Notes under the pieces: generated by a model | Databases searched by the model: none | The model's input: only the letters and a program-made list of their open reading frames with translations | What the model was told of the DNA's origin: nothing | Translations under genes and position numbers: made by a program | Shown here: positions 1 to 64,000 of the stretch, piece after piece | How positions within the stretch are numbered: position 1 is the stretch's first letter | How the letters are laid out: the number at the start of each line of letters is the position of its first letter | IMG/VR virus record: IMGVR_UViG_3300045988_090162 | Origin: a virus | DNA length: 64,000 bases | Strand: one strand, 5' to 3'

Positions 1-700
1 CTTGCGTTCCTAGGCACTTTTAGCTATCGCCCGTTCTAGGGCCATTACAGGGCCGCACACGCGAAAAAAATTAACTTAGGTACCGAGCGATCCGAGCAAG
101 TGTTACCCTCGGCATTGTGAGGTACCTAACTATTATTTATGAAGATTCCGTGTTGGTTTTGTGAAAAGTCTTGACAGATCAGGAATTGTATGGTCCTCTA
201 TAATAGAGGAATACCATACAATAATACCATATTTGGGACTGCCGCCGCCGTTGCGCCTATATGGCGAAAATGTGTAGAAATGGGGCCTGCCAGCCCAGCG
301 CCCGCAAAATCCTAAAACGAAAGTCAATCATAAAATTAAATAAAAAAATCCCTCCCCGCCCTATATGGCGAGAAGGGACAGAACTAGCACCTACCAAGAG
401 AGCATTCTAAAATGAATTTTAATCGTTTTTGCGTACCCCTGTACGACACAAGAAAAATAAGTCTATCTCTCATGACTTCTACAGCCAATAGAAAGTGAGA
501 ATCAATCATAAAATAAGCTCACATAAACCAAGAGACAGAAGAAAAGAAGTGTGCGGCACATGCTTTTTGTAAGTGAAAATCAATGCGGAAATGTGACTAA
601 ATTAGTTACATTTAAAAAGTGTTTTTTTAATATATGTTTTTATTAAAGTGTAAATTACACTTTTCTGCCCAAAAATTTTGGCCGCATTTGAAAATTAATC

Positions 701-1060
701 TTATTTTACCTTGGGCTTACGCCTGCATGCCATAGACATTTCATACGTCTTGGAATTGAGAATGAATCGAATTTTACCATCATCGCCGACCTCGATGCCA
801 TGCGGGGAATCCTCCCAGTCACCGATGGTCATAGTAAGCTCTCCCAGTGCGTCAGCAATGGAATTCATAATCAATCGCTTTTCAGACACTTTTTTCTCCT
901 TTTTGTCTGTATCGGGCCTGTAGGCTGCATCATACTCTATACCATGCTCTAGCAGATAGAGGTTGGCCGCACTTGCCTGCTGTCTCTTGGACTCTATATA
1001 CTCGTCAGGAATCTCTATGGTATGCTCGTTACCTTTCATATCATAGCAAGTGTGCCGCAT
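701..1060 (-). CDS. hypothetical protein
   Basis: 119-aa ORF on the dominant minus strand; no recognisable motif. Confidence 0.4.
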   Translation of the reverse strand: MRHTCYDMKGNEHTIEIPDEYIESKRQQASAANLYLLEHGIEYDAAYRPDTDKKEKKVSEKRLIMNSIADALGELTMTIGDWEDSPHGIEVGDDGKIRFILNSKTYEMSMACRRKPKVK

Positions 1061-1164
1061 ATGCTTACTTCCTTCTATCTCTTGGAATAGGCCGGAAGTC
1101 TCGTCAAATGGACTCCACGACCCTTCTAATTAAAAAAAGTAGACCCTACTTATTAAATATTTCG

Positions 1165-1521
1165 CTACAGAGCCTTGTACGTGAAGGTCTTGCTGTTCAC
1201 TGCCACCTTCTCGGCACGACCGTCCTCAACGAGGAAACGCATGTTGGCCGCAACCTTGCGGGAGTTGACATCCTCGCCCATGTGCATGGCTACAGTCTTG
1301 GAGGTCGCAGGCTCGTCAAAAGACTTGAGAGCTGCGTAAATCTCGTCAAGGAAAGCCTGCTTCTCTGCGGACTTCTCAGCGTCCTTGGCACGCTTGCGCT
1401 CAATAGCCGCAAGCTGCTTATCGCAGAACTCTACAACGTCTGCGTTGTCGGACATAGCGGACTTGATGGTGTTGTAAATCTCAAACTGGGTCATGTTAAT
1501 CTTCTTTCTCTTGGAACCCAC
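1165..1521 (-). CDS. hypothetical protein (lysine/glutamate-rich)
   Basis: 118-aa ORF, minus strand, flanked by intergenic spacers. Confidence 0.45.
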   Translation of the reverse strand: MGSKRKKINMTQFEIYNTIKSAMSDNADVVEFCDKQLAAIERKRAKDAEKSAEKQAFLDEIYAALKSFDEPATSKTVAMHMGEDVNSRKVAANMRFLVEDGRAEKVAVNSKTFTYKAL

Positions 1522-1848
1522 GGAAGGTTTCTTATTCCCTCCCTTTCATTAATTATATTATACTATAAGTTTTCATTGGATGCAAGAATTTTTGCAAAAT
1601 GAATTTGGTTGTGAAAATGAAAATCGAAATGGAAATCGTTTTTTATTTGGAAATGAAATTCGTTTTTGTAGTTGGAATCGAAAATTAAAAAAAGGGTTTT
1701 GAGCTAAAATTTTTTTTCTTGACATTTATTTGCTGAACTGGTAAAATACCGCATTTCCATCCACTAAGTCATGTAATCATTTTTACCCTTATATGGACTT
1801 TCTCCCTGGCTTTTGGATTCTATTCCGAACCGACTCTGCACCATTTTT

Positions 1849-2493
1849 CTAGACTATATGGACTAATTTCCTAAACCTACAGTCCTGTTCGCCAGTCACT
1901 TTAGTTACCTTATATCTATATTCTATAACGCCCATATCAGACAACGCTTCGATTGCCTTACCGACATGTTTGCTTTTGGCACCGTGATCACTCACGCCAA
2001 GAGTATTACAGATAACCTTGTTGGTTATCTCAGGCTCTTTAAAAGAATTATCTATCGCTTTACAGGCACCATATACTCTCAGCACCATAACCAAATCTTT
2101 GCGGCCAATTAAATGGTCATATATCTTATCATACACCTTTTTATCTACTTTGGCAAATCTCCACCCTTCATCAAACTTATGTAGCCAATATGTCTTATCT
2201 TCTTTCATATCATATTCTAGCATATCAAATTTGCCCATGTCAATATCATTTACTTCGCTGGGGCTGTTTGCATGATTCAACACGGTATCTTCCAATTTGC
2301 GTACGCCGCGGCGAATGTTTCTGTCACTCATACCGACTTCTTGCGCCACATCCCACGGTATTACTTTTCCATCTACATAACTGACTGGCTTACCTTTCAC
2401 TTCCATAACCGAACAGTTGCGCTGAAACCAGAAATCTATAGCATATTCTGAATCACTCCAAGGTCTATCGAAAAATATCAATCTTTGCGGCAT
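1849..2493 (-). CDS. putative DNA-binding / replication-associated protein
   Basis: 214-aa ORF whose upstream region (2575-2757) carries an iteron array and AT-rich direct repeats; functional call is by context only. Confidence 0.4.
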   Translation of the reverse strand: MPQRLIFFDRPWSDSEYAIDFWFQRNCSVMEVKGKPVSYVDGKVIPWDVAQEVGMSDRNIRRGVRKLEDTVLNHANSPSEVNDIDMGKFDMLEYDMKEDKTYWLHKFDEGWRFAKVDKKVYDKIYDHLIGRKDLVMVLRVYGACKAIDNSFKEPEITNKVICNTLGVSDHGAKSKHVGKAIEALSDMGVIEYRYKVTKVTGEQDCRFRKLVHIV

Positions 2494-2644
2494 ATGGCAT
2501 CACTCTAAATTTCCATGACAATTTTCCATATGCTTTTGGAACTTTTCAAAACAAGTGTACGAACACGCGCAAGCGTGTTCAATAACAACTATATAACAAC
2601 TATATAGACAATTATAAAACAACTCTATAACAACTAATATAGGA

Positions 2645-2757
2645 ACACACGTTTTGTCCGGTTCCGACTCACGTTTTGTCCGCTTATAACTCACGTTTTG
2701 TCCGGTCCCGATACACATTTTGTCCGTTTTCAATACACGTTTTGTCCGTTGAACTTG
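2645..2757. repeat. iteron array: five direct copies of ACAC(G/A)TTTTGTCCG at ~22-nt spacing
   Basis: Direct repeats read at 2647, 2668, 2690, 2713, 2744; preceded (2575-2640) by about five copies of AACAACTATAT. Confidence 0.75.
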
Positions 2758-2805
2758 TTTCACTTGCATACCGTGTGTTGCCAATAAACTAACCATACAA
2801 ATCAC

Positions 2806-3417
2806 TTAACGCTTATTAAGCGCCAAACCCGTCAACTCAAATAACTTACAATGGGGATGCTTTTCATCTTTATAAGGCTTATACTCAATTAAACCTTTGT
2901 CCGCAAGCCATTCAACGTACTCTTGGGCAAGTTCCCGATTCTTTTTATTATATGGCATATAACACATATCGCAAACATTCTTCATAGAAAAAATATAATT
3001 ACGATGCTTAACGTCATGCTGATAATTATACATCTTGGCTAAGCAACAATAAGCAGTAGTAACCTGAGTAGCATAATCAATCGTCCATTCAAATGGAAAA
3101 TAGTTGAAGAGTAAAGCAGTCTGCTCTTCACCCAAAAGAACAAAATAACTATTATTGACACTATAATTATAATTATAATTATATAGCCCATTTTCTTCAT
3201 CAAACGGAATAATCATTTCATTCTTAATAGCATTTCTTATTAGTTCTTTAAATTCTTCCAAATCATTTCCACCACCACAAATAAAATAAATATCATCAAG
3301 GGTGAAACCATCACGACCATTCTTATCTGCCCAATCTGAATGAGACTGTGCCGCAAGCGAGATAAAAGGATTATATTCCTTGTCCAACAACTTCTTACCT
3401 AAATCTACTCTATACAT
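2806..3417 (-). CDS. hypothetical protein
   Basis: 203-aa ORF, minus strand. Confidence 0.5.
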   Translation of the reverse strand: MYRVDLGKKLLDKEYNPFISLAAQSHSDWADKNGRDGFTLDDIYFICGGGNDLEEFKELIRNAIKNEMIIPFDEENGLYNYNYNYSVNNSYFVLLGEEQTALLFNYFPFEWTIDYATQVTTAYCCLAKMYNYQHDVKHRNYIFSMKNVCDMCYMPYNKKNRELAQEYVEWLADKGLIEYKPYKDEKHPHCKLFELTGLALNKR

Positions 3418-3709
3418 TTCAAACTAACCTCTCTAATTAGAGCATCATAATACATTTATAGTATAACATACTTTCTTATATTTCGTCAAGTAAAAGAAAA
3501 GACCCACGGCCATAGGCCGCAGGTCTTTTACTACGCACTATTTAATTTTTCTATCCTTCTTTTGGATACAAATATATTCAGATTCCCAGTCTTCTTTATG
3601 GCACAGTTTCAAGCATGTCATACACATAATCCATAATTTTAAACTGCCAGTCAATCATAGAGTCTTTTCCTCTTGTATCGGAGAATAACGGATACATATT
3701 ATCACCTAC

Positions 3710-4069
3710 CTACTGAAGTCCATCAATTGCATCAATGCTAGAAAGAATAGTCTTACCATCTTCCTTAACCATATGACAGGCAAAAGGATAATCAGAGAAA
3801 TAGTTATCAGTTACAGGCAGATAGAGATAGTAATCATCCTCTTCATCTACGCCAGCGACCAAGACATTATCAATCAGGTCATACATAGTCGGCAGCTCAG
3901 TATCATTACACGTATCCCGATTGGTCGCAAGAATCTCAACCTGATAACCCGCGCACTTATAAATATAATACGCCGCAGATGCCACGAAATCCAAAGTCCA
4001 ATAGACGTTCTCATACTTCTCATTGGTCAACAGCATATGCATTCCTAATCCCAATCGTTGACAGTCCAA
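3710..4069 (-). CDS. hypothetical protein
   Basis: 119-aa ORF. Confidence 0.45.
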   Translation of the reverse strand: MDCQRLGLGMHMLLTNEKYENVYWTLDFVASAAYYIYKCAGYQVEILATNRDTCNDTELPTMYDLIDNVLVAGVDEEDDYYLYLPVTDNYFSDYPFACHMVKEDGKTILSSIDAIDGLQ

Positions 4070-4374
4070 TAGACGCTCAAATGACCGCCGGGCTTATTAT
4101 CATACTCGTCAGCATCATGCCAATAGTAATCACAGACACACAGACCAAGGTCCTCAAGAGTATTCTTGGCATCGAGCATTTCCTTCTCAGCTCCCTCGCA
4201 AACAACCCAATAGGCGCAACCAGCATAATAGTCCTTGCGCTCTTCAAGAAGCATATCGGCAGCAATGTTCACCAGAGGGGTGACTTCCTTCCAGAGCTTG
4301 TCGCCATTGACAACCTCATATGCCGCATCCAGAAGACCGTCAATCTGTGCAAGAATCGTCTCAACCTTGGTCAT
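4045..4374 (-). CDS. hypothetical protein
   Basis: 109-aa ORF; CCAAGAGA leader motif upstream at ~4390. Confidence 0.5.
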   Translation of the reverse strand: MTKVETILAQIDGLLDAAYEVVNGDKLWKEVTPLVNIAADMLLEERKDYYAGCAYWVVCEGAEKEMLDAKNTLEDLGLCVCDYYWHDADEYDNKPGGHLSVYWTVNDWD

Positions 4375-4467
4375 ATACTTTCTCCTTTCTCTTGGAATAC
4401 TTTATCTTATCCTCTCCCTTTCTCTATATATATTATATAATAATATAGAGCAGACCGCAAGAACTTT

Positions 4468-4758
4468 TTATAGGTCAATTTCCTCAAGAAACAGATGAAT
4501 ACAATACTTGCCGCCAACCTTGGCATAACTAAGACAATCCCAGTGTGCTTTATAGCCAAAAGACGTGATAATGTAATTGATAGCCGCAATCACATAATCC
4601 ATGTCACTCATGCAATTAGCAGGAATGTAGAAAAAATTAGGGCAATCTACATTCTCATGCATACGACAAATAACATCGACAGTCTTCGTGAGAATATTTT
4701 TATCCTTAATGCGGGCAAGAATAACATTAAGACGAAGGTTATCATATTTGTTGGTCAT
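4468..4758 (-). CDS. hypothetical protein
   Basis: 96-aa ORF. Confidence 0.45.
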   Translation of the reverse strand: MTNKYDNLRLNVILARIKDKNILTKTVDVICRMHENVDCPNFFYIPANCMSDMDYVIAAINYIITSFGYKAHWDCLSYAKVGGKYCIHLFLEEIDL

Positions 4759-4844
4759 TTGAATTCCTTTCCTTGCCTTTCTTTAATAATATTATATAAC
4801 ATTATTAAACAGACTGCAAGAAAAATCTTATGCGGCCAATGGCC

Positions 4845-5069
4845 TTATTCTTTCTTCTCTTGGATTACCTCACGCACAAGAAACACAGTTTCCCTTGCCG
4901 CATACAGAATCATACAGATACCAACGATAAAACCAATAACACATAGGACAGTGAAAATAAGCAGACTCATAGGAGAACTACCAATCAATGTCGCTAGTGT
5001 CATTATCATGTCCCCAACAGGAGAATATAAAAGACAAGACAGCGCATACTCCAACGATTGCACAAACAA
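4845..5069 (-). CDS. small membrane protein
   Basis: 74 aa with two hydrophobic helices. Confidence 0.4.
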   Translation of the reverse strand: MFVQSLEYALSCLLYSPVGDMIMTLATLIGSSPMSLLIFTVLCVIGFIVGICMILYAARETVFLVREVIQEKKE

Positions 5070-5311
5070 GACAGACAGCTCCTAACACTTCATCAATCAT
5101 AATCTTCATTATCATATGCATCAATTACATTGCCGAGCCAATCATAGAAAGTTTCGCCGCTACCGCTTTCAATCTTATTAACATAATCAACAATATTATC
5201 TATATCGTCAGTAGCACTAAGGGCATCTAAAATATCATCATAGATATAATCCATATAACCTCCAATAGCAAAAAGGAGAATAGATTTCTCTACTCTCCTT
5301 GTGCGGCCAAT

Positions 5312-6028
5312 CTAGTCTTCAAAATTCATTTCTTTTCGTTCTTGGCGCTCATAGTCTTGGCCGTCCTCGAAGCCTTCATTGTAACCATCTTCACGACCAT
5401 CTGCATAGCCAGTATCGTAACCATCTTGCCAACTGGTGACTTTATCGTTGTGTACATCGGTACAATATGTTTTCAAAACTTTGTTATATGCGCCAGCAGT
5501 CTGAAAATAATGTTTGGCAACACACGCATTAAAACCTGCGGACTCACTCCACACGTCGTTCTCAGCACACTTAGAGCGAGTAACCTTGCCGTCACGCCAC
5601 CACACGATAGTCCAAGGATTATCATACTTGACGCGCTTAATCATATTAACTGAATTTTGATTAAACTTACGGCTAATCTCTTCCTCATGCTTTTGCTTTT
5701 TCTTAGTTAGCTTCTCATAGCCCTCGATAAGTGCAGGATAAAGGAATTCAAGCAAATCATCATCAAGTTCCATATCCATAATATTGCCTGCATAATCAGT
5801 CGCATAATTAAACTTGGCAAGGAACTTGGCATTCAAAGAAGCAAGCTGATGTGCGGCTTTTGCGCACTCAGCTGTCTTAACATCTGAATTAGTCACAATA
5901 TTGTTCTTATAAAATGAACCATCAAAATCACTGCATTTTTCTACGCCTATACCGACACCAAGTGTACCCATACTAGTTCTCTTTACTAAAGTCCTTCTGG
6001 ACTTGCTCAAAATACTTATAAAAGTCAT
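5312..6028 (-). CDS. hypothetical protein
   Basis: 238-aa ORF with acidic DGY-rich C-terminus. Confidence 0.5.
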   Translation of the reverse strand: MTFISILSKSRRTLVKRTSMGTLGVGIGVEKCSDFDGSFYKNNIVTNSDVKTAECAKAAHQLASLNAKFLAKFNYATDYAGNIMDMELDDDLLEFLYPALIEGYEKLTKKKQKHEEEISRKFNQNSVNMIKRVKYDNPWTIVWWRDGKVTRSKCAENDVWSESAGFNACVAKHYFQTAGAYNKVLKTYCTDVHNDKVTSWQDGYDTGYADGREDGYNEGFEDGQDYERQERKEMNFED

Positions 6029-6395
6029 CGTTCAGCTCACACAACATTGCAATACGAATCCACGCATCAAACTTAGTAATTCCCTCTTGACCATGCCCAA
6101 CGAACTCATACCAAGGCACCTCATCACCATATTCACTTTCAAGCATTTCACGAATATCCTCGTCAGCGAACATATTCGCAATCTTCTCACCATCAGGCTC
6201 ATATGTCACAAGGAAGCAATCAGGATGTCCCGCAGATGAAGCGTTGCCAGTCACATCATCAGAATAATACATATCATCGAAGACCTCGCTCCAATCGGTG
6301 TCACCATCATAAGTGCCGTCCTCGAAGTTGGCAACAATAAAATTTTTTGCATCATCCTCAACCATGTTCTTGAAAGAAAGATAAATCCAACCCAT
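5973..6395 (-). CDS. hypothetical acidic protein
   Basis: 140-aa ORF, highly acidic; overlaps the downstream gene, so the true start may be internal. Confidence 0.45.
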   Translation of the reverse strand: MGWIYLSFKNMVEDDAKNFIVANFEDGTYDGDTDWSEVFDDMYYSDDVTGNASSAGHPDCFLVTYEPDGEKIANMFADEDIREMLESEYGDEVPWYEFVGHGQEGITKFDAWIRIAMLCELNDDFYKYFEQVQKDFSKEN

Positions 6396-6429
6396 TCTAA
6401 TTCCTCTCTTGGAGAACTAATATATCAGA

Positions 6430-6630
6430 TTAAAGGCTCTCAATACTGCCGACATAGCCCTCATAGACAAGATGATGCTCACGAAGGTTCTTGGCGGCAA
6501 CTTCAGCCATGATGCGGTCAAGCTGTTCAAGGCTCTTGAACATGCACTCAGTATACTCAATGCCGCAGAAGCGACCATCGCCCTCGTAGAACTTGTTGAA
6601 GATGATGTTAGCCTTCATGTACTTAGCCAT
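6430..6630 (-). CDS. hypothetical protein
   Basis: 66-aa ORF immediately downstream of a cassette promoter. Confidence 0.45.
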   Translation of the reverse strand: MAKYMKANIIFNKFYEGDGRFCGIEYTECMFKSLEQLDRIMAEVAAKNLREHHLVYEGYVGSIESL

Positions 6631-6663
6631 ATTGGAAAACCTTTCTTCCTTGCCATTTCTTTA

Positions 6664-6700
6664 ATTATATTATATAATAATGGAGGACGAACCGCAAGTA
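6664..6700 (-). promoter_or_regulatory. sigma70-like promoter of the cassette family (TTGC/TTGAC – N17 – TATATAAT)
   Basis: rc reads ...CTTGCGG-N17-TATATAAT then CCA..AAGG leader and ATG; same cassette recurs about 20 times. Confidence 0.55.
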
Positions 6701-6721
6701 TTTTTTTACTCTATTGGTCTA

Positions 6722-6934
6722 TTACAACTTCCTACCGCAGATGGGGCAAAAGTTAATATCAATCGAGCTTGCAGCAGATTCACCATATTCATCATCAATG
6801 CAAATGAACTTGCGCTGCGGATTTTTAAAGACATCACAAATGGTAATAGAATAGCCCTCGCCCTCAGAATATTCATCATCAATCATGTTTGCGCCAAATC
6901 GAGCATCATTGCTATACTCACAATACTTGCACAT
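6722..6934 (-). CDS. zinc-ribbon protein (CxxC...CPICGRKL)
   Basis: N-terminal MCKYC and C-terminal CPICGRKL; paralogue of 10541..10861. Confidence 0.5.
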   Translation of the reverse strand: MCKYCEYSNDARFGANMIDDEYSEGEGYSITICDVFKNPQRKFICIDDEYGESAASSIDINFCPICGRKL

Positions 6935-6982
6935 ATAAGAACTTCTTTCTCTTGGTTTATTTAATTATATTATATAACAATT

Positions 6983-7177
6983 TCAAACAGAACGCAAGAA
7001 CTTTTTTGGACTAATGACGCATAATAGGATAAAATAACCGTTGATAAAGTATTTGACCGCATTCTTGCCTGAGTCATATCTAAGAGCGTCATCAATCTTC
7101 ACTTCAAGAGTCTGAGAATAGTTCTCAGAGTCGGAATTTTTAAAAGACTTCCTTTTTACTTCGTTTAGTAAAATCAT
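6983..7177 (-). CDS. hypothetical protein
   Basis: 64-aa ORF. Confidence 0.35.
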   Translation of the reverse strand: MILLNEVKRKSFKNSDSENYSQTLEVKIDDALRYDSGKNAVKYFINGYFILLCVISPKKFLRSV

Positions 7178-7426
7178 AAATTACTTCTTAATAAGACAAA
7201 AGTTCCCAAGTATTGACGAGAAATGCTTCATTCGTATCGACCGCATACAGAAGGACATGACCATCGCCATAAATTTCTTCAATCTGGCAGATGATAAGCT
7301 TGCGAGTATAAGGATTAAGATACTGTACATAATCGTTGCGCTTCATATACTTTCCTTTCCCTCTTGGTATACTTATATTATATACTATTATTTCACCATC
7401 TGCAAGAAAAATTTTAGATATGCGGC

Positions 7427-7654
7427 TTAAAAAGCAGTCATATGATATAGCTGGTCAACTAAAAGATAAAAATAATGTCCAAGTATATCATTATCATACT
7501 CACAACGACTTGGCGGCAAAGTAATACTTGGATATACAACATCATTCGTGTTTACTTTATAAGTATTAAATACAACAACAAGACTGCCTTCCATTGGTTT
7601 TGTAGTCAAAAAAATACTACAATATCCCAATGGTTCTTTGTCATGTTTAGACAT
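7427..7654 (-). CDS. hypothetical protein, paralogue of 7803..8186 (possibly N-terminally longer)
   Basis: C-terminal motif VYP.ITLP..R.E.D.D.LG.YFY.L...LY shared with the neighbouring gene. Confidence 0.45.
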   Translation of the reverse strand: MSKHDKEPLGYCSIFLTTKPMEGSLVVVFNTYKVNTNDVVYPSITLPPSRCEYDNDILGHYFYLLVDQLYHMTAF

Positions 7655-7802
7655 AATTTCAAAAGAGCAGGACGTATCAAAATTATCAGCTTCATCTTTA
7701 TAAAACTTAATAACGCCAACTTCCCAACACGCGCTGTTTGTATTAAAGCAATAGACTTTTAAGGCATTGTAGATTTCTTTAAAAATATTTACACTTTTTC
7801 TC

Positions 7803-8186
7803 CTAATAAAAAACAGCCAAAGTATATAAATTATGTATCAAACGATAAAAATAGCGTCCCAAAACATCGTCAGTGACTTCATATCGATTTAGTGGCAAAG
7901 TAACTTGAGGATACACGTTGCCGGTTCCATAGACACTTTCCTTATATGCCTTAAATGAAACAGTCAAAGAATCAAAAGAAGTTTCTGTATTGATTAGAGT
8001 GATGCTACACCGACCAAAAGATTCTTGGTTATAGCTGGCAAGAATATCAAAAGTACAATACGAAATAAGCCTATTTTTGTAAAACTTTACATGACCAACC
8101 GTCCAACATTGAGTCCTATCAAGACTATGTTTTTTAATAGCATTGTAGATTTTCTCTAGAATATTTAAAGTATTTGAATCATTCAT
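7803..8186 (-). CDS. hypothetical protein (paralogue family)
   Basis: 127 aa; shares a conserved C-terminal block with 7427..7654. Confidence 0.5.
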   Translation of the reverse strand: MNDSNTLNILEKIYNAIKKHSLDRTQCWTVGHVKFYKNRLISYCTFDILASYNQESFGRCSITLINTETSFDSLTVSFKAYKESVYGTGNVYPQVTLPLNRYEVTDDVLGRYFYRLIHNLYTLAVFY

Positions 8187-8193
8187 AGCTCTC

Positions 8194-8592
8194 CTAATAA
8201 CAACTCATTAAAGTATCAACTTCATCTACAAAATCATAAACGTATTGACCAATAGAATCCCAGTCCTTGCCGCCATGGTACGGAATAACGAACTTTGCAG
8301 TTGAATTACCCATATGACGATTATACTTCCAAATTGAAGAATCTAGCTTGTGTTGCGTTTCCAAATTATTGTCAGTAATTACTAAATCATCAACAGATAC
8401 GCAACCTTTAAATGATTCATCATCAAGCCAAACCATATTGAAAAACACTTTGCTTGGATTAAGTTCATTTACAGAAATACATGCGGGTTTCCAATCAAAA
8501 TGACAAAGAGGACGCTCGCGGTATGCTTGCTCAACCTTGGCGGCATATTCAGTCAAGCTCTTAACAATTTCATCAGTTAGATAATAACTCAT
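8194..8592 (-). CDS. hypothetical protein
   Basis: 132-aa ORF. Confidence 0.5.
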   Translation of the reverse strand: MSYYLTDEIVKSLTEYAAKVEQAYRERPLCHFDWKPACISVNELNPSKVFFNMVWLDDESFKGCVSVDDLVITDNNLETQHKLDSSIWKYNRHMGNSTAKFVIPYHGGKDWDSIGQYVYDFVDEVDTLMSCY

Positions 8593-8594
8593 GA

Positions 8595-8996
8595 TTAATC
8601 CTTATCAAAATCATTTGCGGCCAATAGACAGTCAAGAACGTGCGCGGCATCCGCTACTTTCTCTAGAACTCCCACAACAGTCTCAGCATTATATCCTTCA
8701 CTGTCTCGAAAACATAGCACAAAATTGTAAGCAGCAGAATCGCTATCGTCCAAGCTACCACCGTTAGGATAGATGTGAATATTACAATCAGCAGTTTTAT
8801 CAGAAATATCAGAAGCGACTCGAACATAAAGTTTATCCTCTTCCTTCTTCACGATATTCAAGATATGCCAAGAGTACTTGACAACATTATCATACATAAA
8901 ATCGTGGATAAGCTGATTCATAAACTTATTCATCTTACATTCCCAACGTTTGGCAAATGGCGGCATAAACATATGCACACTCCATATAACCTGCAC
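8595..8996 (-). CDS. hypothetical protein
   Basis: 133-aa ORF, tightly packed with its neighbour. Confidence 0.5.
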   Translation of the reverse strand: MQVIWSVHMFMPPFAKRWECKMNKFMNQLIHDFMYDNVVKYSWHILNIVKKEEDKLYVRVASDISDKTADCNIHIYPNGGSLDDSDSAAYNFVLCFRDSEGYNAETVVGVLEKVADAAHVLDCLLAANDFDKD

Positions 8997-9311
8997 TATA
9001 TACTATCAATTCCTCAACATCGTCACTGCCGAGTGCGGCAATAACGAATAGCGGCGCATATTCAAAGCCCTTATAATTAACATAAGCCGTAACAGTCACA
9101 TGCTTATCACAAAAGAATAAGTATAAGTCTGCTCGTCCATACTTGCAATTGCCACATCCTCATGGCACATACGCATCACATGGTTGACGCTGGCAAAAAC
9201 CTGATTGATAGTCTGCTTGAACTTCTTGCTGCTCTGGGTCATGTTTTATCCCTTCCTTGTCTTTCTTTATATATATTATATAATAATATAAGACTGGCCG
9301 CAAGTATAAAA

Positions 9312-9746
9312 TTATCGGTAGAGCATCTTAATTGCCATGTCGATAATGTCATTCATGTAGATGCTACCGACCTCGCATTTATAATCCTCTATATTAAACT
9401 CTAACGAATCGCAACCATCATAGAACAAAAAATGTACCCGACCAATAGCCCAGTCAGGGTCACGCTCAATGTACTCTTCAAAACAACTTATTGCGCAAGA
9501 GCAAAGAAGCTGATTGTCTGCCTTTTGCCGCACATCGAATGATACCACATTATCATGCTCTTTAGGTTTACATGTTTTCCAGTTATACATATCACCATCA
9601 CTGCACTTACCATGAATGGTATCAAACAAAATCTTAGCGCTCTTCATTCTATTTCCTCTCTTGGAAAATAAAAACAGGGGCTTGCGCCCCTGTTTACAAT
9701 TAATATAGAGACAACTTGTTCTCTGGTACGTAAACGGTAGAGCCAT
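9312..9746 (-). CDS. hypothetical protein
   Basis: 144-aa ORF. Confidence 0.5.
   Translation of the reverse strand: MALPFTYQRTSCLYINCKQGRKPLFLFSKRGNRMKSAKILFDTIHGKCSDGDMYNWKTCKPKEHDNVVSFDVRQKADNQLLCSCAISCFEEYIERDPDWAIGRVHFLFYDGCDSLEFNIEDYKCEVGSIYMNDIIDMAIKMLYR
9670..9700. terminator. bidirectional rho-independent terminator
   Basis: AAAAACAGGGGCttgcGCCCCTGTTT, GC stem with A/T runs on both sides. Confidence 0.6.
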
Positions 9747-9939
9747 TCAGATACTTAACGAGGACTGTTCCGTTGCTATTGAAGTGCAAAATCTTAACAA
9801 CACTTACAAGACCAGCAGGACTAGTATAGGTAACATAATCTCCAACAGATAGCTTAAGCATCTTCATTCTCTTCCTCTTCGTCTGTGTCTTCAATCCACT
9901 CATGGTCTTCATTGAGGAACCCGGCTTCTTCCAAGTCAT
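9700..9939 (-). CDS. hypothetical protein
   Basis: 79-aa ORF. Confidence 0.4.
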   Translation of the reverse strand: MTWKKPGSSMKTMSGLKTQTKRKRMKMLKLSVGDYVTYTSPAGLVSVVKILHFNSNGTVLVKYLNGSTVYVPENKLSLY

Positions 9940-10141
9940 ATTTCATATAGAACCAAAGATAATCGTTAATATCAGTCTCAGTGCGGGCTTCGTCCTCTTC
10001 ATAGAAATACAACTCAGCTTCTTCAAGTCGGTTAACGATATAATCGTAAGCCTTTGGATGGTCAATCAACTCTTCCAACCAAGTCTTGCCGCCAGACCAT
10101 GCTTGAAAACGATTAAGTTCACGTTCGACAACGTAACGCAT
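9854..10141 (-). CDS. hypothetical acidic protein
   Basis: 95 aa with an acidic EEEENEDA tail; cassette promoter at 10172-10205. Confidence 0.45.
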   Translation of the reverse strand: MRYVVERELNRFQAWSGGKTWLEELIDHPKAYDYIVNRLEEAELYFYEEDEARTETDINDYLWFYMKYDLEEAGFLNEDHEWIEDTDEEEENEDA

Positions 10142-10204
10142 ATCTTTCTTCTTTCTCTTGCCTTTCTTTAATAATATTATATAATATTAAAGAGTGTAGG
10201 TCAA

Positions 10205-10531
10205 CTAGAAAATAGTAAGGATTTTTGATTCCTTTACCATATCACAGAAAAGCATAACTGCGAAGTTCTGAACAGGACTCTCGCCCATTACGCCTTTCTC
10301 ACCTAGATATGTGCGGCCAATCTTGCTATATGTAACATCCTTCCCGTTTTGATATTCACAATAAATATCAAAGTAGACAGGTACTTGCTTGCGGCCAACT
10401 ACTGTGAACTTGATACCATGATAATAGAACGTGCTGCGCGTCTCGCCGTTATACTCACCAACCAGCCAACCTTCATTATATGCGATAGTTTCCAAAGCTG
10501 ACAGAATGTTAGAGATAAGGTTGCAATTCAT
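10205..10531 (-). CDS. hypothetical protein
   Basis: 108-aa ORF. Confidence 0.5.
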   Translation of the reverse strand: MNCNLISNILSALETIAYNEGWLVGEYNGETRSTFYYHGIKFTVVGRKQVPVYFDIYCEYQNGKDVTYSKIGRTYLGEKGVMGESPVQNFAVMLFCDMVKESKILTIF

Positions 10532-10540
10532 TAAATCTCC

Positions 10541-10861
10541 TTAGAGCTTGCGACCACAGAAGGGACAATACTCAATCTCATGCGACCAACCGAGCTTATC
10601 AACGCCTTTATCGTAATACTCGCCCATAAGATAATAGGCTTTGTCTGTATCCGAATAATGAATATACATACCAACATCAGAATCGGCATTATCATAATCA
10701 GTACAGTCAATGCTCTCGCCCCAGCGGGTATTCATCTTGAAATTACAATACTTGCACATACAATCTCCTTTAAAGATAATAAACATCTTCACGCTTGGCA
10801 GTATGGAATATTCCGTCTTCATCAACGATAACAAGGCTATCGCAGAATAAAAGAACATCAA
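10541..10861 (-). CDS. zinc-ribbon protein (CKYC...CPFCGRKL)
   Basis: Paralogue of 6722..6934 (same terminal CGRKL). Confidence 0.5.
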   Translation of the reverse strand: MMFFYSAIALLSLMKTEYSILPSVKMFIIFKGDCMCKYCNFKMNTRWGESIDCTDYDNADSDVGMYIHYSDTDKAYYLMGEYYDKGVDKLGWSHEIEYCPFCGRKL

Positions 10862-10985
10862 TGACTACGCCATATACATCGCCGTACAAAGCCTTGTAGA
10901 GAACCTTAGAGCCAATCATGTAATTCCCTTTCCTTCTTGGTCTATATATATTATATAATAATATATAGCGAAATGCAAGAACTTT

Positions 10986-11309
10986 TTAATGCGGCATCAG
11001 AAGATGTACAAAAGCGCCATAAGGCGATACAATCCAAGGAATCATAGTTGCAAGTTTTACCACTAAAATGACTGCGGTAAATGCACTGATACAATAGCAG
11101 ATAAAGCCTACCATTTCAAAAGTTTCATATTTATCCCTCATATCGCTGCGCTGATACTTAGTTAGTTTTTCTTGTTCCCAATTAGCATATTCCTTGCTTT
11201 TAGCTATGAAAAATCGAGCCAAGACCAAAAGAGCAATAGTAATGGCAGCAAAAATAATAACTCTACTAACATGCGCCGCAATAGCATATGAAGCGTATGC
11301 GGGAATCAC
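10986..11309 (-). CDS. membrane protein
   Basis: 107 aa with three hydrophobic segments. Confidence 0.45.
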   Translation of the reverse strand: MIPAYASYAIAAHVSRVIIFAAITIALLVLARFFIAKSKEYANWEQEKLTKYQRSDMRDKYETFEMVGFICYCISAFTAVILVVKLATMIPWIVSPYGAFVHLLMPH

Positions 11310-11535
11310 GTCTTTCGTGACAGCGCTTACGGCGATTCCAAGCTGATTTGCGATTTCTTTAGACTCCTTCTTAATCTGCGCTGCCTTAATATAGATTTAC
11401 AACATCTTTTGGACTTTGGGTTGTCCTTTCAAGTCTTCAATCTTACAAGGACGGAAACCGAACTCAGAAGCCATATAAAATCCTTTCTGCTTCATTTCTT
11501 AAATATATTATATCATTTTATATGGCTTACTACAA

Positions 11536-11565
11536 GAAAAAAATAGGGCTATTTCTAGCCCTACC
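11536..11565 (-). terminator. rho-independent terminator
   Basis: minus strand reads GTAGGGCTAGAAATAGCCCTATTTTTTT. Confidence 0.65.
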
Positions 11566-11566
11566 A

Positions 11567-11896
11567 TTAGTACTGAGGAATCCGTTCCTTGAACTTGCGC
11601 TCGCCGCATTTAGTAAATTTGTCGCAATCTAAGTAAGAACATACAAAGTTATCTTCTTCATCGAAGATACCGTTATCACTATGGAATACATATACATCGT
11701 GCGGCTTCTCATACTCTTCCCAAGCATCCATATTGTAAGCAATATCATGTGCGAGGAAAAGCGCAATATCTGCATCACTATCTAGGATAGGGATTACCTT
11801 CATTCCACGATAGGAATCAACGCCATCTTCAAACCAGTCCATCACAACAAAAAACATATTTACCACTCCACTACTAAAACAAAATGACCATTGCAC
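11567..11896 (-). CDS. hypothetical protein
   Basis: 109-aa ORF. Confidence 0.5.
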   Translation of the reverse strand: MQWSFCFSSGVVNMFFVVMDWFEDGVDSYRGMKVIPILDSDADIALFLAHDIAYNMDAWEEYEKPHDVYVFHSDNGIFDEEDNFVCSYLDCDKFTKCGERKFKERIPQY

Positions 11897-12135
11897 GGTG
11901 TTATATAACAGTTATAACCTAAGCTATGATAATACACAACAATACTGCGGCGAAATTCTACATCCTGCGCACGTTCATCGTCACAAGGAAAAAGTTCGAC
12001 CTTGCAACGGAACTTCATGCGCTCTGCCGCGGCAATAATCTCTTCATTGATTTTATCTTCTAGCTCTTGTGGAATATCATACTCATATTTATAGAGAGTA
12101 TCATATACCATTGTGCGAGCATCATTAGCAATCAT
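11860..12135 (-). CDS. hypothetical protein
   Basis: 91-aa ORF. Confidence 0.45.
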   Translation of the reverse strand: MIANDARTMVYDTLYKYEYDIPQELEDKINEEIIAAAERMKFRCKVELFPCDDERAQDVEFRRSIVVYYHSLGYNCYITPCNGHFVLVVEW

Positions 12136-12155
12136 AAAATACCTTTCTTACCACT

Positions 12156-12344
12156 TTAACTATAACGTAACATGCTGTCATATCGTTTAGCACAACACAT
12201 AAAATCTTGCCAAGCGTCATTTGTACGACTTGGATACTTAGGCTCAAACCAAAGACAATTAGGACAAGAAGCACGCAATGGCGCAATACTGCCCGTCTGC
12301 CGCATCCATGCACGGCATACGTCTCCATGAATACATGCGGCCAT
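12156..12344 (-). CDS. small Cys-rich protein
   Basis: ATG directly follows the upstream stop (taATGgcc) with AAGGAG 10 nt upstream; preferred over the overlapping ORF 12125..12328. Confidence 0.45.
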   Translation of the reverse strand: MAACIHGDVCRAWMRQTGSIAPLRASCPNCLWFEPKYPSRTNDAWQDFMCCAKRYDSMLRYS

Positions 12345-12655
12345 TACTCATGCTCCTTACGATAACGCTCGGCATCTGCCGCAGTCGCTAGAAAATATTC
12401 ATGCTCATGGCCGGGCCAATTATATTCAACGAAGATACCCATCGAGCGTAGAATGGACTGAGCACCGCGAAGTTGCGTCTCATAACGTTCACGGTTCTCA
12501 GAGAAAGCCTTTAGTTCACGTTCAGACTTACTCTTTACAGAAGTGCTGATAATACTGCGCTCAATATCTTTTGTCGTGTTAAACCAGCTTAGAACGCTCT
12601 CCTGCTGGTCTTTTGTAAGATAATTATAATGTTCTGGATAATCAAATGTACACAT
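12344..12655 (-). CDS. hypothetical protein
   Basis: 103-aa ORF. Confidence 0.5.
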   Translation of the reverse strand: MCTFDYPEHYNYLTKDQQESVLSWFNTTKDIERSIISTSVKSKSERELKAFSENRERYETQLRGAQSILRSMGIFVEYNWPGHEHEYFLATAADAERYRKEHE

Positions 12656-12657
12656 AT

Positions 12658-12879
12658 CTACTCTTTCATCACTGTAATTGTAGACTCACTACCGAGTCTA
12701 TGTCCTATAATTGCATTATACCCAAGTTTCTGCAAGATTATACATATATCTTCACACTCTTTTTGTGGCATTTCATATACACAATATTCAAAGCCAATAG
12801 GCAAGTCAGATGTTTCTTGCTCTTGGATAATATCTAAGATACATTTGAGGTCATATATAGTATCTTTTTCCATAATCAT
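12658..12879 (-). CDS. hypothetical protein
   Basis: 73-aa ORF. Confidence 0.45.
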   Translation of the reverse strand: MIMEKDTIYDLKCILDIIQEQETSDLPIGFEYCVYEMPQKECEDICIILQKLGYNAIIGHRLGSESTITVMKE

Positions 12880-12903
12880 AGTTATAGACTCGCTATCGAG
12901 CCA

Positions 12904-13212
12904 TTAACCTTCACCTCTCAGTTTGCGAATGCGATTACGAATGTCGGTAAATACTCTGCGCGTGCAGTAGCGTGCGCTTTCAAAACAACACTTATCACAC
13001 GAATAGGTTTTACTGCCAGCATAAGCGCAACATGGAGACGCGCCAGATATCCCGTTGTTCAAGTCCTCTTCCAGCTGCTTCCAGCTATCAGTATAAGGCT
13101 GTGTAAAATACATTTGTGAAACAAACCTTCTGACACCATTTTTGTACTCGACTGTCCATTTGCTATCGGTAGTTTCACCGCTCAGGTCGTAAGTAAATTT
13201 TGCAATATCCAC
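12904..13212 (-). CDS. hypothetical Cys-rich protein
   Basis: 102-aa ORF. Confidence 0.45.
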   Translation of the reverse strand: MDIAKFTYDLSGETTDSKWTVEYKNGVRRFVSQMYFTQPYTDSWKQLEEDLNNGISGASPCCAYAGSKTYSCDKCCFESARYCTRRVFTDIRNRIRKLRGEG

Positions 13213-13312
13213 TGATTTCCATATTCGTCATATAGTGTCTTTGTGTCTAACGGAACCTCTTTACCTTCGGCATCTTTGAGTAGTGTGATTTGAATTGCCA
13301 TTTAATCTCCTT

Positions 13313-13792
13313 TTACACAATCATATACTCGTCTACAAGACCATTGGCCTTAGCGCGAGCAGGCATATAACGACCAGCCCACATGCGCTTGATAACATCA
13401 TCAGGTACACGTTCAACACCTCCGCGCTTAGCATTCTGCGGCAAAGCGATGTCAAGACCACGGTTGAAGTACACAAGGATAATCTTGTCGGCGTTCTTGC
13501 CGCAATTCTCAACGGTCTTGCGAAGCGACTTCCAAGAAATATGAGTAGCATCTGCAATAACATTAATATCATTGCAAAGATTGTCGTTAATCTGACTATA
13601 GAAACCCTTAATAACGTCACTCTCATACTTAAAGTAATCAATAGAAGGAAGAAAATCAGGGTCATTTGCCATATACTCAAAGCGAATATAATCACGAGAA
13701 ACAATTTTGGCATTAAGTTCAGCACTATGCTCATGCGCCCAAAACGACTTGCCGCAACCAGGAATTCCTGCTAGAATATAAAGATTAGCCAT
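13313..13792 (-). CDS. polynucleotide 5'-kinase-like P-loop kinase (T4 Pnk kinase-domain-like)
   Basis: N-terminal LAGIPGCGKSFWA Walker A followed by the SRD.IR motif typical of T4 Pnk/AAA_33 kinases. Confidence 0.65.
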   Translation of the reverse strand: MANLYILAGIPGCGKSFWAHEHSAELNAKIVSRDYIRFEYMANDPDFLPSIDYFKYESDVIKGFYSQINDNLCNDINVIADATHISWKSLRKTVENCGKNADKIILVYFNRGLDIALPQNAKRGGVERVPDDVIKRMWAGRYMPARAKANGLVDEYMIV

Positions 13793-13856
13793 GTGACTCT
13801 CCTTCTTTTGGCTTTCTTTAAATATATTATATCATTTTGAATTGCTGTATGTCAAT

Positions 13857-13895
13857 AAAAAAATAGGGCAACTTCTTTTATAGAAGTTACCCTAC
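13857..13895 (-). terminator. rho-independent terminator
   Basis: minus strand GTAGGGTAACTTCTATAAAAGAAGTTGCCCTATTTTTTT. Confidence 0.65.
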
Positions 13896-14198
13896 ATAAT
13901 GTGTGGAGGAAGTGACTGGTGACGCTCCAGATTCCCTGTTAAGGAACGCACCGCTTTCTAGGCGGGCCTAGTCGCTGGACTAGTTGATTAGCCAAAAGCA
14001 GGATGCGTATTCACGGCGCATCCAGAGGGTCTGTTTTTACGGTGTTTCAGCTCACCAATTACTCCGTGAAAGCACTTGCTTATCTCCTAGCAAGAAGGCT
14101 TGCTATCCTCTCGAATAGCTATGCGGCGTTGCCTATTCTACCGCAAAAGCTGTTTTCGGCACAACTTCAAAGCCACCGCCAATAGGGGCGTGAATGTA

Positions 14199-14290
14199 TG
14201 GCGGGGCAACTGGCATTCGAAGCCAATACTTGAATCACAAGTACGTTCTGATTAGCAGTCAGACCTAACTCCCCGTTAGTTGTCTGCCCC
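14199..14290 (-). tRNA. tRNA-Ser (anticodon GCT), long variable arm, CCA encoded
   Basis: Hand-folded: acceptor GGGGCAG/TTGCCCC, D-arm AACT-AACGGGG-AGTT, anticodon stem TCTGA/TCAGA with loop CTGCTAA, variable-arm stem ACTTG/CAAGT, T-loop TTCGAAT, 3' GCCA. Confidence 0.75.
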
Positions 14291-14388
14291 ATATAAACAG
14301 CATCAGACCTCTCTCTGTCAAGTTTCGCTATAAAGAAGCGCTGCGAGTTATCATTATTCTGTATCTAATGCTGTTTTAAACAGGTAGG

Positions 14389-14459
14389 AGCGGCGTAAGA
14401 GATTCTAACTCTCACCAAAGGCTTGGAAGGCCTGTATGCTAACATTACACCAACGCCGC
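14389..14459 (-). tRNA. tRNA-Gly (anticodon TCC)
   Basis: acceptor GCGGCGT/ACGCCGC, anticodon loop CTTCCAA, T-arm GAGAG-TTAGAAT-CTCTT; anticodon stem is only 4 bp. Confidence 0.6.
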
Positions 14460-14467
14460 ATATAAGG

Positions 14468-14540
14468 TGTCCACGGGTAGAATTGAACTACCGACACGCA
14501 GATTTTCAGTCTGCTGCTCTACCTACTGAGCTACATGGAC
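14468..14540 (-). tRNA. tRNA-Phe (anticodon GAA)
   Basis: acceptor GTCCATG/CGTGGAC, D-arm GCTC-AGTAGGTA-GAGC, anticodon stem GCAGA/TCTGC with loop CTGAAAA, T-arm GGTAG-TTCAATT-CTACC. Confidence 0.8.
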
Positions 14541-14544
14541 ATGC

Positions 14545-14619
14545 TGGCTTCTCTATTATGACTCGAACATAAACTAACGGAACCAAAATCCGTTGTGCTG
14601 CCAATTACACCATAGAGAA
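14545..14619 (-). tRNA. tRNA-Gln (anticodon TTG), CCA encoded
   Basis: acceptor TTCTCTA/TAGAGAA (perfect), D-arm GTGT-AATTGGCA-GCAC, anticodon stem ACGGA/TCCGT with loop TTTTGGT, T-arm TTATG-TTCGAGT-CATAA, 3' GCCA. Confidence 0.8.
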
Positions 14620-14626
14620 ATTTTCG

Positions 14627-14698
14627 TGCGCTAGTGGAGATTCGAACTCCAATCTCAAGAACGTCACCTTGCAATTTTGCCAGTTAAACTACTAACAC
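14627..14698 (-). tRNA. tRNA-like gene with atypical anticodon arm (possible pseudo-tRNA or non-canonical tRNA)
   Basis: Good acceptor (GTGTTAG/CTAGCGC with two G·U pairs), D-arm GTTT-AACTGGCA-AAAT and T-arm TGGAG-TTCGAAT-CTCCA; the anticodon region folds only as CAAGG/TCTTG around a 6-nt loop TGACGT (or a 4-bp stem with an 8-nt loop). Confidence 0.45.
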
Positions 14699-14819
14699 AC
14701 TACTCACTAGTGGCAATTATTTTAAGGATAATTGCAAAACCTTTTAGTCTAAAGCTAGCTAGGCTTTAGAAGTTGAAAATATAGGGTTAAGCTATTTCCT
14801 ATATTTTCTATATTTTCTA

Positions 14820-14925
14820 TATATCTAGTCGAATGTAAGAACCGTATTTAACCAATTAAACTACCTCGCACTTGCCGTGCGAGAGTGGGAGTCGAACCAA
14901 CATCTGCTCTATGCTCGACTTGATA
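14820..14925 (-). ncRNA. candidate Y RNA-like (YrlA-like) ncRNA with a permuted tRNA-like module
   Basis: Downstream of promoter 14931-14959. The minus strand reads 5' GTCGAGC..., then T-arm GTTGG-TTCGACT-CCCAC, then hairpin CTCGCAC-GGCAA-GTGCGAG (acceptor-like stem closed by a loop), then a D-arm-like GTAGTTTAATTGGTTAAAT, then ...CATTCGAC pairing back to the 5' end. tRNA parts are present but in YrlA-like permuted order. Confidence 0.45.
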
Positions 14926-14930
14926 ACTAT

Positions 14931-14959
14931 ATTATATAAAACTACTTGGCATTTGTCAA
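14931..14959 (-). promoter_or_regulatory. sigma70-like promoter (TTGACA-N17-TATATAAT) driving the Y-like RNA and tRNA operon
   Basis: rc: TTGACAAATGCCAAGTAGTTTTATATAAT; about 90% identical over ~45 nt to the promoter at 20320-20348. Confidence 0.6.
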
Positions 14960-14978
14960 ATTAATTTTATAATTAAAA

Positions 14979-15054
14979 TGGTGGCTCGCCTGAGTCTCGA
15001 ACTCAGAACCGTCAGATTAAAAGTCTGCTACTCTACCAATTGAGTTAACGAGCC
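14979..15054 (-). tRNA. tRNA-Lys (anticodon TTT), CCA encoded
   Basis: acceptor GGCTCGT/GCGAGCC, D-arm ACTC-AATTGGTA-GAGT, anticodon loop CTTTTAA, T-arm CTGAG-TTCGAGA-CTCAG, 3' ACCA. Confidence 0.8.
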
Positions 15055-15071
15055 ATATGCAATCTAGCACG

Positions 15072-15144
15072 CTCTGGCGGCAGGGGTCGAACCTGCGACA
15101 TCTTGATTAACGGTCAAGCGTTCTACCAGCTGAACTACACCAGA
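15072..15144 (-). tRNA. tRNA-Asn (anticodon GTT)
   Basis: acceptor TCTGGTG/CGCCAGA, D-arm GTTC-AGCTGGTA-GAAC, anticodon stem CTTGA/TCAAG with loop CCGTTAA, T-arm GCAGG-TTCGACC-CCTGC. Confidence 0.7.
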
Positions 15145-15208
15145 GTGTACTAGATTATAGGTTAATTATACAATATTTATATGCAATTGTCAAGGAAAAA
15201 GTTAGAGG

Positions 15209-15280
15209 TACGAAATGAAAGAGTCGAACTTTCGTCTTCCCGTTATAAGCAGGATGTCCTAACCGTTGTACGAATTTCGC
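15209..15280 (-). tRNA. tRNA-Ile (anticodon TAT; AUA-decoding, or CAT-like if modified)
   Basis: acceptor GCGAAAT/ATTTCGT, anticodon stem TCCTG/CGGGA with loop CTTATAA, T-arm GAAAG-TTCGACT-CTTTC; D-stem has one mismatch. Confidence 0.6.
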
Positions 15281-15301
15281 ATTACTGTAACTGCTTTTAA
15301 A

Positions 15302-15673
15302 TTATTGGTGAGACTTAAGCCACCTTTGAACATACCAAAGCTGGCCGCGCCCACCACCAATATCATCTTGACCAGCTGGATCAAATGTCCTTACATTATA
15401 ACCCTTTTCTAAGAACTTATCCTGAAACTTCTTAATAACATCTAAGTTCCTAAACGCCGCATCTTTAAGCATGGCGGGAATACCGTCAAACAGCTCATGC
15501 TCACCAAGAGTCTCTAAAGCAACATCAACCAAGTCGGCATCATACATGTCATAAAGCAGGTCAAGATATGCGTCACGGTCAGATTCACTAATCTCCATTG
15601 TATTCCTCTTCGTCATACTCGCCATCATTGCACATCCAATCATTGACGCATACCTTTTCAGGTTCATCTTCAA
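15302..15673 (-). CDS. hypothetical protein
   Basis: 123-aa ORF with the CCAAGAGA cassette upstream (15770). Confidence 0.5.
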   Translation of the reverse strand: MKMNLKRYASMIGCAMMASMTKRNTMEISESDRDAYLDLLYDMYDADLVDVALETLGEHELFDGIPAMLKDAAFRNLDVIKKFQDKFLEKGYNVRTFDPAGQDDIGGGRGQLWYVQRWLKSHQ

Positions 15674-15829
15674 TCAGATGCTTGCGGCAGATGCCTAGAT
15701 ACCAAAGGTCTGTTGACTCATAATATTTGCAATTGCCGCATATATTAGTAGCTTCAACCATTGTTTCTTCTTTCTCTTGGTTTCTTTAACTATATTATAG
15801 CATATCTTTTAACCAAAAGTCAAGAAAAA

Positions 15830-16102
15830 TTAAGTATAAAATTCGTTGAAATCATTAAGCCAATCCAAGAGAGCTAAAGATGTAAGTGGAGTCATGTCCC
15901 ATAACTGCTCAGCACAATAAATGCTAGTATGAGAAGGATTCTTTTCCATAGCATTTACAACAAGCTCATGAAAAACAGCACGGTCAACTTTTTTAAGTTC
16001 ATCGACAATCTTCTCAATATCCTTTTGCTGACTAAGATATACAATGAAATCAAGAATCATAGCAGTCATTTTATTAAGGTGCATACTACACATTTCACTC
16101 AT
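15830..16102 (-). CDS. hypothetical protein (start trimmed to an internal Met)
   Basis: ORF 15830..16207 overlaps the upstream gene; the internal MSEMCSMH start abuts the upstream stop. Confidence 0.4.
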   Translation of the reverse strand: MSEMCSMHLNKMTAMILDFIVYLSQQKDIEKIVDELKKVDRAVFHELVVNAMEKNPSHTSIYCAEQLWDMTPLTSLALLDWLNDFNEFYT

Positions 16103-16397
16103 ATTTCTGTCTCCAAAGTTCACGTGCGGCCATTCGTGCTTCACGACATTCAGGAGAAGAATCATTCTTCCCTGTTTGCTGTAAAACATACTCTTCAATA
16201 AAATCATAACTACTTATATCAGCGACATTTTTTACAAACTGAGGACAGCATGTAGGCCACCAAGCTCCAATACGGCCAATTCTATAAAAGCAAGAGCCAA
16301 ACTTCTCATGGCGTTTACCTTTTGAAGTAACATCGCCTAACCAGTGAACGCACTCACCGCATGTATGGTCAGAGTTTACATCACAAAAAGGAAACAA
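16095..16397 (-). CDS. Cys-rich small protein
   Basis: 100 aa with CxxC pairs (CGEC...CCPQ). Confidence 0.45.
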   Translation of the reverse strand: MFPFCDVNSDHTCGECVHWLGDVTSKGKRHEKFGSCFYRIGRIGAWWPTCCPQFVKNVADISSYDFIEEYVLQQTGKNDSSPECREARMAARELWRQKYE

Positions 16398-16537
16398 GAC
16401 TCGCCGATAGTATCATGGAGCTGGTCTTTGCAGACACAATGAAAGTAACCTTTCTCGCCCCAACGCTTCTTGCTATACTTATGCTGCGGACAATGGCTTA
16501 GACCTTCACATGAGATTTTATATTCATCGTTAGTCAT
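16376..16537 (-). CDS. Cys/His-rich small protein (start trimmed)
   Basis: The internal Met gives a 53-aa CxxxxC...HC..C protein abutting its neighbours. Confidence 0.35.
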   Translation of the reverse strand: MTNDEYKISCEGLSHCPQHKYSKKRWGEKGYFHCVCKDQLHDTIGESCFLFVM

Positions 16538-16724
16538 GCTTCTCCAATTTAGGATGAATTGCCCATTCGCCGCACCTATCTCCGCTTTGCGGTGAAGGAT
16601 GAACAGTATAAACATTATAATCTGTTGGGTCAATAATTACATTGGGTGGGAAACGATAGCAACTGCAATTTTTATAAAATCTGCAATTGCCGCAGATACG
16701 CTGGACCTTATGCTTGACTTCCAT
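16530..16724 (-). CDS. Cys-rich small protein (start trimmed; GGAGAG RBS)
   Basis: Internal MEVKHKVQRICGNCRFYKNCSC start with RBS GGAGAGTAAAATG, immediately upstream of the phosphoesterase. Confidence 0.4.
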   Translation of the reverse strand: MEVKHKVQRICGNCRFYKNCSCYRFPPNVIIDPTDYNVYTVHPSPQSGDRCGEWAIHPKLEKHD

Positions 16725-16725
16725 T

Positions 16726-17322
16726 TTACTCTCCAAGCTCAATCTTTTTCTGCTGGACATCGAGCCAAATATCATGAATGCTGACAGGAGTAAGATTATT
16801 CGTGTCAACGCCTACGTGATATGTCCAATCAACAAGACCCTTGGGAGCCGCGTCATGGACATGACCATACAGAATGACATTGGCGCTGTCTCCACGCATT
16901 TCCTCGGGACGCTCATGAATCATAATGAAACTGACATCGTTGTAATCAAGGCAAGACACCTTGTTTTCGATAATCCAGCCGAGCTTTTCCATTTCTGCAA
17001 TGCGCTTCTTGGTATCATGATTGCCGGGAATCACATGAATCTTGCCGTTGAGACGAGAGCCATATTTAGCTACAGTCTCAAGTGGTCCCATGAAGCAATC
17101 ACCAAGATGATAGACAGTATCATCAGGAGATACAACGGAATTCCAGTTTTTGACAATAGCTTCATTCATTTCTTTGACCGTATCAAACGGACGCGACTCT
17201 GGACAAAACTTGATAATATTCTCATGTTGAAAATGAGTATCAGAAATAACAAAAACACTCATTGAATCTCCTTTCGATTTCTTAAATATATTATAACATA
17301 ATATATAGCCAATAGTCAACAA
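16726..17322 (-). CDS. calcineurin-like metallophosphoesterase (protein/polynucleotide phosphatase-like)
   Basis: Motifs ISDTHF (GDxHG-like), GDCFMG (GDxxDRG-like), GNHD, and GHVH. Confidence 0.75.
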   Translation of the reverse strand: MLTIGYILCYNIFKKSKGDSMSVFVISDTHFQHENIIKFCPESRPFDTVKEMNEAIVKNWNSVVSPDDTVYHLGDCFMGPLETVAKYGSRLNGKIHVIPGNHDTKKRIAEMEKLGWIIENKVSCLDYNDVSFIMIHERPEEMRGDSANVILYGHVHDAAPKGLVDWTYHVGVDTNNLTPVSIHDIWLDVQQKKIELGE

Positions 17323-17358
17323 AAAAATAGGGACTCAAAAGAGTCCCTACAAAAATAT
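17322..17358. terminator. bidirectional rho-independent terminator
   Basis: AAAAAAATAGGGACTCaaaaGAGTCCCTACAAAAATA. Confidence 0.65.
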
Positions 17359-17420
17359 CAATGTGTGCGAAAAAGTTAGATTCAGACTATTTTAATTGCC
17401 CTATGAAGTAACTGAATCTT
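17347..17420. repeat. hairpin-repeat unit 1 (ATGCG...TTAGATTCAG...CTGAATCTTAA...CGCAT family)
   Basis: Outer inverted ends TGCG/CGCA enclose an inner inverted repeat TTAGATTCAG / CTGAATCTTAA. Confidence 0.5.
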
Positions 17421-17699
17421 AATCACGCACATTTGCGCCTATATAGCTCGCACACTATATAGGCGAGAAAGGGGTTTACAAATAATGGCAAGGAAAAAGT
17501 GTAAAGAGTGTAGGTGGGGGTTGCCTCTTTCTAATGAAAGCTGCTCTTATTTAAACATATAACGAAGTAACTCTTTACTAATCACTTGCCGCACAAGAGA
17601 AAGCGATACGGAAATAGGTGTTTCAGTTTGAGTAATCAGCTCAGAATGGAGATTTGAAGTATCTGAAACGTTATCACGTATCGTCTACTTTAATAAAAT

Positions 17700-17810
17700 G
17701 AATGCGGAAAAGCCTAAATCAGTGAAATGTGTACCGACACAGAGCAGGAGCCGAACCTGCAAGCGCATTTTTCCAGAATGAAGTAACTGATTTATCATCA
17801 CGCATTATAG
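17700..17810. repeat. hairpin-repeat unit 2 (covariant stem CCTAAATCAGT / ACTGATTTATCA)
   Basis: Same outer ATGCGGAAAAG ... TCACGCAT frame as the other units, with compensatory changes in the inner stem. Confidence 0.5.
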
Positions 17811-17819
17811 TAAATAAAA

Positions 17820-17905
17820 TAAATGCGGAAAAGTTAGATTCAGTGTCTAATTATTAACATACCAAAATTAATGAAGTAACTGAATCTTAATCACGCATTT
17901 AATAA
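17820..17905. repeat. hairpin-repeat unit 3
   Basis: AATGCGGAAAAGTTAGATTCAG...GAAGTAACTGAATCTTAATCACGCAT. Confidence 0.5.
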
Positions 17906-17956
17906 ACGTTGGTGCCGCATCTAGGTACCGCCCCTAGCCAGTCTAAGACAGAAGAT

Positions 17957-18322
17957 TTACAAGTGTACGATATACTGATATGTATCAAAATATCCACTGT
18001 GGCACTCAGTTATATCAGAATATAACTTTATATGGGATTTATTCGTAATTTTGTTTACTGGTATAGAATACATTAAACCAGTTGTACCATTTAAACAAAA
18101 TAATAAATCTACAGGATGGTTTGTTACATTATCATATTCTTTTCCATTAGTGCCACCACAACTTCTTAAAGATATAGTATTATCTTTTGACGTTGTACAT
18201 TTGCATTGTACAGTTTGAAAGACGCCATCTTTTTCAATAATTAAATCATACCACTGTGTATCAGACAAAGGAAGAGAGACAGTATAGCCATTAGAACCAT
18301 AATATGCAATAGCCACTGACAT
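17957..18322 (-). CDS. hypothetical protein
   Basis: 121-aa ORF. Confidence 0.5.
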   Translation of the reverse strand: MSVAIAYYGSNGYTVSLPLSDTQWYDLIIEKDGVFQTVQCKCTTSKDNTISLRSCGGTNGKEYDNVTNHPVDLLFCLNGTTGLMYSIPVNKITNKSHIKLYSDITECHSGYFDTYQYIVHL

Positions 18323-18384
18323 TCCAGCCCTACTTCTATTTTTATTATTGTCTAATAGCCTTTTCCTCCTTTATGCTTCTAGTA

Positions 18385-18482
18385 TGCCTTGTCTTGGGTT
18401 CGGGAGTCGGACCCGAATGCCTTGCGGCGCTATTTTTTGAGAATAGTGTGTATGCCAGTTCCACCAACCCAAGATAAGGCAT
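18385..18482. repeat. long inverted repeat (18-bp arms) enclosing a GC-rich hairpin
   Basis: GTATGCCTTGTCTTGGGT ... ACCCAAGATAAGGCATAC, with inner hairpin TTCGGGAGTCGGACCCGAA. Confidence 0.55.
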
Positions 18483-18494
18483 ACTAACATGCCT

Positions 18495-18947
18495 TTAATT
18501 TGTCTGTTTCTGAATCCCAAGCTGGTCAAAAAACTCGTCTGGAATAAACTTGTCATCCAAAGGCTGATAATCTTTCCAGATAATCAGAGGATACCAAGTC
18601 TTTGACCACTCGGTAAATTCAGCGAATTCATCATTATATCCAAAAGAAACAGCAAAACCAAACCAGCTTGGTTTGACATGCGGGAAAGTCTTTTTGATAA
18701 TTCCCTCGTTGTCAACAAAATCGCCGATACGACCGCAAATAGTACAAACGTTCCTATAAGCATAAGTCCATGTGCCAGCATATTTATCAAAGTAATTGAT
18801 AACAATACTCTTATCGTAAGTGTGTTTATGATTGGCTTTCTTCACTGTCTTTTTCTTTTTACGAGCGGGAGCATTGGCCGCATCGTCGGGAATATAAGCA
18901 TATTTAGTTGCCAATACTTCACCTTTATAGGAATACGAGGACATCAA
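18495..18947 (-). CDS. hypothetical protein
   Basis: 150-aa ORF with a KKKK stretch. Confidence 0.5.
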   Translation of the reverse strand: MMSSYSYKGEVLATKYAYIPDDAANAPARKKKKTVKKANHKHTYDKSIVINYFDKYAGTWTYAYRNVCTICGRIGDFVDNEGIIKKTFPHVKPSWFGFAVSFGYNDEFAEFTEWSKTWYPLIIWKDYQPLDDKFIPDEFFDQLGIQKQTN

Positions 18948-18992
18948 AGCTCCTTTTCTACTTTTGGATAAACTGAGTAGCTATCTACTCTG

Positions 18993-19064
18993 CTGGAATG
19001 GTAGGACTCGAACCTACAACATTTTGATTAACGGTTAAACGCTCTACCATTGAGCTACACTCCA
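18993..19064 (-). tRNA. tRNA, anticodon GTT (Asn-like); anticodon stem carries an A·C mismatch
   Basis: acceptor TGGAGTG/CATTCCA, D-arm GCTC-AATGGTA-GAGC, anticodon loop CCGTTAA, T-arm GTAGG-TTCGAGT-CCTAC. Confidence 0.55.
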
Positions 19065-19093
19065 GCAGGGTAGATAAGCCACACTTTGTTCTA

Positions 19094-19162
19094 TTGGAGT
19101 GACAAGACTCGAACTTGCGACACGTTGAGTTAACAACATTCTACCAACTGAATTACACTCCA
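19094..19162 (-). tRNA. tRNA-like gene (69 nt) with atypical anticodon arm (6-nt loop TTAACT)
   Basis: acceptor TGGAGTG/CACTCCA, D-arm ATTC-AGTTGGTA-GAAT and T-arm GCAAG-TTCGAGT-CTTGT are fine; the anticodon region folds only as TGTTG/CAACG around TTAACT. Confidence 0.4.
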
Positions 19163-19384
19163 ATAGAATGGATTATTTAGATAAAAGAGCGTTATGAAGA
19201 TAATCGTCAGCTTCTTCAAACGTATCAAAGCTCTTGATAATTTCAAAACGAACAACAGAGCAATCAGTGTTGACACGAATCGAATAGATTCCGCAAGTCT
19301 TTTCACGACAAATGACGAACTGCTTCATAACAAACCTCTTTCTCTCTTGGTCTATATATATTATATAATATTATAAACCAAAAG

Positions 19385-19495
19385 TCAAGAAAAAATATGC
19401 GGAAAAATTGGGGTCAGACTAACAAATGCAGCGTACCGCATTTAAAATATACCATAAAATCTTCATGAAGTAACTGAACCCTCATCACGCATAAT
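19385..19495. repeat. hairpin-repeat unit 4 (covariant stem TTGGGGTCAG / CTGAACCCTCA)
   Basis: ATGCGGAAAAATTGGGGTCAG ... GAAGTAACTGAACCCTCATCACGCAT. Confidence 0.45.
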
Positions 19496-19502
19496 AAATA
19501 AA

Positions 19503-19691
19503 TTAGCTAAGAAAGAATGACACCCTGCTTTGCCTTGTTAATCTTGCGGCGAAGTTTGCGCATGATGCCGACATTCTCTGAGTTCTTACCTTTGCGATTG
19601 ATAAGCATCTGATAACGCTGCTCCATCGTCTCGATTGACTGTGCCATACTTCCTTACCTTTCTCTTGGTTTACTACACTAGAAGAAAACAA
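19503..19691 (-). CDS. small basic protein (Arg/Lys-rich)
   Basis: 62 aa, MAQSIETMEQRYQ...RKLRRKINKAKQG; preceded by a ~130-nt leader ending in CCAAGAGAAAGG, with promoter TTGACA-N17-GATATAAT at ~19805-19835. Confidence 0.45.
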   Translation of the reverse strand: MFSSSVVNQEKGKEVWHSQSRRWSSVIRCLSIAKVRTQRMSASCANFAARLTRQSRVSFFLS

Positions 19692-20224
19692 ATGGTCAAC
19701 CTAACGGCGTACTAAGCATTACACTTCTGGGTGTTGGCAATAAGCCGCAGGGTCACTGGTTTGTTGACGGTACTGTTGACTATCCTTTTTCCCTTTCCTT
19801 CTAGAAATATTATATCAAATTATTCAACTATTTGTCAAATAATTTTTTATAGCAAAAATTGGTCGCGAGGTGTTTCTGCTGCCGAAACTTAACAGAGCTT
19901 ATGAGACTCCGTGAGATACTGACCTCCCACCCGCAATTAAAGTAGTAATTTTCACATCTGCCGAGGTTTGAAAACTACCAAAATATACCAGATTCCTCTT
20001 CCCCTAGGCGCTTCTTTTCAAGTATGCGCTGGCCCGCATTGTCTACGGCTACAGAGACGGCATATATAAAATCTTGCAAGCAAGATAATATAATCACGTG
20101 GACGGTTTCAAACTGGGAAAACCGCCAACCCTTTAATCTATAGTCCCTGCAAAAGACTATAGAAGTCGGGAGACATTTACCTTGCAGCGATAACCTCTCC
20201 CCAGGCATTGGATATAACACAATC

Positions 20225-20305
20225 GCTAGGTGCTATTCTCACCAATTAAACTAACCGCCGTTAACTCGGCCTGTCCGGGAGTCGAACCCACATCTTCACC
20301 ATCAC
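20225..20305 (-). ncRNA. candidate Y RNA-like ncRNA, paralogue of 14820..14925 (may extend 3'-ward to ~19850)
   Basis: Begins just downstream of promoter 20320-20348. The minus strand reads GATGTGGGTTCGACTCCCGG (T-arm-like), then ACAG-GCCG-AGTTAA-CGGC (hairpin), then GGTTAGTTTAATTGGTGAG (D-arm-like). Same module order and near-identical promoter/5' leader as the 14.9 kb element. Confidence 0.4.
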
Positions 20306-20319
20306 GATTTGTTAACTAT

Positions 20320-20348
20320 ATTATATAAAATTACTCGGCGTTTGTCAA
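20320..20348 (-). promoter_or_regulatory. sigma70-like promoter (TTGACA-N17-TATATAAT), paralogue of 14931-14959
   Basis: rc: TTGACAAACGCCGAGTAATTTTATATAAT. Confidence 0.6.
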
Positions 20349-20437
20349 GTAATTTTTTAACTAGGCTGGCTCTTTCTGTGCTGCCCAGAAATTTTATGAT
20401 TCAGAGTCATATGTTCTACTGTTGAACTAAGAGCCAA

Positions 20438-20513
20438 TGGTCTGCTCAGCTCGACTTGAACGAGCAACCCCAAGTTCCCAAAACTTGAGCGCTACCAATT
20501 GCGCTATGAGCAG
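20438..20513 (-). tRNA. tRNA-Pro (anticodon TGG), CCA encoded
   Basis: acceptor CTGCTCA/TGAGCAG (perfect), D-arm GCGC-AATTGGTA-GCGC, anticodon stem CAAGT/ACTTG with loop TTTGGGA, T-arm GCTCG-TTCAAGT-CGAGC, 3' ACCA. Confidence 0.8.
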
Positions 20514-20675
20514 AAAATGGACAAATTTATATAGCGACTGCCCAAACCGCTAAATTGACTTGGGATAAGCACAGACGAATTCAAAGTTCGCTCTACTTAT
20601 CACTTAGAGAGTGTCTAAGATTAGCACTCTATTTTAACAATATAATACATATATTGTTAAAATACAACACTAATT

Positions 20676-21314
20676 TTATATATACACCCAATGAAAACCA
20701 TATGCCGTCTTTTCTTTATTTTCACAAACTTGCTTAATATGCCTTGAAATTCCTTGTGTTGATTTATTTGTAGTGTAGTTATTATCAAAAAGCCAAGCGG
20801 ATGCTTCGTGCAACGATTGAAAAATCTTGTCTTTTTCTATTAAACATACACTTTTAGAATATCGTTCTTTAGAAAGAACATTAGATTGCAGTATTTCTAC
20901 ATTGCATTGTTTACATGCGTACCTAACCGTATCTGCACAACAATGAAAATGTTTTACTACTTTTATCGTATCATGTGTTTCAGTATGCATATCAGCTATT
21001 TTTTGATAATCATAAAAAGGTTTTCCGTCTCCACCTTTTGTAGCATTATATCCATTACAGCCATATGTATTTAGCTTAAAAATCCAATATTCTTCCTGTT
21101 TTGCCGCATCTTCAACGGAGCATTTTTCTAATTGCTCAACATGAAAATGCTCAATGCCATATTTATTCATAGCAGAATACAGAGGACGTTTTTCACATCT
21201 TTCTTTTCTGCTATCTGAAATATGCTCTTTAAATCTTTTGCTGATTGACTTATTAGTTTTTCCAACATATTGTTTTCCGTTAACATCGTTGGTAATTACA
21301 TAAATATAAGACAT
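20676..21314 (-). CDS. GIY-YIG homing endonuclease (free-standing)
   Basis: N-terminal SYIYVITNDVNGKQYVGKT, RFKEH and YGIEHF (GIY-YIG core) with a C-terminal DNA-binding extension. Confidence 0.75.
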   Translation of the reverse strand: MSYIYVITNDVNGKQYVGKTNKSISKRFKEHISDSRKERCEKRPLYSAMNKYGIEHFHVEQLEKCSVEDAAKQEEYWIFKLNTYGCNGYNATKGGDGKPFYDYQKIADMHTETHDTIKVVKHFHCCADTVRYACKQCNVEILQSNVLSKERYSKSVCLIEKDKIFQSLHEASAWLFDNNYTTNKSTQGISRHIKQVCENKEKTAYGFHWVYI

Positions 21315-21582
21315 TTTATCACCAACTTAAATAATAAATGGAGCCAACTGACAGTGCTGCCCTGTCTGCTTCGCTTTACAAGAGCGATGTATTACTGTTA
21401 TACTAAGCTGGCTTTACCAAAAGAAAAATGAGCCTGCAATACTCTAGAAATCTTGCAGGCTCTAACACCACTATTACAATATAATAGTTGCGCAACAAAA
21501 ATTATAACTTTTTGCCCAGAACTTTTATTTTGTAACTAAAGTTATTATACCATATTAGTATAACGTCTGTCAAGAACTTTTT

Positions 21583-22140
21583 TTAACTGTCAAACCAATA
21601 GACAACAAGAATATCCTGCGGAGTTAGATAATATGCTCCTTCAATGCTACAATAATGCTTAATGTCTTCGATGAAATCACCGACACTATCTTTAAGTTCA
21701 TTGTTAAAGGAATGACTTCCGAGCATATCATTAACTGCATACTTGTGAGAGTCAATCATATTATAATGGTCAATAATATCAGCAAGCGTGACAACATTAT
21801 ATCCATATGCGCCACTCTCTTCCCAGTCTTCCCACTCTTTGAGAATCTTTCGCGGCACAAGACCATCATACTCAAAATACTTACCGATAGGATGGTCAGC
21901 TTCATCTACATATGTGCGTCCATTACCGTCCATGAGCCAAGAAAACAGCTCATAATTGCGGACACAATAAGGCTCTGCATACTCATACGAAACAGCACCG
22001 TCGTTGTCATACTTAGTATACAGCTCTACTGGATAATACTTTTCGCATCCATTCTTCTGAGCATACTCGCTCATCTTCCTAGCGAGATAAACATGAATAT
22101 CCTGTCCCATAAAAAGCTCCTTACAGCGTGTCCCTGTCAT
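21583..22140 (-). CDS. hypothetical protein
   Basis: 185-aa ORF. Confidence 0.5.
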   Translation of the reverse strand: MTGTRCKELFMGQDIHVYLARKMSEYAQKNGCEKYYPVELYTKYDNDGAVSYEYAEPYCVRNYELFSWLMDGNGRTYVDEADHPIGKYFEYDGLVPRKILKEWEDWEESGAYGYNVVTLADIIDHYNMIDSHKYAVNDMLGSHSFNNELKDSVGDFIEDIKHYCSIEGAYYLTPQDILVVYWFDS

Positions 22141-22471
22141 ACACCTGACAGGAAAGATTTAAGTCCATAAGATTGGCGTAAATATCACTAAGTCGATTTG
22201 CAATATCCGCACGAGTGTTATTCTTGCACGAACGACCATTAAGATTCTTAATCTCGTTTTCCAAGTCACTCAGCTCAGAGTTGATAGCGTGCTGGACCTC
22301 GTACAAATCATCGCCGATAAGACCTTCAACACCAGTTGCGTACTGTGCTTCATGATAGGAAAGCATCACGGACTCTAATTCATCATAGTTGAAGCCGTTC
22401 TCTTTCAAGCAAACGTCCAAGTCGCGCTTCGAGTCAATATTGTAATATTTATCTTTGACAAACAAATCCAT
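22121..22471 (-). CDS. hypothetical protein
   Basis: 116-aa ORF. Confidence 0.5.
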   Translation of the reverse strand: MDLFVKDKYYNIDSKRDLDVCLKENGFNYDELESVMLSYHEAQYATGVEGLIGDDLYEVQHAINSELSDLENEIKNLNGRSCKNNTRADIANRLSDIYANLMDLNLSCQVYDRDTL

Positions 22472-22538
22472 GATACCTTCCTCTCTCTTTCTTTAACTAT
22501 ATTATATAACTTCTTAAACCTCTTGGCAAGAACTTTTT

Positions 22539-22958
22539 TTAACTAAATAGCTTTAGCAGACGAGCGAAATCTTGGTCAAGAAGAAACTCATAGGAAGGAC
22601 GGCTTGTGCGGACAGTCTTTGTATCCTTAGTGTCCTTTTCGATTTCCTCAATCTGCTTCTTGATTTTCTCAGCCTGAGACTTTAGGTCAGCGAGCTTAGC
22701 CGCACGCTCTTCGCGCTCCTTCTTAATCTTCTCAGCCTGCTCCTTATCCTTCTTCTGCTTGCGGCCATTGGATACAGTCACAAGCTCGCGCGTAAGAATG
22801 CTAGTTAGCTCATCAATAACCTTCATAGCATCTTTGCCACTAGCTTTATGGTCTAGGTCAAGGCCATCAGAATCAGTTACATGTACACCGAGGTCTATAA
22901 CACCATCCTCATTCGTTGTCATAGCTAGATTAAAGTTTAGACCATAAGATTCTGCCAT
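22539..22958 (-). CDS. hypothetical coiled-coil protein
   Basis: 139 aa; KEREERAAKLADLKSQAEKIKKQIEEIEK repeat-like helix. Confidence 0.5.
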   Translation of the reverse strand: MAESYGLNFNLAMTTNEDGVIDLGVHVTDSDGLDLDHKASGKDAMKVIDELTSILTRELVTVSNGRKQKKDKEQAEKIKKEREERAAKLADLKSQAEKIKKQIEEIEKDTKDTKTVRTSRPSYEFLLDQDFARLLKLFS

Positions 22959-23051
22959 TTACTATTCTCCTTTTAATTCTTTTGTTCCTTTAACTTCGTT
23001 AATATTATAACAAATATTTTTCTAGAAGTCAACTATTTTATTGAAAATATT

Positions 23052-23822
23052 TTAGTACCAACCATGAGACTGCCAGTGTGCGGCCGCATTTTCCCAGCTA
23101 CCATATCTATTTGACACATATTGTTCAGCAACCCTGTCTTGATTTTCCTGCGACAAGTCTCCATTCAAATAGGAAATATCAAGCTGATATGCGCCATAGT
23201 AGCGTCCATTGGTGGCACTATAACTGCCGCCACTTTCTTTAGAAACGATGAAGTCACGCGCTGAACCGTTCCAAGAGTAATCAGCATATGAATAACTTGG
23301 AGCGCTATATGAACTAGATTGCTGATTCTGGTAGTTTGCCTGCGCAGCCGCTTTAGCAGCAGCTTCTTGAGCCGCACGTTCTTCTGCTTCTTTCTTCTCT
23401 TGGAGTGCTTTCTGTTTCTTATCTGCACCATACTGTTTCCAGCTATCAAGTCGAGCTTTATACTGCTTTAACTCTGTAATAGTGTCGCAAACAGATTGCT
23501 TCTCCATAATATCTTGAATCTCTAGAATATCATTCTGTTCAAGATAGTCTCCGTAATTTTGAATAATGTATATGGCTTCATCAAACTGTGAGTCTTTCAT
23601 ATTACATTTATCCACTAGCCATGTCTGAGCGTTATCGTACCCATCTTCCTTATATGGAATCATAGCATCAAGTGTAGTTGTGCGGACTACCGCATTTGTA
23701 ATTTCGTCATTAACGATGATTGCATCTGCTTCATTCACACAAAAAGCATTTGTCACGCCAGCGAGTGCCACTACGGATAGGCACATAGCCAATGCTTTCG
23801 TTTTGTTTTTAATGAATTTCAT
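23052..23822 (-). CDS. secreted transglycosylase-like (Rpf/SceD-family) muralytic protein
   Basis: Signal peptide MKFIKNKTKALAMCLSVVALAGVTNA (start at internal Met, RBS AAAGAGGA); C-terminal NGRYYGAYQLD...RYGSWENAAAHW resembles the transglycosylase-like domain. Confidence 0.6.
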   Translation of the reverse strand: MKFIKNKTKALAMCLSVVALAGVTNAFCVNEADAIIVNDEITNAVVRTTTLDAMIPYKEDGYDNAQTWLVDKCNMKDSQFDEAIYIIQNYGDYLEQNDILEIQDIMEKQSVCDTITELKQYKARLDSWKQYGADKKQKALQEKKEAEERAAQEAAAKAAAQANYQNQQSSSYSAPSYSYADYSWNGSARDFIVSKESGGSYSATNGRYYGAYQLDISYLNGDLSQENQDRVAEQYVSNRYGSWENAAAHWQSHGWY

Positions 23823-23918
23823 TCGGATAATTCCTCTTTCTATTCCTATACGACAAGACGATTGCTTAAAAATATATAAAAAATGTGGGCAAAAGATTAT
23901 AATCATTTGCCCAATTAG

Positions 23919-24731
23919 TTAATTTGTAAAACGGATTTGCTTCTTTTTTAAGACTTCGCCAAGAGACAGAAAATCTTCACACTTATTGCAATGATTTGAT
24001 AGACGCTTGCAGCAACGGCGTTCGCAGCCAATCTTGCTTGCGGTGAAACTTGGATGAATTGCGTCACAATGAAAGTCCATATCTATATCTTCGTTGATTT
24101 CGCTCATTTGGCCATGCCAATACTTGTTGATAAACCATGCACGATATAAGACATCAAACTTTGCCCAATCATATGGCAGGCCGCATTCAAATTCAAAAAC
24201 ATCAAAGTATGGATTGATAATATCCATATCTTTTGGCATGAAAATGGGAGCCTTTGGATTAATACCACGGTCAAGTGTCATTGATGGCACCTGATTTAAA
24301 ATTAGACGCATTTGAACGTTATTCTCTTGGCAAATGTCATGTACATTCTTTAGATTATAACATAAATCATCAGCAATATATACATCAGATACACCTAGAT
24401 TGATAAAAGATTCAAGACAAGAATAAGTTGGAACCTTCATATCTTGATTAAAGAAAAACTTATATGAGTTCTCTTTAAGTTCTGCGGCCTTTGTAATATC
24501 TGTTGGCGCTACGCGGATATAAATCTTGTCTGATACTTTGTTAATTGACTTGACTGTAGGCATATGGATACCTTCTGGGAATTCAAGATTGATGCGAGTA
24601 TCCTCATACTCCTGCACAAAGTCAATAAGGTCTTCAATTGAATTGCGAGATTTGTAAAAGAGAATGTTAAACTCTTTGATTTCATCGTTCAATTCGCCAT
24701 TCAATTGAAATGGAATTGCCAATTTAATCAT
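23919..24731 (-). CDS. hypothetical protein (Cys-rich C-terminus)
   Basis: 270-aa ORF. Confidence 0.5.
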   Translation of the reverse strand: MIKLAIPFQLNGELNDEIKEFNILFYKSRNSIEDLIDFVQEYEDTRINLEFPEGIHMPTVKSINKVSDKIYIRVAPTDITKAAELKENSYKFFFNQDMKVPTYSCLESFINLGVSDVYIADDLCYNLKNVHDICQENNVQMRLILNQVPSMTLDRGINPKAPIFMPKDMDIINPYFDVFEFECGLPYDWAKFDVLYRAWFINKYWHGQMSEINEDIDMDFHCDAIHPSFTASKIGCERRCCKRLSNHCNKCEDFLSLGEVLKKKQIRFTN

Positions 24732-24812
24732 ATATCATCCTTTCATAATAACCTATTTTATATTATATAGCAAAAAAGGGCAATTGTCAAGAGACAATCA
24801 CCCTAAAAATCA

Positions 24813-25028
24813 TTAAAGATATGCGGCCAAACGATTCCACAACCATTGCGACAAATCGGAAGTCTCAACCTCATAAGAATCCAAGAGGTCATAGACAATA
24901 TCGGCAGAAGCACGCCCGTCATATTCAGTTTCAATAGTCTGGATTACAGCATCGACCTTCTGCTCCATTTCTTCCTCAGAAGCAAGAAGCATCATGGGAT
25001 TGCCCACAGAATTGTCCATGTGCAGCAT
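24813..25028 (-). CDS. hypothetical protein
   Basis: 71-aa ORF. Confidence 0.4.
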   Translation of the reverse strand: MLHMDNSVGNPMMLLASEEEMEQKVDAVIQTIETEYDGRASADIVYDLLDSYEVETSDLSQWLWNRLAAYL

Positions 25029-25030
25029 TG

Positions 25031-25213
25031 TTAGTCCTCCATCAAAATGTCGGCAATCTTATACATATCTGAGGAAACTCGCTCTACGCGCACGCCATAG
25101 ATGTTGTGAATCATATCAATTGCACCATCAAGATAATACTCGGAAATATCATCATGATGCTCAAGATAATAGTTTGCAAGGTGCAGAATAGCAGTGTTAT
25201 AAGAAGCCATCAT
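25031..25213 (-). CDS. hypothetical protein
   Basis: 60-aa ORF with the CCAAGAGAGAGG cassette upstream. Confidence 0.4.
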   Translation of the reverse strand: MMASYNTAILHLANYYLEHHDDISEYYLDGAIDMIHNIYGVRVERVSSDMYKIADILMED

Positions 25214-25274
25214 ATCTTTTCCTCTCTCTTGGCTATACCATAATTATAGCATATGATATAGCCAATCGTCAAGA

Positions 25275-26219
25275 TTAATTTTCAAACCAGTTACGCAACT
25301 CGATTACCGAAGGGCAAGTTCCTCGACCTTGCTCGCGGCACTCTTCCACGAACTCAGGAATTGCATCCATAAGACGAGGTTCAAATGCCAGCTTGGTCTT
25401 GATATTTTTGATAGTCTCAATATCACGTCCAGTCCAAACCTGCTGCAAAACTCCACGAGCCTTTTTCCAGTTCTTGTACCAAGGGGTCTTATATTTCACC
25501 ATGAATCCGTCTGCATCCTCGAAGACAAAGCCCTCGATGTATGCACGTGCGGACCACTTGTCAATGAAAGATTCAAACTCCTGCCAGTTAGCAATGACTT
25601 TGCTAAGAACCTTGCAATAGAATCCAAAATGTCCAGCTACATCAATAAGGGTATAGTACCCCGCATGGCTATAGTTGAAATCATTGTACACCAAGTCCAA
25701 AAGCACGAGGTGAGGATGCGAATACTCAACGATATGCGGGTCATGGATTGGGTCAATACACTCGAAGACAGCAGTGCAGTCATTCTTGCGCAGATATTCT
25801 GCGAATTCCTCCTGCTGTGCAGTGGTCAACGTCTTGTCAAGAACGTCACGGATATATCCTGCGAAATCTCCCTCATTCGTGCTCTTGGATGCGATGAACA
25901 GCTTACCGTCCTCGGTCGGGTCGGCAGAAATCATCGCAAGAAATCCGTTAGACTTGACATATGCGCACACAGGAAACACAAGGTTCTCGCGTAGGCTATC
26001 CATTTCAGTCTCAGGACGCTCTCCGATGTTGAAGAACTTGTTGTACGAACGTGCAACAACCTTATTATCTTTCACGAAAAGTCCGCGCGCCTTTACATTG
26101 ATGGAGTCCCATGCTTGGTTGAAAAAGCACTTGTTGGAGAAATTAAAAGACGAGATTCCATTTGCAAGATGCTTCTCGCGCACAAACGAGCTATTACGCA
26201 GCATATCGATTTCGTTCAT
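25275..26219 (-). CDS. RNA ligase, Rnl1/Trl1-like (KxNG nucleotidyltransferase)
   Basis: Start trimmed to MNEIDML (cassette promoter and CCAAGAGAGAGG leader at 26225-26290); motif I AYVKSNGFLAMIS resembles the Trl1/Rnl1 KANG lysine motif. Confidence 0.55.
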   Translation of the reverse strand: MNEIDMLRNSSFVREKHLANGISSFNFSNKCFFNQAWDSINVKARGLFVKDNKVVARSYNKFFNIGERPETEMDSLRENLVFPVCAYVKSNGFLAMISADPTEDGKLFIASKSTNEGDFAGYIRDVLDKTLTTAQQEEFAEYLRKNDCTAVFECIDPIHDPHIVEYSHPHLVLLDLVYNDFNYSHAGYYTLIDVAGHFGFYCKVLSKVIANWQEFESFIDKWSARAYIEGFVFEDADGFMVKYKTPWYKNWKKARGVLQQVWTGRDIETIKNIKTKLAFEPRLMDAIPEFVEECREQGRGTCPSVIELRNWFEN

Positions 26220-26290
26220 TTGTCTTCCTCTCTCTTGGTTTAATAATATTATATCATATATATAACTGTGCGGCAAATATTTTTTTCTAC

Positions 26291-26320
26291 AAAAAAAGGG
26301 AGAGGAACTAGTCCTCTCCC
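26291..26320 (-). terminator. rho-independent terminator
   Basis: minus strand GGGAGAGGACTAGTTCCTCTCCCTTTTTTTG. Confidence 0.65.
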
Positions 26321-26475
26321 TTAGTAGCATTTTCTTCAAATTCCATGCGCTCTAACTTTTCCTTACGTTTTGCTTTATAAGTATCGTCTTTGCGCTGACG
26401 AATTAGCTTTGCTTTGTGGGAAAACTTTTCAAAAGTATCATCATCGCTATACTCAAGTTCGTCCCAGTCACGAAT
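26308..26475 (-). CDS. small hypothetical protein (GTG start)
   Basis: AAAGGAtttattGTG start; acidic then basic tail. Confidence 0.3.
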   Translation of the reverse strand: MRDWDELEYSDDDTFEKFSHKAKLIRQRKDDTYKAKRKEKLERMEFEENATKGED

Positions 26476-26624
26476 TTTCACAATAAATCCTTTCAAAGAA
26501 AAATGCTGTCTAATATATAAAATCTCATTAAGAGATATTATATGTGGACTCCCCGGCGAGACTCCAACTCGCATGATTAGGTTTAGAAGACCTGGCTTTA
26601 TGCACTTAAGTTACGGGGAGATAT

Positions 26625-26915
26625 TTAATAAGTGATGATATAGACCTTGCGGCTAGTGTCGTGATAAATCTGCGTCACTTCTGCTAAAATGTTGTGCAGT
26701 ACAGCATCGCCAACAATCTTCTTAGCTTCATCATCGCCATATGCAAGAATAAAATGCGGAACAATTGCATCATATGTATCACGAACAGGAACGCGCTTGC
26801 CATTAACGAAATCTACAAGGGTAGTATACTGTTCACACCATACAAATACAAAATTCGGATTGAGTTTTGTAATGTATGAATTCATTTCCTTGTCAGGAAT
26901 AATAATACAATTCAT
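26625..26915 (-). CDS. hypothetical protein
   Basis: 96-aa ORF. Confidence 0.45.
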   Translation of the reverse strand: MNCIIIPDKEMNSYITKLNPNFVFVWCEQYTTLVDFVNGKRVPVRDTYDAIVPHFILAYGDDEAKKIVGDAVLHNILAEVTQIYHDTSRKVYIITY

Positions 26916-26999
26916 TACTTAAATCGCTTTCCATAGTAATATGCGTATACAGAAAAAAGAAAAATAACAACAATGCTAACAATTACAATAAACATGTTA

Positions 27000-27647
27000 T
27001 CACATACCTAACTTCTCTAATAAATATTGAGAATTAATTTTATTATAATCATAATATGGTATACGTATAAGATTGATATTATTATCAATGCAAAATTTCG
27101 TTTTTATAGAATCACGATATAATACTTCATTAAAGTTGTTTTCGTCATTCCATCCTGTAATTTTATAATGTTGAATACCATCATACTCGATACAAGTATT
27201 ATAGTCTGGCAAATAAAAATCAAAACGTAATGGACAAGACGTTTTAGGATTAATGCAACCTTCAAAAGTCTTTTGCGTGATATAAGGTATATTTGAATTA
27301 TTTAAGATTTCATTTATAAGGAATTCTCCCTTTGATTTTAAACATCCACACGATTTAGTATGTCCAGAAATTAAATGTCCTGTACCAACATATACAATAT
27401 TACCACAACTACATTGGCATTTCCATAATTTTGATTTATTTTTACTTCCTTTTTGACTTGCTTGGATAACTTTTGACCTTCCAAACATTTGTCCAACAAG
27501 ACTTCTACCAGCGCATCCACATGAAGTAGTGCTTAACGTCTTTAGCGCCGTTGCAGAAACGTCTACTTCCAAACCACAGTCGCATAGACAATGCCAATAA
27601 TTATTATTACTAGAATCTGTTTTATTTATTTTATATAAAGCAGCCAA
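27000..27647 (-). CDS. putative endonuclease with a duplicated N-terminal Cys-rich (zinc-finger-like) module
   Basis: Two copies of C.C.CG...V.....L.SG.TKSCGC, then a C-terminal IEYDGIQHY block typical of homing/restriction-like endonuclease folds. Confidence 0.4.
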   Translation of the reverse strand: MAALYKINKTDSSNNNYWHCLCDCGLEVDVSATALKTLSTTSCGCAGRSLVGQMFGRSKVIQASQKGSKNKSKLWKCQCSCGNIVYVGTGHLISGHTKSCGCLKSKGEFLINEILNNSNIPYITQKTFEGCINPKTSCPLRFDFYLPDYNTCIEYDGIQHYKITGWNDENNFNEVLYRDSIKTKFCIDNNINLIRIPYYDYNKINSQYLLEKLGM

Positions 27648-27658
27648 ATAACCAAATT

Positions 27659-28102
27659 TTAATAAAGTTCTTGAAAAGCCAAACCATTGTCATCTGTATA
27701 ATAGATATGGCGAATTCCTTTGTCTCGCAAAGCGTTAAGACATGCGGCGCAAGGAAAACTTCTGCCCATGAGAAGTGGCTTGCCGGGTGAAATACGATAA
27801 ATATAAATATTTGCCTTGCTATAATTAATATTTATATCAATGCACTTTGGAATGTTTAGCAAACAATCCATTTCAGCGTGCAAATAATCATGAATAGGCT
27901 TTCCATTATACCTAAAAGTCCTATATTTGCGATTATACTTTTTCTGCAAAGGATTAGTCTTGCGACTATTATGACCAGTAGCAAGAACACGTCCCTTGTA
28001 TGAGATTACCGCCCCGAGTTTAAAAGGTTCATATGTAGATTCCAGTGCCGCCTTTCGCGCCAAATCAAACATCTTCATATCATGCTTACTAAACTCAGCC
28101 AT
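27659..28102 (-). CDS. dCMP/cytidine deaminase (zinc-dependent)
   Basis: HAEMDCL ... PCAACLNAL (H[AC]E + PCxxC zinc-binding signature). Confidence 0.75.
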   Translation of the reverse strand: MAEFSKHDMKMFDLARKAALESTYEPFKLGAVISYKGRVLATGHNSRKTNPLQKKYNRKYRTFRYNGKPIHDYLHAEMDCLLNIPKCIDININYSKANIYIYRISPGKPLLMGRSFPCAACLNALRDKGIRHIYYTDDNGLAFQELY

Positions 28103-28167
28103 TTATTAAATCCTTTCACATCTTATATTATATATAATATCATAAGATGTATCCAGCGTCAAGAACT

Positions 28168-28380
28168 TTATTTCACCAAAGTAAAATTAGGATGATAACC
28201 AATCGACTTGCCGCATAGTGTAAGCAAGTTTACACAATTCGAGATAATACGCTCATACTCTTTAGTGCTATTGGCATTCTCCAATAGAGAAATAGAAGCG
28301 GCCATAGAAGTTTTTGCAAACTCTACAGGGCTTAACTCAATATAGATTTTTGCTTCTGGTGATAAATCGTTCCAATTCAT
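28168..28380 (-). CDS. hypothetical protein
   Basis: 70-aa ORF. Confidence 0.4.
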   Translation of the reverse strand: MNWNDLSPEAKIYIELSPVEFAKTSMAASISLLENANSTKEYERIISNCVNLLTLCGKSIGYHPNFTLVK

Positions 28381-28441
28381 ATGACCGCATCCTTTCTTAA
28401 ACTAAATATATTATAGAATAAAATAATTCAAAAGTCAATAA

Positions 28442-29416
28442 TTATTTTTCATCGTATGCGGCAAAAGCATTTAGCATTTTAGTAATAAGAGCGTGCCTTA
28501 CAACATCTGCTTCTGTCATGCGGACAACGCCGATACCAGATACATCTTTCAGACTATTGGCAAGATATTCAAGACCGCTTTCGCCTTTGGAATCTTGCTG
28601 AACCAAGTCGCCGCACAAGACAATCTTAGAATCTTCTCCTAAACGTGTGACTGCAAGTTTTCCTAGAATCGTATTCATATTCTCTGCTTCATCCACGAGA
28701 AGGAAAGTCTTATATAGAGAACATCCGCGCATATATCCTAGCGGTAACATCTTAATTTTACCCTTTTCGATATATGAATCAAGTTTCTCACGCCCGAGAA
28801 CTCGTTCAAATACATCCATCATAGGAAGTGCATATAGTGAAAACTTTTCATCGGCAGTGCCGGGAAGTGCGCCTAAATCTGCTTCACCTTTTGCTGAAAC
28901 CATTGGACGAGAGATAACGATAGTATCTACATTCTTATTGATAAGCTGAGACAGAGCATAGCATACTGCTGTATAGGTCTTGCTTGCACCAGGAGGAGCA
29001 ATACAAATAGTAATAGCATTGTGCCGCATACTATTTAGATATTCAAGTTGACCTTCTGTGCGGACCTTGATTTCTTTCTTACCATATTTCAAAATCGTGG
29101 TAGAAGAATCAGAATTGTCAAAGATGCCGCCATCCGCACTTTGCCTTGCAAGAAGCTGTACTTCATCTGTACTGATTTCGTCTTTTGAGCAAGCAATTTC
29201 AATCAGCTTTTCAAATACCTCTTGAGCTTGATGTACAGATTTCTCCTTGCCAAAAATTACGATATTATTCTTTTCCTTAGAGCGTCCAAGATTAACACGT
29301 AGAGAGTCATCAATTTGCTCTTTAATGGCCTTCACATACCTATCTGATGGGCCTAGCACATTGACGGCATCAATACCACGAGGAATAGACACGTTAACTT
29401 GGATATTGTTGTTCAA
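28442..29416 (-). CDS. phoH: PhoH-like ATPase
   Basis: ICIAPPGASKTYTAV Walker A, DEAENM Walker B-like, and overall PhoH layout. Confidence 0.7.
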   Translation of the reverse strand: MNNNIQVNVSIPRGIDAVNVLGPSDRYVKAIKEQIDDSLRVNLGRSKEKNNIVIFGKEKSVHQAQEVFEKLIEIACSKDEISTDEVQLLARQSADGGIFDNSDSSTTILKYGKKEIKVRTEGQLEYLNSMRHNAITICIAPPGASKTYTAVCYALSQLINKNVDTIVISRPMVSAKGEADLGALPGTADEKFSLYALPMMDVFERVLGREKLDSYIEKGKIKMLPLGYMRGCSLYKTFLLVDEAENMNTILGKLAVTRLGEDSKIVLCGDLVQQDSKGESGLEYLANSLKDVSGIGVVRMTEADVVRHALITKMLNAFAAYDEK

Positions 29417-29429
29417 TAGAATCCCGCCT

Positions 29430-30023
29430 TTAATCTAATACTAGCTCCGTATTCTTCTTATATCGCTCATAGTCCTCTTGCGACACATCGAATACAGTAA
29501 AGATACCTGTCTTAATATACACGCCACCCATATTACCGTCACGCTTAATGCGACCGAGCATGTCTTTCCATCCGTCCTCAATCACTTCAACTCGTTGTTT
29601 GTCTGGCGATACGACATATGCAGCAGAATATTTGCGACCTTCTTCTTTGCTTACTTCACCGCTAAGATAAAGATACTGTGGAGTTTTACTAATATCTTCC
29701 TCATATGAACGATATATAGAAACCATGTTATCCATGAGGTTTCCTAAAACATAGATTTGAAGGATAGGACGCACATGCTTGTAATCACAAATGACAGTAT
29801 TGAGCCAATCGTTTAAGGACATGTCCTCGCATTTAAACTCTGCGCCAAAATCGTCCATCAATATAACTTCAAAGTCAAGTTCTTCTTTATCATCTTCGAT
29901 GTTAAAGTCAATCGCTTCGGAGATATAATATTCAATTTCATCATATGAAATAAGATTATCAAATTGTCCATATAAAGTATATGGAATATCATTTACAATA
30001 GCTTGAATCTTGCAATAACGCAT
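29430..30023 (-). CDS. hypothetical protein
   Basis: 197-aa ORF. Confidence 0.5.
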   Translation of the reverse strand: MRYCKIQAIVNDIPYTLYGQFDNLISYDEIEYYISEAIDFNIEDDKEELDFEVILMDDFGAEFKCEDMSLNDWLNTVICDYKHVRPILQIYVLGNLMDNMVSIYRSYEEDISKTPQYLYLSGEVSKEEGRKYSAAYVVSPDKQRVEVIEDGWKDMLGRIKRDGNMGGVYIKTGIFTVFDVSQEDYERYKKNTELVLD

Positions 30024-30024
30024 A

Positions 30025-30597
30025 TTAACCTTTCATCCTATAGCGTCGAGAGTATTCCATCATGCAACATGCTGCGCTTTGCGCAACATTCAATGAGCGG
30101 CAAGAGCCATATTGGCGAATATAAATCATTTCATCACACTTGTCAATGATTTCTTTTGGTAGCCCATCACACTCATTCCCATATACAAACGCAGACTTCA
30201 TTGGAATGTCAACATCATAAATATTCTGCGGATTATACTCTGGAATATTATCTACAGCAAAAATAGTATATCCAAGAGGATGAAGAATCCCAAGAACTTC
30301 ATCGAAATCATCAGCATGATATACAGTTTCATATCTATGAGTGCTAATTGAGCCACGTCTATCCCACTTCTTGCGGCCAACGATATAGACTTCTTTCCCA
30401 AGAAACGCATTATGCGCACGGATGCCGCTAGCAATATTGATATTGTACCCTACATTCATAAAAATAGAAACCATTGGGAGCCTATTCTTTTGTAGGTCAG
30501 CTTTAATCTCTTCATCAGTCCACTTTTTATACGCATCAATGACATTTCGCTTTGCCGTCTCACAGAACTCTGTGCTGTAGCCATACTGAGTAATCAT
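30025..30597 (-). CDS. SPOUT (SpoU/TrmH-family) RNA 2'-O-methyltransferase
   Basis: C-terminal VYGNECDGL ... IRQYGSCRSLNVAQSAACCMME matches the SpoU motifs (GNE.GL, SLNV...A). Confidence 0.7.
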   Translation of the reverse strand: MITQYGYSTEFCETAKRNVIDAYKKWTDEEIKADLQKNRLPMVSIFMNVGYNINIASGIRAHNAFLGKEVYIVGRKKWDRRGSISTHRYETVYHADDFDEVLGILHPLGYTIFAVDNIPEYNPQNIYDVDIPMKSAFVYGNECDGLPKEIIDKCDEMIYIRQYGSCRSLNVAQSAACCMMEYSRRYRMKG

Positions 30598-30605
30598 AAC
30601 GTCCT

Positions 30606-30845
30606 TTACATAGTAATAAAGATAGTAAACATTAAATAACCATAATTTTTATCAGATTCAATATCAAAGTTAATTACATCTGCCTTTAAAATTTCCTCAT
30701 GCTTTTCAGCCAGCCATTCTTTTACTGGAACTGATTCAGTTTGCATATCAGGAATATCATACAGCGTAAATTGGACATATGTATTTTCTTTTAATTCATC
30801 AGTCATAGCTGCCAATAAACAATAAACATTCATATTACCACTCAA
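30606..30845 (-). CDS. hypothetical protein
   Basis: 79-aa ORF. Confidence 0.4.
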   Translation of the reverse strand: MSGNMNVYCLLAAMTDELKENTYVQFTLYDIPDMQTESVPVKEWLAEKHEEILKADVINFDIESDKNYGYLMFTIFITM

Positions 30846-31050
30846 TCAGTGAAAGCTGGTCAGTAAGACGCTGAGAGATTTCATCATCTTCAATATAGAA
30901 AATATCTTCCTTATCATTTACAAGATAATTAGAGATAATCTGCCCAAAACGCTGGTCAGGGTACTGCTCCCAAAGGTCTTGAAACTTTACAAGAATATCA
31001 TAGATTCTATTTACATCACGCATAATTGTTCCTTTCAAATATAAAGTCAA
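30835..31050 (-). CDS. hypothetical protein
   Basis: 71-aa ORF. Confidence 0.4.
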   Translation of the reverse strand: MTLYLKGTIMRDVNRIYDILVKFQDLWEQYPDQRFGQIISNYLVNDKEDIFYIEDDEISQRLTDQLSLIEW

Positions 31051-31253
31051 AAGTCAATTAAAACATTTCAAGAAATGCCTTATAGATTTCAAAACGAAAC
31101 TTTTCAAAACGTGCGGCAAATGCAATATACGAATAGCCGCACATAAAAAGTACATATAGTACAAATAGACAATCTGCCATTACTACTCCCTAGAATTAAA
31201 CATGAGACATGCTACAGTGTAGCCAAAAAAGAAACCAATAGCAAAACAAATCA

Positions 31254-31442
31254 TTACTTAATCTTGACCTTCCAAATATCATCGTATGTGTATGGAACGT
31301 TGTCAAGATTTTTCTGCTGCGGACTTGCTTTAGCGCGAATCTTTCTAGTCTCTAAAGCTATATGCTCCATATAACATTTTCCAGCAATTGCCGCAATCAC
31401 AAGAACAGTGATGCAGATAATTGTAATAGCATCAATTCCCAT
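31254..31442 (-). CDS. small membrane protein
   Basis: 62 aa with an N-terminal TM helix. Confidence 0.4.
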   Translation of the reverse strand: MGIDAITIICITVLVIAAIAGKCYMEHIALETRKIRAKASPQQKNLDNVPYTYDDIWKVKIK

Positions 31443-31482
31443 TATTCTTCCTTCTCTTGGATTTTATTTAAGTCTATTATAT

Positions 31483-31516
31483 AGCAAAAAAGTCCCAAAG
31501 TCAATAGAAACTTTGG
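31483..31516 (-). terminator. rho-independent terminator
   Basis: minus strand AGTCCCAAAGTTTCTATTGACTTTGGGACTTTTTTG. Confidence 0.65.
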
Positions 31517-31528
31517 GACTAATTTATA

Positions 31529-32461
31529 TTATTTTGTATTGACTACTGGCGTTGACCCTTGCGGCACAACTACAGTATTGCCATTCTTTGACATTTCCTT
31601 TAGAGCATCAATGTACTCTTGGGTTAGAACATTATCAGTTAGAGACTCATTAAGCACACGGTTTGCTTCTGCTTCTTTCGTAGCTTCGATAACCTTAGTC
31701 TCACCCTTAATCTTTGCAGTTTCCTGCTGGTTTTGAGCCTTGGCTTTCTCTACTTCTGCGGCCTGAGAATCAGCATACGCGTCAGTAATAGACTTAGCAT
31801 AAGAAATATCCTGAACGCTTACCTGCTCAACAGTAAGACCAATCTTAGACCACTTCTTTTCAAGAGCCTTTTGAACAGCCTTGGTATACTGAGCGCGGTC
31901 AGTTAGCATTGTAATGGTATCGAATTGACCAGAAACTTCACGTGCTACAGAACGGAGGTCATTAGCTGCATAATTCTTGGTGAAGTTCTCTTGGGTGCCG
32001 TATTCAGTGTAAAGATACTCAGCTGTCTTCGGGTCAAGGCTATAGTTAATCTGAATATCAACATTAGCAGAAGAACCTGACTTATCATTTACAGTTACGC
32101 AAGGACCCTCAGCAGAACCACCATCATAGGAGTATTCTGTGTCTTTACCGTAAAAGTTGATTAGGTTATTACGTGTATCAAATGTAATCACATCATTCCA
32201 AGGCGTAGTAAAGTGAAAGCCTGCATCTGTAGTAGACCCAGCTAGATTGCCGCCAAGAGAACGAAGAACAACTACTTCACCTACGTCTTGTGAGTAGACA
32301 CAGCCAAGGCCAATAGCAATTAGACCAAGCACGATAACTACCGCTCGTAGCCCTAGTGGAACACGCTCTTCATGTTTATCTTCTTTGAAGAAAGATAGAC
32401 ATACGGCAATTCCTACAACCGTAATGATTACACCAATAATAAAAATAAGAATTTTAAACAT
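31529..32461 (-). CDS. SPFH/band-7 (prohibitin/HflK-like) membrane protein
   Basis: N-terminal TM helices, SQDVGEVVVLRSLGG...TTPW..VITFDTR core, and a C-terminal Ala/Glu/Lys coiled coil. Confidence 0.65.
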   Translation of the reverse strand: MFKILIFIIGVIITVVGIAVCLSFFKEDKHEERVPLGLRAVVIVLGLIAIGLGCVYSQDVGEVVVLRSLGGNLAGSTTDAGFHFTTPWNDVITFDTRNNLINFYGKDTEYSYDGGSAEGPCVTVNDKSGSSANVDIQINYSLDPKTAEYLYTEYGTQENFTKNYAANDLRSVAREVSGQFDTITMLTDRAQYTKAVQKALEKKWSKIGLTVEQVSVQDISYAKSITDAYADSQAAEVEKAKAQNQQETAKIKGETKVIEATKEAEANRVLNESLTDNVLTQEYIDALKEMSKNGNTVVVPQGSTPVVNTK

Positions 32462-32504
32462 TATAACCTTTCATCATAGTTGACTTTAATATTCAATTGT
32501 AAGA

Positions 32505-33017
32505 CTAGATTGCTTTTAATTGGTCAATGATTGGCAAGATTTGCATATTGCTTGTGCCGATAGCGTAGTTTTGCTGCTCTGAAATAAATACAATCTTGTC
32601 AAACGGTTCATTGTCTTGTGGCGAAACTTTGCATCTATACATTTCTGCAATTTCCTTTTCACTTAGACGATGATATTTATCACGATTCTTATTGCGCGCA
32701 ACTGCTACATTTTTTGGAGTTTCAACCCAAACGCAAATAACTTCGCAGCCATTGTAATGTACATTGTTGAAAAACTTATCGCGTTGAGCGCGATTGATAT
32801 TGCGGTCATTCGCCACAACGTAACGATGTGATTTTAAGGCAATGTTAACTGCGTTATAAAAGCGCTTGTCAACTGTGTCGGCTTCTTCTGAATTATACAT
32901 GCGGCAATTATCTCTTTTGATTACCATACAGTCTTCATGTGAATCTTGAATTGCCTTTGCAAATACAGACTTACCGCTCTGCGTTACACCGCACATTAGA
33001 ATTAGCGTATGCTTCAT
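32505..33017 (-). CDS. P-loop NTPase (small kinase-like)
   Basis: MCGVTQSGKS Walker A at residues 8-17; 170 aa. Confidence 0.5.
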   Translation of the reverse strand: MKHTLILMCGVTQSGKSVFAKAIQDSHEDCMVIKRDNCRMYNSEEADTVDKRFYNAVNIALKSHRYVVANDRNINRAQRDKFFNNVHYNGCEVICVWVETPKNVAVARNKNRDKYHRLSEKEIAEMYRCKVSPQDNEPFDKIVFISEQQNYAIGTSNMQILPIIDQLKAI

Positions 33018-33023
33018 TTTTGC

Positions 33024-33404
33024 CTACCAATAGATAGTATACTTACTAATCGTAATATCAATTCGGTCAACGCCACGGAAATAAGTTACTTGATAATGTT
33101 CATTGCGTGTTACGTTATAGCCAAGAGACTCTTCAAGAGATGCAAATACTTCCTTCTGTGGATTGGTGAAGTCTTTCTCTGCGGCAGGAACGATGCTACC
33201 GCTCTGAACGATTTCTTCGTAGAAGTCAGATACATGCGGATAGAAGTCTACACTATTCTTACCATCATTGGCTGCTTTTTCAATATCTTTCATTACAATA
33301 TTGAAATAATCATATTTTTGAACTTGCTTGAACCGCTCTTCCCTTTTCTTCTTTAGAGCGACATAACGCATGTCACGTGCTTTTTCTGCTGTAATTGGTT
33401 CCAT
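33024..33404 (-). CDS. hypothetical protein
   Basis: 126-aa ORF; last gene of the leftward block. Confidence 0.5.
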   Translation of the reverse strand: MEPITAEKARDMRYVALKKKREERFKQVQKYDYFNIVMKDIEKAANDGKNSVDFYPHVSDFYEEIVQSGSIVPAAEKDFTNPQKEVFASLEESLGYNVTRNEHYQVTYFRGVDRIDITISKYTIYW

Positions 33405-33869
33405 GTAATATCCTTTCTTTTATGCGTTGGCTATATTATAAACCATAATCATATTGTATGTCAATACTTTTTAGAAAGAATTTTAATTAAAAATTTTTCT
33501 TGACAAAAGACTTGAAAATCATTATACTTTTAACTGGGTTGTTAAGGGGTTTACCCCTTAAATATATATAAAATAAATTATATTAGTTTATAATATAATT
33601 AAATTAGTTTATATATGTATATTGACTTTTATATATATAAGAGATATTATATAATTGTTTTATATATAAAAGATTTTATTATAAAGAAATTCCTGTGCTA
33701 CGCACAGTAATTTCTATTAAAAGAAGAGAAAAAGGATTAAAGAAAAATAAACTACTTTGCTATGCAAAGTAGTAAAAAGAAACAGTAAAAAGAGAAGAAA
33801 AAAAGTTTTTGCGTGCGGCCAAAAATTTGTGTATAATGTAATTACGAAAACAAGAGAAAGGATTTTATA
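33405..33869. promoter_or_regulatory. AT-rich strand-switch region with palindromes (divergent promoters; candidate origin)
   Basis: TTAAGGGGTTTACCCCTTAA palindrome at ~33545, perfect hairpins CTGTGCTACGCACAG and CTACTTTGCTATGCAAAGTAG, TATATA-rich repeats; TTGACA...TATACT at ~33500 and GTGTATAATG at ~33828. Confidence 0.5.
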
Positions 33870-34802
33870 ATGTCTCATTTCAATAAGTATGTGCATCTTG
33901 AGCGCTCGACTCGTGCAGAAGTTCAGAACTTTATCGGTCGTGACACAATTTTGCAGCCGAAGCTGGATGGTACGAATAGTTCTATCTGGGTAAACGATAA
34001 TGGAAATATTACTTGCGGTAGCCGTACTCGTGAGATTTCTATCGAGAAGGATAACGCTGGTTTCGCTGATTATATCACCAACACTGACGATACTGAGGTT
34101 AAGGCACTAAAGAATTGGTTGCTTGACCATCCTAATTATATCATTTACGGCGAGTGGCTTGGCGGTGTTGATGGCCGCAAGTTCACTGGTACTATCAAGA
34201 CTTATCTTGAAGGCGGATTCTTCATCTTTGATATTCTCAATACTAAGGATGGTGAGTATGTTGATTATGATGTATGGTGTCCAGTAGTTAGTAAGTTCTA
34301 TCATCGTTGCGTTCCTGTCATTTGCCGCATTAGCAACATGACTTGGGACGATGTGAACAAGCACGTTGACGAGTGTACTTACAATCTTCCAAAGGGGACT
34401 ATCGGTGAGGGCATCGTAATCAAGGCTTACCCTTGCGTGCGCGACCCATGGGGTAATGTTCAGATTGCCAAGATTGTTCGTGACGAGTGGCATCATTACA
34501 AGTCTAAGAAGAAGACTGTCTACACGGGCAATGACTCTTTGGAGAAGGAGTTTGTAGAGAAGTATTGCACTGAGGCTTTTGTCGAGAAGGAAGTCAATAA
34601 AGTTCTTATCGCTCTTGATATGGAGAAAATTGATTGCAAGAACGACAAGTTCTTCGGCATGGCTATCAATAAGGTTCTTGACGAACTTATGGAAGAGAAC
34701 TTCTGGGATTTCTTCAAGAAGAAGAAAGCTGCTTCTGTCAAACTGGCCGCAATCAAGGGTCTTACTCAAGCACGAGTACGCGAGTACATTCTTAACAACT
34801 AA
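33870..34802 (+). CDS. RNA ligase 2-like (Rnl2 family) nucleotidyltransferase
   Basis: FNKYVHLER...(22 aa)...KLDGTN (KxDG motif I) in the same arrangement as the T4 Rnl2 N-terminus (FKKYSSLEN...KIHGTN). Confidence 0.6.
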   Translation: MSHFNKYVHLERSTRAEVQNFIGRDTILQPKLDGTNSSIWVNDNGNITCGSRTREISIEKDNAGFADYITNTDDTEVKALKNWLLDHPNYIIYGEWLGGVDGRKFTGTIKTYLEGGFFIFDILNTKDGEYVDYDVWCPVVSKFYHRCVPVICRISNMTWDDVNKHVDECTYNLPKGTIGEGIVIKAYPCVRDPWGNVQIAKIVRDEWHHYKSKKKTVYTGNDSLEKEFVEKYCTEAFVEKEVNKVLIALDMEKIDCKNDKFFGMAINKVLDELMEENFWDFFKKKKAASVKLAAIKGLTQARVREYILNN

Positions 34803-34898
34803 ATAAAATTTTAAGTGGCTGCCAAATTTTTCTTGACGGCTCACTTTTTATATGTTATAATTATGTCAAAAGAAAAAGACATTCTCTAGGGAGATTTA

Positions 34899-35102
34899 AT
34901 GACACTCGAAGATGCAATCATTCAAGGCCGACCTGAATATAAGACTTTTGATTTGTTTGGTTTGGTAAATCAAGATGGATATACGCATTTTGTATGGCTT
35001 GGAAATGTTGACCAAGTATATGATTGCTATCAAGACCAAGAGATAGAAGCAATTAACAATTTTACTAAAGAAATTCGTTTAAAGCATATCATAGAAGAAT
35101 AG
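34899..35102 (+). CDS. hypothetical protein
   Basis: 67-aa ORF with RBS GGGAG. Confidence 0.45.
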   Translation: MTLEDAIIQGRPEYKTFDLFGLVNQDGYTHFVWLGNVDQVYDCYQDQEIEAINNFTKEIRLKHIIEE

Positions 35103-35114
35103 GAGTATTAAATT

Positions 35115-35318
35115 ATGTGGATGATTTACGGAAAGCGCACCAAGGAACCTTATATTGATAAGCAGTTCCGTATGCTTACAGCAAAAGGTATGCGCACAAC
35201 TGATTCAAGCAAGGCAATGATGTTTGTCGAGAAGAAGAATGCCGAAGCATTTCTTGAGAAAGTCAAAGCTGGCAAGACTTATTATGACCCTATCTTTGAA
35301 ATCCGCAAGGCTCGCTAA
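35115..35318 (+). CDS. hypothetical protein
   Basis: 67-aa ORF with RBS AGGAG. Confidence 0.45.
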   Translation: MWMIYGKRTKEPYIDKQFRMLTAKGMRTTDSSKAMMFVEKKNAEAFLEKVKAGKTYYDPIFEIRKAR

Positions 35319-35560
35319 TGTATACATATATTGGTGAAGACTGGGTATATAAAAATCCTGTGCCGCCAATGAATGTTGAATTGAAACATGGACAGCAATA
35401 TGATATTCATATTGAATCTGATTCACAGATGATATATGTAAACGGTGTTCCTATAGTCACAGAGTCAGTAGAAGTAAGAGTAGTTCTGCCACCAGATTAT
35501 CAAGTATGGATTCCATACAATCCAGCTAGATTTATAAAAGACTGGCAACCAAGTGGATGA
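35318..35560 (+). CDS. hypothetical protein
   Basis: 80-aa ORF, ATGA overlap with upstream gene. Confidence 0.45.
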   Translation: MYTYIGEDWVYKNPVPPMNVELKHGQQYDIHIESDSQMIYVNGVPIVTESVEVRVVLPPDYQVWIPYNPARFIKDWQPSG

Positions 35561-35885
35561 TTATACAATCGTTAGCCTATATTGCCATGACTGCGATAAT
35601 GATTCATGCCCATTGTGCCGCATAGGTGAATATGTTCCAGAAGAATCTAGGCAAGGATGCACTAGAAAATTAGACAATGATACATATGCTGAATATGAGC
35701 ATATAAATAATGAGATTCTACCCTTTCTTTCTTTTGGTATGTACAAAAATGGGACTGAAAGGGTAGACGAATTTTTAAAATATGTCTATAAAAGATGTCC
35801 TATCGGTACAGTTTTAGATGAAAAAGGCAAGGCCATCGGCACTAAAAAGAAAATAATTGACAAATGCAACTCTGAAATGATATAA
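35553..35885 (+). CDS. hypothetical Cys-rich protein
   Basis: 110 aa, CHDCDNDSCPLC. Confidence 0.45.
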   Translation: MDDYTIVSLYCHDCDNDSCPLCRIGEYVPEESRQGCTRKLDNDTYAEYEHINNEILPFLSFGMYKNGTERVDEFLKYVYKRCPIGTVLDEKGKAIGTKKKIIDKCNSEMI

Positions 35886-35912
35886 TATAGTGGAACGAAG
35901 AAAGGAAACTAT

Positions 35913-45914: not shown

Positions 45915-46575
45915 CAGTAATACTATTAAGAATCCGATTACGTTAATTGGAGAAATGGCTGGCCCTTGTTATGGTACAGATACCAGTAACGTAGAGAAGA
46001 ACTATAAGCGCGGTCTTTCTTGTATAAAAGATGGGCATTTCCGCACACTTGAATTTGGAGAAGTATGGTTTGTTCTAGAAGGGTATTCAGCAAAGGTAAT
46101 TCGAGAATTCTATACTCATAATGGTGGAGCGCCTACACGTCTACAGGCAAGTACGCGTTATATCAAATATCAAGATTTTGATTATGTAGTTCCTCCAAAA
46201 ATCGCGGTAAATGAAGATGCAAAGCAAATGTACGATTCTTGTATGAAAGCTATTGCCGAAGCTACTACTTATATGCAAAAGGAATGTGGAATTCCGCAGG
46301 AAGATGCAAATATGGTTCTTCCTCTTGGAATGACAACGACTGTTAGTTGTCGCTTCAATAGCCGCACACTTATGACAATGGCTGAACAGCGTTTATGCAC
46401 TCGTGCCTATTGGGAATTTAGACAACTAATGAGAGATATAATTGAAGCATTATCTGAGTATTCTGATGAATGGAAAACTATTTGTGATTTATTTTTTAAG
46501 TGTAAATGTGACAAAGCTGGTTATTGTCTAGAACATAAGTCATGTGGAAAATATCCTAAAAAAGTTATTGACTAA
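45886..46575 (+). CDS. thyX: flavin-dependent thymidylate synthase (ThyX-like)
   Basis: Overall ThyX-like layout with the EGYSAKVIREFYTHNGG / RFNSRTLMTMAEQR blocks; divergent, start uncertain (45886 or 45895). Confidence 0.55.
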   Translation: MVQMGKVTINSNTIKNPITLIGEMAGPCYGTDTSNVEKNYKRGLSCIKDGHFRTLEFGEVWFVLEGYSAKVIREFYTHNGGAPTRLQASTRYIKYQDFDYVVPPKIAVNEDAKQMYDSCMKAIAEATTYMQKECGIPQEDANMVLPLGMTTTVSCRFNSRTLMTMAEQRLCTRAYWEFRQLMRDIIEALSEYSDEWKTICDLFFKCKCDKAGYCLEHKSCGKYPKKVID

Positions 46576-46635
46576 GATTTAAAACATGTTATAATATGTG
46601 ATATAGATTGAAAGAAAAATTAGAAAGGAAATTGA

Positions 46636-47589
46636 ATGTTTTCAAAGACAAATAATTCATGCCATGTTGAAGGATACGTATTTTCAACTGACCGTCTTGC
46701 ACAGCGTGTCTCTAAAAAGACAAGCACTCCATTTATTAACGGTACAGTGAACATTGCAACTGATGATAAGGGTCTTAATGTTGTCCCTGTATTTTTCCGT
46801 TACGTGACCGAGACTTTTAAGAGCGGCAAGCCTAATCCCGCATGGGAGATTCTAACCGCTCTTATTGACCATGAGGGTTCAGATACTTTTGAAGCTGTCG
46901 GTACTTCTGCTATCAAGGTTCGTATTGATGGTTCTGTCGGCACAAATGATTTTGTATCTCGTGATGGTGAAGTTGTTTCTCCTAAGCGTGTCGAGGGTCA
47001 GTTTATGCACGTTATGACCAACGAGATTTCTGAGAATCCTGCGACATTCGATGTCGATATGCTGATTGCAGATGCGGCTGAGCGTGAGGTTGAAGATGGT
47101 GATGATTTTGTAAATCTTCGTGGTTATGTTTTTGATTATCGTGGTGGCATTCTTCCTGTTGACGTTAATGTCCGTTCAAAGGGTGGCATGGATTACTTCA
47201 TTGACCAAGATATTTCTAATAAGAATCCTCTTCTAACCCATATCAAGGGTTCTATCGTGTCTCAAGCCATCACGACTGAGAAGACTGAAGAATCTGCATT
47301 TGGTGACCCAGTAGTTCATAAGGTCGTTCGTCATGTTCGTTCTTGGGATGTTGCTTGGGCTGCGGTCGAACCTTATGAGTGGGATGATGAATCTACCATC
47401 ACCAAAAAGGAATTCAAGCAGAAGTTAAACGAGCGTGAAGAGCGTATGGCAGAAGTTAAGCGTAATCATGACGAGTATCAGGCTAGTCGTAACGGTGGTC
47501 AGAACTTTGCGGCAGCAAAGGTAGTCGCAAAGGTTGAAGCCCCAGCGGATGAAAACGAAGATGATGATGACGAGGCATGGCCTTTCTAG
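46636..47589 (+). CDS. ssb: single-stranded DNA-binding protein
   Basis: Acidic C-terminal tail ENEDDDDEAWPF (SSB-type D/E-rich tip ending in aromatic-P-F); RBS GAAAGGAA. Confidence 0.6.
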   Translation: MFSKTNNSCHVEGYVFSTDRLAQRVSKKTSTPFINGTVNIATDDKGLNVVPVFFRYVTETFKSGKPNPAWEILTALIDHEGSDTFEAVGTSAIKVRIDGSVGTNDFVSRDGEVVSPKRVEGQFMHVMTNEISENPATFDVDMLIADAAEREVEDGDDFVNLRGYVFDYRGGILPVDVNVRSKGGMDYFIDQDISNKNPLLTHIKGSIVSQAITTEKTEESAFGDPVVHKVVRHVRSWDVAWAAVEPYEWDDESTITKKEFKQKLNEREERMAEVKRNHDEYQASRNGGQNFAAAKVVAKVEAPADENEDDDDEAWPF

Positions 47590-47684
47590 TCAAGTAGCAG
47601 ACAATTAAATAAATAGGGGAGAGATTAAGTTCTATCCCCTATAAGATAGAAAAGGATTTAAAATGGAATTTAATTTTACGTCAT

Positions 47685-48026
47685 GTGCAGTCCTGCTGCC
47701 AAGTGCTCGGAGTGCGCCGCAAGATAGCGAATAAGTTGCGTAAAGCCGGTGAAGGGATGATTGAGAAATACATCGGAAAGGCCAGGCACTACAAGCACAA
47801 CAACGACTTGTTCTGGATATATAGAGACATCGTACTTGACGATAATGGCAATCCTGTTACGGACGATAACGGCAGACTTGTATGGCTACTGCTCAGATGG
47901 AAGGGTTGCGACAACGCTGCATGGTGGACGAAAGGGTACAAGGATTGCAAGCTGTGCCGCGATGAAGGCAAGACGTACCGCATCGACTTTACCAACTGCA
48001 ACGTCTACGAGGTCGTAAGCGAATGA
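47685..48026 (+). CDS. hypothetical protein
   Basis: 113-aa ORF. Confidence 0.45.
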   Translation: MQSCCQVLGVRRKIANKLRKAGEGMIEKYIGKARHYKHNNDLFWIYRDIVLDDNGNPVTDDNGRLVWLLLRWKGCDNAAWWTKGYKDCKLCRDEGKTYRIDFTNCNVYEVVSE

Positions 48027-48051
48027 GCTGTGGAGCGAAGGCGGTAAGCAA

Positions 48052-48369
48052 ATGCTAACAGCGGATGAAGTCAAGTTCCTAAAGGAGCTTCAAGACAAAT
48101 TGAATACGCAAGAGACGTTTTGTCAAGCGGACCCACGTTTCTGGGTAGTTGAGCAGGATCGCTGGTACACATGCCCAAAGGGCTACGAAGACCGCGTTGT
48201 TGTCGTAGACAACGAAGGGTGTGACACAATGACTCTTGGGCAGGGCGTGAAAGTAGCATTTTCTAGCATCCAAGCGAAGTTTAGCAGCGAGGACGCAACT
48301 GAGTGGCTAAGCAATTGGGGACATAGCACTTGCCGCCGAGATAATGTTATTTATCTAAATCGTATTTAA
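48052..48369 (+). CDS. hypothetical protein
   Basis: 105-aa ORF. Confidence 0.45.
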   Translation: MLTADEVKFLKELQDKLNTQETFCQADPRFWVVEQDRWYTCPKGYEDRVVVVDNEGCDTMTLGQGVKVAFSSIQAKFSSEDATEWLSNWGHSTCRRDNVIYLNRI

Positions 48370-48417
48370 TAGTAGATAGCAAAAGATTAAACCAAGAGAG
48401 AAAAGAGAAAGCAATAT

Positions 48418-49434
48418 ATGTCAATTGATATTTTTAATATTGAACCTCACAAAGTTAGTCGTTCGCTAGAGGGCTATACAATCATGTTTTACGGTGAGCC
48501 TAAGACTGGAAAAACATCAACAGCAGCCAAATTTCCAAAAGCCTTACTATTAGGTTTTGAGGTTGGCTATCTAGCAATTGGCGGCGTAAAACCGCAACCT
48601 ATTAACAAATGGTCTGAATTTAAACAGGTTCTAAAGCAGCTAAAAGACCCGAAAGCTCATGAGCTATACAGCAATATTATTATTGATACTGCTGACATTG
48701 CTTATGACCTTTGTGAAAAGTACATCTGCAATCAGGCTGGAGTCTCGGCTGTGAATGAGCTACCTTATGGTCAGGGGTGGTCTAAAACTAGTAAAGAGTT
48801 CGATGAATGTCTTCGTTCCATTCCTCAGATGGGCTATGGTCTAGTAATGATTTCACATAGTCAAGACAAGACTTTTACTGATGAAAATGGTAGTGAATAT
48901 AACCAGATTGTTCCTACTCTTGGCAATCGTCCGCGTCTAATCGTTGACCGAATGAGTGACGTTATCGGTTACGCCCATCCAGTAGAAGAGGAAGATGGCC
49001 GCACTCATACTGTTCTGTATATGCGCGGAACCCCTCGATTCGTAGCTGGTTCTCGATTTAAGTATACGCCTGATTCTATTGACTTCACCTATGACAATCT
49101 TGTCAAGGCTATTGGTGATGCAATTGATAAGCAGGCAGAGGAAGATGCTGGAAAATTCGTGACTGATGCACGCACTACTGCTTATGACATTAATGATGGA
49201 CCTGACTTTGAAGCTATGAAGAATGAGTTCAAAGAACTAACTGTCAAGATTCAACACAGTGTTTCTAAGGATGAATTCAAGAAGTCTTGGGCGCCTAAGA
49301 TTATCGAAATTACAGATAAGTATCTCGGTGTCGGCAAGAAGGTCAATGACTGTACTGCTAAGCAAGCTGAACAGCTTTCACTTATCCTTGATGACCTTAA
49401 AGACTTACTGTCTAATGGAATTGATGTAGCTTAA
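48418..49434 (+). CDS. Sak4-like (AAA_24/RecA-fold) recombination ATPase
   Basis: IMFYGEPKTGKTSTAA Walker A near the N-terminus, hydrophobic Walker B IIIDTAD. Confidence 0.65.
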   Translation: MSIDIFNIEPHKVSRSLEGYTIMFYGEPKTGKTSTAAKFPKALLLGFEVGYLAIGGVKPQPINKWSEFKQVLKQLKDPKAHELYSNIIIDTADIAYDLCEKYICNQAGVSAVNELPYGQGWSKTSKEFDECLRSIPQMGYGLVMISHSQDKTFTDENGSEYNQIVPTLGNRPRLIVDRMSDVIGYAHPVEEEDGRTHTVLYMRGTPRFVAGSRFKYTPDSIDFTYDNLVKAIGDAIDKQAEEDAGKFVTDARTTAYDINDGPDFEAMKNEFKELTVKIQHSVSKDEFKKSWAPKIIEITDKYLGVGKKVNDCTAKQAEQLSLILDDLKDLLSNGIDVA

Positions 49435-49440
49435 TTCTAA

Positions 49441-49470
49441 AGACCGTCCATAATTGGGCGGTCTTTTTTA
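49441..49470 (+). terminator. rho-independent terminator
   Basis: AGACCGTCCATAATTGGGCGGTCTTTTTTA. Confidence 0.7.
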
Positions 49471-49499
49471 TTGACAAAATCTCCTGAATATGTTATAAT
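49471..49499 (+). promoter_or_regulatory. sigma70 promoter TTGACA-N17-(TG)TTATAAT
   Basis: ttgacaaaatctcctgaatatgttataat. Confidence 0.65.
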
Positions 49500-49523
49500 T
49501 ATATTATAAAGTTAGGAGAAAAT

Positions 49524-50042
49524 ATGGCAAAACAAAGACTTGTTAAATGTCCATATTGCGGCCAAATGATTGACCGTGATTGTGAGTTTGATTGGAACAA
49601 GATTGGCAACCGATATTGGCATGATGAATGTTATACCAAAAGCCAAGAGGAAAAAGAAAAGAATAAAGATAAGCTGAAAAAGCAACGAGAAGCAGTTATG
49701 AAAATGGCTGGAAAATATCTTGGGGTATATATAGATTATCAAAAGGTAGCCTTAAATATGGGGCAACTTATTCAAGCTGGCGTTACATATGAGCAAATGG
49801 CTAAGTCTTTAAAATATTGGTATGAGGTAAAACATAACGACCCGAGTAGGTCGAATGGCGGTATATGGATTGTCAAATCAATTTATATCGAAGCGGAAAA
49901 CTATTTCAAGCGATTGGAAGAGATTAGAACTGTACAGAGTGAAGAGCAAGTGAATACAGATATTACAGATGAACATCGTGTATTTGTGCGACCAAGAGAC
50001 GTAAATATCTATAGAAAAAAGCCACGTTTCAATTTGGAATAG
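49524..50042 (+). CDS. zinc-ribbon protein
   Basis: CPYCGQ...CEFDW...C N-terminus; 172 aa. Confidence 0.5.
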   Translation: MAKQRLVKCPYCGQMIDRDCEFDWNKIGNRYWHDECYTKSQEEKEKNKDKLKKQREAVMKMAGKYLGVYIDYQKVALNMGQLIQAGVTYEQMAKSLKYWYEVKHNDPSRSNGGIWIVKSIYIEAENYFKRLEEIRTVQSEEQVNTDITDEHRVFVRPRDVNIYRKKPRFNLE

Positions 50043-50054
50043 AAGGGAGGATAT

Positions 50055-50738
50055 TTGATTAGTAAATACTATGATTCTGTCGCGGCATTACAGGTAATTG
50101 GATGTTGTATGCGGAAACCCGAATACTTAGCAGCAGATGGACAATACTTCTTTTCAGAACACGACTTTTGCAATGATTTACATAAGGTAGTATTTGGTGC
50201 GTTATATAGTCTATATAACGCAGGTGTAACCGACCATCTTGCGCGAGAAATTGAAAATTATCTTAAAGATAAGCCAAAAGCATATGCAGTTTATAAAGCC
50301 AATAAAGGTCGAGAGTGGATGTTTGAAACTCATGCAAATGCCCACTTAGATGCTTTTGAGTATTATTATAATCGTCTAAAGAAAATGTCTCTACTTCGCG
50401 CATATGATGATGTTGGCGTAGATGTATCTGATATTTATGACCCTGATAATATCTTAGATTCTGCAAAGAAGCAAGCGCAAGACGAGTACCTTGACGGCAC
50501 GACATTAGAGCAATTAGCAGATGATGTAGAAGGTAAATTTTATTTTATCAGGGATTTATATGTAGACAATAACGATAATGACTCTGTTGCTATTGGTGAT
50601 AATGTCCAAAAGATTGTAGATGAATTAGCACAGCATCCTGCTCGTGGTTGGGCAATGTATGATTTATATGAAGATGCAATCGCTATGGGCGCACGACCTG
50701 GCCGCTTTTATCTAAGAAGTGCAGCAACAGGTGTCGGT
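50055..50738 (+). CDS. dnaB: DnaB-like replicative helicase, exon 1 (N-terminal domain to first half of Walker A)
   Basis: DnaB N-domain; ends ...GARPGRFYLRSAATGVG with the exon terminating in U (ggT) at 50738. Confidence 0.6.
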
Positions 50739-50969
50739 AGAATGATTTGCCGACAATAAACTGGGGAGAAAATCTGGAACCCTAAACCAAAAGGCAAGGG
50801 AATCAGAGGTGAAGGTTAATTTTAAATTAATCAGCCGCAACGCATAGCAGGTGAAAAGATATAATCCTGCCACGAGGCCCCAGCTTTCTTTACAAGAAAG
50901 AAAAGATATGCTGAACTTGCGGGAAACTGTAAGAGCTGTAGGATAAAAAGCCTACAGGGTAACAAATTG
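50739..50969 (+). mobile_element. candidate small ORF-less group I intron in the dnaB helicase gene
   Basis: P1: exon 3' UGUCGGU pairs with intron GCCGACA (50749-55) including a terminal U·G; intron ends in G (50969); internal hairpins CTTTCTTT-ACAA-GAAAGAAA and CTGTAGG-ataaaaag-CCTACAG; splicing yields AATGVGKSRTG (Walker A). Confidence 0.5.
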
Positions 50970-51848
50970 AAATCAAGAACTGGTGTTGCCGATGCTTGCT
51001 TCTTTTCATGTTCTGAATATTATTCAGATGAAGGTAAATGGGAGCGTTTATATAATCGAGTACCTACTTTATATATTTCGGTAGAATTAGACATTGAAGA
51101 GCTTACAACTATGGCGCTGGCTTTTATTGGTAATATTCCAGAAGACCATATCGTTGAAATGGATTTACTTACTTTTGACGAGGAAGAGAGATTAAAGAAA
51201 GCAGTACAGATTCTAGAAGAAGCGCCACTTCGTATGGAATATCTTCCTAACTATGGTATGAAAGATGTTGAGAATTGTATCAAACGCAATATGCGCAAAT
51301 ACAAATATCCACGAGTAGATGAACAAGGCAATACAGATTACCTAACTTTTCAATGTGTTGTCTTTGACTATCTAACTTCATCCATTAAGATGATTGAGGA
51401 AATCTCACATGGAACTGGAATGAAAGTACGCGAGGACCAAATTCTATTCCTTATGTCATCTAAACTTAAAGAAATAGCTGTCGAGAACAATGTCTTTCTT
51501 TTGTCAAGCACTCAAATTAATGGTAGTTATCGTCAAGAGAAAATTCTAGACCAGAACATGTTAGCTGGCGCAAAATCAATCGCAAACCGAATCGACTACG
51601 GTGAAATCATGGTCGATTGTACAGATGAAGATATTCAAGATATTGAAGGTGTTTTGGCGCAGCATCCCGGCATGTGTCCACCAAATGTAAAAAGAAGTGT
51701 ATATAAGAATCGACGAGGGAAATTCAATCGTGTTATTTGTTGGATGCGCGCGAATAAAGGCACTTGTCGATATAAGACTTTATTTGTAACTGACTTTTCT
51801 TTTAAACCAATAGACAAAGATGAAATCTTCCAAAAGAAGAAAGAATAG
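50970..51848 (+). CDS. dnaB: DnaB-like replicative helicase, exon 2 (RecA-like domain)
   Basis: KSRTG completes Walker A; H1a SVELD, Walker B VVFDYL, H3 SSTQINGS, H4 SYRQE. Confidence 0.6.
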   Translation, partial: KSRTGVADACFFSCSEYYSDEGKWERLYNRVPTLYISVELDIEELTTMALAFIGNIPEDHIVEMDLLTFDEEERLKKAVQILEEAPLRMEYLPNYGMKDVENCIKRNMRKYKYPRVDEQGNTDYLTFQCVVFDYLTSSIKMIEEISHGTGMKVREDQILFLMSSKLKEIAVENNVFLLSSTQINGSYRQEKILDQNMLAGAKSIANRIDYGEIMVDCTDEDIQDIEGVLAQHPGMCPPNVKRSVYKNRRGKFNRVICWMRANKGTCRYKTLFVTDFSFKPIDKDEIFQKKKE

Positions 51849-51851
51849 GAG

Positions 51852-52931
51852 GTGCGGGAATTGGGATACGATAAAGCAAAGGTAAAAGAATCAATTGAGC
51901 CAGAAAACGTATATGATATTCTAGAATACTTTGGCGCAGAACCAGAAATGTATTCTGATTATATTATTTCCCGCACGATTTGTCACAATGGCATTGGTGA
52001 AGGTTCAAAGAAACTATATTATTATTTTGAGAATAGCATGTTTAATTGCTATACCGAGTGCGGCGCATTTGATATTTTTGAACTTGTTGAGAAAGTTAAG
52101 AATGTAGATTTAAATTCCGCAATCTATTTCGTGGTTAATTTCTTAAATCTTCAAATTGATTTAGATAATGATATTGATTTAAAAGATAGTCAAGAAGACT
52201 GGAAAATATTCAATAGATATAAAGAGCAAAAAGATGTAAATGTCAATGATAATACCATTGAGTTGCCAGAATATGATATATCTATTATTCAGCATTATCC
52301 TCAACCTATTATTTCCTCTTGGTCTAATATCTCAAAAGAGGTGTGTGATTTTGCGCAAATTCATTATGACCCTCTTAGCGGTAATATCCTTATTCCGCAC
52401 TTCGACCAGAACGATAGGTGCGTAGGTATTCGACAGAGAACTATTATTAAAGAGCAAGAAAAAAAGGGAAAATACAAACCTTGGCGAGTCCACGGTGAAC
52501 TTTATAATCATGCTCTTGGCTTTAACTTGTATGGCCTTAATTGGGCTAAAGAAAGAATTAGAGAAATACAAACTGCGGTTGTAGCCGAATCAGAAAAGTC
52601 GGTTCTTGCCTATATGTCATATTATGGTACAGGTAATAATATTTGTGTTGCAACATGCGGTAGTTCCTTGTCTAAGTATCAGTTCAAACTTCTTAAAGAT
52701 GCAGGATGTAAAGAAATTGTTATCGCATTTGACCATGACTTTGATGAATATGGTTCAGATGAAAGTCTAAAGGTTGAAGAAAAGATTGCCAAGATTGGTA
52801 ACAAATACAAACCGTATATGAACATGTCTGTAGTTTTCGATAGAGAGAATATTCTAGGATATAAGGCAAGTCCATTAGACCAAGGTAAAGATGTATTCAT
52901 GTATCTATTTAAGAATAGGATTATGTTATAA
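51852..52931 (+). CDS. DnaG-like DNA primase (zinc finger + TOPRIM)
   Basis: CHNG...NCYTEC zinc-binding block and a TOPRIM-like core; the true start may be TTG at 51861 (RBS AGGAGGTG). Confidence 0.6.
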   Translation: MRELGYDKAKVKESIEPENVYDILEYFGAEPEMYSDYIISRTICHNGIGEGSKKLYYYFENSMFNCYTECGAFDIFELVEKVKNVDLNSAIYFVVNFLNLQIDLDNDIDLKDSQEDWKIFNRYKEQKDVNVNDNTIELPEYDISIIQHYPQPIISSWSNISKEVCDFAQIHYDPLSGNILIPHFDQNDRCVGIRQRTIIKEQEKKGKYKPWRVHGELYNHALGFNLYGLNWAKERIREIQTAVVAESEKSVLAYMSYYGTGNNICVATCGSSLSKYQFKLLKDAGCKEIVIAFDHDFDEYGSDESLKVEEKIAKIGNKYKPYMNMSVVFDRENILGYKASPLDQGKDVFMYLFKNRIML

Positions 52932-53158
52932 TGGGTGTTACAATTGGACAAATCGTAATTTTAATACTTGTGCTTATGTCTCCGATTCTTTTATGCCTTG
53001 CTATCATTGCAGCTTGTATTATTATAGATAAATGGATAGATATTATATTTTATCCTTTTGAGATTCTTCGTGATAAAATTGATAATTATAGGCAGCGAAA
53101 AGATTTAGAATCATGGTGGGAAGAAAACGAAAATAGCCAAGAGGATGATATAGTATAA
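52931..53158 (+). CDS. small membrane protein
   Basis: 75 aa with one long hydrophobic helix. Confidence 0.4.
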   Translation: MGVTIGQIVILILVLMSPILLCLAIIAACIIIDKWIDIIFYPFEILRDKIDNYRQRKDLESWWEENENSQEDDIV

Positions 53159-53359
53159 CAGAAGATGATAAACTAAAGATTCTAAGTTATCGCCGTAAAC
53201 ATAAGCGCTGTCGATATTGTAAATATTATTTCTATCCATATGTGCCGCATGAGCTAAAATTGACTAGCACTTTTCCTCCTGAATGTGCTGTTAAAGATAA
53301 AAAGATTTATCCTTTTATTCTTGGTTTTAAAACATTAGCAGGATGTATGTGCAAAGAGT

Positions 53360-55120
53360 TTGGAGTTGATGAAAATAGATTATAAATTATATAAACCAAC
53401 ATTAGATAGCTTGACACCTCAACAACAAATTTTATATAATAGAGATATTCCAGTAGAAGAACAAAGCAATTGGCTTAATGCCTATTGGAATGACGTAAAT
53501 GATTTTCATCTACTAAAGAATATTAAAGACGCGGCTGGAATGATTATCGATCATTGCATGTATACAAGTTCTAAAATTACCATTCTTCAAGACTGTGATT
53601 GCGATGGATTGACTTCAAGTGCGATTATAGCTAATTACATTCATCGTATTTGTAGCAAGGAACCGACCATTTTAATCCACGAAGGAAAAGTTCATGGACT
53701 TGCAGACATTAATTTAGACAATATTATAAAGACTACAAGTCTTCTTATTATCCCAGACGCGGCAAGCAATGATTATGAACAGCTTAAATATTTACATAAT
53801 AATGGTGTAGATATTGTAATCGCCGACCACCACCATTGTGAAAAATATTCCGAGGATGCTATTGTAGTAAATAATCAATTAGACGATTATCCTAATAAGA
53901 GTTTTTGCGGCGCAGGTGTTACATGGCAGCTTTGTCGTCAGATGGATGAAATGTGCCATTTTGATTATGCAAATGACTTGGTTGACTTATGCGCTCTTGG
54001 TCTTTGTGGTGATATGATGGATTACCATGAGAAAGAAGTGAGAGCGCTCGTTAATATCGGTTACGCCAATGTTAAAAATAAATTCTTTAAAGCATTTGTA
54101 GATAAACAAGAATTCTCTTTAAATAAGATGAATGGACTTAATTATCTCAGCTCTAGCTTTTACGTAGTTCCTTATATTAATGCATGTTGTCGAACTGGTG
54201 AAATGGTAGAGAAACGTCTTCTTCTTAGTGCTCTCTTGGATTATAAGTGTGATACAATGATTCCATCATCCAAGAGAGGTGAAAAAGGTAAAGAAGTTCC
54301 TATCTGGCAAGAAGCCATTACCGTTATTGAACGAGTGAAACGTAGACAGACTAAGCTACAAGACGAAGCTATGGAATTCTTTGAGTACCAAATTCAAACC
54401 AAAAAGCTAACAAATAATGCTATCATTGCTTGCGTATGCGGCAAAGACGATGCTGAACCAGGAATCTTGGGATTAATCGCAAATAAAATCCAAGCCAAAT
54501 ACCAGCATCCTACATTGGTCTTGCAGGAAGTTGAAGAGGAAGACGGGGTGCATCTAAAAGGGTCTGCTCGTAATTATTCTTATTGTCCTGTTGAAGATAT
54601 GCGTAGTCTTTGTGAAGACACTGGTGTTGTCGATTATGCTGCCGGGCACGGGTCTGCGTTTGGCTTGTCCTTGCCTTTAGAGAACTTTTATGAGTTCTTA
54701 GACAAGACCAATGAGCAATACAAAGGTGTCGATTTTAAGCCTGTCTATCTCGTTGATTATGTTTGGAATTATGATAGAGTCAATCCCAAATATATTCTAG
54801 ATATTGCAGAACTAAATATTTATGGTCAAGATATTCCAGAGTCTAAAGTTGTGGTAGAAGATATTGCATTAGATAATGTTAATGTCCAGCTTCTAGGTGA
54901 AGCAAAAGGACATCCTACTATTAAAATTTCTCTACCTTCTGGTGTAGATATTATGAAATTCAAATCTTCTAGAGAAGAATTTGAAGAATGGACAAGTGGT
55001 GAAAAGAAACTAACCATTGTAGGTAAATGTTCAAAAAATTCTTGGATGGGAAACATTACACCGCAAATTCTAATTGATGATTTTGAATTAGAAGATTATG
55101 AAGAGGAATGGGTATTTTAA
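53360..55120 (+). CDS. DHH-family phosphoesterase (RecJ-like ssDNA exonuclease)
   Basis: DHH motifs ILQDCDCDGLTS and IVIADHHHCEKY. Confidence 0.65.
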   Translation: MELMKIDYKLYKPTLDSLTPQQQILYNRDIPVEEQSNWLNAYWNDVNDFHLLKNIKDAAGMIIDHCMYTSSKITILQDCDCDGLTSSAIIANYIHRICSKEPTILIHEGKVHGLADINLDNIIKTTSLLIIPDAASNDYEQLKYLHNNGVDIVIADHHHCEKYSEDAIVVNNQLDDYPNKSFCGAGVTWQLCRQMDEMCHFDYANDLVDLCALGLCGDMMDYHEKEVRALVNIGYANVKNKFFKAFVDKQEFSLNKMNGLNYLSSSFYVVPYINACCRTGEMVEKRLLLSALLDYKCDTMIPSSKRGEKGKEVPIWQEAITVIERVKRRQTKLQDEAMEFFEYQIQTKKLTNNAIIACVCGKDDAEPGILGLIANKIQAKYQHPTLVLQEVEEEDGVHLKGSARNYSYCPVEDMRSLCEDTGVVDYAAGHGSAFGLSLPLENFYEFLDKTNEQYKGVDFKPVYLVDYVWNYDRVNPKYILDIAELNIYGQDIPESKVVVEDIALDNVNVQLLGEAKGHPTIKISLPSGVDIMKFKSSREEFEEWTSGEKKLTIVGKCSKNSWMGNITPQILIDDFELEDYEEEWVF

Positions 55121-55366
55121 ATGAAACTTCAAATTGAAGAAGCAGAGCTTAGAAATCTTGCGCATAAGGCATCACGTTATGATATTATTATGGATGCTCT
55201 TATTCGTGAGAAGTTTGGCAAAGTTGATATTTATAGTGACTGGGAAATGACTGAAAGCTATATGCAAGACATTATCAATCAGCAGCCAAGTGATATTGGG
55301 CCAGTAGATGAAGATAGGATTAAAGCAGACCGAGACTGGATGGATAAACATCCTGACTTTTTTTAA
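55121..55366 (+). CDS. hypothetical protein
   Basis: 81-aa ORF, ATGA overlap. Confidence 0.45.
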   Translation: MKLQIEEAELRNLAHKASRYDIIMDALIREKFGKVDIYSDWEMTESYMQDIINQQPSDIGPVDEDRIKADRDWMDKHPDFF

Positions 55367-55381
55367 GAATTGTAATTAAAT

Positions 55382-55420
55382 AAAAGCCCTCTAGTTTTTG
55401 TTTGACTAGAGGGCTTTTTT
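55382..55420 (+). terminator. rho-independent terminator whose descending arm contains the next promoter's -35
   Basis: AAAAGCCCTCTAGtttttgtttgaCTAGAGGGCTTTTTT; TTGACT (55402) - N17 - TATAAT (55425). Confidence 0.65.
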
Positions 55421-55470
55421 ATGTTATAATGTATTTATACAAAGTCCAATAGAAAGGAGTAGCATAGATT

Positions 55471-55884
55471 ATGCGAATGGCAAAGTGTCCTATGTGCGGG
55501 CAGCATAATGTCAACGGTTTTAAAAAGAACAACAAATGGTATTCAACTTGTTATAATAAAGAGTGCCGTTATACTACTGAGGTTGGTATGCCAACACGCA
55601 AAATGAGTCGTTTTAGTTGGAATCTGAACTATGAGCGTTTGACTGGCGAGACTCTTCCCGATGAAATGACTGGTCGGCAGCAGGGCGCTTATATGAAAAA
55701 GGAGATTCGTTGCGGTGTACCCGAACTAGTCCAGTGTTTCACCCAAGAAGACTTTGAGAACTGGGAACAGACTTATGACTACTCAAAAATTGACTGGGTT
55801 AAGGAAAATGGTAAGAAAGCCGGAGCAGCCCGCCGTAAAACTCGTGCCAAAGAACGTGCGGAAAAGGGACAGAAATGCAAATAG
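55471..55884 (+). CDS. zinc-ribbon protein
   Basis: CPMCGQ...CYNKEC N-terminus and basic C-terminus; RBS AAAGGAG. Confidence 0.5.
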   Translation: MRMAKCPMCGQHNVNGFKKNNKWYSTCYNKECRYTTEVGMPTRKMSRFSWNLNYERLTGETLPDEMTGRQQGAYMKKEIRCGVPELVQCFTQEDFENWEQTYDYSKIDWVKENGKKAGAARRKTRAKERAEKGQKCK

Positions 55885-56159
55885 ATGTGCTTTACGAAGT
55901 TATTGTGCCTGAGCATATGGATAAGCAACTTAAAATAGGTCGGCCAGGATATTATGAAGACGCTGGATTCTTTTCTGGTTATCGTTATGTCCCAGCAGTT
56001 TCCTGCAACTTTGGAGCCTGTAATAGTTTCTGAAAAGCGATATATTTTTGAAAAAAGAAAAAAGGCTAAAAAGTTTTGTTTAGAGCATAATTATCCGTTT
56101 GAATATATTCATAAACGAAAATGCTAAATATAACATTCTACATATAACGAAGGACGGTG

Positions 56160-59100
56160 ATGCCAATGACAGTGCCGCGATTTGATATTCACAATCACAC
56201 GCACTACTCCTAACCAACTTACGACTTATTGATTCAACTGTCAAACCAAAAGAACTAATTGATAGAGCTATAGAATTAGGTCTTGCGGGAATCGCAATCA
56301 CCGACCATGAGTCATTAGGTGGACACGTAGAGATTGACCGCATTCAAGAGGAATATAAAGATAAGTATCCTGATTTCAAAATCGTTCGCGGCAATGAAAT
56401 TTATCTTACAGACACACGAGATTCGGGTCAATATTACTATCACTTTGTTCTCTTAGCCTTAGATGCTATTGGTCATAAGATGCTACGTGAGCTATCTTCT
56501 ACTGCTTGGATTAACAGCTATTTTGACCGAGGAATGGAACGTGTACCTACTCTAAAGTCAGACCTTGCGGCCATTGTCGAAAAATATGGAAAAGGTCACC
56601 TACACGGTAGCTGTGCCTGCCTAGCAGGAGAAGTAAATCATAATCTTAATCTTATGATTCAAGCTGAAAAACAAGGAGACACCGCACAAGTTAAAGCATA
56701 TCATAAGAATATTGTAATTTTTATCAAGTGGTGTGTATCAATCTTTGGCAAAGATTATTTCTCTTTAGAAGTAGCTCCTGGTCGTAGCGAAGAACAATTC
56801 GCTGTTAATTCCAGAATGAATTCTTTATCTAAAGTATTTAATCTTCCAATCGTGCTAGGATGTGATACTCATTATCTAAAAAAAGAAGATAGATATGTAC
56901 ACAAGGCTTTCCTTAATTCTAAAGGTGGAGAGCGTGAAGTAGATTCATTTTATGAATATTGTTATCTACAGTCTGAAAAAGAGATTATAGAAAATCTTGA
57001 TGGCACAGGTCTTGATTATGAAGAACTATGCGCCAACTCAATGAAGATTCTTGATAAATGCCAGTATTATACTTTATATCATAAACAACAAGTGCCGCAA
57101 GTAGAAGTTCCTTCTTATCCAAAAGAAGAAAAGAACCATCATTTCTATGATACGGATAAATATCCTACGCTTGATTATCTTATGCACTCCGATAATCCGC
57201 AAGAACGTTATTGGATAAATTATTGCCAGAATGAATTAAACAAAAAAGGATTAAATAATGAAACGTATCTTGCGAGGTTAGAGGAAGAAGCAGACATCAA
57301 CAAAGTTATTGGTGACAAACTTGAGACTTGTATGTTTGCTTACCCTATTTTCCTACAGCATTACATTAATCTCTTTTGGGAATGCGGCTCAACAGTTGGC
57401 GCTGGTCGAGGGTCAGCCTGTTCTGGTCTTAACCATTGGCTTTTAGGAGTTACACAACTAGACCCAGTTGTCAATAGTCTTCCTTATTGGAGATATTCTA
57501 ATAAAGAGCGCATCGAATTAGGTGATATTGATATAGACTTAGCCCCGTCTAAACGTGAACTAGTCTTTGAGAAAATCAGAGAAGAGCGTGGTCAATTAGG
57601 ATGCGTACAGGTCTGTACGTATGGCACAGTTACTTCTAAAGCGGCTGTAAAAATTGCCTGTCGAGGATACCGTTCAGAAAAATATCCAGATGGTATTGAG
57701 CTAGATGAAGCTGAATACCTTTCTTCTTTAATTCCTTCTGAACGTGGCTTTGTTTGGCCTTTATCTGATTGTTTTTTTGGCAACGAAGAGAAGAAACGTA
57801 AACCTAATAAAACCTTTGTCCAAGAGGTAAACAAGTTTCCCCGTCTACAAGAAATCTTATTAAATATCTGCGGCCTTGTTACACAACGAGCTATTCATGC
57901 TTCTGGTGTTAACTTTTACGGAGAAGACCCATACCAGACGGCTTGCTTTATGAAAGCTAAGAACGGCGCTATTATTACACAATATTCTCTAGCGGATGCA
58001 GAGTACTGCGGTGATGTGAAGCTCGATTTCCTTGTGACAGAAGTGCAGGATGTAATTACTCAGTGCCTTAATCTCTTACAGGAGAATGGTAAGATTGAAA
58101 CTGGTCTAACACTTCGTCAAATGTATGATAAGTACCTGCATCCTACCATGTTGCCGTTACACGATGAAAAGTTGTGGAAAGCAGCTGTCTCTGGCAAGGT
58201 CTTGAAATTTTTCCAATTTGACACACAGGTCGGCGGTCAGACAATTAAGCTCTTAAAGCCGCACACTCCACTTGAAATGGCGAACTGCAATTCTATTATG
58301 CGTCTCATGGCTAGCGAACAAGGTGATGAAACACCAACAGAACGATACAAACGCATGAAAGATGATATGTCGCAATGGTACGCGGAAATGGATAGGTGGG
58401 GTCTTTCAAAAGAAGAACAAAAAAGTCTAGAGAAATATTATCTGCCAACGTATGCGGCACCTGCTCAGCAGGAAGACATGATGATAATCCTAATGGAAGT
58501 CTGCGGCTTTTCTTTATCTGAGTCGAATTTTGCAAGAAAAGTTTGTGCAAAAAAGAAGATGGACAAGATTCCTGAGTTGAGAAAAATGGTATTACAAGGT
58601 GCTCCAAATGAGAATCTTGGCAAGTATATTTGGGAGACTGCTATCAAACCACAGATGGGCTACTCATTTTCTCGAATTCATTCTCTTGCTTATTCCTATA
58701 TTGGCCTTCAAACGGTCTATTTAGCTACCTATTTTCCTGTCGTATATTGGAATACAGCTTGTCTTCGAGTCGATGCTGGTCTTGATGAAGATGCCGCATC
58801 TAACTATGGTAAAATTGCTAAAGCAATTGGTAATATGATTAACAATGGTGTTACAGTAAAGCCAGTCAATATCAACAAATCTGGTTATCTATTTGAGCCA
58901 GACGAAGAAGATAATGCTATTCTATATGGAATGAAATCTTTAAACGGAGTTGGCGGCGAAGTTGTTTCAAGAATTATTGCAAATCGTCCATACAATTCGT
59001 TTCAAGATTTTCTAGATAAAAATAATGAAAATAAGACTACAGTTTTAGCTCTTATTAAAGGCGGTGCTTTTGATTCTTTCGATAGCCGCAAAAATATTAT

Positions 59101-60013
59101 GAAACAATATATTGAGATTGTAAGTAATCCTAAAAAGCGTATTACAATGCAAAACTTTAAATCTTTAATTGATTATAAGCTCATTCCAAAAGAATTAAAG
59201 TTCCAAAAGCAAGTGTTCAATTTCGATAAGACAATGAAAAAACAATGCAAATATACAACAGAAGAATTTGATTTAAGCAAATCAGATATACATTATAAGT
59301 TTTATAATAAATATTTTGATACTGATAATCTATATATTAAAAACAATTCTATATGTCTAAATAAAAAGACTTGGAAAAAAGAATATAATAAAGTAATGCT
59401 CGCTGCAAAAAACTACATCCAAGAGAACAAAGAAGAGTTATTACAGAAGTTAAATAGGAAGCTATTCTTAGAACAATGGAATACATACGCGGCAGGTACA
59501 TATTCAACTTGGGAAATGGATGCTCTTGGATATTATTACCACAAGCATGAATTATTAAATGTTGATAAATCTATTTATAATATAGTATCATATAATAGTC
59601 TGCCAACAATTCCGCCTACTGATTATGTATTTAAGCGTGGCGATAAAGAGATTAAAATTCCTAAGACCTATAGAATTATGGGTACAGTAGTCGGCAAGAA
59701 TAATACAAAAGGACAAGTTGATATTCTTACAACTGATTCTGGCGTTGTAACTGTTAAGTTTGCATTAGATTATTTTGCAAAATATAATCGCCGTGTAAGT
59801 GAAAATGTAAATGGTGAAAATAAGGTCATGGAACAAGGATGGTTTCAAAAAGGTGCCTTAATTGTAGTCAATGGCTATCGAAACGGTGATATGTTTAGGG
59901 CAAAGAAATACAAGAAGACTAATTCACATCAACTATATAAAATCACGAAAGTGAATAAAGACGGTACCATAGAAATGACTAATAGCCGCTATGGCGAAAA
60001 TGTTGACAATTAA
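56160..60013 (+). CDS. DNA polymerase III alpha subunit (DnaE-like, family C) with an N-terminal frame discontinuity
   Basis: RBS AAGGACGG then ATG at 56160. Frame 0 encodes MPMTVPRFDIHNHTHYS (PHP motif I) and then hits TAA. Frame 2 continues from 56225 as LIDSTVKPKELIDRAIELGLAGIAITDHES... (PHP motif II) through 60013, including GRGSACSGLNHWLLGVTQLDP. Removing the 14 nt at 56211-56224 restores one continuous PHP domain. Confidence 0.6.
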
Positions 60014-60031
60014 ATAAAGTTATGTTATAAT
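60004..60031 (+). promoter_or_regulatory. sigma70 promoter TTGACA-N16-(TG)TTATAAT
   Basis: ttgacaattaaataaagttatgttataat. Confidence 0.6.
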
Positions 60032-60081
60032 ATAGGAGTAAACAAAAAGGAAAGGTTTGCTCCTATATTTTTGGAGGTTTG

Positions 60082-60702
60082 ATGTATCCAATAGTAATTG
60101 GCATTTGCGGCAAATCGGCGGCAGGCAAGGATTCAACTGCCACTCACTTAGTCGAAGAGTATAAGAAGATTGGCATCCCAGCAAAAAAGGTAATCAGTTA
60201 TACAACCCGTCCTCCAAGAGAGAGAGAAGTTGATGGTGTTGATTATCATTTCGTTGACTTGGAAACTTTCGTTGAAATGCAATATAATGATAAGTTTATC
60301 GAGCATACTGAGTTTCATGGGTGGCGATATGGCACTGCAATCAATTCATTCGATGATGATTGTATAAATATCTGTGTCCTTAATCCTGTTGGTATGACAA
60401 AGCTCGAAAGACTTTGTCCTTGGACATTACAATGCGAATGCTTTTATCTGAAAGTTCCTTTACTTGTGCGACTCAAGCGTTCTATTAACCGAGAGCATAC
60501 TTTCAAGTGGGAATTCATTAGACGAGCATTCGCAGACTGGGAAGATTTTAGTGGAGGATATGATGATTACTTTGGATATGGTTCACATGAGCATGTGCTT
60601 CGCTATCGAGGTAGCCGCACAGATTTTGTATCCAGTATTATGAATACTGACGAATTAATTCATACAGTTTCACAGCTAAAACGTAAACATTTATCCAAAT
60701 AA
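60082..60702 (+). CDS. guanylate kinase-like nucleoside monophosphate kinase
   Basis: GICGKSAAGKDS P-loop and SYTTRPPREREVDGVDYHFV (guanylate kinase signature); RBS GGAGG. Confidence 0.7.
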   Translation: MYPIVIGICGKSAAGKDSTATHLVEEYKKIGIPAKKVISYTTRPPREREVDGVDYHFVDLETFVEMQYNDKFIEHTEFHGWRYGTAINSFDDDCINICVLNPVGMTKLERLCPWTLQCECFYLKVPLLVRLKRSINREHTFKWEFIRRAFADWEDFSGGYDDYFGYGSHEHVLRYRGSRTDFVSSIMNTDELIHTVSQLKRKHLSK

Positions 60703-60888
60703 ACGCATGGGCATAAGTTTAGAAAGTTTATTAACCAATTTTTATATAAGAGAAAGAGGATAAAATGATTTTTCAAGTACGACAAGGAGTGTTTGCGGCG
60801 AATTCTACGTCTGAAACTCGCTATCCTCTTTTAGACAACATAGAAGATATGTTAAAAGTAATTCACCAAGAGAAGAAGGAGAAAGATA

Positions 60889-62088
60889 TTGACTAAATAT
60901 ATTACAAAGCGAAATGGAAATAAAGTAGAGTTCGATATTTCTAAGATTGAAAATGCAGTATTTCGTGCGGCATATGATGTTTCTGGTACTCTTGGATGGA
61001 CATGGACGTTTTGTCATGAGATTGCAAGAGACATTGCAAATGACTTTGAAAAAGCCGAGTATTATCATGACGGTATGACAGTAGAGGAGATTCAGGATGC
61101 TGTTGAAGAACTACTCATGGGCGATTTTCCGCATGTTGCAAAGTCATATATGATTTATCGTTATGAACACCAGATTGCACGCCAGAAACATAATGATGCT
61201 GAAATTCTTGATATGATTAAGAATGACCCAGAAAGTTACTGGGCAACAGAGAATAGCAATAAAAACGCTAAGCTCGTTACTGTGCAACGAGACTATCTTG
61301 CTGGCATTACAAGCACAGATATTGCTCGTAATTATATTTTCCCTAAGAAAGTAATTGAAGCTCACGACGCTGGTATTTGCCATCAACACGATATGGATTA
61401 TATGGCACAATCAACTCTTCATAACTGTGACCTTATCAATCTAGAAGACATGCTGCAAAATGGCACAGTCATTAACAATGTGCGTATCAACAAACCGCAT
61501 CGTCTTTTAACAGCTATGACAGTAACAACGCAAATTATGGCTAGTGTTGCGGCCAATTCTTATGGTGGAGAATCTATTACATTAACTCATTTAGCACCTT
61601 TCGTTCGTGATAGCTACAATATCTTTAAAAACAAATATAAAGATGAAGATATTTCAGATGAATTAAAAGAAAAGTTTGCATTGGCAGATTTAAAAAAAGA
61701 AATTGCTGATTCAGTGCAGACTTTTAATTATCAAATTTCAACGTTGTTTACATTAAATGGACAGGCGCCATTTTGCTCCCTGTTCATGTATATTGGCGAG
61801 ACAGAAGAATATAAGAAAGAATTAATTCTTCTTATTGAAGAGTTTTTAAAGCAACGAGAAAAAGGTATGCCAAATCGTCAAGGTGTATATGTTACGCAAG
61901 CATTTCCAAAGTTGTTATATGTTCTTGAAGAAGATAATTATAAACCCGGAACCAAATATTGGAATGTAACTAAAAAAGCAGTTGAATGTTCTGCTAAGCG
62001 CCTAACTCCTGATTATATTAGTGAAAAGGTAATGAAGCAAATCAAGGTAGATGCAAATGGTGAAGGCCATTGTTTTCCTTGCATGGGT
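60889..62088 (+). CDS. nrdD: anaerobic ribonucleoside-triphosphate reductase NrdD, exon 1
   Basis: N-terminal ATP-cone (ITKRNGNKVEFDISKIENAV); exon ends ...CFPCMG at U62088. Confidence 0.7.
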
Positions 62089-62801
62089 AAGCGTAAACTA
62101 TAGCCTATGTAAAATCTTTTGAATTCGGATAGGACTTAGATTTAAGTTGAGTCCGAACTAATATACATATTTAAAATCATAGAAAGGAGTTCTTTCTATG
62201 GAAAAATCAACACAATATAATAATATTTCTGTAACAGATGATGGTAAAGTATACAAAACAAAAAAGAATGGTAACAAAATAGAGCTTTGCCAATGGGTTG
62301 ACAATGTTGGGTATAAACAAGTAAAAAGTACAGATGATAAACAAGCTATTTATTTACGTGTGCATAGATTAGTCGCAGAAACTTTTATCCCAAATCCACA
62401 AAATTTACCGCAAGTTAATCATAAAGATGGAAACAAATTAAATAATGTGGTAGAAAATTTAGAGTGGTGTAACAACAAAGAAAATACTCAGCATGGATAT
62501 AATCACAATTTATATAAATCAACAGTTAGATGTCCAGTTAAAGCTACTAATAAAGAAAGTAAAATGGAATATATATTTCCAAGTATTCGTAAATGTGCAG
62601 AAGAACTAAAATTAAACAGAAAAACTATTACAGCTATTTTAAAGCATGAAAAAACAAATAATTATGATTATGATTTTGAATATGTATAATGTGTATCGAC
62701 TATTCCGAAAGGAAGTAGAGATAATAATTATCTCGAAGTAAGAAGACTATCCAATAGGATAGATGATATAGTCAGTGCGGCAGGTGACTGCCGACAACAT
62801 G
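62089..62801 (+). mobile_element. group I intron in nrdD carrying an HNH homing-endonuclease ORF
   Basis: 5' exon ends in U and the intron ends in G (62801); P1 guide GCCTATG (62103-09) pairs with exon CATGGGT; the exon junction restores CMG|CRSFLSPY. Confidence 0.7.
62198..62689 (+). CDS. HNH homing endonuclease (intron-encoded)
   Basis: [13 protein letters not shown]...[27 protein letters not shown] (HNH_3-type); RBS AAAGGAG. Confidence 0.75.
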
Positions 62802-63836
62802 TGTAGAAGTTTCCTGTCTCCATATATAGATGAAAATGGTAAACCCAAATATTATGGACGATTCAATTGCGGCGTTTCCAGCCTTAATCTTCCAGATACA
62901 GCTTTTGCCGCACAAGAAGAACTTAAATATGATACAGATAAATCACAAGAGCATCTTTTTGAAATCTTTTTCAAATTATTGGATGAACGAGCTGAAATCT
63001 GTCATGCCGGACTAAAAGTCCGCGTTGATAGACTTTCAAAAACAAAAGCTGGCGTAGCTCCAATCCTATGGGTAGATGGTGCTTTAGCTAGACTAGACCC
63101 AGAAGATACTCTAAACAAGTTAGTTCATAATGGATATGCTACAGTCTCGCTTGGATATAATGGCGGTAACGAAGCCATTAAAATTCTTATTGGAGAAGAC
63201 AATTTCACCAAGAATGGACAAGAACTGATGCTACGAATTCTCAAGTTCTTGACCAATAAGTGTGAAGAATGGAAGCAAGCAGAGAACGTTGGGTATTCAC
63301 TTTATGCGTCTCCAGCAGAGTCATTGTGTTACAAGTTTGCAACTAAGACTAAAGAACGTTATCCAAACCAGTTCAAGAAACTGTTTGGGAACAAAAAGTA
63401 TTTTGAAAATTCTTATCATATCCCAAGTTCTCAACCAATTGACCCCTTTTCTAAGATTGAACTTGAAGGCGAATTTCAAAAGTATTCAGTTGGTGGTTGC
63501 CTAAGCTATGTAGAGAGTTCTGACGTATCTAAAAATATATCCGTTCTGTATCCAATTTTAGAGTGTATTTATAATAATATTATGTATTGTGAAATCAATA
63601 CAAAAACTTCTTATTGCCATGTATGCGGCGAATCACAAACTATTGACGTTCACAAAGATGAAGAAGGAAATACATGGTGGGAATGCTCTAATTGTGGTAA
63701 TACAGACACAGATAAAATGGATGTTGCTGCACGTACTTGCGGATATGTTGGAGTCAACTTCTGGAACGATGGCAAGACTCAAGAAATTGCTTCTCGTTAT
63801 AAGCATATTGATGACCATGAGATTGGTGAAGAATGA
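62802..63836 (+). CDS. nrdD: anaerobic ribonucleoside-triphosphate reductase NrdD, exon 2
   Basis: CRSFLSPY active-site region, C-terminal zinc ribbon CHVCG...CSNCG, and glycyl-radical motif RTCGYVG. Confidence 0.7.
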   Translation, partial: CRSFLSPYIDENGKPKYYGRFNCGVSSLNLPDTAFAAQEELKYDTDKSQEHLFEIFFKLLDERAEICHAGLKVRVDRLSKTKAGVAPILWVDGALARLDPEDTLNKLVHNGYATVSLGYNGGNEAIKILIGEDNFTKNGQELMLRILKFLTNKCEEWKQAENVGYSLYASPAESLCYKFATKTKERYPNQFKKLFGNKKYFENSYHIPSSQPIDPFSKIELEGEFQKYSVGGCLSYVESSDVSKNISVLYPILECIYNNIMYCEINTKTSYCHVCGESQTIDVHKDEEGNTWWECSNCGNTDTDKMDVAARTCGYVGVNFWNDGKTQEIASRYKHIDDHEIGEE

Positions 63837-64000
63837 GATATTTTCAAATAAGGTCAATGGACATTAGCAACGGCATAGGCATTGGCGCTAGTGTCTTTTT
63901 ATCTGGCTGTCATTTCCATTGTAAAAATTGTCATAACCAAGAGCTATGGGACTTCAATAGTGGTAATGAATATACTAATGATGCGAAGAATAAAATTTTA
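63833..64000 (+). CDS. nrdG: anaerobic RNR activating protein NrdG (radical SAM), 5' partial
   Basis: ATG overlaps the nrdD stop; GCHFHCKNCHN = CxxxCxxC radical-SAM cluster motif. Confidence 0.7.
   Translation, partial: MRYFQIRSMDISNGIGIGASVFLSGCHFHCKNCHNQELWDFNSGNEYTNDAKNKIL

Follow-up and report, generated by a model that had tools for sequence, protein, structure and literature searches.

Genomic context and inventory of the repeat units

The window analyzed here, a stretch of 64 kb of DNA from an uncultured phage, contains a family of six hairpin repeats. The units are surrounded by genes for RNA ligases of both T4 types, two polynucleotide-kinase-like proteins, a phosphoesterase, a SpoU methylase, and PhoH, together with at least 12 tRNA genes. 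A PD-(D/E)XK endonuclease gene adjoins the array, and GIY-YIG genes lie nearby. The same cluster also holds tRNA genes that have extended stems and no CCA. Five units (U1 to U5) stand in tandem at 17364-17900 and the sixth, U6, is solitary. The preliminary description had named four units, all of which are present in the sequence with the frame it described, and had counted three copies in tandem; the units at 17487-17591 and 17605-17683 had been overlooked.

All six units fold into one shared frame consisting of a terminal stem, an internal loop, and a second stem. Read on the gene strand (minus), each unit runs from the terminal stem through a bulged U, a GA:UC element, the internal loop, the second stem, and the sequence UUACUUC to a variable tip and a U-rich tail. 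The tips differ among the six paralogues, and the units measure 69-107 nt. A covariance model was built from the six units (CM R1) and used to score each of them.

On the gene strand the array begins with U5 (17822-17900, minus, 79 nt), which was supported by sequence and fold, with 81.7 bits in CM R1 and folding z-scores of -6.2 on the plus and -4.5 on the minus strand. In plus-strand coordinates, P1 of this unit pairs 17822-17827 with 17894-17899, followed by the pairs G17828:C17892 and A17829:T17891 with 17893 bulged; P2 pairs 17836-17843 with 17880-17887, and GAAGTAA occupies 17873-17879. The fold of U4 (17701-17807, minus, 107 nt, 78.2 bits) carries at its tip, on the minus strand, a mimic of a tRNA T arm, GCAGG-UUCGGCU-CCUGC (17744-17760), and then the hairpin UGUGU-CGGU-ACACA, while a D arm is absent. 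U3 (17605-17683, minus, 79 nt, 67.8 bits; sequence and fold) has the outer stem GATACG/CGTATC and GAAGTAT in place of GAAGTAA, and U2 (17487-17591, minus, 105 nt, 83.1 bits; sequence and fold) has the outer stem GGCAAG/CTTGCC and the inner stem GTAAAGAG/CTCTTTAC. The last unit of the array, U1 (17364-17432, minus, 69 nt, 65.3 bits, E 9e-11), has folding z-scores of -5.0 (plus) and -3.2 (minus), and the pair beside its bulge reads as G:U when taken from the minus strand but as A-C when taken from the plus strand. The solitary U6 (19396-19494, minus, 99 nt, 96.1 bits), supported by synteny, is flanked on one side by the stop of a conserved 46-aa ORF (19507-19647, minus; 93% identical to positions 3642-3782 of the related locus L060) and on the other by the next promoter, with AUUUUUUC directly after the unit on the gene strand.

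When the whole window was searched with CM R1, those six units alone were returned (E 6e-17 to 9e-11; next match E 2.9), and no further copy was found within the 64 kb. The regular expression GAAGTA[AT]-N7-14-[AT]TCAC likewise matched exactly the six units, all on the plus strand of the window, with zero matches on the other strand. In bacterial and archaeal genomes, a loose sequence pattern gave at least 120 matches, and complementary stems were present in none of the matches listed; the same stem-complementarity test, which served as the control for chance, recovered all six units of the window. The matches listed were judged to be due to chance, and none of them was accepted as a host or prophage copy.

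Rfam searches of both strands, at the gathering threshold and at E 10, returned tRNAs and no family for any unit of the window, and known ribozyme or riboswitch classes in Rfam gave no match on either strand at E up to 10. By eye, the conserved elements are not suitably opposed for hammerhead, hairpin, or other ribozyme cores, for a kink-turn or C/D box (UGAUGA, minus strand), or for a sarcin-ricin AGUA/GAA pairing, and no model match was obtained for any of these, so they were discarded. A plus-strand mini-ORF, ATG-AAG-TAA, was also discarded; it has no ribosome-binding site and is not retained in U2 and U3. Megablast of the region against GenBank phages gave no match. Since the nearest phage gyrase is less than 30% identical, the phage has no annotated relative.

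Secondary structure and covariation

Folding z-scores across the six units ranged from -2.1 to -6.2 on the plus strand and from -1.5 to -4.5 on the minus strand. In 97 units from close relatives, 97.4% of the alignment cells were paired and both sides change in 11 of the 16 pairs; when the 3' partner was slid by 1-3 columns as a control, 28-41% were paired. In a diverse set of 48 units including distant lineages, 97.0% were paired and both sides change in 13 of the 16 pairs, with a covariation score of 0.72, compared with 0.17 after shuffling and no more than 0.12 in the slid controls. Both the terminal and the second stem covary strongly across units.

These results support the conclusion that the units are one family whose secondary structure is under selection, as had been proposed from stem covariation among the window copies; the proposal was upheld in both the close and the diverse set. 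Conservation of the pairing in related genomes had been named beforehand as a test, and about 97% of the cells in the units of relatives are indeed paired. The preliminary description had gone further in placing selection on structure rather than sequence. The structural half of this statement stands, but the units are not free of sequence constraint: on the gene strand the basal elements GUGA and UUUCC are near-invariant, as is the UUACUUC that follows the second stem.

Synteny and tRNA-like modules in relatives

In related loci, the search covered 3.5 kb to each side of the phosphoesterase gene. In relatives at 37-59% phosphoesterase identity, the units agree with those of the window in location and orientation; their syntenic positions are fixed, not scattered. 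Two loci lacked a unit upstream of the phosphoesterase gene: the short contig of L135 is taken up by a GIY-YIG gene, and in L059 other ORFs lie there, with a hairpin and an extended-stem tRNA at the position of U6.

In some units of relatives, this frame encloses a T arm, a closed acceptor hairpin, and a D arm. Such three-arm units were found at L060 3787-3923, L134 1288-1424, and L148 149-272 and about 2080-2250. Units with this tRNA-like core measure about 137 nt, and the minimum free energy fold of the three-arm units reproduces the terminal stem, the loop, the second stem, and the three arms. The L060 unit, from a more distant lineage, is the positional counterpart of U6 and holds a complete YrlA-type tRNA-like module. 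Arms arranged in this order, with the T arm first and the D arm last, constitute the permuted tRNA-like module of the bacterial YrlA Y RNAs, for which the permuted arm order is a described hallmark (PMC4201824; bioRxiv 10.1101/312249). The Rfam YrlA model (RF02553) was the best non-tRNA match on the three-arm units (28.8-35.4 bits, E 1e-4 to 4e-3), scores that lie below its gathering score of 69 bits, which neither these units nor those of the window reached. None of the six window units has the full module, U4 having only the T arm and the hairpin. The T stem of U4 covaries across relatives (GCAGG/CCUGC, GCUGG/CCAGC, AUUGG/CCAAU, GUUGG/CCAAC), while the loop is always of the UUCRAnU type. A YrlA match of 41 bits at 19011-19139 in the window was rejected as an artefact of two adjacent tRNA-like genes.

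Protein-binding DNA palindromes had been offered initially as an alternative to an RNA family. Action at the DNA level, as protein-bound cruciform or hairpin sites (origin, recombination, or endonuclease) or as a miniature mobile element, would fit the PD-(D/E)XK gene adjoining the array, the GIY-YIG genes nearby, and the lack of any strand asymmetry of wobble pairs in the close clade (15 vs 15). We nevertheless regard it as extremely improbable: the conserved elements are asymmetric and not inverted repeats of one another, the tRNA-like modules of relatives lie inside the frame, the syntenic positions are fixed, and there are no further copies in the 64 kb. Type III toxin-antitoxin RNA arrays, integron attC sites, MITEs, and CRISPR-like repeats are considered a poor fit as well, as the units are not near-identical, are fixed in synteny, and carry no cassettes.

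Probable strand and transcription of the units

The motif had originally been written on the plus strand. Most likely, however, the functional RNA strand is minus, the strand of the surrounding genes and tRNAs, as indicated by the layout of promoters and terminator, the constant orientation in relatives, and the T-arm and D-arm sequences, which are legible as tRNA arms on the gene strand only. The promoter matches of 11/12 and 12/12 that flank the units are all on the minus strand. One sigma-70-type promoter, that of the phosphoesterase gene, lies downstream of the array terminator at 17290-17319 (minus; TTGACT, 18-nt spacer, TATAAT), and another lies directly after U6 at 19360-19388 (minus; TTGACT, 17-nt spacer, TATAAT). 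The latter likely starts a transcript that reaches the array after traversing small ORFs and tRNA(-like) genes. An intrinsic-terminator scan called the hairpin at 17327-17350 (minus; 10-bp stem and T7) and none of the units. This hairpin, directly after U1, would end the minus-strand transcript carrying U5 to U1, and the same one precedes the array in close relatives; it had been taken for the phosphoesterase terminator but lies upstream of that gene. Across related loci oriented by the phosphoesterase gene, 49 of 49 model matches were on the same relative strand.

The opposite assignment would make the units plus-strand RNAs, antisense to the surrounding genes, with GGAAAAG and GAAGUAA as functional single strands. 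The unpaired conserved elements are purine-rich on that strand, the folding z-scores there are equal or better, and CGGAAA/CGAAAA at the stem-loop junction resembles the CGAA of bacterial and phiLo Y-like RNAs (PMC4201824; PMC12135203). Weak promoter-like plus-strand matches of 9/12 precede U4 and U5, but the promoter scan found none better upstream of any unit, the two plus-strand matches of 11/12 (14946 and 18673) lying elsewhere in the scanned region. Moreover, only the minus strand yields T-arm, D-arm, and YrlA matches, all lineages keep one orientation relative to flanking genes, and wobble pairs in the diverse set number 13 for the gene strand versus 5, although the cells are not independent. 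The wobble pairs of the close clade, at 15 versus 15, are uninformative on the strand. A plus-strand origin is thus considered very improbable.

An intrinsic terminator is a short G+C-rich hairpin with a run of U directly after it. The units span 70-110 nt and have A+U-rich terminal stems, and six consecutive U follow U6 alone; since the scan called none of them either, they were rejected as intrinsic terminators. A broader reading of this kind is that the units act in cis, as hairpins for the processing, stability, or termination of polycistronic tRNA and mRNA transcripts, such as RNase III-type sites as in T7 early RNA or leaky terminators, rather than trans-acting RNAs. The T7 early-region RNase III hairpins are, like the units, intergenic two-stem structures with an internal loop in phage early transcripts, and the units resemble them in shape. 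Furthermore, the units occupy 3'-terminal positions in transcription units, U6 stands at exactly the place expected for a terminator and is followed by AUUUUUUC, and U-rich tracts follow most units. This reading appears rather unlikely, because five differing units stand in tandem with no intervening genes and a separate strong terminator comes afterwards. T7 RNase III sites are single, lie between genes, and are not known to form tandem arrays with paralogue-specific tips. The absence of terminator calls in the units speaks against it too, and the conserved paralogue-specific tips (covarying T arms, full tRNA-like modules) would be superfluous for a cleavage site. A further parallel is offered by the tRNA clusters of T4 and T5, from which small stable RNAs co-transcribed with phage tRNAs are known.

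Ro60 protein and its co-occurrence with the units

The most likely identity of the family follows from a Ro60 (TROVE + vWA) gene at 36779-38209 (plus; Pfam TROVE E 7e-14), 19 kb from the array on the opposite strand, which had been overlooked in the first reading. Ro60 is an RNA-quality-control protein that has Y RNAs as its partners. The protein encoded here is full-length and was matched by phmmer to the Ro60 of phage phiLo (9kop/9l5y, E 3e-21). Its AlphaFold model (pLDDT 77) gave Foldseek TM-scores of 0.73 to 9kop and 0.62-0.65 to D. radiodurans Rsr and to Xenopus and human Ro60, and the MIDAS motif DVSGSM is invariant or nearly so (alignment A3). In public assemblies, the Ro60 cluster of this phage clade represents more than 1,100 sequences. 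A search next to the Ro60 gene gave no Y-like RNA. Phage Ro60 proteins with phage-encoded Y-like RNAs have been documented (PMC4201824; PMC12135203).

All unit-bearing contigs at 37-59% phosphoesterase identity carry a Ro60 relative that is 41-71% identical. In the close clade, Ro60 is present on all unit-bearing contigs except four, each of which is shorter than the roughly 140-kb genome. Conversely, about 35 phosphoesterase loci on contigs without detected Ro60 yielded no unit apart from two identical marginal matches (E 0.68), and this set includes phages of 150-188 kb at 44-50% phosphoesterase identity. One Ro60-positive locus, L147, had no unit within 3.5 kb of the phosphoesterase gene. 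Shared ancestry could partly account for the co-occurrence.

Structured minus-strand RNAs might also serve a partner other than Ro60. Their frame would then be a handle for another protein (candidates being the phage RNA ligases, kinases, phosphoesterase, or PhoH, or a host tRNA enzyme), or the RNAs would be decoys for host anticodon nucleases or other RNA-targeting defences. Consistent with this, the units lie within a cluster of tRNA and RNA-repair genes, the T-arm and tRNA-like tips could bait tRNA-directed enzymes, and the published Ro60 motif has no exact match in the units. We consider this explanation unlikely, however, as a permuted tRNA-like module on a long terminal stem has so far been described for Ro60-bound YrlA only (PMC4201824), and every complete-length unit-bearing contig has Ro60.

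Comparison with known Y RNAs

The closest parallel is YrlA (Rfam RF02553), in which the 5' and 3' ends pair into a long stem, broken by internal loops, that carries the protein handle, and the tip is the effector. By folding and covariation, a stem of this kind is present in all six units. The order of elements is also the same, namely terminal stem, loop, second stem, UA-containing junction, and tRNA-like core, and the tips of phage relatives are the same permuted mimic (T arm, closed acceptor hairpin, D arm) as the YrlA tip. In addition, the sizes are similar (about 80-130 nt for YrlA), and a Ro60 gene is present in the same genome. Unlike YrlA, the window units lack the tRNA-like core, only U4 having a T arm and hairpin, and the paralogues number six, with five in tandem, at a distance of 19 kb from the Ro60 gene, while known YrlA genes are adjacent to Ro60.

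In bacterial Y RNAs, the 5'-strand motif GNCGAAN0-1G is the presumed Ro60 contact (PMC4201824). The 5' element on the gene strand is (S)G-U-G-A-Y in all lineages, with the U bulged, and does not match this motif; only Y-G-A is common to the units' 5' element, GGUCCGA, and GNCGAA. The nearer match, CGGAAA or CGAAAA, is on the opposite (plus) strand. Motif resemblance therefore cannot settle the strand.

Metazoan Y RNAs and D. radiodurans Yrn1 share with the units a single bulged pyrimidine in the 5' strand of the terminal helix, G-A pairs, an internal loop, a U-rich 3' end, and several paralogues per genome with differing loops. The metazoan GGUC-C-GA with UUGACC corresponds to NNGCG-U-GA with UC-CGCNN in the units. 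This resemblance of the bulged helices was judged by eye and from the literature (PMC4201824; PMC12135203), and there is no detectable sequence homology (Rfam Y_RNA, E 10). Yrl1 and Yrl2 of the Thermus phage phiLo are phage-encoded Y-like stem-bulge-stem hairpins bound by the phage Ro60 (PMC12135203), which is the closest solved relative of the Ro60 described here (TM-score 0.73). They differ in being two RNAs located just upstream of the Ro60 gene and picked by the CGAA motif (PMC12135203), and they have no frame in common with the units.

Proposed function of the units

We consider it probable that the six units are minus-strand genes for Y-RNA-like small noncoding RNAs of about 70-110 nt, and the array is most likely a variant of the known Ro60/Y-RNA system rather than a new kind of element. 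A small RNA family, already a candidate in the preliminary description, remains the best reading in view of the frame, the covariation, the orientation, and the tRNA-like modules in relatives. Weighing against Y-RNA-like genes are the absence of an Rfam match and of a full tRNA-like module in every window unit, the 19 kb to the Ro60 gene, and the lack of GNCGAAN0-1G as such on the gene strand.

As Y-like RNAs, the units would be co-transcribed with the phage tRNA and RNA-repair cluster and then trimmed to single RNAs. The common handle, comprising a terminal stem of 5-7 bp, the bulged U, the two pairs GA:UC, the internal loop, a second stem of 8-9 bp, and UUACUUC, may be the docking site of the phage's own Ro60, as the comparable bulged helix at the end of Y RNAs suggests. 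The tip would be the effector module, tethering Ro60 to different partners, possibly host PNPase or tRNA-handling enzymes, or gating the Ro60 cavity. Such would be the putative biological role of these RNAs.

A quite improbable reading is that the frame is a processing and ligation cassette instead of a Ro60 site. In that case the kinase, phosphoesterase, and ligases of the phage would cleave units with permuted tRNA-like cores and seal them again. This would yield tRNA-like RNAs in circular or re-permuted form, or else spare tRNA parts to make up for host tRNAs that defence nucleases have cleaved, and the extended-stem, CCA-less tRNA genes of the cluster would belong to the same pathway.

If the Y-RNA-like reading is correct, Y-like RNAs can sit far from the Ro60 gene and evade current covariance models, and Ro60-positive genomes called Y-RNA-less may for this reason hold unrecognized ones. 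Should the phage Ro60 bind the handle, every tip could be tested for the partner it recruits (candidates being PNPase, tRNA enzymes, and repair ligases). One conserved handle with six tips in a common phage clade is a natural experiment on Y RNA modularity, and some tips are a full tRNA mimic in one lineage and simpler hairpins in another.

Six Repeat Units Share a Common Frame

Reading the sequence from 16800 to 20000 confirmed the four hairpin units named in the preliminary description, but their total was found to be six. Five units, rather than three tandem copies, are arranged head to tail at 17364–17900, designated U1 (17364–17432), U2 (17487–17591), U3 (17605–17683), U4 (17701–17807), and U5 (17822–17900), and the sixth, U6 (19396–19494), lies apart from this array. 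The extra units U2 and U3, with the outer stems GGCAAG/CTTGCC and GATACG/CGTATC, respectively, are located between the units described earlier. A regular expression for the 3′ half of the frame, the elements common to all units, matched six sites on the plus strand and none on the other, and the covariance model R1, built from the alignment of the six units, recovered only these six in the 64-kb window with 65–96 bits, the best further match having an E-value of 2.9.

Each unit folds into two stems, the terminal stem and a second stem, separated by an internal loop, and has a variable tip of 20–55 nt; fold energies are 1.5 to 6 standard deviations below shuffled sequences on either strand. On the minus strand, which carries the surrounding genes and is referred to as the gene strand, the 5′ half consists of the terminal stem, a bulged U, GA paired with UC, the internal loop (Y-N-R opposite N-U-U), the second stem, and UUACUUC. 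This is followed by the variable tip, A-N-A, the 3′ strand of the second stem, (A)UUU-UCC, the 3′ strand of the terminal stem, and usually a U-rich tail. A separate hairpin outside the unit family, GCCTATATAG...CTATATAGGC, is found between U1 and U2 at 17433–17486 and is kept in close relatives.

Pairing Is Conserved in Related Phages

A pattern scan of viral contigs yielded 38 loci, 17 of which were close relatives on contigs of 81–148 kb that retain both the array and the terminator hairpin preceding it. In the alignment of the 97 units found by R1 in these relatives, 97.4% of cells were paired and both sides changed in 11 of 16 pairs, while sliding the 3′ partner by 1–3 columns reduced pairing to 28–41%. 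When distant lineages were included (48 units), both sides changed in 13 of 16 pairs, and the covariation score reached 0.72, whereas shuffles gave 0.17 and slid controls 0.12 or less; the alignments were fitted to the model and are biased toward structure, but the margin is nonetheless large. As a chance control, a loose pattern produced at least 120 matches in bacterial and archaeal genomes, with complementary stems in none of the matches listed; the complementary-stem test recovered all six window units. The earlier proposal that covariation reflects selection on structure was supported, and the pairing, whose conservation in related genomes had been named as a check, was kept in both the 97 close-clade units and the diverse set.

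More distant phages were reached via the phosphoesterase adjoining the array. Units were present at the same place in lineages with 37–59% phosphoesterase identity (L060; L134 and L136; L063; L146; L148; L151 and L175; L156), with different stems and frame elements identical to those of the window. It is extremely improbable that the units are DNA-level sites, since asymmetric conserved elements and fixed synteny argue against both such sites and mobile elements.

tRNA-Like Modules and the Probable Transcribed Strand

The L060 unit following a conserved 46-aa ORF contains within the frame a T arm (GUCGG-UUCGAAU-CCGAC), a closed hairpin (CAUC-UACG-GAUG), and a D arm (UAGCUCAACAGGGAGAGC), and is the positional counterpart of U6 because this ORF is 93% identical to that of the window. 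Its unconstrained minimum-free-energy fold gave the terminal stem, loop, second stem, and three arms. Two units of L148 carry the three elements in the same order. This permuted order is also that of YrlA, a Y RNA bound by the RNA-quality-control protein Ro60 of bacteria; the described hallmark of YrlA is a tRNA mimic in circularly permuted form, carried by a long terminal stem (PMC4201824; bioRxiv 10.1101/312249). Rfam YrlA was the best non-tRNA match on the three-element units, with 28.8–35.4 bits (E 1e-4 to 4e-3) against a family threshold of 69 bits. In the window, U4 has a T arm at 17744–17760 and the following hairpin without the D arm. T-arm-bearing units occurred in several examined lineages, and their T stems covary.

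The tRNA arms inside some units read correctly on the gene strand only, which is the strongest argument for that strand. The minus strand carries every gene between 1 and about 33 kb, every tRNA gene, and all promoter matches of 11/12 and 12/12 that flank units; strong plus-strand matches occurred only at 14946 and 18673, neither upstream of a unit, and the best plus-strand match preceding any unit was 9/12. All 49 model matches were on the same relative strand when related loci were oriented by the phosphoesterase gene. Wobble pairs were balanced in the close clade (15 vs. 15) and weakly favored the gene strand in the diverse set (13 vs. 5, cells being non-independent). Synthesis of the RNAs from the plus strand, on which the motif was originally written, is very improbable given the tRNA-arm orientation and promoter layout.

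A strong terminator (17350–17327, minus) directly follows U1, and U6 is placed between the stop of the 46-aa ORF and a promoter at 19388–19360 (minus). The units could alternatively be cis-acting processing, stability, or termination hairpins, which we regard as quite unlikely; the tandem layout, separate terminator, and conserved paralogue-specific tips oppose pure processing sites.

Proposed Association with Ro60

The ORF at 36779–38209 encodes a full-length Ro60 (Pfam TROVE, E 7e-14; phmmer against phage phiLo Ro60, E 3e-21) with a conserved MIDAS motif. Its AlphaFold model (pLDDT 77) had TM-scores of 0.73 to phiLo Ro60 and 0.62–0.65 to the D. radiodurans, Xenopus, and human proteins. No Y-like RNA was found adjoining this gene.

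Co-occurrence was assessed by cross-tabulating contigs, using short windows and pattern-based Ro60 detection. All seven more distant unit-bearing contigs had a Ro60 relative (41–71% identity), and in the close clade only four unit-bearing contigs had none, each of them falling short of the roughly 140-kb genome length. Around 35 phosphoesterase loci on contigs without detected Ro60 had no unit, except for two identical marginal matches (E 0.68); this set includes 150–188 kb phages whose phosphoesterase is as close as in some Ro60-positive lineages. The Ro60-positive contig L147 had no unit within 3.5 kb of the phosphoesterase gene. The co-occurrence is suggestive only, and shared ancestry may contribute.

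Taken as a whole, the units are probably Y-RNA-like small RNAs whose shared stem base would serve as a Ro60 handle. By eye, this base is similar both to the bulged helix found in metazoan Y RNAs (GGUC-C-GA paired with UUGACC) and to the GA-ended terminal stem of YrlA; the published motif GNCGAAN0-1G had no match on the gene strand of the units. It is fairly unlikely that the same RNAs instead act as decoys or offer a handle to another protein. If Ro60 is the partner, the tips may be effector modules differing between paralogues, and during infection the RNAs might gate the cavity of phage Ro60 or tether this protein to enzymes of the host or the phage, by analogy with the D. radiodurans Ro60–Y RNA–PNPase machine and the phiLo complexes (PMC4201824; PMC12135203).

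Phage Ro60 genes with Y-like RNAs have been described in mycobacteriophages, CcrColossus, Bacillus phage G, and phiLo (PMC4201824; PMC12135203), and no description of this unit family was found in the literature searched. New features are a distinct handle consensus, six paralogues with five in tandem, a location 19 kb from Ro60 within the tRNA cluster, tips mostly without a tRNA mimic, and invisibility to the Rfam model.

Gene Neighborhood

At least 12 tRNA genes in the window are surrounded by a dense set of genes for RNA repair and modification, which encode two AAA_33 polynucleotide-kinase-like proteins, a metallophosphoesterase, Rnl1-like and Rnl2-like RNA ligases (both T4 types), PhoH, and a SpoU methylase (13313–13792, 16726–17262, 25275–26339, 28442–29416, 30025–30597, and 32505–33017, minus; 33870–34802, plus).

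Three tRNA(-like) genes on the minus strand (18380–18486, 18982–19076, 19089–19168) have acceptor stems extended by 10–13 bp via leader–trailer pairing. No CC(A) is encoded with them, in contrast to the other ten tRNA genes, after which CCA or CCT is found. Such genes recur with different stem sequences in L060 (4298–4396), L059 (571–665), and L063 (3850–3945), the last followed by a run of eight T. Their order, in which the acceptor position bears a long terminal stem, is reminiscent of D. radiodurans Yrn1; alternatively, they could be RNase III-processed precursors or tRNA–terminator hybrids. The tRNA-like gene at 19094–19162 (minus) has a 4-bp, 6-nt "anticodon" arm and scored 44.9 bits with Rfam tRNA without an ARAGORN call; together with the neighboring tRNA-Asn copy, it gave rise to a spurious YrlA match at 19011–19139 (41 bits). 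At 14626–14698 (minus), ARAGORN called a tRNA whose anticodon has four bases (gacg); it scored 37.6 bits with Rfam tRNA.

The 46-aa lysine- and arginine-rich ORF (MAQSIETMEQRYQMLINRKGKNSENVGIMRKLRRKINKAKQGVILS; 19507–19647, minus) directly upstream of U6 had no Pfam match. Its counterparts are found in L060 (3642–3782) and L059 (375–515), and the 93% identity occurs in a lineage whose phosphoesterase is only 59% identical. What comes after the ORF differs among three lineages: a Y-like unit, a YrlA-like unit, or an extended-stem tRNA.

Immediately upstream of the array is a PD-(D/E)XK_5 endonuclease gene, and the window also has two GIY-YIG endonuclease genes (the three at 17957–18322 and 20676–21314, minus, and 45030–45914, plus). 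In L063 and L135, a GIY-YIG gene upstream of the phosphoesterase gene occupies the array position or lies close to it.

Follow-up and report, generated by a model that had tools for sequence, protein, structure and literature searches.

A conserved region between divergent gene modules of an uncultured human-gut phage as a probable early control hub

Gene order around the gap and its conservation among relatives

The window analysed here is the whole 64,000-nucleotide stretch of phage DNA. In it, two gene modules diverge from a 465-nt gap (33405–33869) that lies between the ATG of the first leftward gene at 33404 and the ATG of the first rightward gene at 33870. Using a codon model with 20 confident genes as the training set, we scored the open reading frames that run against this arrangement, and all + strand frames to the left of the gap and all − strand frames to its right scored as non-coding across the window. 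The switch of strand therefore has no exception in the window. An earlier, sequence-only reading of this DNA had let the leftward genes end at 33404 and the rightward genes begin at 33870, and this is borne out, the opposite-strand frames being non-coding shadows.

The first leftward gene (33024–33404, − strand) encodes a 126-aa protein of no known family, without a match in Pfam, PHROG or PDB. The left edge of the gap (33405–33434) is taken up by its 5′ leader, with AAAGGA (− strand) as the ribosome-binding site, and is kept in both subfamilies of relatives described below. On the other side, an RNA ligase gene (33870–34802, + strand), preceded by a ribosome-binding site (AGAGAAAGGA, which with the ATG spans 33853–33872 on the + strand), is the first of an RNA-repair and replication arm. 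The ligase is followed there by a TROVE/Ro60 protein, a nucleotidyltransferase, a topoisomerase II, a DNA ligase and a Sak4-like protein, and the arm also carries a DnaB-like helicase, a primase, RecJ and a 1177-aa polymerase whose closest match by tblastn is YorL of SPbeta, at 38% identity. The topoisomerase has only distant relatives in tblastn searches (29% identity or less). The left arm encodes a PNK-like kinase, an SPFH protein, a SpoU methylase, PhoH, a second RNA ligase and homing endonucleases, together with at least ten tRNAs.

No DNA-level relative of the region was found among GenBank phages by megablast. Related contigs of 138–148 kb, from many studies, were present in IMG/VR and in ENA assemblies, one of them from a human-gut metagenome. 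The source is an uncultured human-gut phage of about 140 kb, probably with a Firmicute host, and it belongs to a family that recurs in human-gut metagenomes and is without a cultured relative. Two subfamilies can be told apart among roughly 35 family contigs, the RNA ligase being either 88–98% or 75% identical to that of the window; contig L095 represents the second. An RNA-ligase profile search for more distant syntenic relatives yielded none, since identity falls from 75% directly to 35% or less and the loci are then not syntenic. In L153 the gap is an unrelated iteron gap of its own.

Comparison of the two subfamilies gives one common order of elements. From left to right it consists of a leftward promoter (P_L), a 35-nt A+T-rich spacer, a first rightward promoter (P_R1), a block AACTGGGTTGTTAAGGGGTTTACCCCTTAA, an A+T tract with TTAGTTTATA-type units, a second rightward promoter (P_R2), hairpin 1, a purine block, hairpin 2, a further purine block, a third rightward promoter (P_R3) and the ribosome-binding site. 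The spacing is also common to both, with about 33 nt from P_R2 to hairpin 1, about 33 nt from hairpin 1 to hairpin 2 and about 35 nt from hairpin 2 to P_R3. Between the subfamilies the gap is 60% identical, and the neighbouring 126-aa gene is 59% identical at the DNA level.

Promoters, an invariant block and the A+T tract

The sequence-only reading had noted promoters facing both ways, and we find one leftward and three rightward predicted promoters of the σ70/σA type in the gap, each with hexamers near TTGACA and TATAAT and a spacer of 16–18 nt. P_L (33435–33464, − strand) matches the consensus at 12 of 12 positions, with TTGACA, an 18-nt spacer and TATAAT. Its −35 box stands back-to-back with that of P_R1 across the A+T-rich 35-nt spacer (33465–33499), which is partly conserved between the subfamilies. 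P_R1 (33500–33528, + strand) has TTGACA, a 17-nt spacer and TATACT (11 of 12) and is kept in both subfamilies, reading TTGACA-17-TATAAT in L095. P_R2 (33622–33650, + strand; TTGACT, 17-nt spacer, TATTAT; 10 of 12) has as its counterpart in L095 a TTGACA-16-TATAAT whose position with respect to hairpin 1 is unchanged. The gene-proximal P_R3 (33809–33837, + strand; TTGCGT, 17-nt spacer, TATAAT) is conserved in alignment A1, and in L095 has TTGCAA with an extended −10 element, TGATATAAT. All four face genes on their own strand, and their hexamers are conserved across the two subfamilies while spacers and flanks diverge, from which we infer promoter activity. P_R1 and P_R2 are without an ORF of their own, the next gene lying 340 and 220 nt away, respectively.

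By the same criteria, the rest of the window holds 36 near-consensus promoters co-oriented with the genes along both arms, against 7 that are anti-oriented, and the arm promoters are often paired with strong G+C-rich terminators. As predicted from these sites, both arms look to be transcribed by the host polymerase from many entry points. Since 36 comparable promoters line the two arms, the gap is not a master switch, and its promoters are better described as the first of two long series than as the master region for an early/middle switch that had been proposed. Of that earlier interpretation the two-way regulatory region stands, the master switch does not, and the replication origin that it offered as the alternative is without independent support.

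Over the predicted start of P_R1 lies a 30-nt block, AACTGGGTTGTTAAGGGGTTTACCCCTTAA (33532–33561, about −3 to +27 of P_R1), that is identical between the subfamilies at 30 of 30 positions, compared with 60% for the gap overall, and that is found once per contig. It includes a perfect palindrome, TTAAGGGGTTTACCCCTTAA (33542–33561, about +7 to +27 of P_R1), with 8-nt arms around a 4-nt centre. Apart from its own reverse-strand image, the palindromic 20-mer is without a second match in the window at up to 3 mismatches, and its half-site TTAAGGGG is absent elsewhere in the 64-kb window. We suggest that the block is likely to be a protein-binding site of the operator type. We found no candidate for a protein that would bind it. 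The palindrome resembles sequences in unrelated Clostridia elements, and contig L057 carries CTGGGTTG iterons; these likenesses are suggestive, but the elements are not homologous and we set them aside.

The block is followed by a hypervariable A+T tract (33562–33690) of 129 nt with 7.8% G+C (59 A, 60 T, 9 G and 1 C), whose sole C sits in the −35 box of P_R2. No other 130 nt of the window are as low in G+C, the nearest having 16%, and the matching tract of the other subfamily, in L095, has 6.2% G+C. It is what had earlier been described as TATATA-rich tracts, and it is the easiest DNA in the window to unwind. Within it are two TTAGTTTATA units (33583–33592 and 33604–33613) that lie 21 nt apart. 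Relatives have 2–5 copies at an irregular spacing of 10–23 nt, and the 75% subfamily retains, in both orientations, a motif TTAGTTT(T/A)A.

Family contigs tend to break in this tract, as would be expected if the gap held the ends of the packaged genome or the boundary of a pac site or terminal repeat. Of 21 family contigs found via the RNA ligase gene, 6 have a true end inside the tract, in 3 of them the other end is also inside it, and three independent ENA assemblies stop 4–13 nt past the palindrome, although the chance of an end falling in the tract is only about 0.1% per contig end. However, the end positions spread across about 150 nt (17, 35, 44, 72, 80 and 107 nt before hairpin 1; 4, 12, 13, 72 and 105 nt after the palindrome), one of them carries a Nextera adapter remnant (TATAAGAGACAG), and around two thirds of the contigs read through the tract. 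In contig 098471 the two ends overlap by about 95 nt with mismatches, which fits strain variants or poor coverage and not a terminal repeat. Neither a fixed end position nor identical end repeats were found, and extreme A+T content with variable short repeats is a sufficient cause of assembly breaks. The contig ends look like assembly failure in a tract that is A+T-rich and varies in its repeats and between strains, which explains them better than physical termini do, and we regard a genome end in the gap as very improbable. Contigs of this phage family that start or end in the A+T tract should therefore not be read as marking genome termini.

Hairpins kept as shapes and mirror-image purine arms

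The 465-nt gap contains 3 perfect hairpins, compared with a mean of 0.11 in sequences simulated from a first-order Markov model of the gap (perfect stem of at least 6 bp, loop of 3–5 nt; probability of 3 or more, 0.0005). The palindrome, two perfect hairpins and A+T tract of the sequence-only reading were all found where it had placed them. Hairpin 1 (33685–33715, 31 nt) has 7 + 6 base pairs around a C/T mismatch and a 3-nt loop, with a perfect core CTGTGCTACGCACAG at 33693–33707. Hairpin 2, (A)CTACTTTGCTATGCAAAGTAG(T) (33751–33773), has a 10-bp perfect stem and a 3-nt loop. Folded as RNA, hairpin 1 has a ΔG of −14.1 kcal/mol (z = −7.0 against shuffled controls) and hairpin 2 a ΔG of −12.3 kcal/mol (z = −5.4 against shuffled controls). 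The two had also been said to have related loops. This part did not hold: a shared core TGCTAYGCA is at chance level as a motif, with 39 of 100 shuffles giving two or more matches, and among relatives the loops vary (TAC, TTC, TAT, GTA, TTGC).

The stems change in sequence and stay paired. In hairpin 1, whose pairs were counted by script (MAFFT lost the register of diverged copies), the stem is wholly replaced with pairing kept (L019 and L020; the 75% subfamily), and in L004 and L017 a G–C pair has become A–T. For hairpin 2, 99% of cells are paired among relatives and 6 of the 10 pairs have changed on both sides; none of 500 shuffles reaches the observed covariation, and no slid register comes near it. 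One-sided stem changes that give G–U pairs number 3 for the + strand and 2 for the − strand over both hairpins. These patterns argue for hairpins that would act as shapes in single-stranded nucleic acid of either strand, the count favouring the + strand by only 3 to 2. Since the block is invariant amid a diverged gap and the hairpins vary in sequence but stay paired, the data point to a block that is recognised by its sequence and to hairpins under structural selection. No other result of the analysis is as informative as this contrast between elements of a single region.

Neither hairpin has the make-up of a Rho-independent terminator. Hairpin 2 is without a U-run on the + strand; its − strand looks terminator-like, but there is no leftward promoter to its right. 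Hairpin 1 is followed only by UAAUUUCUAUU in the window and by an A-run in L095, so that a conserved U-tract is absent, and in L095 it has U-runs on the 5′ side and A-runs on the 3′ side on both strands. Single-stranded hairpin promoters of the N4 type have a stem of 5–7 bp and a 3-nt loop, with conserved bases in both, and are used by a giant virion RNA polymerase. We rejected this identity for the gap hairpins, as the stem of hairpin 2 has 10 bp, the loops vary and no giant polymerase gene lies within the window.

Two conserved promoters without an ORF, with structure-conserved hairpins downstream of them, could also be read as the source of one or more short non-coding RNAs that start at P_R1 or P_R2 and end at hairpin 1 or 2 (about 180 nt, and 50–115 nt). 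Such an RNA might be regulatory or might be the partner of the Ro60/TROVE protein encoded 3 kb downstream. Bacterial TROVE-domain proteins work with Y RNAs, the TROVE-domain protein is encoded at 36779–38209, and the first 30 nt at the 5′ end of the P_R1 transcript would be invariant. However, the main part of such a P_R1 RNA is hypervariable in length as well as in sequence, the U-tracts are missing as described, and Rfam 15 gave no family match in the gap at E values up to 10, the best match scoring 21 bits against a threshold of 52 (E = 4.8). Over the whole window Rfam recognised tRNAs only. We therefore hold a dedicated short RNA to be improbable.

The flanks of hairpin 2 (33717–33808) are 85% purine and include a left arm, AAAAGAAGAGAAAAAGGATTAAAGAAAAA (33719–33747, + strand), and a right arm, AAAAAGAAACAGTAAAAAGAGAAGAAAA (33774–33801, + strand), that mirror each other. 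The left arm and the mirrored right arm are identical at 26 of 29 positions, a score that none of 2000 shuffles reaches. In L095, of the 75% subfamily, both arms differ from those of the window, yet they mirror each other at 26 of 28 positions; in that subfamily AAAAGAAT replaces AAAGAAAAA in the part of the arm next to the stem. A scan of the window for mirror repeats, in which exact arms were required, identified the 15-nt exact core of this pair as the longest in the window, where random sequence reaches 13. The spacer between the arms is 26–29 nt and includes the 23-nt hairpin 2. We regard the mirror symmetry of the arms as real; they might form H-DNA or a purine clamp. Purine-rich leaders before start codons are common in the phage genome.

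Probable early control, candidate replication origins and known systems

On balance, this conserved gap is probably the hub from which the phage controls its early transcription. Host RNA polymerase would start leftward transcription at P_L and rightward transcription at P_R1, P_R2 and P_R3, ahead of the RNA-repair and replication arm. The block with its palindrome over the start of P_R1 would most likely bind a dimeric protein that gates this promoter, and the phased TTAGTTTATA repeats around and upstream of P_R2 could tune this promoter as bent, UP-element-type or factor-binding DNA. RNA started at P_R1 or P_R2 would then traverse a purine-rich leader with the two hairpins selected for shape, which are likely to serve as leader structure, in partial attenuation or in RNA stability. 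P_R3 and then the first gene follow downstream. Two features do not sit easily with a plain hub of this kind. Neither P_R1 nor P_R2 has its own gene, and they would fire into a tract of 7.8% G+C, as in transcription-activated origins, and the repeat units and mirror purine arms are superfluous for a plain promoter region.

Known origins combine iterons, an A+T-rich region and transcriptional activation, as in lambda, or use R-loop priming, as in ColE1 (PMC5043065), and in T7 origins a promoter is an essential part (PMC8373140). The gap may accordingly be read as a transcription-activated and probably lytic replication origin, with the A+T tract as its unwinding element, the block and/or the TTAGTTTATA units as binding sites for an initiator, and the hairpins and a purine-rich transcript stabilising the open state or a priming hybrid. 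Several observations fit: the tract has the lowest G+C of the window and is equally extreme in the other subfamily, the TTAGTTTATA-type motif is conserved across subfamilies, the two strong promoters without a gene point into the tract, the block is unique and invariant, and the gap heads the arm that carries topoisomerase II, ligase, helicase, primase, RecJ and the YorL-like polymerase. The cumulative GC skew of the window also has its minimum at the gap.

The skew, however, is fully confounded with gene direction, which switches at the same point, and because the two switches coincide it carries no independent information. Genes oriented against their own module, which could separate skew due to replication from skew due to transcription, were sought in the window and none was found, all candidates being non-coding shadows. 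The skew is moreover without an inflection at a rival locus (2494–2805, below) and so seems to follow transcription. Defined iteron origins have 4–7 repeats of 17–22 bp in helical phase with the cognate initiator gene beside or around them (PMC5043065, PMC6316719). In the gap the TTAGTTTATA units number only two in the window and are irregular in number and spacing in relatives, a DnaA-box cluster is absent, and the genes within 10 kb include none of a Rep-, DnaA- or O-like family, the flanks being the 126-aa protein and the RNA ligase. Of the parts of an iteron origin the gap thus has the A+T-rich unwinding element and lacks a cognate initiator gene next to its repeats. A+T-rich islands are in addition typical of plain promoter regions, since SPP1 has them at origins but also in intergenic regions with a purely transcriptional role (PMC6316719).

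A far more canonical array lies 31 kb from the gap, in the 312-nt intergenic region at 2494–2805. Here, a G+C-rich hairpin (2561–2580) is followed by five 11-nt repeats, ATAACAACTAT (2582–2641, 82% A+T), and by five 22-nt iterons with the core CACGTTTTGTCCG (2644–2753) at an exact spacing of 22 nt. The array is directly upstream of a gene for a 214-aa winged-helix protein (1849–2493, − strand). All 8 genomes compared (the window and 7 relatives) have five iterons at 22-nt spacing. One half of the iteron, CGGACAAA, is invariant and common to the 7 relatives, and the other half changes in all copies together, being AACGTG in some genomes and TTGAGGAT or TCAGGGAT in L156 and L157, with a mixture in L158. 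The 214-aa protein is conserved at 84–89% apart from a segment specific to the iteron type: all 15 residues specific to the second iteron type fall within columns 172–207 of its alignment. A low-confidence model assigns these columns to the recognition helix and the wing of a winged helix predicted at the C terminus. The 203-aa upstream neighbour has a sub-threshold match to Rep3_N and is without such an iteron-type-specific residue pattern. AlphaFold models of the two array-flanking proteins are of low confidence (pLDDT 51 and 55), Foldseek returned only generic winged-helix matches for them (E > 0.03), and an exhaustive HMMER search found no homologs outside the phage family. For these reasons we do not use the name Rep protein for either.

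Co-variation of repeat and protein is nevertheless the signature of an initiator–iteron pair, or of a partition site with its binding protein, and from sequence we predict that 2494–2805 is a stronger candidate for an origin (or a partition site) than the gap. Were the gap an origin, 2494–2805 could be a second one, of the plasmid or prophage type, or a partition site. The sequence-only reading had named an origin mapped elsewhere as the result that would speak against it, and this locus, as predicted, comes close to being one. We consider a transcription-activated origin in the gap unlikely, though worth keeping in mind, and suggest that the search for the origin be redirected to 2494–2805 and its co-evolving 214-aa protein.

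Phage P1 has a two-origin design, with oriR and oriL, the latter being one more parallel for a transcription-activated origin in the gap. By analogy, the gap might be a second, lytic origin beside a plasmid-like iteron replicon, where RNA from P_R1 or P_R2 would invade the A+T tract, hairpin 2 and the purine arms would lock the priming hybrid as a triplex or clamp, and the palindrome would license P_R1. This is a speculative combination to which we give little credence, and we know of no described natural and conserved element in which a hairpin plus mirror purine arms locks an RNA–DNA hybrid for priming.

An early control hub is the reading that we retain. As handles for experiments and annotation it offers the four predicted promoters, the single operator-like site and the two structured parts of the leader, and it makes the start of early transcription, and the sites under sequence as opposed to structural selection, mappable in an uncultured phage family.

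Compared with known origins, the gap resembles lambda ori, SPP1 oriL and oriR and plasmid oriV in having short repeats by an A+T-rich stretch with transcription through it. It differs from iteron origins in its 2–5 ten-nt units, their irregular spacing and the lack of an initiator nearby, and 2494–2805 fits that class better. Like the T7 origin promoters phi1.1A and phi1.1B and like ColE1 RNA II, it has promoters that point into A+T-rich DNA, where a stable RNA–DNA hybrid might arise from a purine-rich transcript. Its promoters are, however, of the host σ70 type and not for a phage polymerase, the region serves as an ordinary 5′ operon leader as well, and hybrid and priming are hypothetical.

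A parallel for an early control hub is the left end of T7, where the promoters A1, A2 and A3 stand ahead of gene 0.3 and its structured leader. Common to both are tandem host-polymerase promoters within a few hundred bases, before the first early gene and with a structured leader. In contrast to T7, the gap has a back-to-back leftward promoter, lies at the junction of divergent arms and carries an invariant palindrome over its first promoter; its hairpins (10–13 bp) are too short for typical RNase III sites, and similar promoters recur along the arms. Mirror repeats that form H-DNA are homopurine/homopyrimidine with a short spacer. The purine arms of the gap share with these, and with reverse-Hoogsteen polypurine hairpins, the purine-rich mirror arms of 28–29 nt, whose symmetry is kept in a second subfamily. 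They differ in that the arms lie 26–29 nt apart and not across a short spacer, and in having a few pyrimidine interruptions, so that a triplex is hypothetical. Among the elements of the gap, this hairpin with its mirror arms is the only one that might be unusual.

Variation and assembly breaks around the divergent gap

In assemblies of the phage family from several studies we find contig breaks within the A+T tract of the divergent gap (homologues of 33562-33690), at scattered positions (L004, L009, L011, L012, L014, L017, L026, L037, L046, L058, L062 and L065). One contig end in this tract carries a Nextera adapter remnant. Genome termini should not be inferred from contig starts or ends lying here.

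Two further kinds of variation were seen among relatives. In some members of both subfamilies hairpin 2 has the same stem but a reversed 3-nt loop, with GTA in place of TAC (homologues of 33751-33773 in L007, L013, L030, L041, L049 and L066). Strand switching at a palindrome would be expected to produce a flip of this kind. Moreover, several relatives (L011, L015, L016 and L018; also L031, L032, L045 and L053) have an additional gene, roughly 1 kb long and absent from the window, directly after the gene-proximal rightward promoter P_R3 (33809-33837) and before the RNA ligase gene. This gene looks like a mobile insertion.

Split genes, RNA-repair genes and terminator-promoter cassettes

Elsewhere in the window two genes are each divided into two open reading frames. 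The anaerobic ribonucleotide reductase NrdD is encoded at 60889-62103 and 62775-63836, its halves separated by a 163-aa reading frame (62198-62689), and a DnaB-like helicase at 50055-50759 and 50967-51848. Introns, inteins or mobile insertions could account for these splits. At other places in the window there are several genes for homing endonucleases (20676-21314, 27000-27647 and 45030-45914).

A gene for a TROVE/Ro60-domain protein (36779-38209; Pfam E = 7e-14) is clustered with genes at 33870-34802, 32505-33017, 25275-26339 and 38311-39162, which between them encode two RNA ligases, a PNK-like kinase and a nucleotidyltransferase, and with many tRNAs; together these look like an RNA-repair toolkit. 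A Rfam search at gathering thresholds detected no Y-RNA-like gene. One of the tRNAs called by ARAGORN (14626-14698) has a four-base anticodon (gacg), and three more weak tRNA-like matches, uncalled by ARAGORN, were obtained with Rfam at 42-46 bits (19094-19162, 20366-20436 and 21342-21412).

In two minus-strand cassettes, 31491-31520 and 24777-24804, a terminator hairpin is followed by a promoter whose −35 box (TTGACT at 31504 and TTGACA at 24790, respectively) falls within that hairpin, in its loop or its stem.

The palindromic 20-mer in unrelated elements

The exact 20-mer palindrome of the gap, TTAAGGGGTTTACCCCTTAA, is also present upstream of genes in unrelated Clostridia elements (L072, L073 and L076, from Hominicoprocola, Oscillibacter and Dysosmobacter; L050, L052 and L057; and L059). 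The bacterial contig L059 has 27 nt in common with the 30-nt phage block (33532-33561) that contains the palindrome, and in L057 the 20-mer adjoins 18-nt iterons containing CTGGGTTG. Its occurrence in unrelated elements may reflect a common recognition motif, or convergence. Reading by eye, we noted one copy between a Toprim-like gene and a small gene, and the L059 stretch upstream of an apparent leuA-type gene. In some unrelated contigs, several palindromes of the TTAAGGG...CCCTTAA type lie next to one another.

The unrelated 172-kb phage contig L153 has a divergent gap of its own (2010-2398; 6.9% G+C) with at least four TTTGATATTTA-type repeats. A suspicious G13T10 run in this contig is probably an assembly artefact.

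The window start and the iteron locus

The initial 600 nt of the window score as non-coding in every frame. At 1597-1685 there are irregular GAAATGAAAATCG-like repeats, roughly 24 nt in length, and after them comes a rightward promoter-like site (1719-1747) with no rightward gene downstream.

Beyond this lies the minus-strand gene for a 214-aa predicted winged-helix protein (1849-2493), with an iteron array upstream of it that comprises five 11-mers (2582-2641) and five 22-nt iterons (2644-2753). The locus (1849-2805) is a candidate for an origin of replication or for a partition site. Comparison with relatives revealed that all five iterons change sequence in concert, and that the recognition-helix and wing segment of the 214-aa protein (alignment columns 172-207) changes together with them. 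The array is of the textbook type in its arrangement, and across relatives the iterons and their neighbouring protein form a natural specificity-swap series.

Follow-up and report, generated by a model that had tools for sequence, protein, structure and literature searches.

The locus analyzed here raises the question of why the gene for a replicative helicase is broken exactly inside its Walker A motif, and of what kind of sequence breaks it. The window is a stretch of 64,000 nucleotides of viral DNA (IMG/VR record IMGVR_UViG_3300045988_090162). The ORF list of its + strand includes an ORF at 50055..50759, which reads ...LRSAATGVG and then RMICRQ before a stop codon, and an ORF at 50967..51848, which reads (L)KSRTGVADACFF.... 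When T50738 is joined to A50970, the two are in frame across GGT|AAA, and the AATGVGKS P-loop is restored as AATGVG|KSRTG. The insert separates the G codon of Walker A from its K codon, and both residues (G228 and K229) are invariant across the helicase family in the alignment with uninterrupted homologues. The joined protein of 520 aa exceeds the Pfam threshold for DnaB_C with the e-value 1.1e-6, and the uninterrupted homologue P0001 has the same length and shows 99% identity over the whole of the joined protein (100%). The DNA encoding P0001 (L001) is an intronless allele, exactly 231 nt shorter at the same junction. Exon 1 matches this allele base for base at positions -243 to -14, counted from the junction, the two exons together show only 3 amino-acid differences from it, and their frames are open. 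The initial annotation had described a helicase broken at Walker A by a 231-nt ORF-less insert, and had joined T50738 to A50970 to give an AxxxxGKS motif. The coordinates, the frames and the junction were all confirmed, and the 99%-identical uninterrupted allele has the same junction. As judged from frames and alignments, a single YorI/DnaB-like helicase is encoded by two exons, the ORFs 50055-50738 and 50970-51848. In annotation, they are to be merged into one replicative helicase of 520 aa; on the unmerged locus, a gene caller would give two fragments with no P-loop.

The 231-nt insert is very probably a compact, ORF-less group I intron in the helicase Walker A motif, mobile now or recently by endonuclease-mediated homing. 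The ORF list includes no + strand ORF longer than 31 aa within 50739..50969, and a search for promoter-like and terminator-like sites inside the same segment found none. Its last base is G50969, a boundary set by the empty allele L001, and the terminal G proposed earlier is thereby fixed. The features are collected in Table 1.

Table 1. Coordinates of the helicase exons and of the predicted elements of the putative group I intron in the window.
Feature	Position	Strand	Description	Evidence
Exon 1, YorI/DnaB-like replicative helicase	50055..50738	+	228 codons, end ...AATGVG	ORF list, alignment with uninterrupted homologues
P1	50732..50755	+	exon UGUCGGU (50732-50738) with guide GCCGACA (50749-50755, intron nt 11-17)	read from sequence
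Group I intron (putative), ORF-less	50739..50969	+	231 nt; subgroup IA-like (Twort-like); omega G is G50969	
P10 guide half	50744..50748	+	GAUUU with exon 2 AAAUC (50970-50974), 5 bp	read from sequence
P3 5' strand CUGGGG	50761..50766	+	pairs with CCCCAG 50878-50883	in minimum-free-energy fold; 6/6 pairs covary, support partly circular, as a 5-nt complement there was a condition for inclusion in the alignment
P4	50773-50777 with 50803-50807	+		fold and covariation; same assignment in Rfam alignment of L025
P5	50780-50783 with 50797-50800	+		fold and covariation; same assignment in Rfam alignment of L025
P6	50808-50810 with 50834-50836	+	3 bp	57-58% paired in family; GC<->CG swaps
P6a	50814-50820 with 50826-50832	+		87-92% paired; 7/7 pairs covary
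P7 5' strand GCAUA	50842..50846	+	pairs with UAUGC 50907-50911; pseudoknot with P3	
P7.1 hairpin GCAGG/CCUGC	50847..50870	+	between P7 and P3'	99-100% paired; 4/5 pairs covary
P8 hairpin CUUUCUU/AAGAAAG	50884..50900	+		88-90% paired; 7/7 pairs covary
J8/7 and P7 3' strand	50901..50911	+	AAAAGA 50901-50906, UAUGC 50907-50911	near-invariant in family
P9 hairpin	50916..50933	+	GAAA tetraloop	fold and covariation; same element in Twort I2 and RF00028 consensus
P9.1 hairpin CUGUAGG/CCUACAG	50936..50957	+	conserved loop AUAAAAAG	93-98% paired; 7/7 pairs covary
Exon 2, helicase	50970..51848	+	start KSRTGVADAC...; 292 codons and stop	ORF list, homologue alignment

The pairing of the last seven exon nucleotides with nucleotides 11-17 of the insert, ending in a U·G pair, had been recognized at the outset, and it holds. 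This P1 is 7 bp long, the U50738·G50749 wobble marks the predicted 5' splice site, and L1 corresponds to 50739-50748. The guide segments of P10 and P1 are contiguous, with GAUUU directly 5' of GCCGACA. P1 alone was observed in 1,477 of 200,000 shuffles of the insert (0.7%), and P1 with the adjacent P10 in 2 of 200,000. A strict family-wide search found the same compact layout in 11 of 105 members, against 1.5 expected. The layout is recurrent in the family without being general, since the stretch from P1 to P3 is longer in most members. P10 had been overlooked in the initial annotation.

The minimum-free-energy fold of the insert alone, calculated with ViennaRNA, includes P3, P4, P5, P6, P6a, P7.1, P8, P9 and P9.1 as in the hand model (z = -3.6). 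At least some family members, the window intron among them, have no P2 helix. J4/5 and J5/4 in the P4-P5 region (50773..50807) are A-rich. The conserved J6/7 sequence GCAAC is located directly 5' of the P7 strand GCAUA, and a conserved CACGAG is located at 50871-50876, just after P7.1. P7 is presumed to be the guanosine-binding helix. Both hairpins named beforehand are real: CUUUCUU/AAGAAAG (7 bp) corresponds to P8 and CUGUAGG/CCUACAG to P9.1. The pairing of CCGCAA (50835-50840) with UUGCGG (50917-50922) was first taken as P4 for its P/Q-like sequence. It was rejected because its 3' partner corresponds to the 5' strand of P9, which varies across the family, and because both the fold and the covariation favour P9.

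Relatives were collected through a pattern search of viral contigs in IMG/VR, which revealed at least 120 related loci, often clustered as 2-4 copies a few kb apart on the same contig. A structure-blind MAFFT alignment covers 58 non-redundant members; 87.7% of its cells are paired, compared with 31-44% in a control with the partner slid, and two-sided changes are seen in 48 of the 56 pairs. The corresponding values in a model-based alignment of 110 distinct sequences are 89.6% and 50 of 55, and the slid controls of the two alignments together span 31-45%. P7 is invariant in the MAFFT alignment, having been part of the search pattern. In the model-based alignment, where it was left unmodelled, it is 100% paired and shows changes from CG to AU and from AU to GC or CG. 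With 199.5 bits, the window intron ranks second among the 123 hits of the family model, and it is itself among the sequences used to build that model. L100 and L101 are close relatives with the intron at the same site, and their substitutions in helices mostly preserve pairing. Two double changes in P9.1 of L100 are compensatory, changes from GU to GC are seen in P9 and P6a of these relatives, and a single substitution in L100 leaves P6a with an A·C mismatch. A manual search for a P3-P9 core, which had been proposed as a check, thus led to P3 through P9.1 with the P3/P7 pseudoknot, based on the fold and on covariation in 58 to 110 relatives. A second hit of the family model in the window (525-637, 21 bits) is probably no intron, because the match lacks the central 113 positions of the model and the sequence consists of intergenic hairpins.

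The other check proposed, a comparison with the Rfam group I model RF00028, came out differently. Rfam cmscan of the whole window at the gathering score, and of 901-nt and 256-nt sub-regions at E<=10, gave no Intron_gpI (RF00028) at the locus and only chance matches to snoRNA and lncRNA models. The model recognizes a relative instead: only L025 among 12 relatives reaches the gathering score (54.2 bits over the whole model; threshold 50), whereas the window copy and the other 11 fall below it. In L025, the assignments of P3, P4, P5, P6, P8, P9, J6/7-P7 and J8/7-P7' are those of the window intron, and the J8/7-P7' stretch aligns to the AAGAUAUAGUC element of RF00028. Divergent group I introns in phages and bacteria have also been reported to escape RF00028 (PMC11878797, PMC13011429). 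Its failure here is a limit of the model and not a structural defining feature. The suggestion that the insert would be among the smallest group I introns known was overstated, since 231 nt is typical for the family, whose ORF-less members span 205-258 nt from P3 to the 3' end. The tRNA-Ile intron of Azoarcus has a total length of about 205 nt. A literature search on the size of the smallest group I introns found no citable source.

The family model (R1) matches three places in orf142 of Staphylococcus phage Twort with 55.4, 44.7 and 20.3 bits, of which the first two are 1105-1320 and 1383-1629 with e-values of about 1e-14 and 2e-11. The orf142 CDS is joined from four pieces and is annotated as "contains group 1 introns" (GenBank AF132670). 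The window intron can be aligned with Twort I2 through P3, P4, P5, P6, P8, P9 with its GAAA loop, P9.1 and the GUAACAnAAUUG tail. Both are compact and ORF-less, both interrupt a protein-coding gene in a phage with Gram-positive hosts, and both have extra structure between P7 and P3'. They differ in that there is no blastn-level similarity between them, that the window intron is without P2 and has a single hairpin (P7.1) between P7 and P3', that its P7 is GCAUA/UAUGC instead of the GACUAU/AUAGUC of Twort, and that the host gene and the insertion site are not the same. The orf142 introns are of subgroup IA2, and the crystal structure PDB 1Y0Q is that of the I2 ribozyme. With respect to P7.1/P7.2, a trait of subgroup IA, the window intron has one covarying hairpin (50847-50870) and neither a second helix nor a P2; in some relatives, the P7-P3' region contains a nested extension. 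An extra element such as P7.1 is typical of subgroup IA, and the window intron looks subgroup IA-like. The group I reading of the initial annotation is borne out by P1 with its U·G pair, P10, the P3-P9 core, the terminal G, the exact in-frame junction and the similarity to Twort orf142. The helicase intron belongs to a type already well known in phages, and what is known of the mechanism of group I introns is unchanged by this case.

On the model of group I introns already characterized, we infer that the helicase pre-mRNA is spliced, by the following route. The helicase would be transcribed as one pre-mRNA, in which the guide GAUUU-GCCGACA would first pair with the end of exon 1 (P1), with U·G at the cleavage site. 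An external guanosine bound in P7 would attack after U50738. The guide would then align exon 2 (P10), G50969 would enter the G site, and the exons would be ligated. The expected spliced join is ...GGUGUCGGU to AAAUCAAGA, and a read across the junction is expected to have GGTGTCGGT directly followed by AAATCAAGA. The product would be an mRNA for the 520-aa helicase with its AATGVGKS P-loop intact. Unspliced RNA would give only a 234-aa N-terminal fragment, because of the stop codon six codons into the intron.

The two halves of the helicase could instead be translated separately, the second from TTG at 50967, and assemble non-covalently, with the insert as an intergenic spacer. The TTG-initiated ORF at 50967-51848 is present, and a weak purine run, AGGG, is located 7-10 nt upstream of it. 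However, this AGGG is part of the 3' strand of P9.1 and the tail, and is conserved in family members located in unrelated genes, while the real genes nearby use AAGGGAGG or AGGAGG. A break between the invariant G and K of GxxxxGK[ST] would leave neither half with a P-loop, and the supposed spacer shows a conserved and covarying group I fold. No internal promoter was found in the insert. With the break inside the P-loop and a 99%-identical uninterrupted allele in existence, the two-piece gene, named as the alternative in the initial annotation, is unsupported and extremely improbable.

A decayed, splicing-dead intron remnant, which would make the helicase a pseudogene or dependent on a helper, is very unlikely. 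It would be consistent with an intron that has no endonuclease ORF and is not scored by the Rfam model, and the evidence for splicing is at the level of sequence. Against it, all the core helices are intact, P1 and P10 are perfect, and the family-model score is the second highest, with the intron in the training set. Near-identical copies are found in the same gene on at least 3 other contigs, with most helix substitutions keeping the pairing, and both exons are open with so few differences from the empty allele. Translational bypassing similar to that of T4 gene 60, an intein or a group II intron together have a negligible probability, even though the insert is inside a conserved motif, as inteins are, and homologues have an intein 3 nt away. 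An intein is contradicted by the stop codon that follows the first six codons of the insert, which contains neither a long ORF nor a Hint domain. For bypassing, the take-off codon GGU does not match the pre-landing codon UUG, and 231 nt is far longer than the 50-nt gap of gene 60. No group II model matches in the Rfam searches of the window and the sub-regions, and the insert is too small for a group II intron.

The mobility of the group I intron is indicated by the states of its site. The same helicase site was seen empty (L001), with an ORF-less intron (the window) and with a LAGLIDADG-bearing intron (L125). The site and the core of L125 are those of the window intron, and its P1 loop contains in addition a LAGLIDADG ORF of 257 aa (PF14528, E 1.2e-5). 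The site thus has the endonuclease ORF and the plus and minus alleles of a mobile intron, the window copy itself being without the ORF. Among the exon differences from the empty allele, 16 of 45 are within -13..+47, and the changes at -10, -7, -4, -1, +3..+8 and +23 are common to all five intron-bearing alleles in any background. Around the junction, the empty site of L001 reads GCC ACG GGC GTG GGC AAA AGC CGC, and the joined exons of the window read GCA ACA GGT GTC GGT AAA TCA AGA. The three site states and the clustered synonymous exon changes therefore point to homing of the helicase intron. The clustered changes could reflect selection for P1/P10 pairing, and not co-conversion. The introns of T-even phages mostly encode GIY-YIG or HNH enzymes, whereas the endonuclease at the window's site is of the LAGLIDADG type. 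In other aspects, the site resembles mobile phage group I introns (PMC3984707): insertion at codons of functionally critical residues, the peripheral-loop position of the endonuclease ORF in L125, the existence side by side of alleles that are empty, ORF-less or ORF-bearing, and flanking-exon changes clustered as co-conversion predicts.

The helicase homologues P0043, P0037 and P0050 have an intein at GVGK|T, 3 nt (one codon) downstream of the intron site G|K. The DnaB inteins at insertion point b in the P-loop (PMC4760082) target the same motif in the same protein family, but an intein leaves at the protein level, whereas the window element would leave at the RNA level. A single lineage of the LAGLIDADG proteins of the intron (L125) and the intein (P0050) was considered and rejected, as BLASTP detected no significant similarity (best E 0.56). 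The Walker A codons in this helicase family appear to be a shared target of a LAGLIDADG intron (G|K) and a LAGLIDADG intein (K|T). If true, this would offer a natural system of competition, or of mutual exclusion, between an intron and an intein whose homing sites overlap. The series of empty, ORF-less and endonuclease-bearing alleles, with the intein nearby, also makes a natural system for the homing cycle and P-loop targeting. No described group I intron in the P-loop of a phage DnaB/YorI helicase was found in the literature searched, which is not proof of absence.

It is conceivable, although rather doubtful, that the window intron represents a large, not formally described phage subclass of subgroup IA, together with Walker A codons as a shared target of an unrelated intron and intein. 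The blind spot of RF00028 implies that ORF-less introns of this abundant phage family are likely to be unannotated. The same core is found, without annotation, beside the tape-measure gene in Staphylococcus phages 6ec and PT1-1, and these cores look like unannotated introns of the same family.

The helicase of the window, a YorI/DnaB-like replicative helicase, is divided between two ORFs, whose coordinates are listed in the table together with the helices of the intervening sequence. A GGT codon ending at 50738 and an AAA codon at 50970 are separated by 231 nt (50739-50969), the last base of which is G and in which + strand ORFs do not exceed 31 aa. The joined exons encode a protein of 520 aa above the Pfam DnaB_C threshold (E 1.1e-6). 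In the protein collection searched with this joined sequence, P0001 is an uninterrupted 520-aa homologue with 99% identity and 100% query coverage. An alignment of ten full-length homologues with the joined protein shows YLRSAATGVGKSR at the junction and no variation at G228 and K229. P0001 is encoded on the contig L001, whose DNA is colinear with the window minus the 231 nt, and whose neighbouring genes match those of the window: AAA_24 protein, YorH-like protein, helicase, Toprim primase, and RecJ-like protein. The two ORFs are therefore parts of one helicase gene. The initial annotation had proposed a small group I intron splitting this gene at Walker A, and its coordinates and sequence details (the ORFs, the 231-nt insert, the terminal G, P1, and the in-frame join) were correct.

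Coordinates of the helicase ORFs (window positions) and of the hand-assigned intron helices (intron position = window coordinate minus 50738)
Feature	Start or 5' strand	End or 3' strand	Remark
Upstream ORF (+)	50055	50759	...FYLRSAATGVG, then RMICRQ-stop
Downstream ORF (+)	50967	51848	begins (L)KSRTGVADACFF
P3	23-28	140-145	
P4	35-39	65-69	
P5	42-45	59-62	
P6	70-72	96-98	
P6a	76-82	88-94	
P7	104-108	169-173	
P7.1	109-113	128-132	
P8	146-152	156-162	
P9	178-184	189-195	GAAA loop
P9.1	198-204	213-219	

The final seven exon bases, UGUCGGU, complement intron nt 11-17, GCCGACA, and the last exon U faces G (P1). A P10 unseen in the initial annotation was also recognized: GAUUU (50744-50748), directly 5' of the P1 guide, complements the AAAUC with which exon 2 begins. 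Since GAUUU adjoins GCCGACA, they constitute a single contiguous internal guide sequence that can pair as P1 and as P10. Of 200,000 insert shuffles, 0.7% gave P1 alone, and two gave P1 together with an adjacent P10. P1 (CAUGGU/GCCAUG) and P10 are seen in the same P2-less layout as that of the window intron in family members from another host gene on the viral contigs L002, L016, and L123, with the common exon context ...GGTGCATGGT|intron|GGAT(A/C)AT.

When 50000-51900 was compared by blastn with 50,697 phage records, the exons had no relatives, and the 3' half of the insert had 16 matches, including some in Staphylococcus 6ec-like phages and in large Clostridioides phages. A pattern of three conserved blocks (ACGCATAG...CACGAG...TGCTGAAC) matches at least 120 loci of IMG/VR viral contigs, and the insert is likely to be a conserved, mobile RNA element. 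In ORF-less members the distance from P3 to the 3' end is 205-258 nt, which puts whole introns at roughly 225-280 nt. The window intron, suggested at first to be among the smallest group I introns, is of typical size for its family. The Azoarcus tRNA-Ile intron is ~205 nt. Six IMG/VR contigs (L006, L007, L050, L066, L079, and L091) contain two to four copies within a few kb; thus, some phage genomes are heavily colonised. The family model also matches Staphylococcus phage 6ec (KJ804259, 437-670; 132 bits) and phage PT1-1 (422-669; 101 bits), between an ORF annotated as "HNH endonuclease domain protein" or hypothetical and the "tapemeasure" CDS, and the tape-measure gene of these phages probably holds an unannotated group I intron. 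At 525-637 (+) the window shows a further, weak match (21 bits, E ~1e-4 to 1e-5) that lacks the 113 central model positions. As this stretch consists of intergenic hairpins, the match is probably a remnant or due to chance.

The manual search for P3–P9 proposed in the initial annotation led to a core from P3 to P9.1, including the P3/P7 pseudoknot. The ViennaRNA minimum-free-energy fold, with the 231 nt as sole input, recovered all hand-assigned nested helices; P7 is absent from it because P7 forms a pseudoknot with P3. The fold has a z of -3.6, and none of 200 shuffles folds as well. When 58 non-redundant members of the family are aligned with MAFFT, with no fitting to a structure, standard pairs occupy 87.7% of cells versus 31-44% with the 3' partners slid by 1-3 columns, both-sided changes are seen in 48 of 56 pairs, and the covariation score is 0.64 versus ≤0.18. 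The support for P3 is partly circular here because the members were picked for a 5-nt complement in P3, and P7 is invariant because it belonged to the search pattern. These two caveats carry less weight in a second alignment, made with R1, a covariance model of the family built without P7, and comprising 123 hits (110 distinct), some of them copies missed by the pattern. In this alignment 89.6% of cells are paired, and P7 is 100% paired with CG->AU and AU->GC/CG changes. Among close relatives, helix substitutions mostly preserve pairing (in P9.1, U199-A218 to C-G and G200-C217 to A-U; in P9 and P6a, GU to GC), one L100 change being an A·C mismatch in P6a. The pairing kept among them argues that the structure is under selection.

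Rfam Intron_gpI (RF00028), the other check proposed initially, gave no match at the locus, including on a 256-nt slice with the threshold relaxed to E≤10. Of 12 members of the family examined, it matches one, L025, along the full model with 54.2 bits (gathering score 50); the aligned P3, P4, P5, P6, J6/7-P7, P3', P8, J8/7-P7', and P9(GAAA) are the blocks assigned by hand, and the P7.1 hairpin is an insertion relative to the consensus. According to published surveys (PMC11878797, PMC13011429), group I introns of phages, and divergent ones of bacteria, are under-detected by RF00028 and the GISSD models; the failure of the standard model on this abundant family adds modest interest. R1 matches three places within the Twort orf142 gene (55.4, 44.7, and 20.3 bits), whose CDS is joined from four pieces and annotated with group 1 introns (GenBank AF132670). 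P7.1/P7.2 are listed among class-defining peripheral elements (PMC3984707). An extra hairpin between P7 and P3', as in the window intron, is characteristic of subgroup IA, and "IA2-like" is an approximation of its subgroup. The hand-assigned helices, the minimum-free-energy fold, covariation, and the Twort matches support the group I reading: the insert is, as judged from sequence, a genuine group I intron, compact and phage-borne, that interrupts a conserved catalytic motif; it is of a known and unremarkable kind. We infer its splicing, guanosine dependence, and homing from sequence.

Separate translation of the halves as a two-piece helicase is highly improbable. It would put a break between the G and K of the P-loop, both invariant, and the sole Shine-Dalgarno-like bases before TTG 50967 lie in the 3' strand and tail of P9.1, conserved also in family members within unrelated genes. 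No promoter-like or terminator-like site was found inside the insert. An intein is excluded by a stop codon six codons into the insert, and translational bypassing and a group II intron by sequence and size. A dead intron that no longer splices is unlikely, as the core is intact and the window intron scores 199.5 bits, second highest of 123, although it is among the sequences from which the model was built.

The helicase site is seen in three states, which adds to its interest. It is empty in L001, and holds an ORF-less intron in the window, in L117, whose exons show 3 differences from those of the window, and, at ~5% exon divergence, in L100 and L101. In L125 (10380-11370, - strand), the same site of the same helicase contains a 1,090-nt intron, whose P1 loop carries a 257-aa ORF (10502-11275) with two LAGLIDADG motifs (PF14528, E 1.2e-5). 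This ORF is flanked by AGAG... directly past the splice site on one side and ...TGATTTGCCGACA on the other, and its stop codon lies just 5' of the TTTGCCGACA guide. Between the window gene and the empty allele, 45 of 1,563 positions differ; 16 of them lie within -13 to +47 of the insertion point, and the 230 nt upstream of this cluster are identical. Only three of the 45 change amino acids, none in the cluster. Changes at -10, -7, -4, -1, +3 to +8, and +23 are common to all five intron-bearing alleles in any background, and from +20 to +47 the window and L117 are set apart from L100, L101, and L125. Co-conversion, described in homing (PMC3984707), would leave such a pattern if its tracts differed in length. 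The changes could also reflect selection for P1/P10 pairing, and, just as well, the empty allele might be a variant that resists the endonuclease.

The P-loop is the DnaB intein site b (PMC4760082). In the window helicase homologues P0043 and P0037 (737-741 aa) and P0050 (873 aa), an intein lies at GVGK|AIPNDT...FIVTHN|TRN, between K and T of Walker A. The position, equivalent to 50970-50975 in the window, follows the intron site by one codon (3 nt), and the proximity is of added interest. The intein of P0050 has Hom_end and LAGLIDADG_3 domains, and no endonuclease was detectable by Pfam in that of the 741-aa form. The intein starts with Ala and contains ...DMTCFTV... and ...VTHN|T, from which we presume that it may be class 3.

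The best identity among helicases of sequenced phages is ~33%, in Enterococcus, Bacillus SPbeta-like, and Staphylococcus phages; therefore, the window belongs to a phage lineage not yet characterised, whose replication module is SPbeta-like. The replication operon probably starts at 49439-49499 (+), upstream of the YorH-like ORF (49524) and the helicase. Here a perfect TTGACA-17-TATAAT promoter, extended by TG, comes immediately after a terminator-like hairpin of 12 bp. Twelve tRNA genes lie on the - strand at 14389-21412 in three clusters (14389-15280, 18993-19162, and 20366-21412).

Follow-up and report, generated by a model that had tools for sequence, protein, structure and literature searches.

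A candidate short translational bypass at a stop codon in the gene for the replicative DNA polymerase of a gut phage and its relatives

A replicative polymerase gene broken after codon 15

The window analyzed here, a 64,000-nucleotide stretch of DNA from a gut phage (IMG/VR record IMGVR_UViG_3300045988_090162), carries a replicative DNA polymerase gene in which a stop codon and a short gap break the coding sequence after codon 15. The features of this region are as follows.

56150–56161, + strand: Shine–Dalgarno-like AAGGACGGTGAT, ahead of the polymerase start; invariant in 11 relatives
56166–56168, + strand: probable start codon ATG, from comparison with L001 and L020
56166–56210, + strand: ORF1, 15 codons (MTVPRFDIHNHTHYS), PHP motif I with metal ligands H9 and H11; resembles the N-termini of uninterrupted homologues
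56208–56210, + strand: take-off codon TCC (Ser15), TCT elsewhere in the clade, from codon comparison
56211–56213, + strand: 0-frame stop TAA, which would fill the A site at take-off; a stop in all relatives with the hop form
56211–56215, + strand: coding gap TAACC, 5 nt, proposed to be untranslated; its removal restores ...HTHYS-NLRLIDST..., collinear with all uninterrupted homologues
56213–56215, + strand: proposed landing triplet ACC, the CC of which could pair with G34 and G35 of tRNA-Ser(GGA) (predicted pairing)
56216–56218, + strand: resume codon AAC (Asn16), AAY in every hop-type and intact member
56216–60013, + strand: ORF2, remainder of the DnaE/YorL-type polymerase, 1,265 codons plus stop, from sequence and domain matches

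ATG 56160 is not conserved, and because L001 has ATA at this position and L020 has the second ATG only, the true polymerase start is probably ATG 56166. The initial annotation had described a short ORF closed by TAA; this was confirmed, running from either codon (ATG56160 or ATG56166) to TCC56208–56210, reading M(PM)TVPRFDIHNHTHYS and terminated by TAA 56211–56213, as was a polymerase frame open from 56186 to 60013 in which the first ATG, GTG or TTG is ATG 56480 (1,177-aa ORF).

The polymerase is 38% identical to SPbeta YorL, with Pfam matches to PF02811 (repaired N-terminus), PF07733, PF17657 and PF14579. ORF2 contains the other PHP ligands together with the pol3 alpha core, fingers and HHH_6. 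The PHP domain was detected in the repaired protein only, and the ORF starting from Met 56480 gave no PHP match. In the family alignment, the metal ligands H9, H11, D21, H46, E76, H91, C150 and D232 do not vary, and H234 hardly varies. Once repaired, the product aligns collinearly with over 100 uninterrupted homologues and its PHP domain is full. As judged from these matches, the gene encodes a DnaE/YorL-type phage DNA polymerase III alpha with a predicted active-type PHP domain that has all nine ligands once repaired.

The gap spans 5 nt

The 14 nt at 56211–56224 read taaccaacttacga as previously stated, and their deletion had been proposed to give a perfect HTHYS-LIDST junction. A gap of this size did not survive alignment, as more than 100 uninterrupted homologues have an invariant Asn16-x-Arg18 directly after Ser15 and the proposed junction would delete three conserved residues of the phage family. 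The generic bacterial DnaE motif YSxxDG suits the 14-nt model, whereas this phage family has three extra residues at that point. S15, N16, R18 and D21 are invariant among the uninterrupted homologues (alignment A3), and one of these, P0003 (75% identical), reads HNHTCYSNLRLIDST. The window encodes N-L-R in the polymerase frame at 56216–56224 (AAC TTA CGA); because the homologues read HxHTxYS-N-L-R-L-I-D, these three codons are coding and only TAACC (56211–56215) is skipped. A 5-nt gap yields the exact family spacing S15-N16-x-R18-x-x-D21, and an AAC-to-AAT change in L005 and L008 is synonymous in the 56216 reading frame only.

Both sides of the break are under purifying selection

The frame break is real and under selection, far beyond chance. 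It was found in IMG/VR, ENA and Logan assemblies, including contigs of 130–146 kb at 130–155× coverage. Changes in ORF1 among relatives are all synonymous (pS 0.21–0.32, pN 0) except in L187, which has a single replacement (Ile to Val) ahead of the first His. The segment 56216–56479 has a pS of 0.2–0.4 and a pN of 0.01–0.03, like the gene body, for which dN/dS is invalid in L008, L020, L181, L183 and L198 owing to indels. Both N-terminal pieces have a pN/pS of about 0–0.05, and purifying selection on them was seen at synonymous divergence of up to about 0.45 (0.74 versus L020).

Junction variants across relatives

The initial annotation had suggested that related phages be compared for the same gap. 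The break recurs in them at the same site, though with gaps of 5, 6, 7, 8, 9 or 10 nt; 36 distinct junctions (34 + 2) were collected at Ser15-Asn16, all following a pattern of TCY (Ser), a stop, a Ser codon or CC, and AAY. The 5-nt variants, TCY[TAACC / TAGCC / TGACC]AAY, occur in 15 sequence-distinct contexts, drawn from numerous independent assemblies; none of the 15 departs from CC, and the base preceding it, A or G, follows from the stop codon. The 6-nt variant is TCT[TAGTCT]AAT, and the 7-nt variants are TCT[TAGGTCT], TCT[TAACTCT], TCT[TAGTTCT] and TCC[TAGGTCC]. Further variants are TCT[TAGTGTCT], TCC[TGATGTCT], TCC[TGATGTCA], TCT[TAGGTATCT] and TCT[TAGTGTGTCA].

A stop is present in 36/36 hop contexts, with TAA, TAG and TGA all used even within the 5-nt form. 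Where the gap is at least 6 nt, a Ser codon precedes the resume codon in 19/19 contexts (TCT in 16, TCC in one and TCA in two), and this landing codon equals the take-off codon in 15 of the 19, including the covarying TCC...TCC of L180. In the window, the landing triplet ACC, which is not a Ser codon, matches the take-off UCC at two of three bases. Among loci found by protein search, the take-off codon is TCY in 13/13 hop-type genes versus 9/79 intact genes, in which the Ser15 codon is mostly TCA, AGT or AGC; it is also TCY in all 34 census contexts, under a census pattern that permitted TCN at this position. The break, its 5-nt extent, its conservation, the codon specificity of the junction and the selection on both pieces are shown by these comparisons.

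Eight census matches (L169, L170, L174, L175, L182, L191 and L188 among them) were discarded as chance out-of-frame matches in unrelated genes. When the N-terminus was searched against cultured phages with tblastn, the best 60 of 353 matching records contained no member of the hop or +1 type; the sole two-piece match among those listed, from the cultured phage S-CoN_Ph17, was rejected as an error-fragmented record. Megablast of the locus against cultured phages gave no match.

The same polymerase family contains a second class of break, an RF2-type +1 site (CTT TGA C) located five codons downstream of the hop site and present in 39 viral loci. This heptanucleotide is absent from the window site, and no upstream Shine–Dalgarno stimulator was seen at the phage +1 sites.

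Proposed decoding of the junction

With a probability of about two in three, the two pieces of the DnaE/YorL-type replicative polymerase are joined by a programmed short translational bypass ('stop-hop'). Ribosomes would begin at ATG 56166 and make MTVPRFDIHNHTHYS. With peptidyl-tRNA-Ser on UCC (56208–56210) in the P site and the slow stop UAA (56211–56213) in the A site, the tRNA would unpair, the mRNA would move forward by 5 nt, the anticodon (presumably GGA) would re-pair with the CC of ACC (56213–56215) and decoding would resume with Asn-tRNA at AAC (56216). The product, ...HTHYS-NLRLIDST..., would be collinear with the uninterrupted homologues and contain nine PHP metal ligands, with FDIHNHTHYSNLR as the expected junction peptide; terminating ribosomes would free just a 15-residue peptide. 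The hop event and its efficiency are what we infer from sequence comparison. Translational bypassing had been listed among the explanations in the initial annotation and appears right in kind; the 14-nt, gene 60-like form is replaced by a gap of 5 nt beside the Asn codon.

Candidate stimulators were searched for at the junction. No significant stimulatory RNA structure was found at the window site (z about −0.5 versus shuffled controls) or in most junction forms; only in L123, L124 and L126 can UCU-UAR pair with YUA-AGA in a hairpin. The window site has no Shine–Dalgarno-like stimulator, and the 'AGGU' seen elsewhere is confined to TAGGT forms and hence not general. No phage-encoded tRNA-Ser is present in the window. 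A tRNA with an irregular anticodon loop ('gacg', 14626–14698) was considered as the cause and rejected, as it would read CGUC/U, which is absent from the site. The nascent chain at take-off has only 15 residues, which counts against a hop, and the synthetic stop-hops of Weiss and colleagues are reportedly inefficient in E. coli. A literature search found no described hop or frameshift in phage DnaE/YorL.

Association with homing endonucleases

Of the distinct loci, 22/59 with a broken gene and 4/80 with an intact one have a homing endonuclease gene at most 1.3 kb upstream (p = 1.5e-6, in a Fisher test that ignores phylogeny). The association emerged from a systematic survey, a first look at the window, L020 and L023 having been negative. 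The upstream endonuclease genes are on the same strand as the polymerase and, in 21/22 broken loci, end within tens of nucleotides of its start. They belong to HNH, GIY-YIG and PHROG 'homing endonuclease' families, and the type of nuclease goes with the type of break; the hop-associated nuclease domain is known from PHROG annotations and a by-eye motif, its Pfam matches being below threshold. Break states are scattered on the tree and change about 18 times, a pattern that a mobile trait would be expected to show.

In the window's clade, the endonuclease is an indel that ends at the polymerase Shine–Dalgarno and is carried by L005, L008 and L184. Homology of the window with L005 and L008 restarts at AAGGACGGTGAT, with the break point at 56146–56150 (blastn). 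There is no endonuclease beside the polymerase start in the window, which has a paralogue at 27000–27647. The window is thus an orphan that keeps the insert without the endonuclease at that position. An adjacent endonuclease is likewise lacking in 22/31 hop loci, the window included, and an endonuclease adjoins two intact genes. The association between endonucleases and broken genes suggests endonuclease-immunity inserts, as with T4 mobA/gene 60, and it is somewhat favored that the insert is a scar destroying the target of a free-standing homing endonuclease that inserts just upstream of the polymerase start.

Alternative explanations

The initial annotation had raised a 14-nt assembly or sequencing insertion and a truncated polymerase starting from Met 56480, and both are rejected. 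Metagenome assemblies are the sole data source and the cultured-phage record of S-CoN_Ph17 shows an error-type fragmented polymerase, so an artefact, or a defective prophage with a pseudogene inactivated only recently, had to be weighed; it is improbable in the extreme, given that an identical break recurs across many independent samples, runs and assemblers and in the long, high-coverage contigs, that the site has no homopolymer, that each side changes synonymously in its own frame (pN/pS about 0.04) and that the stop varies between TAA, TAG and TGA yet stays a stop. Two separate products, namely a released 15-residue peptide and a polymerase without PHP motif I that is initiated on its own (by reinitiation close to the stop, for instance at ATT 56228, or at ATG 56480), are very improbable as well. 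The stop lies only a few nucleotides from polymerase-frame codons, and L020 has a TTG that overlaps its TGA and is used by gene callers; against this, the polymerase frame of the window has no ATG, GTG or TTG between 56186 and 56480 and none is conserved across hop forms. The 15 codons upstream of the stop are under purifying selection and encode 2/9 PHP ligands, and initiation at Met 56480 would lose the PHP domain although 15 + 88 upstream codons are selected as strongly as the gene body. Separate initiation also leaves the pattern of TCY take-off and Ser landing without a reason.

A conventional frameshift is unlikely on present evidence. The P-site tRNA would shift −1 (or +2) at UCC_UAA, adding Leu-Thr (or Thr) between Ser15 and Asn16; translation would continue in the polymerase frame from CUA/ACC, and a −1 shift would give the N-terminal peptide FDIHNHTHYSLTNLR. 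Of the −1/+2 recoding suggested previously, the frame arithmetic stands (5 = +2 = −1 mod 3). Within the gap the polymerase frame, open since 56186, meets no stop, and other members of the polymerase family have a real stop-dependent frameshift site, CTT TGA C. Because ACC is not cognate to Ser and only two of its three bases are pairable, a −1 shift (product HYS-LT-NLR) is possible for the 5-nt form alone. It cannot be the common mechanism, since sister forms with gaps of 6 or 9 nt stay in frame, and a different shift would be needed for each of the 7-, 8- and 10-nt forms. CAC UAC UCC UAA CCA has no slippery run, the tRNA on UCC cannot re-pair at CUC (−1) or CUA (+2), and no stimulatory structure exceeds the shuffled controls. 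A shift would break the S15-N16 adjacency that is invariant in all uninterrupted clade members and leave unexplained a Ser codon placed exactly before Asn; ACC could change synonymously at its third base, yet this base is constant in 15 contexts. It is doubtful, less so than a frameshift, that the hop is real but primarily regulatory, with a stop checkpoint at codon 16 (21 in the +1 class) that throttles the polymerase or couples it to release factor in a prfB-like manner. Both recoding classes lie in the first 21 codons, so abortive products would be cheap, as in prfB; the +1 class has CTT TGA C, the very site by which RF2 is autoregulated; and the 22/31 hop loci with no adjacent endonuclease still keep the insert at high synonymous divergence. 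Set against regulation are the strong tie to abutting endonuclease genes, with nuclease type following break type, and the scattered tree distribution; because any of the three stops can occur at a hop site, the sites do not sense one particular release factor. Regulatory and endonuclease-immunity roles are compatible and not mutually exclusive.

Relation to known recoding systems

The closest architectural precedent for the proposed stop-hop is engineered. In synthetic E. coli 'stop-hops', matched codons lie on both sides of a stop, peptidyl-tRNA moves from the first of them to re-pair at the second, and neither the stop nor the landing codon is translated (+5 and +6; Weiss, Dunn, Atkins & Gesteland 1987; PMC5009743). 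The TCT TAG TCT form of the polymerase (L150, L161, L166 and L310) has the same architecture; by contrast, the polymerase sites are natural, conserved and selected in an essential gene, and the window would land on near-cognate ACC. Natural short-distance counterparts with matched codons have been 'long presumed' and expected by the recoding field with none in hand, and for in-frame stop hopping 'no occurrences are known' (2016 review, PMC5009743).

T4 gene 60 has a 50-nt gap (20 nt in one clade) between GGA/GGA (Gly), a take-off stem-loop and a 46-residue nascent-peptide signal, its insert splitting topoisomerase gene 39/60 into two ORFs (Huang 1988; Bonocora 2011; bioRxiv 10.1101/2022.08.31.505936). 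The gene 60 insert and MobA form a mobile cassette in which the insert blocks MobA nicking, and lineages are known in which the endonuclease was lost with bypass retained or was swapped for GIY-YIG/VSR types (bioRxiv 10.1101/2022.08.31.505936). The polymerase break resembles gene 60 in affecting a replication-related phage gene with a non-coding insert, a stop after the take-off codon and a landing codon that is matched in most longer-gap relatives (at two of three bases in the window), and in its link to a free-standing homing endonuclease at the level of the polymerase family, the window itself having none. It differs in its gaps of 5–10 nt, Ser UCY codons, 15-residue chain, lack of conserved structure, gene and phage group; because there is no sequence homology, the polymerase insert is not a member of the gene 60 element family. 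In the Streptomyces phage phiHau3 terminase, UUA triggers bypass of 10-nt blocks, as supported by mass spectrometry in E. coli; such bypass was seen in 3/100 terminase genes analyzed and proposed to sense host growth phase, with no endonuclease link reported (PMC10732093). That system shares with the polymerase an essential phage gene, short inserts (7–10 nt) and conserved junctions at which frameshifting would add residues, but bypass is triggered there by a rare sense codon, the tRNA for which is limiting, instead of by a stop. The prfB (RF2) +1 site CUU UGA C likewise places a stop in the A site early in the ORF, and the identical heptanucleotide occurs in the sister class; the window site lacks CUU UGA C and would not be a +1 shift.

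So far, T4 gene 60 with its homologues and the 'byps' of yeast mitochondria supply nearly all the cases of efficient natural bypassing. The chances are evenly balanced that short-range stop-hopping (5–10 nt, with peptidyl-tRNA-Ser re-pairing beyond a stop) is a naturally selected and recurrent way of decoding the replicative polymerases of SPbeta-like phages from gut and rumen, and that its driving force is homing endonucleases, which would plant very small immunity inserts in the sites they themselves target. If so, the paradigm of T4 gene 60 and MobA, so far a single case, would be extended by a natural family of short stop-hops, formerly known from synthetic constructs only, to another gene, another group of phages and several endonuclease families, with two recoding mechanisms involved (the hop and the RF2-type +1 shift). 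This second system linking recoding to homing-endonuclease conflict would suggest a general route from selfish nucleases to 'impossible' genes, and the 36 natural variants, with six gap lengths, three stops and matched, wobble or near-cognate landings, would form a ready-made mutational series for take-off and landing rules.

Gene callers truncate or mis-start polymerases of this kind (P0001, P0002, P0010, P0028 and others), with the result that the PHP domain of these phages is systematically overlooked by annotation pipelines.

The polymerase gene is interrupted by 5 nt at an invariant junction

The window encodes a DnaE-type Pol III alpha with 38% identity to YorL of Bacillus phage SPbeta. 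Its polymerase locus is 100% identical to 134–143-kb IMG/VR contigs, and a protein search returned more than 100 clusters at 55–81% identity, with gut and rumen metagenomes supplying most of them. The initial annotation described the letters at the junction correctly, as its ORF, stop codon and frames were all confirmed:

56150-61, + strand: Shine–Dalgarno-like AAGGACGGTGAT ahead of the polymerase ORF
56160-56213, + strand: ORF ATG(56160) CCA ATG(56166) ACA GTG CCG CGA TTT GAT ATT CAC AAT CAC ACG CAC TAC TCC TAA

This ORF encodes M(PM)TVPRFDIHNHTHYS*. Translation probably starts at ATG 56166: position 56160 reads ATA in relative L001, and relative L020 has the second ATG only. The polymerase frame extends uninterrupted from 56186 to 60013, with its earliest ATG/GTG/TTG at 56480 (1177-aa ORF). 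A conserved 137-aa Cys-rich (CPxC...C) ORF upstream (55471-55884, + strand), found in hop-type and intact relatives alike (L020, L037 and L107), had no match in Pfam or PHROG.

At this site the pattern in uninterrupted homologues is H-x-H-[ST]-x-x-S-N-[IL]-R-[LI]-[LI]-D (HNHTCYSNLRLIDST in the 75% identical P0003), and R5, H9, H11, S15, N16, R18 and D21 are invariant in a 23-sequence alignment. In the window, AAC 56216 begins N-L-R-L-I-D-S-T in the polymerase frame, so only TAACC (56211-15) separates Ser15 from Asn16, a gap of 5 nt. The observed break is real, but its size had been mis-measured as 14 nt (56211-56224): deleting 14 nt removes the invariant N-x-R, a model that suits generic bacterial DnaE (YSxxDG) and not this phage family. 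The repaired N-terminus gave a full PHP match (residues 7–201, E = 1e-22), and the ORF from Met 56480 gave none; homologue P0001 likewise lacks PF02811.

The break recurs and both flanking pieces are constrained

The break is neither a sequencing error nor the mark of a dead gene. Ten further IMG/VR contigs distinguished by SNPs carry it, as do Logan assemblies of ERR4089913/14 and numerous ENA assemblies of the human gut, some of them at 130–155x coverage. The Nei–Gojobori values for both N-terminal pieces indicate that each is translated in its own frame and that the break is old.

Table. Synonymous (pS) and nonsynonymous (pN) divergence of relatives from the window (Nei–Gojobori).
15 codons before the stop: pS 0.21–0.32; pN 0 (single replacement, in L187)
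88 codons, Asn16 to Met 56480: pS 0.2–0.4; pN 0.01–0.03
Gene body: pS 0.3–0.48; pN 0.014–0.02

In the record of Staphylococcus phage S-CoN_Ph17 (L309, OR354840.1, 27902-28931) the polymerase is divided among several small CDSs annotated 'DNA polymerase'; the record appears error-fragmented rather than a case of recoding.

An allelic series at Ser15–Asn16

Three routes, namely the DNA behind homologues whose called N-termini looked odd, protein-guided locus retrieval and two DNA-pattern censuses, together yielded 36 distinct junction contexts, every one between Ser15 and Asn16. In every form, skipping the bracketed bases restores the canonical ...HYS-N[IL]R... without an indel.

Table. Junction forms, written as take-off codon [gap] resume codon.
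5 nt: TCY[TAACC]AAY, TCY[TAGCC]AAC, TCT[TGACC]AAT
6 nt: TCT[TAGTCT]AAT
7 nt: TCT[TAGGTCT]AAT, TCT[TAACTCT]AAT, TCT[TAGTTCT]AAT, TCC[TAGGTCC]AAT
8 nt: TCT[TAGTGTCT]AAC, TCC[TGATGTCT]AAY, TCC[TGATGTCA]AAT
9 nt: TCT[TAGGTATCT]AAC
10 nt: TCT[TAGTGTGTCA]AAT

The 6- and 9-nt gaps are in frame and involve no frameshift; readthrough would place two to three extra residues at the invariant junction. Where the gap is at least 6 nt, the triplet preceding Asn always encodes Ser (19/19 contexts) and in 15 of these is the same as the take-off codon, with L180 covarying (TCC...TCC). In the 5-nt form the stop may be TAA, TAG or TGA and the CC is unchanging. Ser15 is TCY in all 13 hop genes found by protein search (unbiased loci); the 79 intact contexts use TCA (25), AGT (24), AGC (15), TCG (6), TCT (6) and TCC (3). 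The pre-stop peptide is always [ST]HYS in hop genes (9/9 in a peptide-blind census), compared to 28/79 intact genes.

Proposed mechanism: a programmed hop

On comparative sequence evidence, some form of programmed recoding very likely joins the two ORFs, and we favor a programmed 5-nt hop (probability roughly 0.7). Peptidyl-tRNA-Ser (the isoacceptor is probably GGA, which decodes both UCC and UCU) would sit on UCY while the A site holds the stop, dissociate and re-pair with the next UCY 6–10 nt downstream or, in the 5-nt form, with the CC of [A/G]CC instead, and decoding would resume at AAY. Judged by the junctions, this one process, re-pairing of peptidyl-tRNA-Ser, would account for all gap forms. 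The 5-nt landing triplet is only near-cognate, matching at two of three bases, so the sequence would also permit a −1 shift in the window's form, giving HYS-LT-NLR; however, the site has no slippery sequence for such a shift, and its product would disrupt the invariant S15–N16 spacing. At the window site no stimulatory RNA structure was found (z about −0.5). Some longer-gap hop forms, L123, L124 and L126 only, have hairpins in which UCU-UAR pairs with Leu-Arg codons; the window's form has no such hairpin. In those forms (L123:2540-2565 and equivalents) the take-off codon and stop (UCUUAGGU) pair with downstream Leu-Arg codons (ACCUAAGA) so that the loop contains the landing UCU (L123 z = −2.55), reminiscent of the T4 gene 60 take-off stem–loop.

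The proposed hop would correspond to the 'stop-hop' of Weiss et al. 1987. A 2016 recoding review (PMC5009743) gives it as seen in synthetic constructs only, describes natural short-distance equivalents of gene 60 as 'long presumed', and states for in-frame stop hopping that 'no occurrences are known'. Later literature adds a candidate in the phiHau3 terminase, UUA-triggered with 10-nt blocks (PMC10732093), and gene 60 homologues as well (bioRxiv 10.1101/2022.08.31.505936). Our literature searches found no description of a hop or frameshift in phage polymerases.

A second, +1 recoding class

In place of a hop site, many members of the family have CGN TTA CTT TGA C five codons farther downstream, with the peptide SN[IL]RLL* followed by D[CS]IN. 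The heptamer CTT TGA C is identical to the prfB/RF2 +1 site, and shifting by +1 at this point restores ...RLL-DC... exactly (...SNIRLL-DCIN...). The census recovered 39 viral loci of this class (L025:1509-1560, L133, L144 and L199–L304), representing 27 distinct contexts whose upstream peptides are diverse; the class is absent from the window.

Homing endonucleases and a possible origin of the break

In a rough NJ tree built from 122 distinct N-terminal regions, the hop, +1 and intact forms lie scattered among one another (about 18 parsimony changes), as would be expected of a horizontally moving trait. Clustering of the ORFs in the 1.3 kb preceding the polymerase gene gave two families that are endonucleases. 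One combines repeated GxRFGKLxV...WxCxCDCG...SCGC modules with an HNH domain (Pfam HNH for L025, L223 and L225) or with an 'FDF...IEYDG.QH' module; PHROG matches for L005, L008 and L123 were 'HNH endonuclease', 'homing endonuclease' and 'intron encoded nuclease' (E = 1e-25 to 1e-48). The other is GIY-YIG plus NUMOD1 (L150). Among distinct loci, 9/31 hop, 13/28 +1 and 4/80 intact ones have an endonuclease upstream, on the polymerase strand (odds ratio for association with a break 11, Fisher p = 1.5e-6, without phylogenetic correction). It ends within tens of nucleotides of the polymerase start, about 70–90 nt from the break, at 21 of 22 broken loci; in two of the four 'intact' loci the distance exceeds 500 nt. 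Nuclease type tracks break type: of 12 +1 loci with an adjacent endonuclease, 11 have HNH and none has either other type; of nine such hop loci, one has HNH, six the FDF...IEYDG type and two GIY-YIG. In the window's clade, L005, L008 and L184 carry the endonuclease; homology of the window to carriers ends at 55815/55858 and returns exactly at the polymerase SD (56146-50).

This arrangement mirrors T4, where a single mobile element comprises MobA and the gene 60 insert, the insert keeps MobA from nicking, loss of the endonuclease with bypass retained is frequent, and GIY-YIG or VSR nucleases sometimes take MobA's place (bioRxiv 10.1101/2022.08.31.505936). Given the association and the T4 parallel, we propose, with the balance only slightly in its favor, an endonuclease origin in which the short inserts would be endonuclease-immunity scars rescued by recoding and the window an orphan that keeps the insert but has no endonuclease beside it. 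The 45 nt upstream of the stop (window 56166-56210 versus L020:1457-1501) have pS 0.21, compared to 0.74 for the rest of the gene (L020 clade, 81% identical), which could fit a co-conversion tract or could reflect constraint on the mRNA or nascent peptide. The break may also have a regulatory role, through cheap early abort or release-factor sensitivity, which could coexist with a scar origin. At 27000-27647 (− strand), the window encodes a paralogue of the polymerase-abutting endonuclease of L005/L008 (51% identity over 221 aa, E = 4e-59).

Other selfish elements and tRNAs

Selfish elements appear to have a hotspot in the polymerase gene. In L008 the polymerase match contains about 978 additional nt, a gene-body insert of roughly 1 kb, and homologues P0075, P0082 and P0118 (1674–1702 aa) contain intein/Hint and LAGLIDADG domains. 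In the window, the anaerobic ribonucleotide reductase gene nrdD (60889-63836, + strand) is split at about position 264 of the Pfam NRDD profile:

60889-62103 and 62775-63836, + strand: nrdD pieces
62198-62689: HNH_3/I-HmuI-like homing endonuclease ORF between them

The layout looks intron-type; Rfam gave no group I intron in the split gene at the gathering threshold. No tRNA-Ser was found in the window. A tRNA-like gene inside a tRNA cluster (14626-14698, − strand) was assigned a 4-base anticodon, 'gacg', by ARAGORN; it has an irregular 6- or 8-nt anticodon loop and an Rfam tRNA score of only 37.6 bits. Rfam also placed tRNAs, unlisted by ARAGORN, at 19094-19162, 20366-20436 and 21342-21412.

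Follow-up and report, generated by a model that had tools for sequence, protein, structure and literature searches.

The window analysed here, a 64-kb stretch of DNA from a gut phage, presents nrdD, the gene of the anaerobic ribonucleotide reductase, as two open reading frames with an HNH endonuclease ORF between them, which raises the question of whether the gene is broken or whether its two parts are exons that are joined by splicing. The upstream frame (ORF 60889..62103, + strand) terminates in ...GEGHCFPCMGKRKL; it reads ...HCFPCMG and then KRKL, and its stop thus lies four codons inside the insert. The downstream frame is open from 62775 (MRQVTADNMCRSFLSPY...) and includes, on the exon 2 side, ...NMCRSFLSPY. 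When the exons are joined from 62088 to 62802, they form an in-frame ORF of 2235 nt (744 aa) that contains CMGCRSFLSPY, and the joined NrdD aligns colinearly and without a break with T4 NrdD (PDB 1H78, E 1.7e-98), CMGCRSFLSPY facing T4 PMGCRSFLSVW. The original prediction had joined U62088 to U62802 in the same way and had named the same opening of exon 2, and both hold; it had ended exon 1 at HCFPCMG*, where the peptide is indeed found and the stop comes four codons later. The bases at the splice sites are T at 62088 and G at 62801, and the predicted spliced junction reads ...TGCATGGGT|TGTAGAAGT....

Exon 1 (60889..62088, +) starts with TTG, carries the ATP-cone and the N-terminal half of the protein and ends ...CFPCMG with U62088 as its last base. 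Exon 2 (62802..63836, +), delimited by Pfam and by the T4 NrdD alignment, opens at the TGT codon and carries the glycyl-radical domain. The Pfam NRDD model is split, with positions 1-265 on the upstream ORF and 263-562 on the downstream ORF, while ATP-cone is found on the first ORF and Gly_radical on the third. The cysteine that directly follows the junction corresponds to T4 Cys290 (1H78 alignment numbering), which we take, following the T4 literature, to be the thiyl-radical cysteine. The insertion point therefore falls between the Gly codon GGU and the Cys290-equivalent codon, in phase 0 (MG|CRSF). Two other explanations for an interrupted frame were set aside: an intein is ruled out by the in-frame stops four codons into the insert, and a frameshift or translational bypass by the 713-nt gap.

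The HNH homing endonuclease gene (62198..62689, +) encodes 163 aa and is preceded by a ribosome binding site, AAGGAG (62184-62189, +), 8 nt upstream of its ATG. Its product matches Pfam HNH_3 over residues 54-97 (35.3 bits, cutoff 24.8; 8.8e-9) and PHROG 59 (HNH endonuclease, 5e-41); matches to the I-HmuI NUMOD-like family PF22083 (25.1 bits, 1.3e-5) and to NUMOD1 (18.7 bits) lie under their cutoffs of 27 and 22.8, respectively. Residues 10-162 align with residues 13-170 of I-HmuI (PDB 1U3E, E 1.6e-11), including the HNH motif, which aligns with I-HmuI ..VDHKDGNKDNNLSTNLRW.., and the C-terminal helix-turn-helix region. Judged by these alignments, the ORF is a full-length I-HmuI-like HNH endonuclease, in agreement with the original prediction of a complete enzyme with its own ribosome binding site. 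Neither a second HNH relative nor a second intron of the family was found in the 64-kb window.

The predicted structure of the insert is that of a group I intron (62089..62801, +; 713 nt, IA2-like, no P2, omega-G at 62801) with a complete IA2 core of the T4 td/sunY type, made up of P1, P10, P3-P9 and P7.1/P7.2, all on the + strand. P1 pairs the exon sequence CATGGGT (62082-88) with the guide GCCTATG (62103-09), which begins 14 nt into the insert, and forms 7 bp with a U62088.G62103 wobble. Just 5' of this guide, CTATA (62098-102) pairs with the first 5 nt of exon 2, TGTAG (62802-06), as a P10 of 5 bp. A joiner, TAAAA, precedes the 5' strand of P3 (TCTTTT 62115-20 / AGAAGA 62741-46, placed by the position rule described below). 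The P4-P5 hairpin (62124..62157), seen both in the MFE fold and in compensatory changes, consists of P4 (TTCGGA/TCCGAA) and P5 (ACTTA/TAAGT) with J4/5 TAGG and J5/4 TGAG. The 3' catalytic domain (62694..62801) holds P7 (GACTAT 62698-703 / ATAGTC 62768-73), P7.1 (TCC-GAAA-GGA, 62704-13), P7.2 (GAGATAA-TAA-TTATCTC, 62718-34), P8 (CTATCC-AATA-GGATAG, 62747-62), P9 (CGGCAG-GTGA-CTGCCG, 62778-93) and a 3' tail, ACAACATG, that ends at G62801. P7 is made by the R (..CGACUA) and S (GAUAUAGUC) elements, and the order P7, P7.1, P7.2, P3', P8, P7' is the IA arrangement, P7.1 and P7.2 being colinear with those of T4 td and sunY. The group I hallmarks listed in the original prediction, namely the exon-terminal U62088, G62801 and a guide 14 nt into the intron that pairs with exon CATGGGT, are thus all present, and all helices from P3 to P9 could be placed, P3 to P7 having been the part on which that prediction had hinged.

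The endonuclease gene sits in the loop of P6 (ATACATATT 62163-71 / AATATGTAT 62679-87), which encloses the whole endonuclease cassette and is the least certain of the helices. Its 3' strand overlaps the ORF codons E-Y-V and the stop. J6/7, AATGTGTATC (TGTGTATC), is unusually long at 10 nt; the P6 region is uncertain, its stem being supplied by ORF-flanking sequence and J6/7 being long. The structure model was settled by comparison with three related introns (L138, L164 and L137, from the survey described below) and with the T4 td and sunY introns (T4 record). A first hand-drawn model had placed P3' at AAAGGA, which lies in the P7.1 hairpin, and P6 at TATACA/TGTGTA, a helix that is broken in the related copy L010; comparison with L164, L138, td and sunY corrected it, TGTGTATC becoming J6/7 and AGAAGA becoming P3'.

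The core was then examined by folding and by comparative tests. Unconstrained MFE folding of the 3' 112 nt recovered P7, P7.1, P7.2, P8 and P9 (z = -4.34), and folding of the 5' 98 nt recovered P1 and P4-P5 (z = -3.8). As a structure-blind test we used a MAFFT alignment of 17 introns, either ORF-less or ORF-deleted (A3). The window-derived P1, P4, P5, P7 and P9 were 90.9% paired across this alignment, versus 77.7% in column shuffles (0/500 as high), and pairing fell to 30-38% when the 3' partners were slid by 1-3 columns. Fourteen pairs had changed on both sides (P4 4/6, P5 3/4). Pair 7 of P1 was CG in 7 cases, UG in 6 and UA in 2: the window has C-G, L010 has U-A (exon TATGGGT, guide GCCCATA), and 10 of 12 family cases combine A at guide position 7 with exon U. 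P10 tracks the choice of codons at the start of exon 2, CGACA or CGACG guides occurring with TGTCG and CTGTA with TGCAG.

Because MAFFT misaligns P7.1/P7.2 and moves P3' by one column in the window lineage, P3 was tested by a position rule, and P7.1, P7.2 and P8 by a covariance model. The rule pairs the six nucleotides that follow TAAAA with the hexamer on the 5' side of the conserved C in front of P8. Under it, 22 of 23 introns have a complete P3 (6/6 bp), built on 11 different 5' hexamers, and in a fixed-site swap test the mean was 5.92 bp with the intron's own partner versus 3.39 bp with swapped ones. A scan-based swap test over the whole segment gave little contrast (5.96 vs 5.29), and the fixed-site test was used instead.

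For the covariance test, the 3' domains of 15 introns from outside the window lineage served to build a model (R1). Searched on both strands of the 64-kb window, R1 gave a single match, at 62694-62801 (+), which was full length (63.1 bits, E 8e-12) and free of non-standard pairs. The same model scored 81.5 bits on T4 sunY and 58.1 bits on T4 td, both experimentally established self-splicing introns, and the score of the window is in the same range. An alignment of 56 R1 matches had 96.5% of its cells paired and compensatory changes at 22 of 27 pairs, compared with 30-37% pairing in slid controls; being fitted to the model, this alignment leans towards the structure, a bias of which the MAFFT test is free. 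Compensatory changes are thus seen in every helix but two, P7, which is invariant, and P6, which is specific to the window.

General models of group I introns responded less clearly. An Rfam search at E<=1 of 61500-63400, ORF included, and of seven related loci gave no match, and RF00028 run on 62670-62830 alone gave a partial match of 14.7 bits (E 0.09), under its gathering threshold of 50 bits, in which UCGACUA (R element), GAUGAUAUAGUC (S element) and the P9 hairpin were aligned. We attribute the failure of RF00028 on the window intron to its reduced periphery and to the insertion of 523 nt in P6, and not to a missing core. The ORF-less introns L137 and L183, which occupy the same site, scored 70.5 and 69.6 bits on RF00028, over the gathering score of 50. 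The covariance search to which the original prediction had pointed was thus divided in outcome: RF00028 stayed under threshold on the window, while R1 matched it at 63.1 bits and RF00028 passed on L137 and L183.

We next considered how the insert is distributed among other phages. In an IMG/VR search with the HNH protein, the same 713-nt insert turned up on seven contigs from this phage group (L004-L009 and L011). The insert of L010 is ~95% identical and lies at the same MG|C boundary, but in an NrdD whose protein sequence is only 38%/29% identical; the C-terminus of the L010 endonuclease is apparently frameshifted. Six further loci (L013-L018) carry inserts of 845-864 nt at the MG|C site, with an HNH protein 56-57% identical and NrdDs 25-50% identical. 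A pattern scan (ATGGGT, gap, GCYYATRTAAAAY) returned 119 loci, and 63 distinct inserts at the MG|C boundary were extracted, 59 of them with a confident 3' end (190-1125 nt). Since the scan pattern fixed ATGGGT, the guide GCYYATR and TAAAA, and since a G before the Cys codon was required, the family gives no independent evidence on pairs 1-6 of P1, on the terminal U or on the omega-G. By this count, at least 59 distinct predicted introns occupy one site in phage nrdD genes that have diverged widely. Against GenBank phages, megablast with 61700-63200 gave no match, and a distant blastn with the intron minus its ORF yielded no more than short, partial matches, in Vibrio and Lak phages; as far as these comparisons reach, the region has no close cultured relative.

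The insert is not fixed at this site. Uninterrupted CFPCMGCRSFLSPY, for example TGTTTCCCTTGTATGGGTTGTAGAAGTTTCCTTTCTCCATA, is found at 44 IMG/VR loci; these intron-less alleles belong to more distant phages (~67-73% nt identity), and their Gly codon is mostly GGC, GGG or GGA, not GGT. A much closer relative, L122, has a 190-nt ORF-less insert that equals the window intron minus the block ATACATATT...ORF...AATATGTA. The intron parts that it shares with the window are 96-99% identical, and its joined NrdD is 96.9% identical with the same junction. This short form scores 21.4 bits on RF00028 (E 0.0014, sub-threshold) and apparently lacks P6 altogether, which makes its own activity uncertain. The ORF and the P6 stem seem to travel together: the homologous ORF of L013-L018 likewise has ..FEYV over a P6 3' strand and then reads on through J6/7 and the P7 5' strand. 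From this shared overlap of ORF and P6 strand in the window and in L013-L018, we conclude that ORF and P6 stem behave as one cassette, a cassette that is found in different ribozyme backbones and is cleanly missing in L122.

Movement of the intron is visible in several comparisons. A near-identical intron in the very different NrdD of L010 indicates horizontal transfer. The intron shows 96-100% identity across L004-L009 and L011, but in L007, L009 and L011 the identity of exon 1 is no more than 81-94%. Moreover, identity in these three rises to 94% in the 50 nt adjoining the insert, versus 82-84% just upstream, the pattern expected from co-conversion, and the ORF-less twin L122 and the L010 copy both point to homing. 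The central claim of the original prediction, that a group I intron with an HNH endonuclease lies in nrdD, is therefore borne out by the covarying core, the sole R1 match and the ORF-less and horizontally moved copies.

A different account of the locus would dispense with splicing, a free-standing HNH gene having split nrdD into genes in pieces whose two polypeptides reassemble. Functional split ribonucleotide reductase genes are known in phages, and in Aeromonas phage Aeh1 nrdA-a and nrdA-b are split around mobE and give two polypeptides (PMC3653736), a case like the present one in having an HNH endonuclease gene inside a ribonucleotide reductase gene. The exon 1 frame does stop four codons into the insert, and directly before the Cys codon there is an ATG (62799-62801), and 11 nt before that an AGGTGA. 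However, AGGTGA is loop and stem of the conserved P9 hairpin, and 19 of the 59 family members end in ACG, CCG, AAG or TAG and so have no start codon before exon 2. Aeh1 nrdA has no intron, whereas the non-coding flanks of the ORF in the window hold a covarying ribozyme core, and the 190-nt ORF-less L122 insert still breaks the nrdD frame in a locus that has no endonuclease gene. The break would moreover sit in the active-site finger loop, beside the catalytic cysteine. Taken together, we consider it extremely improbable that NrdD is made as two polypeptides here.

A related concern is decay, in which the intron would splice so inefficiently that nrdD is a pseudogene or is poorly expressed, or in which the endonuclease would be inactive and the intron inherited by vertical descent only. 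The core is in fact reduced, with no P2, a short P7.1, a P6 that comes from the ORF cassette and a long J6/7; the L010 copy has an apparently frameshifted endonuclease, and intron endonucleases often decay, as the record annotation of T4 I-TevIII illustrates. Yet all core helices are intact and the R1 alignment is free of non-standard pairs, intron and ORF are 96-100% conserved in L004-L009 and L011 while exon identity has fallen to 81-94%, long open frames persist in both exons and NrdD is fully conserved, its Cys and glycyl-radical motifs included, and the ORF can be aligned end to end with I-HmuI. A splicing-dead relic is unlikely because the core is intact and is conserved above the level of the exons, and decay in either form seems to us very unlikely.

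Altogether, 62089-62801 is almost certainly a mobile, self-splicing IA2 group I intron in a phage nrdD, with an HNH endonuclease gene in its P6 loop, and the two nrdD ORFs and the HNH ORF are best annotated as one spliced gene with an endonuclease encoded in its intron and should not be taken for a broken gene. We infer catalysis, the specificity of cleavage and homing as follows. The splicing steps follow standard group I chemistry. The pre-mRNA would fold into P1, formed by exon CAUGGGU and guide GCCUAUG, and the P3-P9 core; a free guanosine held in P7 would attack after U62088; P10 (CUAUA with exon UGUAG) would align exon 2; the 3'-OH of U62088 would then attack after omega-G62801, and the ligated mRNA would encode the 744-aa NrdD. 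By analogy with I-HmuI, I-TwoI and I-BasI, the HNH enzyme may nick or cut the intron-less nrdD of co-infecting phages near the conserved site, after which recombinational repair would copy the intron, with some flanking exon, into the recipient, that is, homing.

The closest comparison is the sunY intron of T4, which resides in the same host gene and belongs to the same ribozyme lineage (IA2, no P2), with P7.1 and P7.2 in both. The two differ little in their 5' region and guide (TAACGTAAGTCAAGCTCATGTAAAATC in T4 sunY, AAGCGTAAACTATAGCCTATGTAAAATC in the window), and the T4 sunY guide, GCTCATGTAAAATC, is the commonest form in the window's intron family. Nevertheless, the T4 intron is inserted ~110 codons upstream (..QAYE|YEVNTLF, phase 1, exon TATGAGT|), its exon 1 ending at gene nt 538 (aa ~180). 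The ORF of the T4 intron lies 3' of P9 and encodes I-TevII, a GIY-YIG enzyme, in contrast to the HNH ORF in the P6 loop here, and the T4 intron has P9.1/P9.2 extensions that the window's intron lacks. The 'T4 nrdD/sunY-like arrangement' of the original prediction is thus right for the ribozyme (R1 on sunY, 81.5 bits) and wrong for the insertion site, the endonuclease family and the position of the ORF. As part of the more tentative reading given at the end, the near-identity of the guides (exon AUGAGU in T4, AUGGGU here) would fit an ectopic transposition between the two nrdD sites.

The T4 td intron (I-TevI) is colinear with the window's intron element by element over the core: CGACTAT, P7.1, AGTAG, P7.2, GAAxxx, P3', P8, GATATAGTC and P9 with a GTGA loop. 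Its ORF is likewise looped out from P6, with the stop codon just upstream of P7; it differs in its host gene (thymidylate synthase), its GIY-YIG ORF, the presence of P2 and P9.1/9.2 and its length, 1017 nt by our extraction. The endonuclease itself resembles I-HmuI and I-HmuII (SPO1 and SP82 DNA polymerase introns), I-TwoI (Twort nrdE) and I-BasI. These too are small HNH enzymes of phage group I introns that interrupt a DNA-metabolism gene where a codon is highly conserved, and the window's protein may share their C-terminal NUMOD/HTH module; sequence identity to this group is low, and host gene and target site are other ones. Group I introns have been reported in nrdD of Lactococcus phage 949 (PMC3653736) and, with metatranscriptomic evidence of splicing, in nrdD of the human-gut 'Jug' jumbo phages (PMC12880540). 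In these other phage groups, too, short group I introns break up nrdD, whether or not they carry an endonuclease gene.

The intron described here is a familiar kind of selfish element and leaves the understanding of group I introns unchanged. It adds a well-supported case of selfish introns at the most conserved codons of ribonucleotide reductase, here that of the catalytic cysteine. More tentatively, the Gly|Cys290 boundary may be a homing hot spot, not described before and densely occupied in phages of the gut and the environment, at which one sunY-related IA2 lineage, spread over NrdDs only 25-50% identical to each other, has repeatedly gained, lost and exchanged a P6 HNH cassette and has been pared down to the 190-nt form; we hold this wider reading as possible rather than probable. 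Provided that it still splices, this short form, with no P2 and no obvious P6, would rank with the smallest natural group I introns. The dozens of related introns at this site, this minimal form included, may merit a short note, and a series of at least 59 variants with or without an endonuclease would be useful for studies of intron/endonuclease co-evolution, of the minimal size of a group I ribozyme and of new nicking specificities. As a side observation that touches the exchange of cassettes, it is the cassette's own coding sequence (F-E-Y-V) that provides the 3' strand of P6.

R1, a covariance model of the intron 3' domain built from 15 family introns outside the window lineage, also matched further group I 3' domains in loci that already hold an nrdD intron at the MG|C site, the boundary between the Gly codon and the catalytic Cys codon. 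A second 3' domain was matched at L097 226-341, L137 1858-1978, L092 2723-2870, L164 5411-5516, L120 10234-10391 and L143 12486-12582, and both a second and a third were matched in L084 (3029-3150 and 8058-8164). Several of the phages with the MG|C intron thus have more than one intron of this kind, within nrdD or close to it.

The exon/guide pairing of the T4 nrdD intron (sunY) is also close to that of the window's family: sunY combines the 5' exon sequence TATGAGT with the guide GCTCATG, while the commonest family pair is ATGGGT with GCTCATG, so that a single base pair separates the two (T4 nrdD vs window 62082-62114). The T4 and MG|C insertion sites in nrdD may be linked via ectopic transposition of one intron lineage. 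Another 44 nrdD alleles (L203-L246) are intron-less and encode an uninterrupted CFPCMGCRSF. The Gly codon is GGT in only three of these and GGC in most. Group I introns require a U at the 5' splice site, and a Gly codon other than GGT may affect the endonuclease target as well. The rarity of GGT in intron-less alleles might reflect immunity to invasion, or it might be mere codon drift.

An ORF-less version of the window's intron, 190 nt long, was found on the plus strand of L122 (9912-10101). It lacks the whole P6 stem-loop, and the interval from P4' to P7 consists of CTAATTAAATGCGTATC only; if still splicing, it would be remarkably short for a group I intron, having neither P2 nor P6. In the horizontally transferred copy at L010, the endonuclease ORF (3001-3470) appears frameshifted near the C-terminus: one frame ends in ..KNKQL and a stop, and the rest of the C-terminus lies in another frame, possibly a decaying endonuclease inside an otherwise intact intron. 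A further HNH protein, 59% identical to that of the window, is encoded at L012 3001-3471, a locus where no NrdD similarity was found; this relative of the endonuclease thus has other genomic surroundings, and its gene either stands alone or belongs to some other intron.

Elsewhere in the window, a cluster of 12 tRNA genes and the replication and repair genes lie at 14389-21412 (minus strand) and 25275-55120. The latter include GyrB/GyrA-like topoisomerase II, ATP-dependent DNA ligase, RecJ and Toprim primase, together with a T4 Rnl1-type RNA ligase, a TROVE/Ro-like protein and guanylate kinase, a set typical of a large phage. In GenBank, the nearest relatives by NrdD (~55% identity) are 'Bacteriophage sp.' contigs from human faeces that carry no annotation. 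The DnaE-like DNA polymerase III alpha gene (ORF 56480..60013) seemingly starts in another frame, within a region (~56120-56480) that gave no Rfam match: the start of the PHP motif is carried upstream by MPMTVPRFDIHNHTHYS, ending in a stop, and the main frame is open upstream of its own ATG (..LLLTNLRLIDSTVKPKELIDRAIELGLAGIAITDHESLGG..). Near TACTCCTAACCAAC (~56170) one frame is shifted by 1 nt relative to the other. A programmed -1 frameshift or a short bypass could account for this, as could an indel or an error in the assembly.
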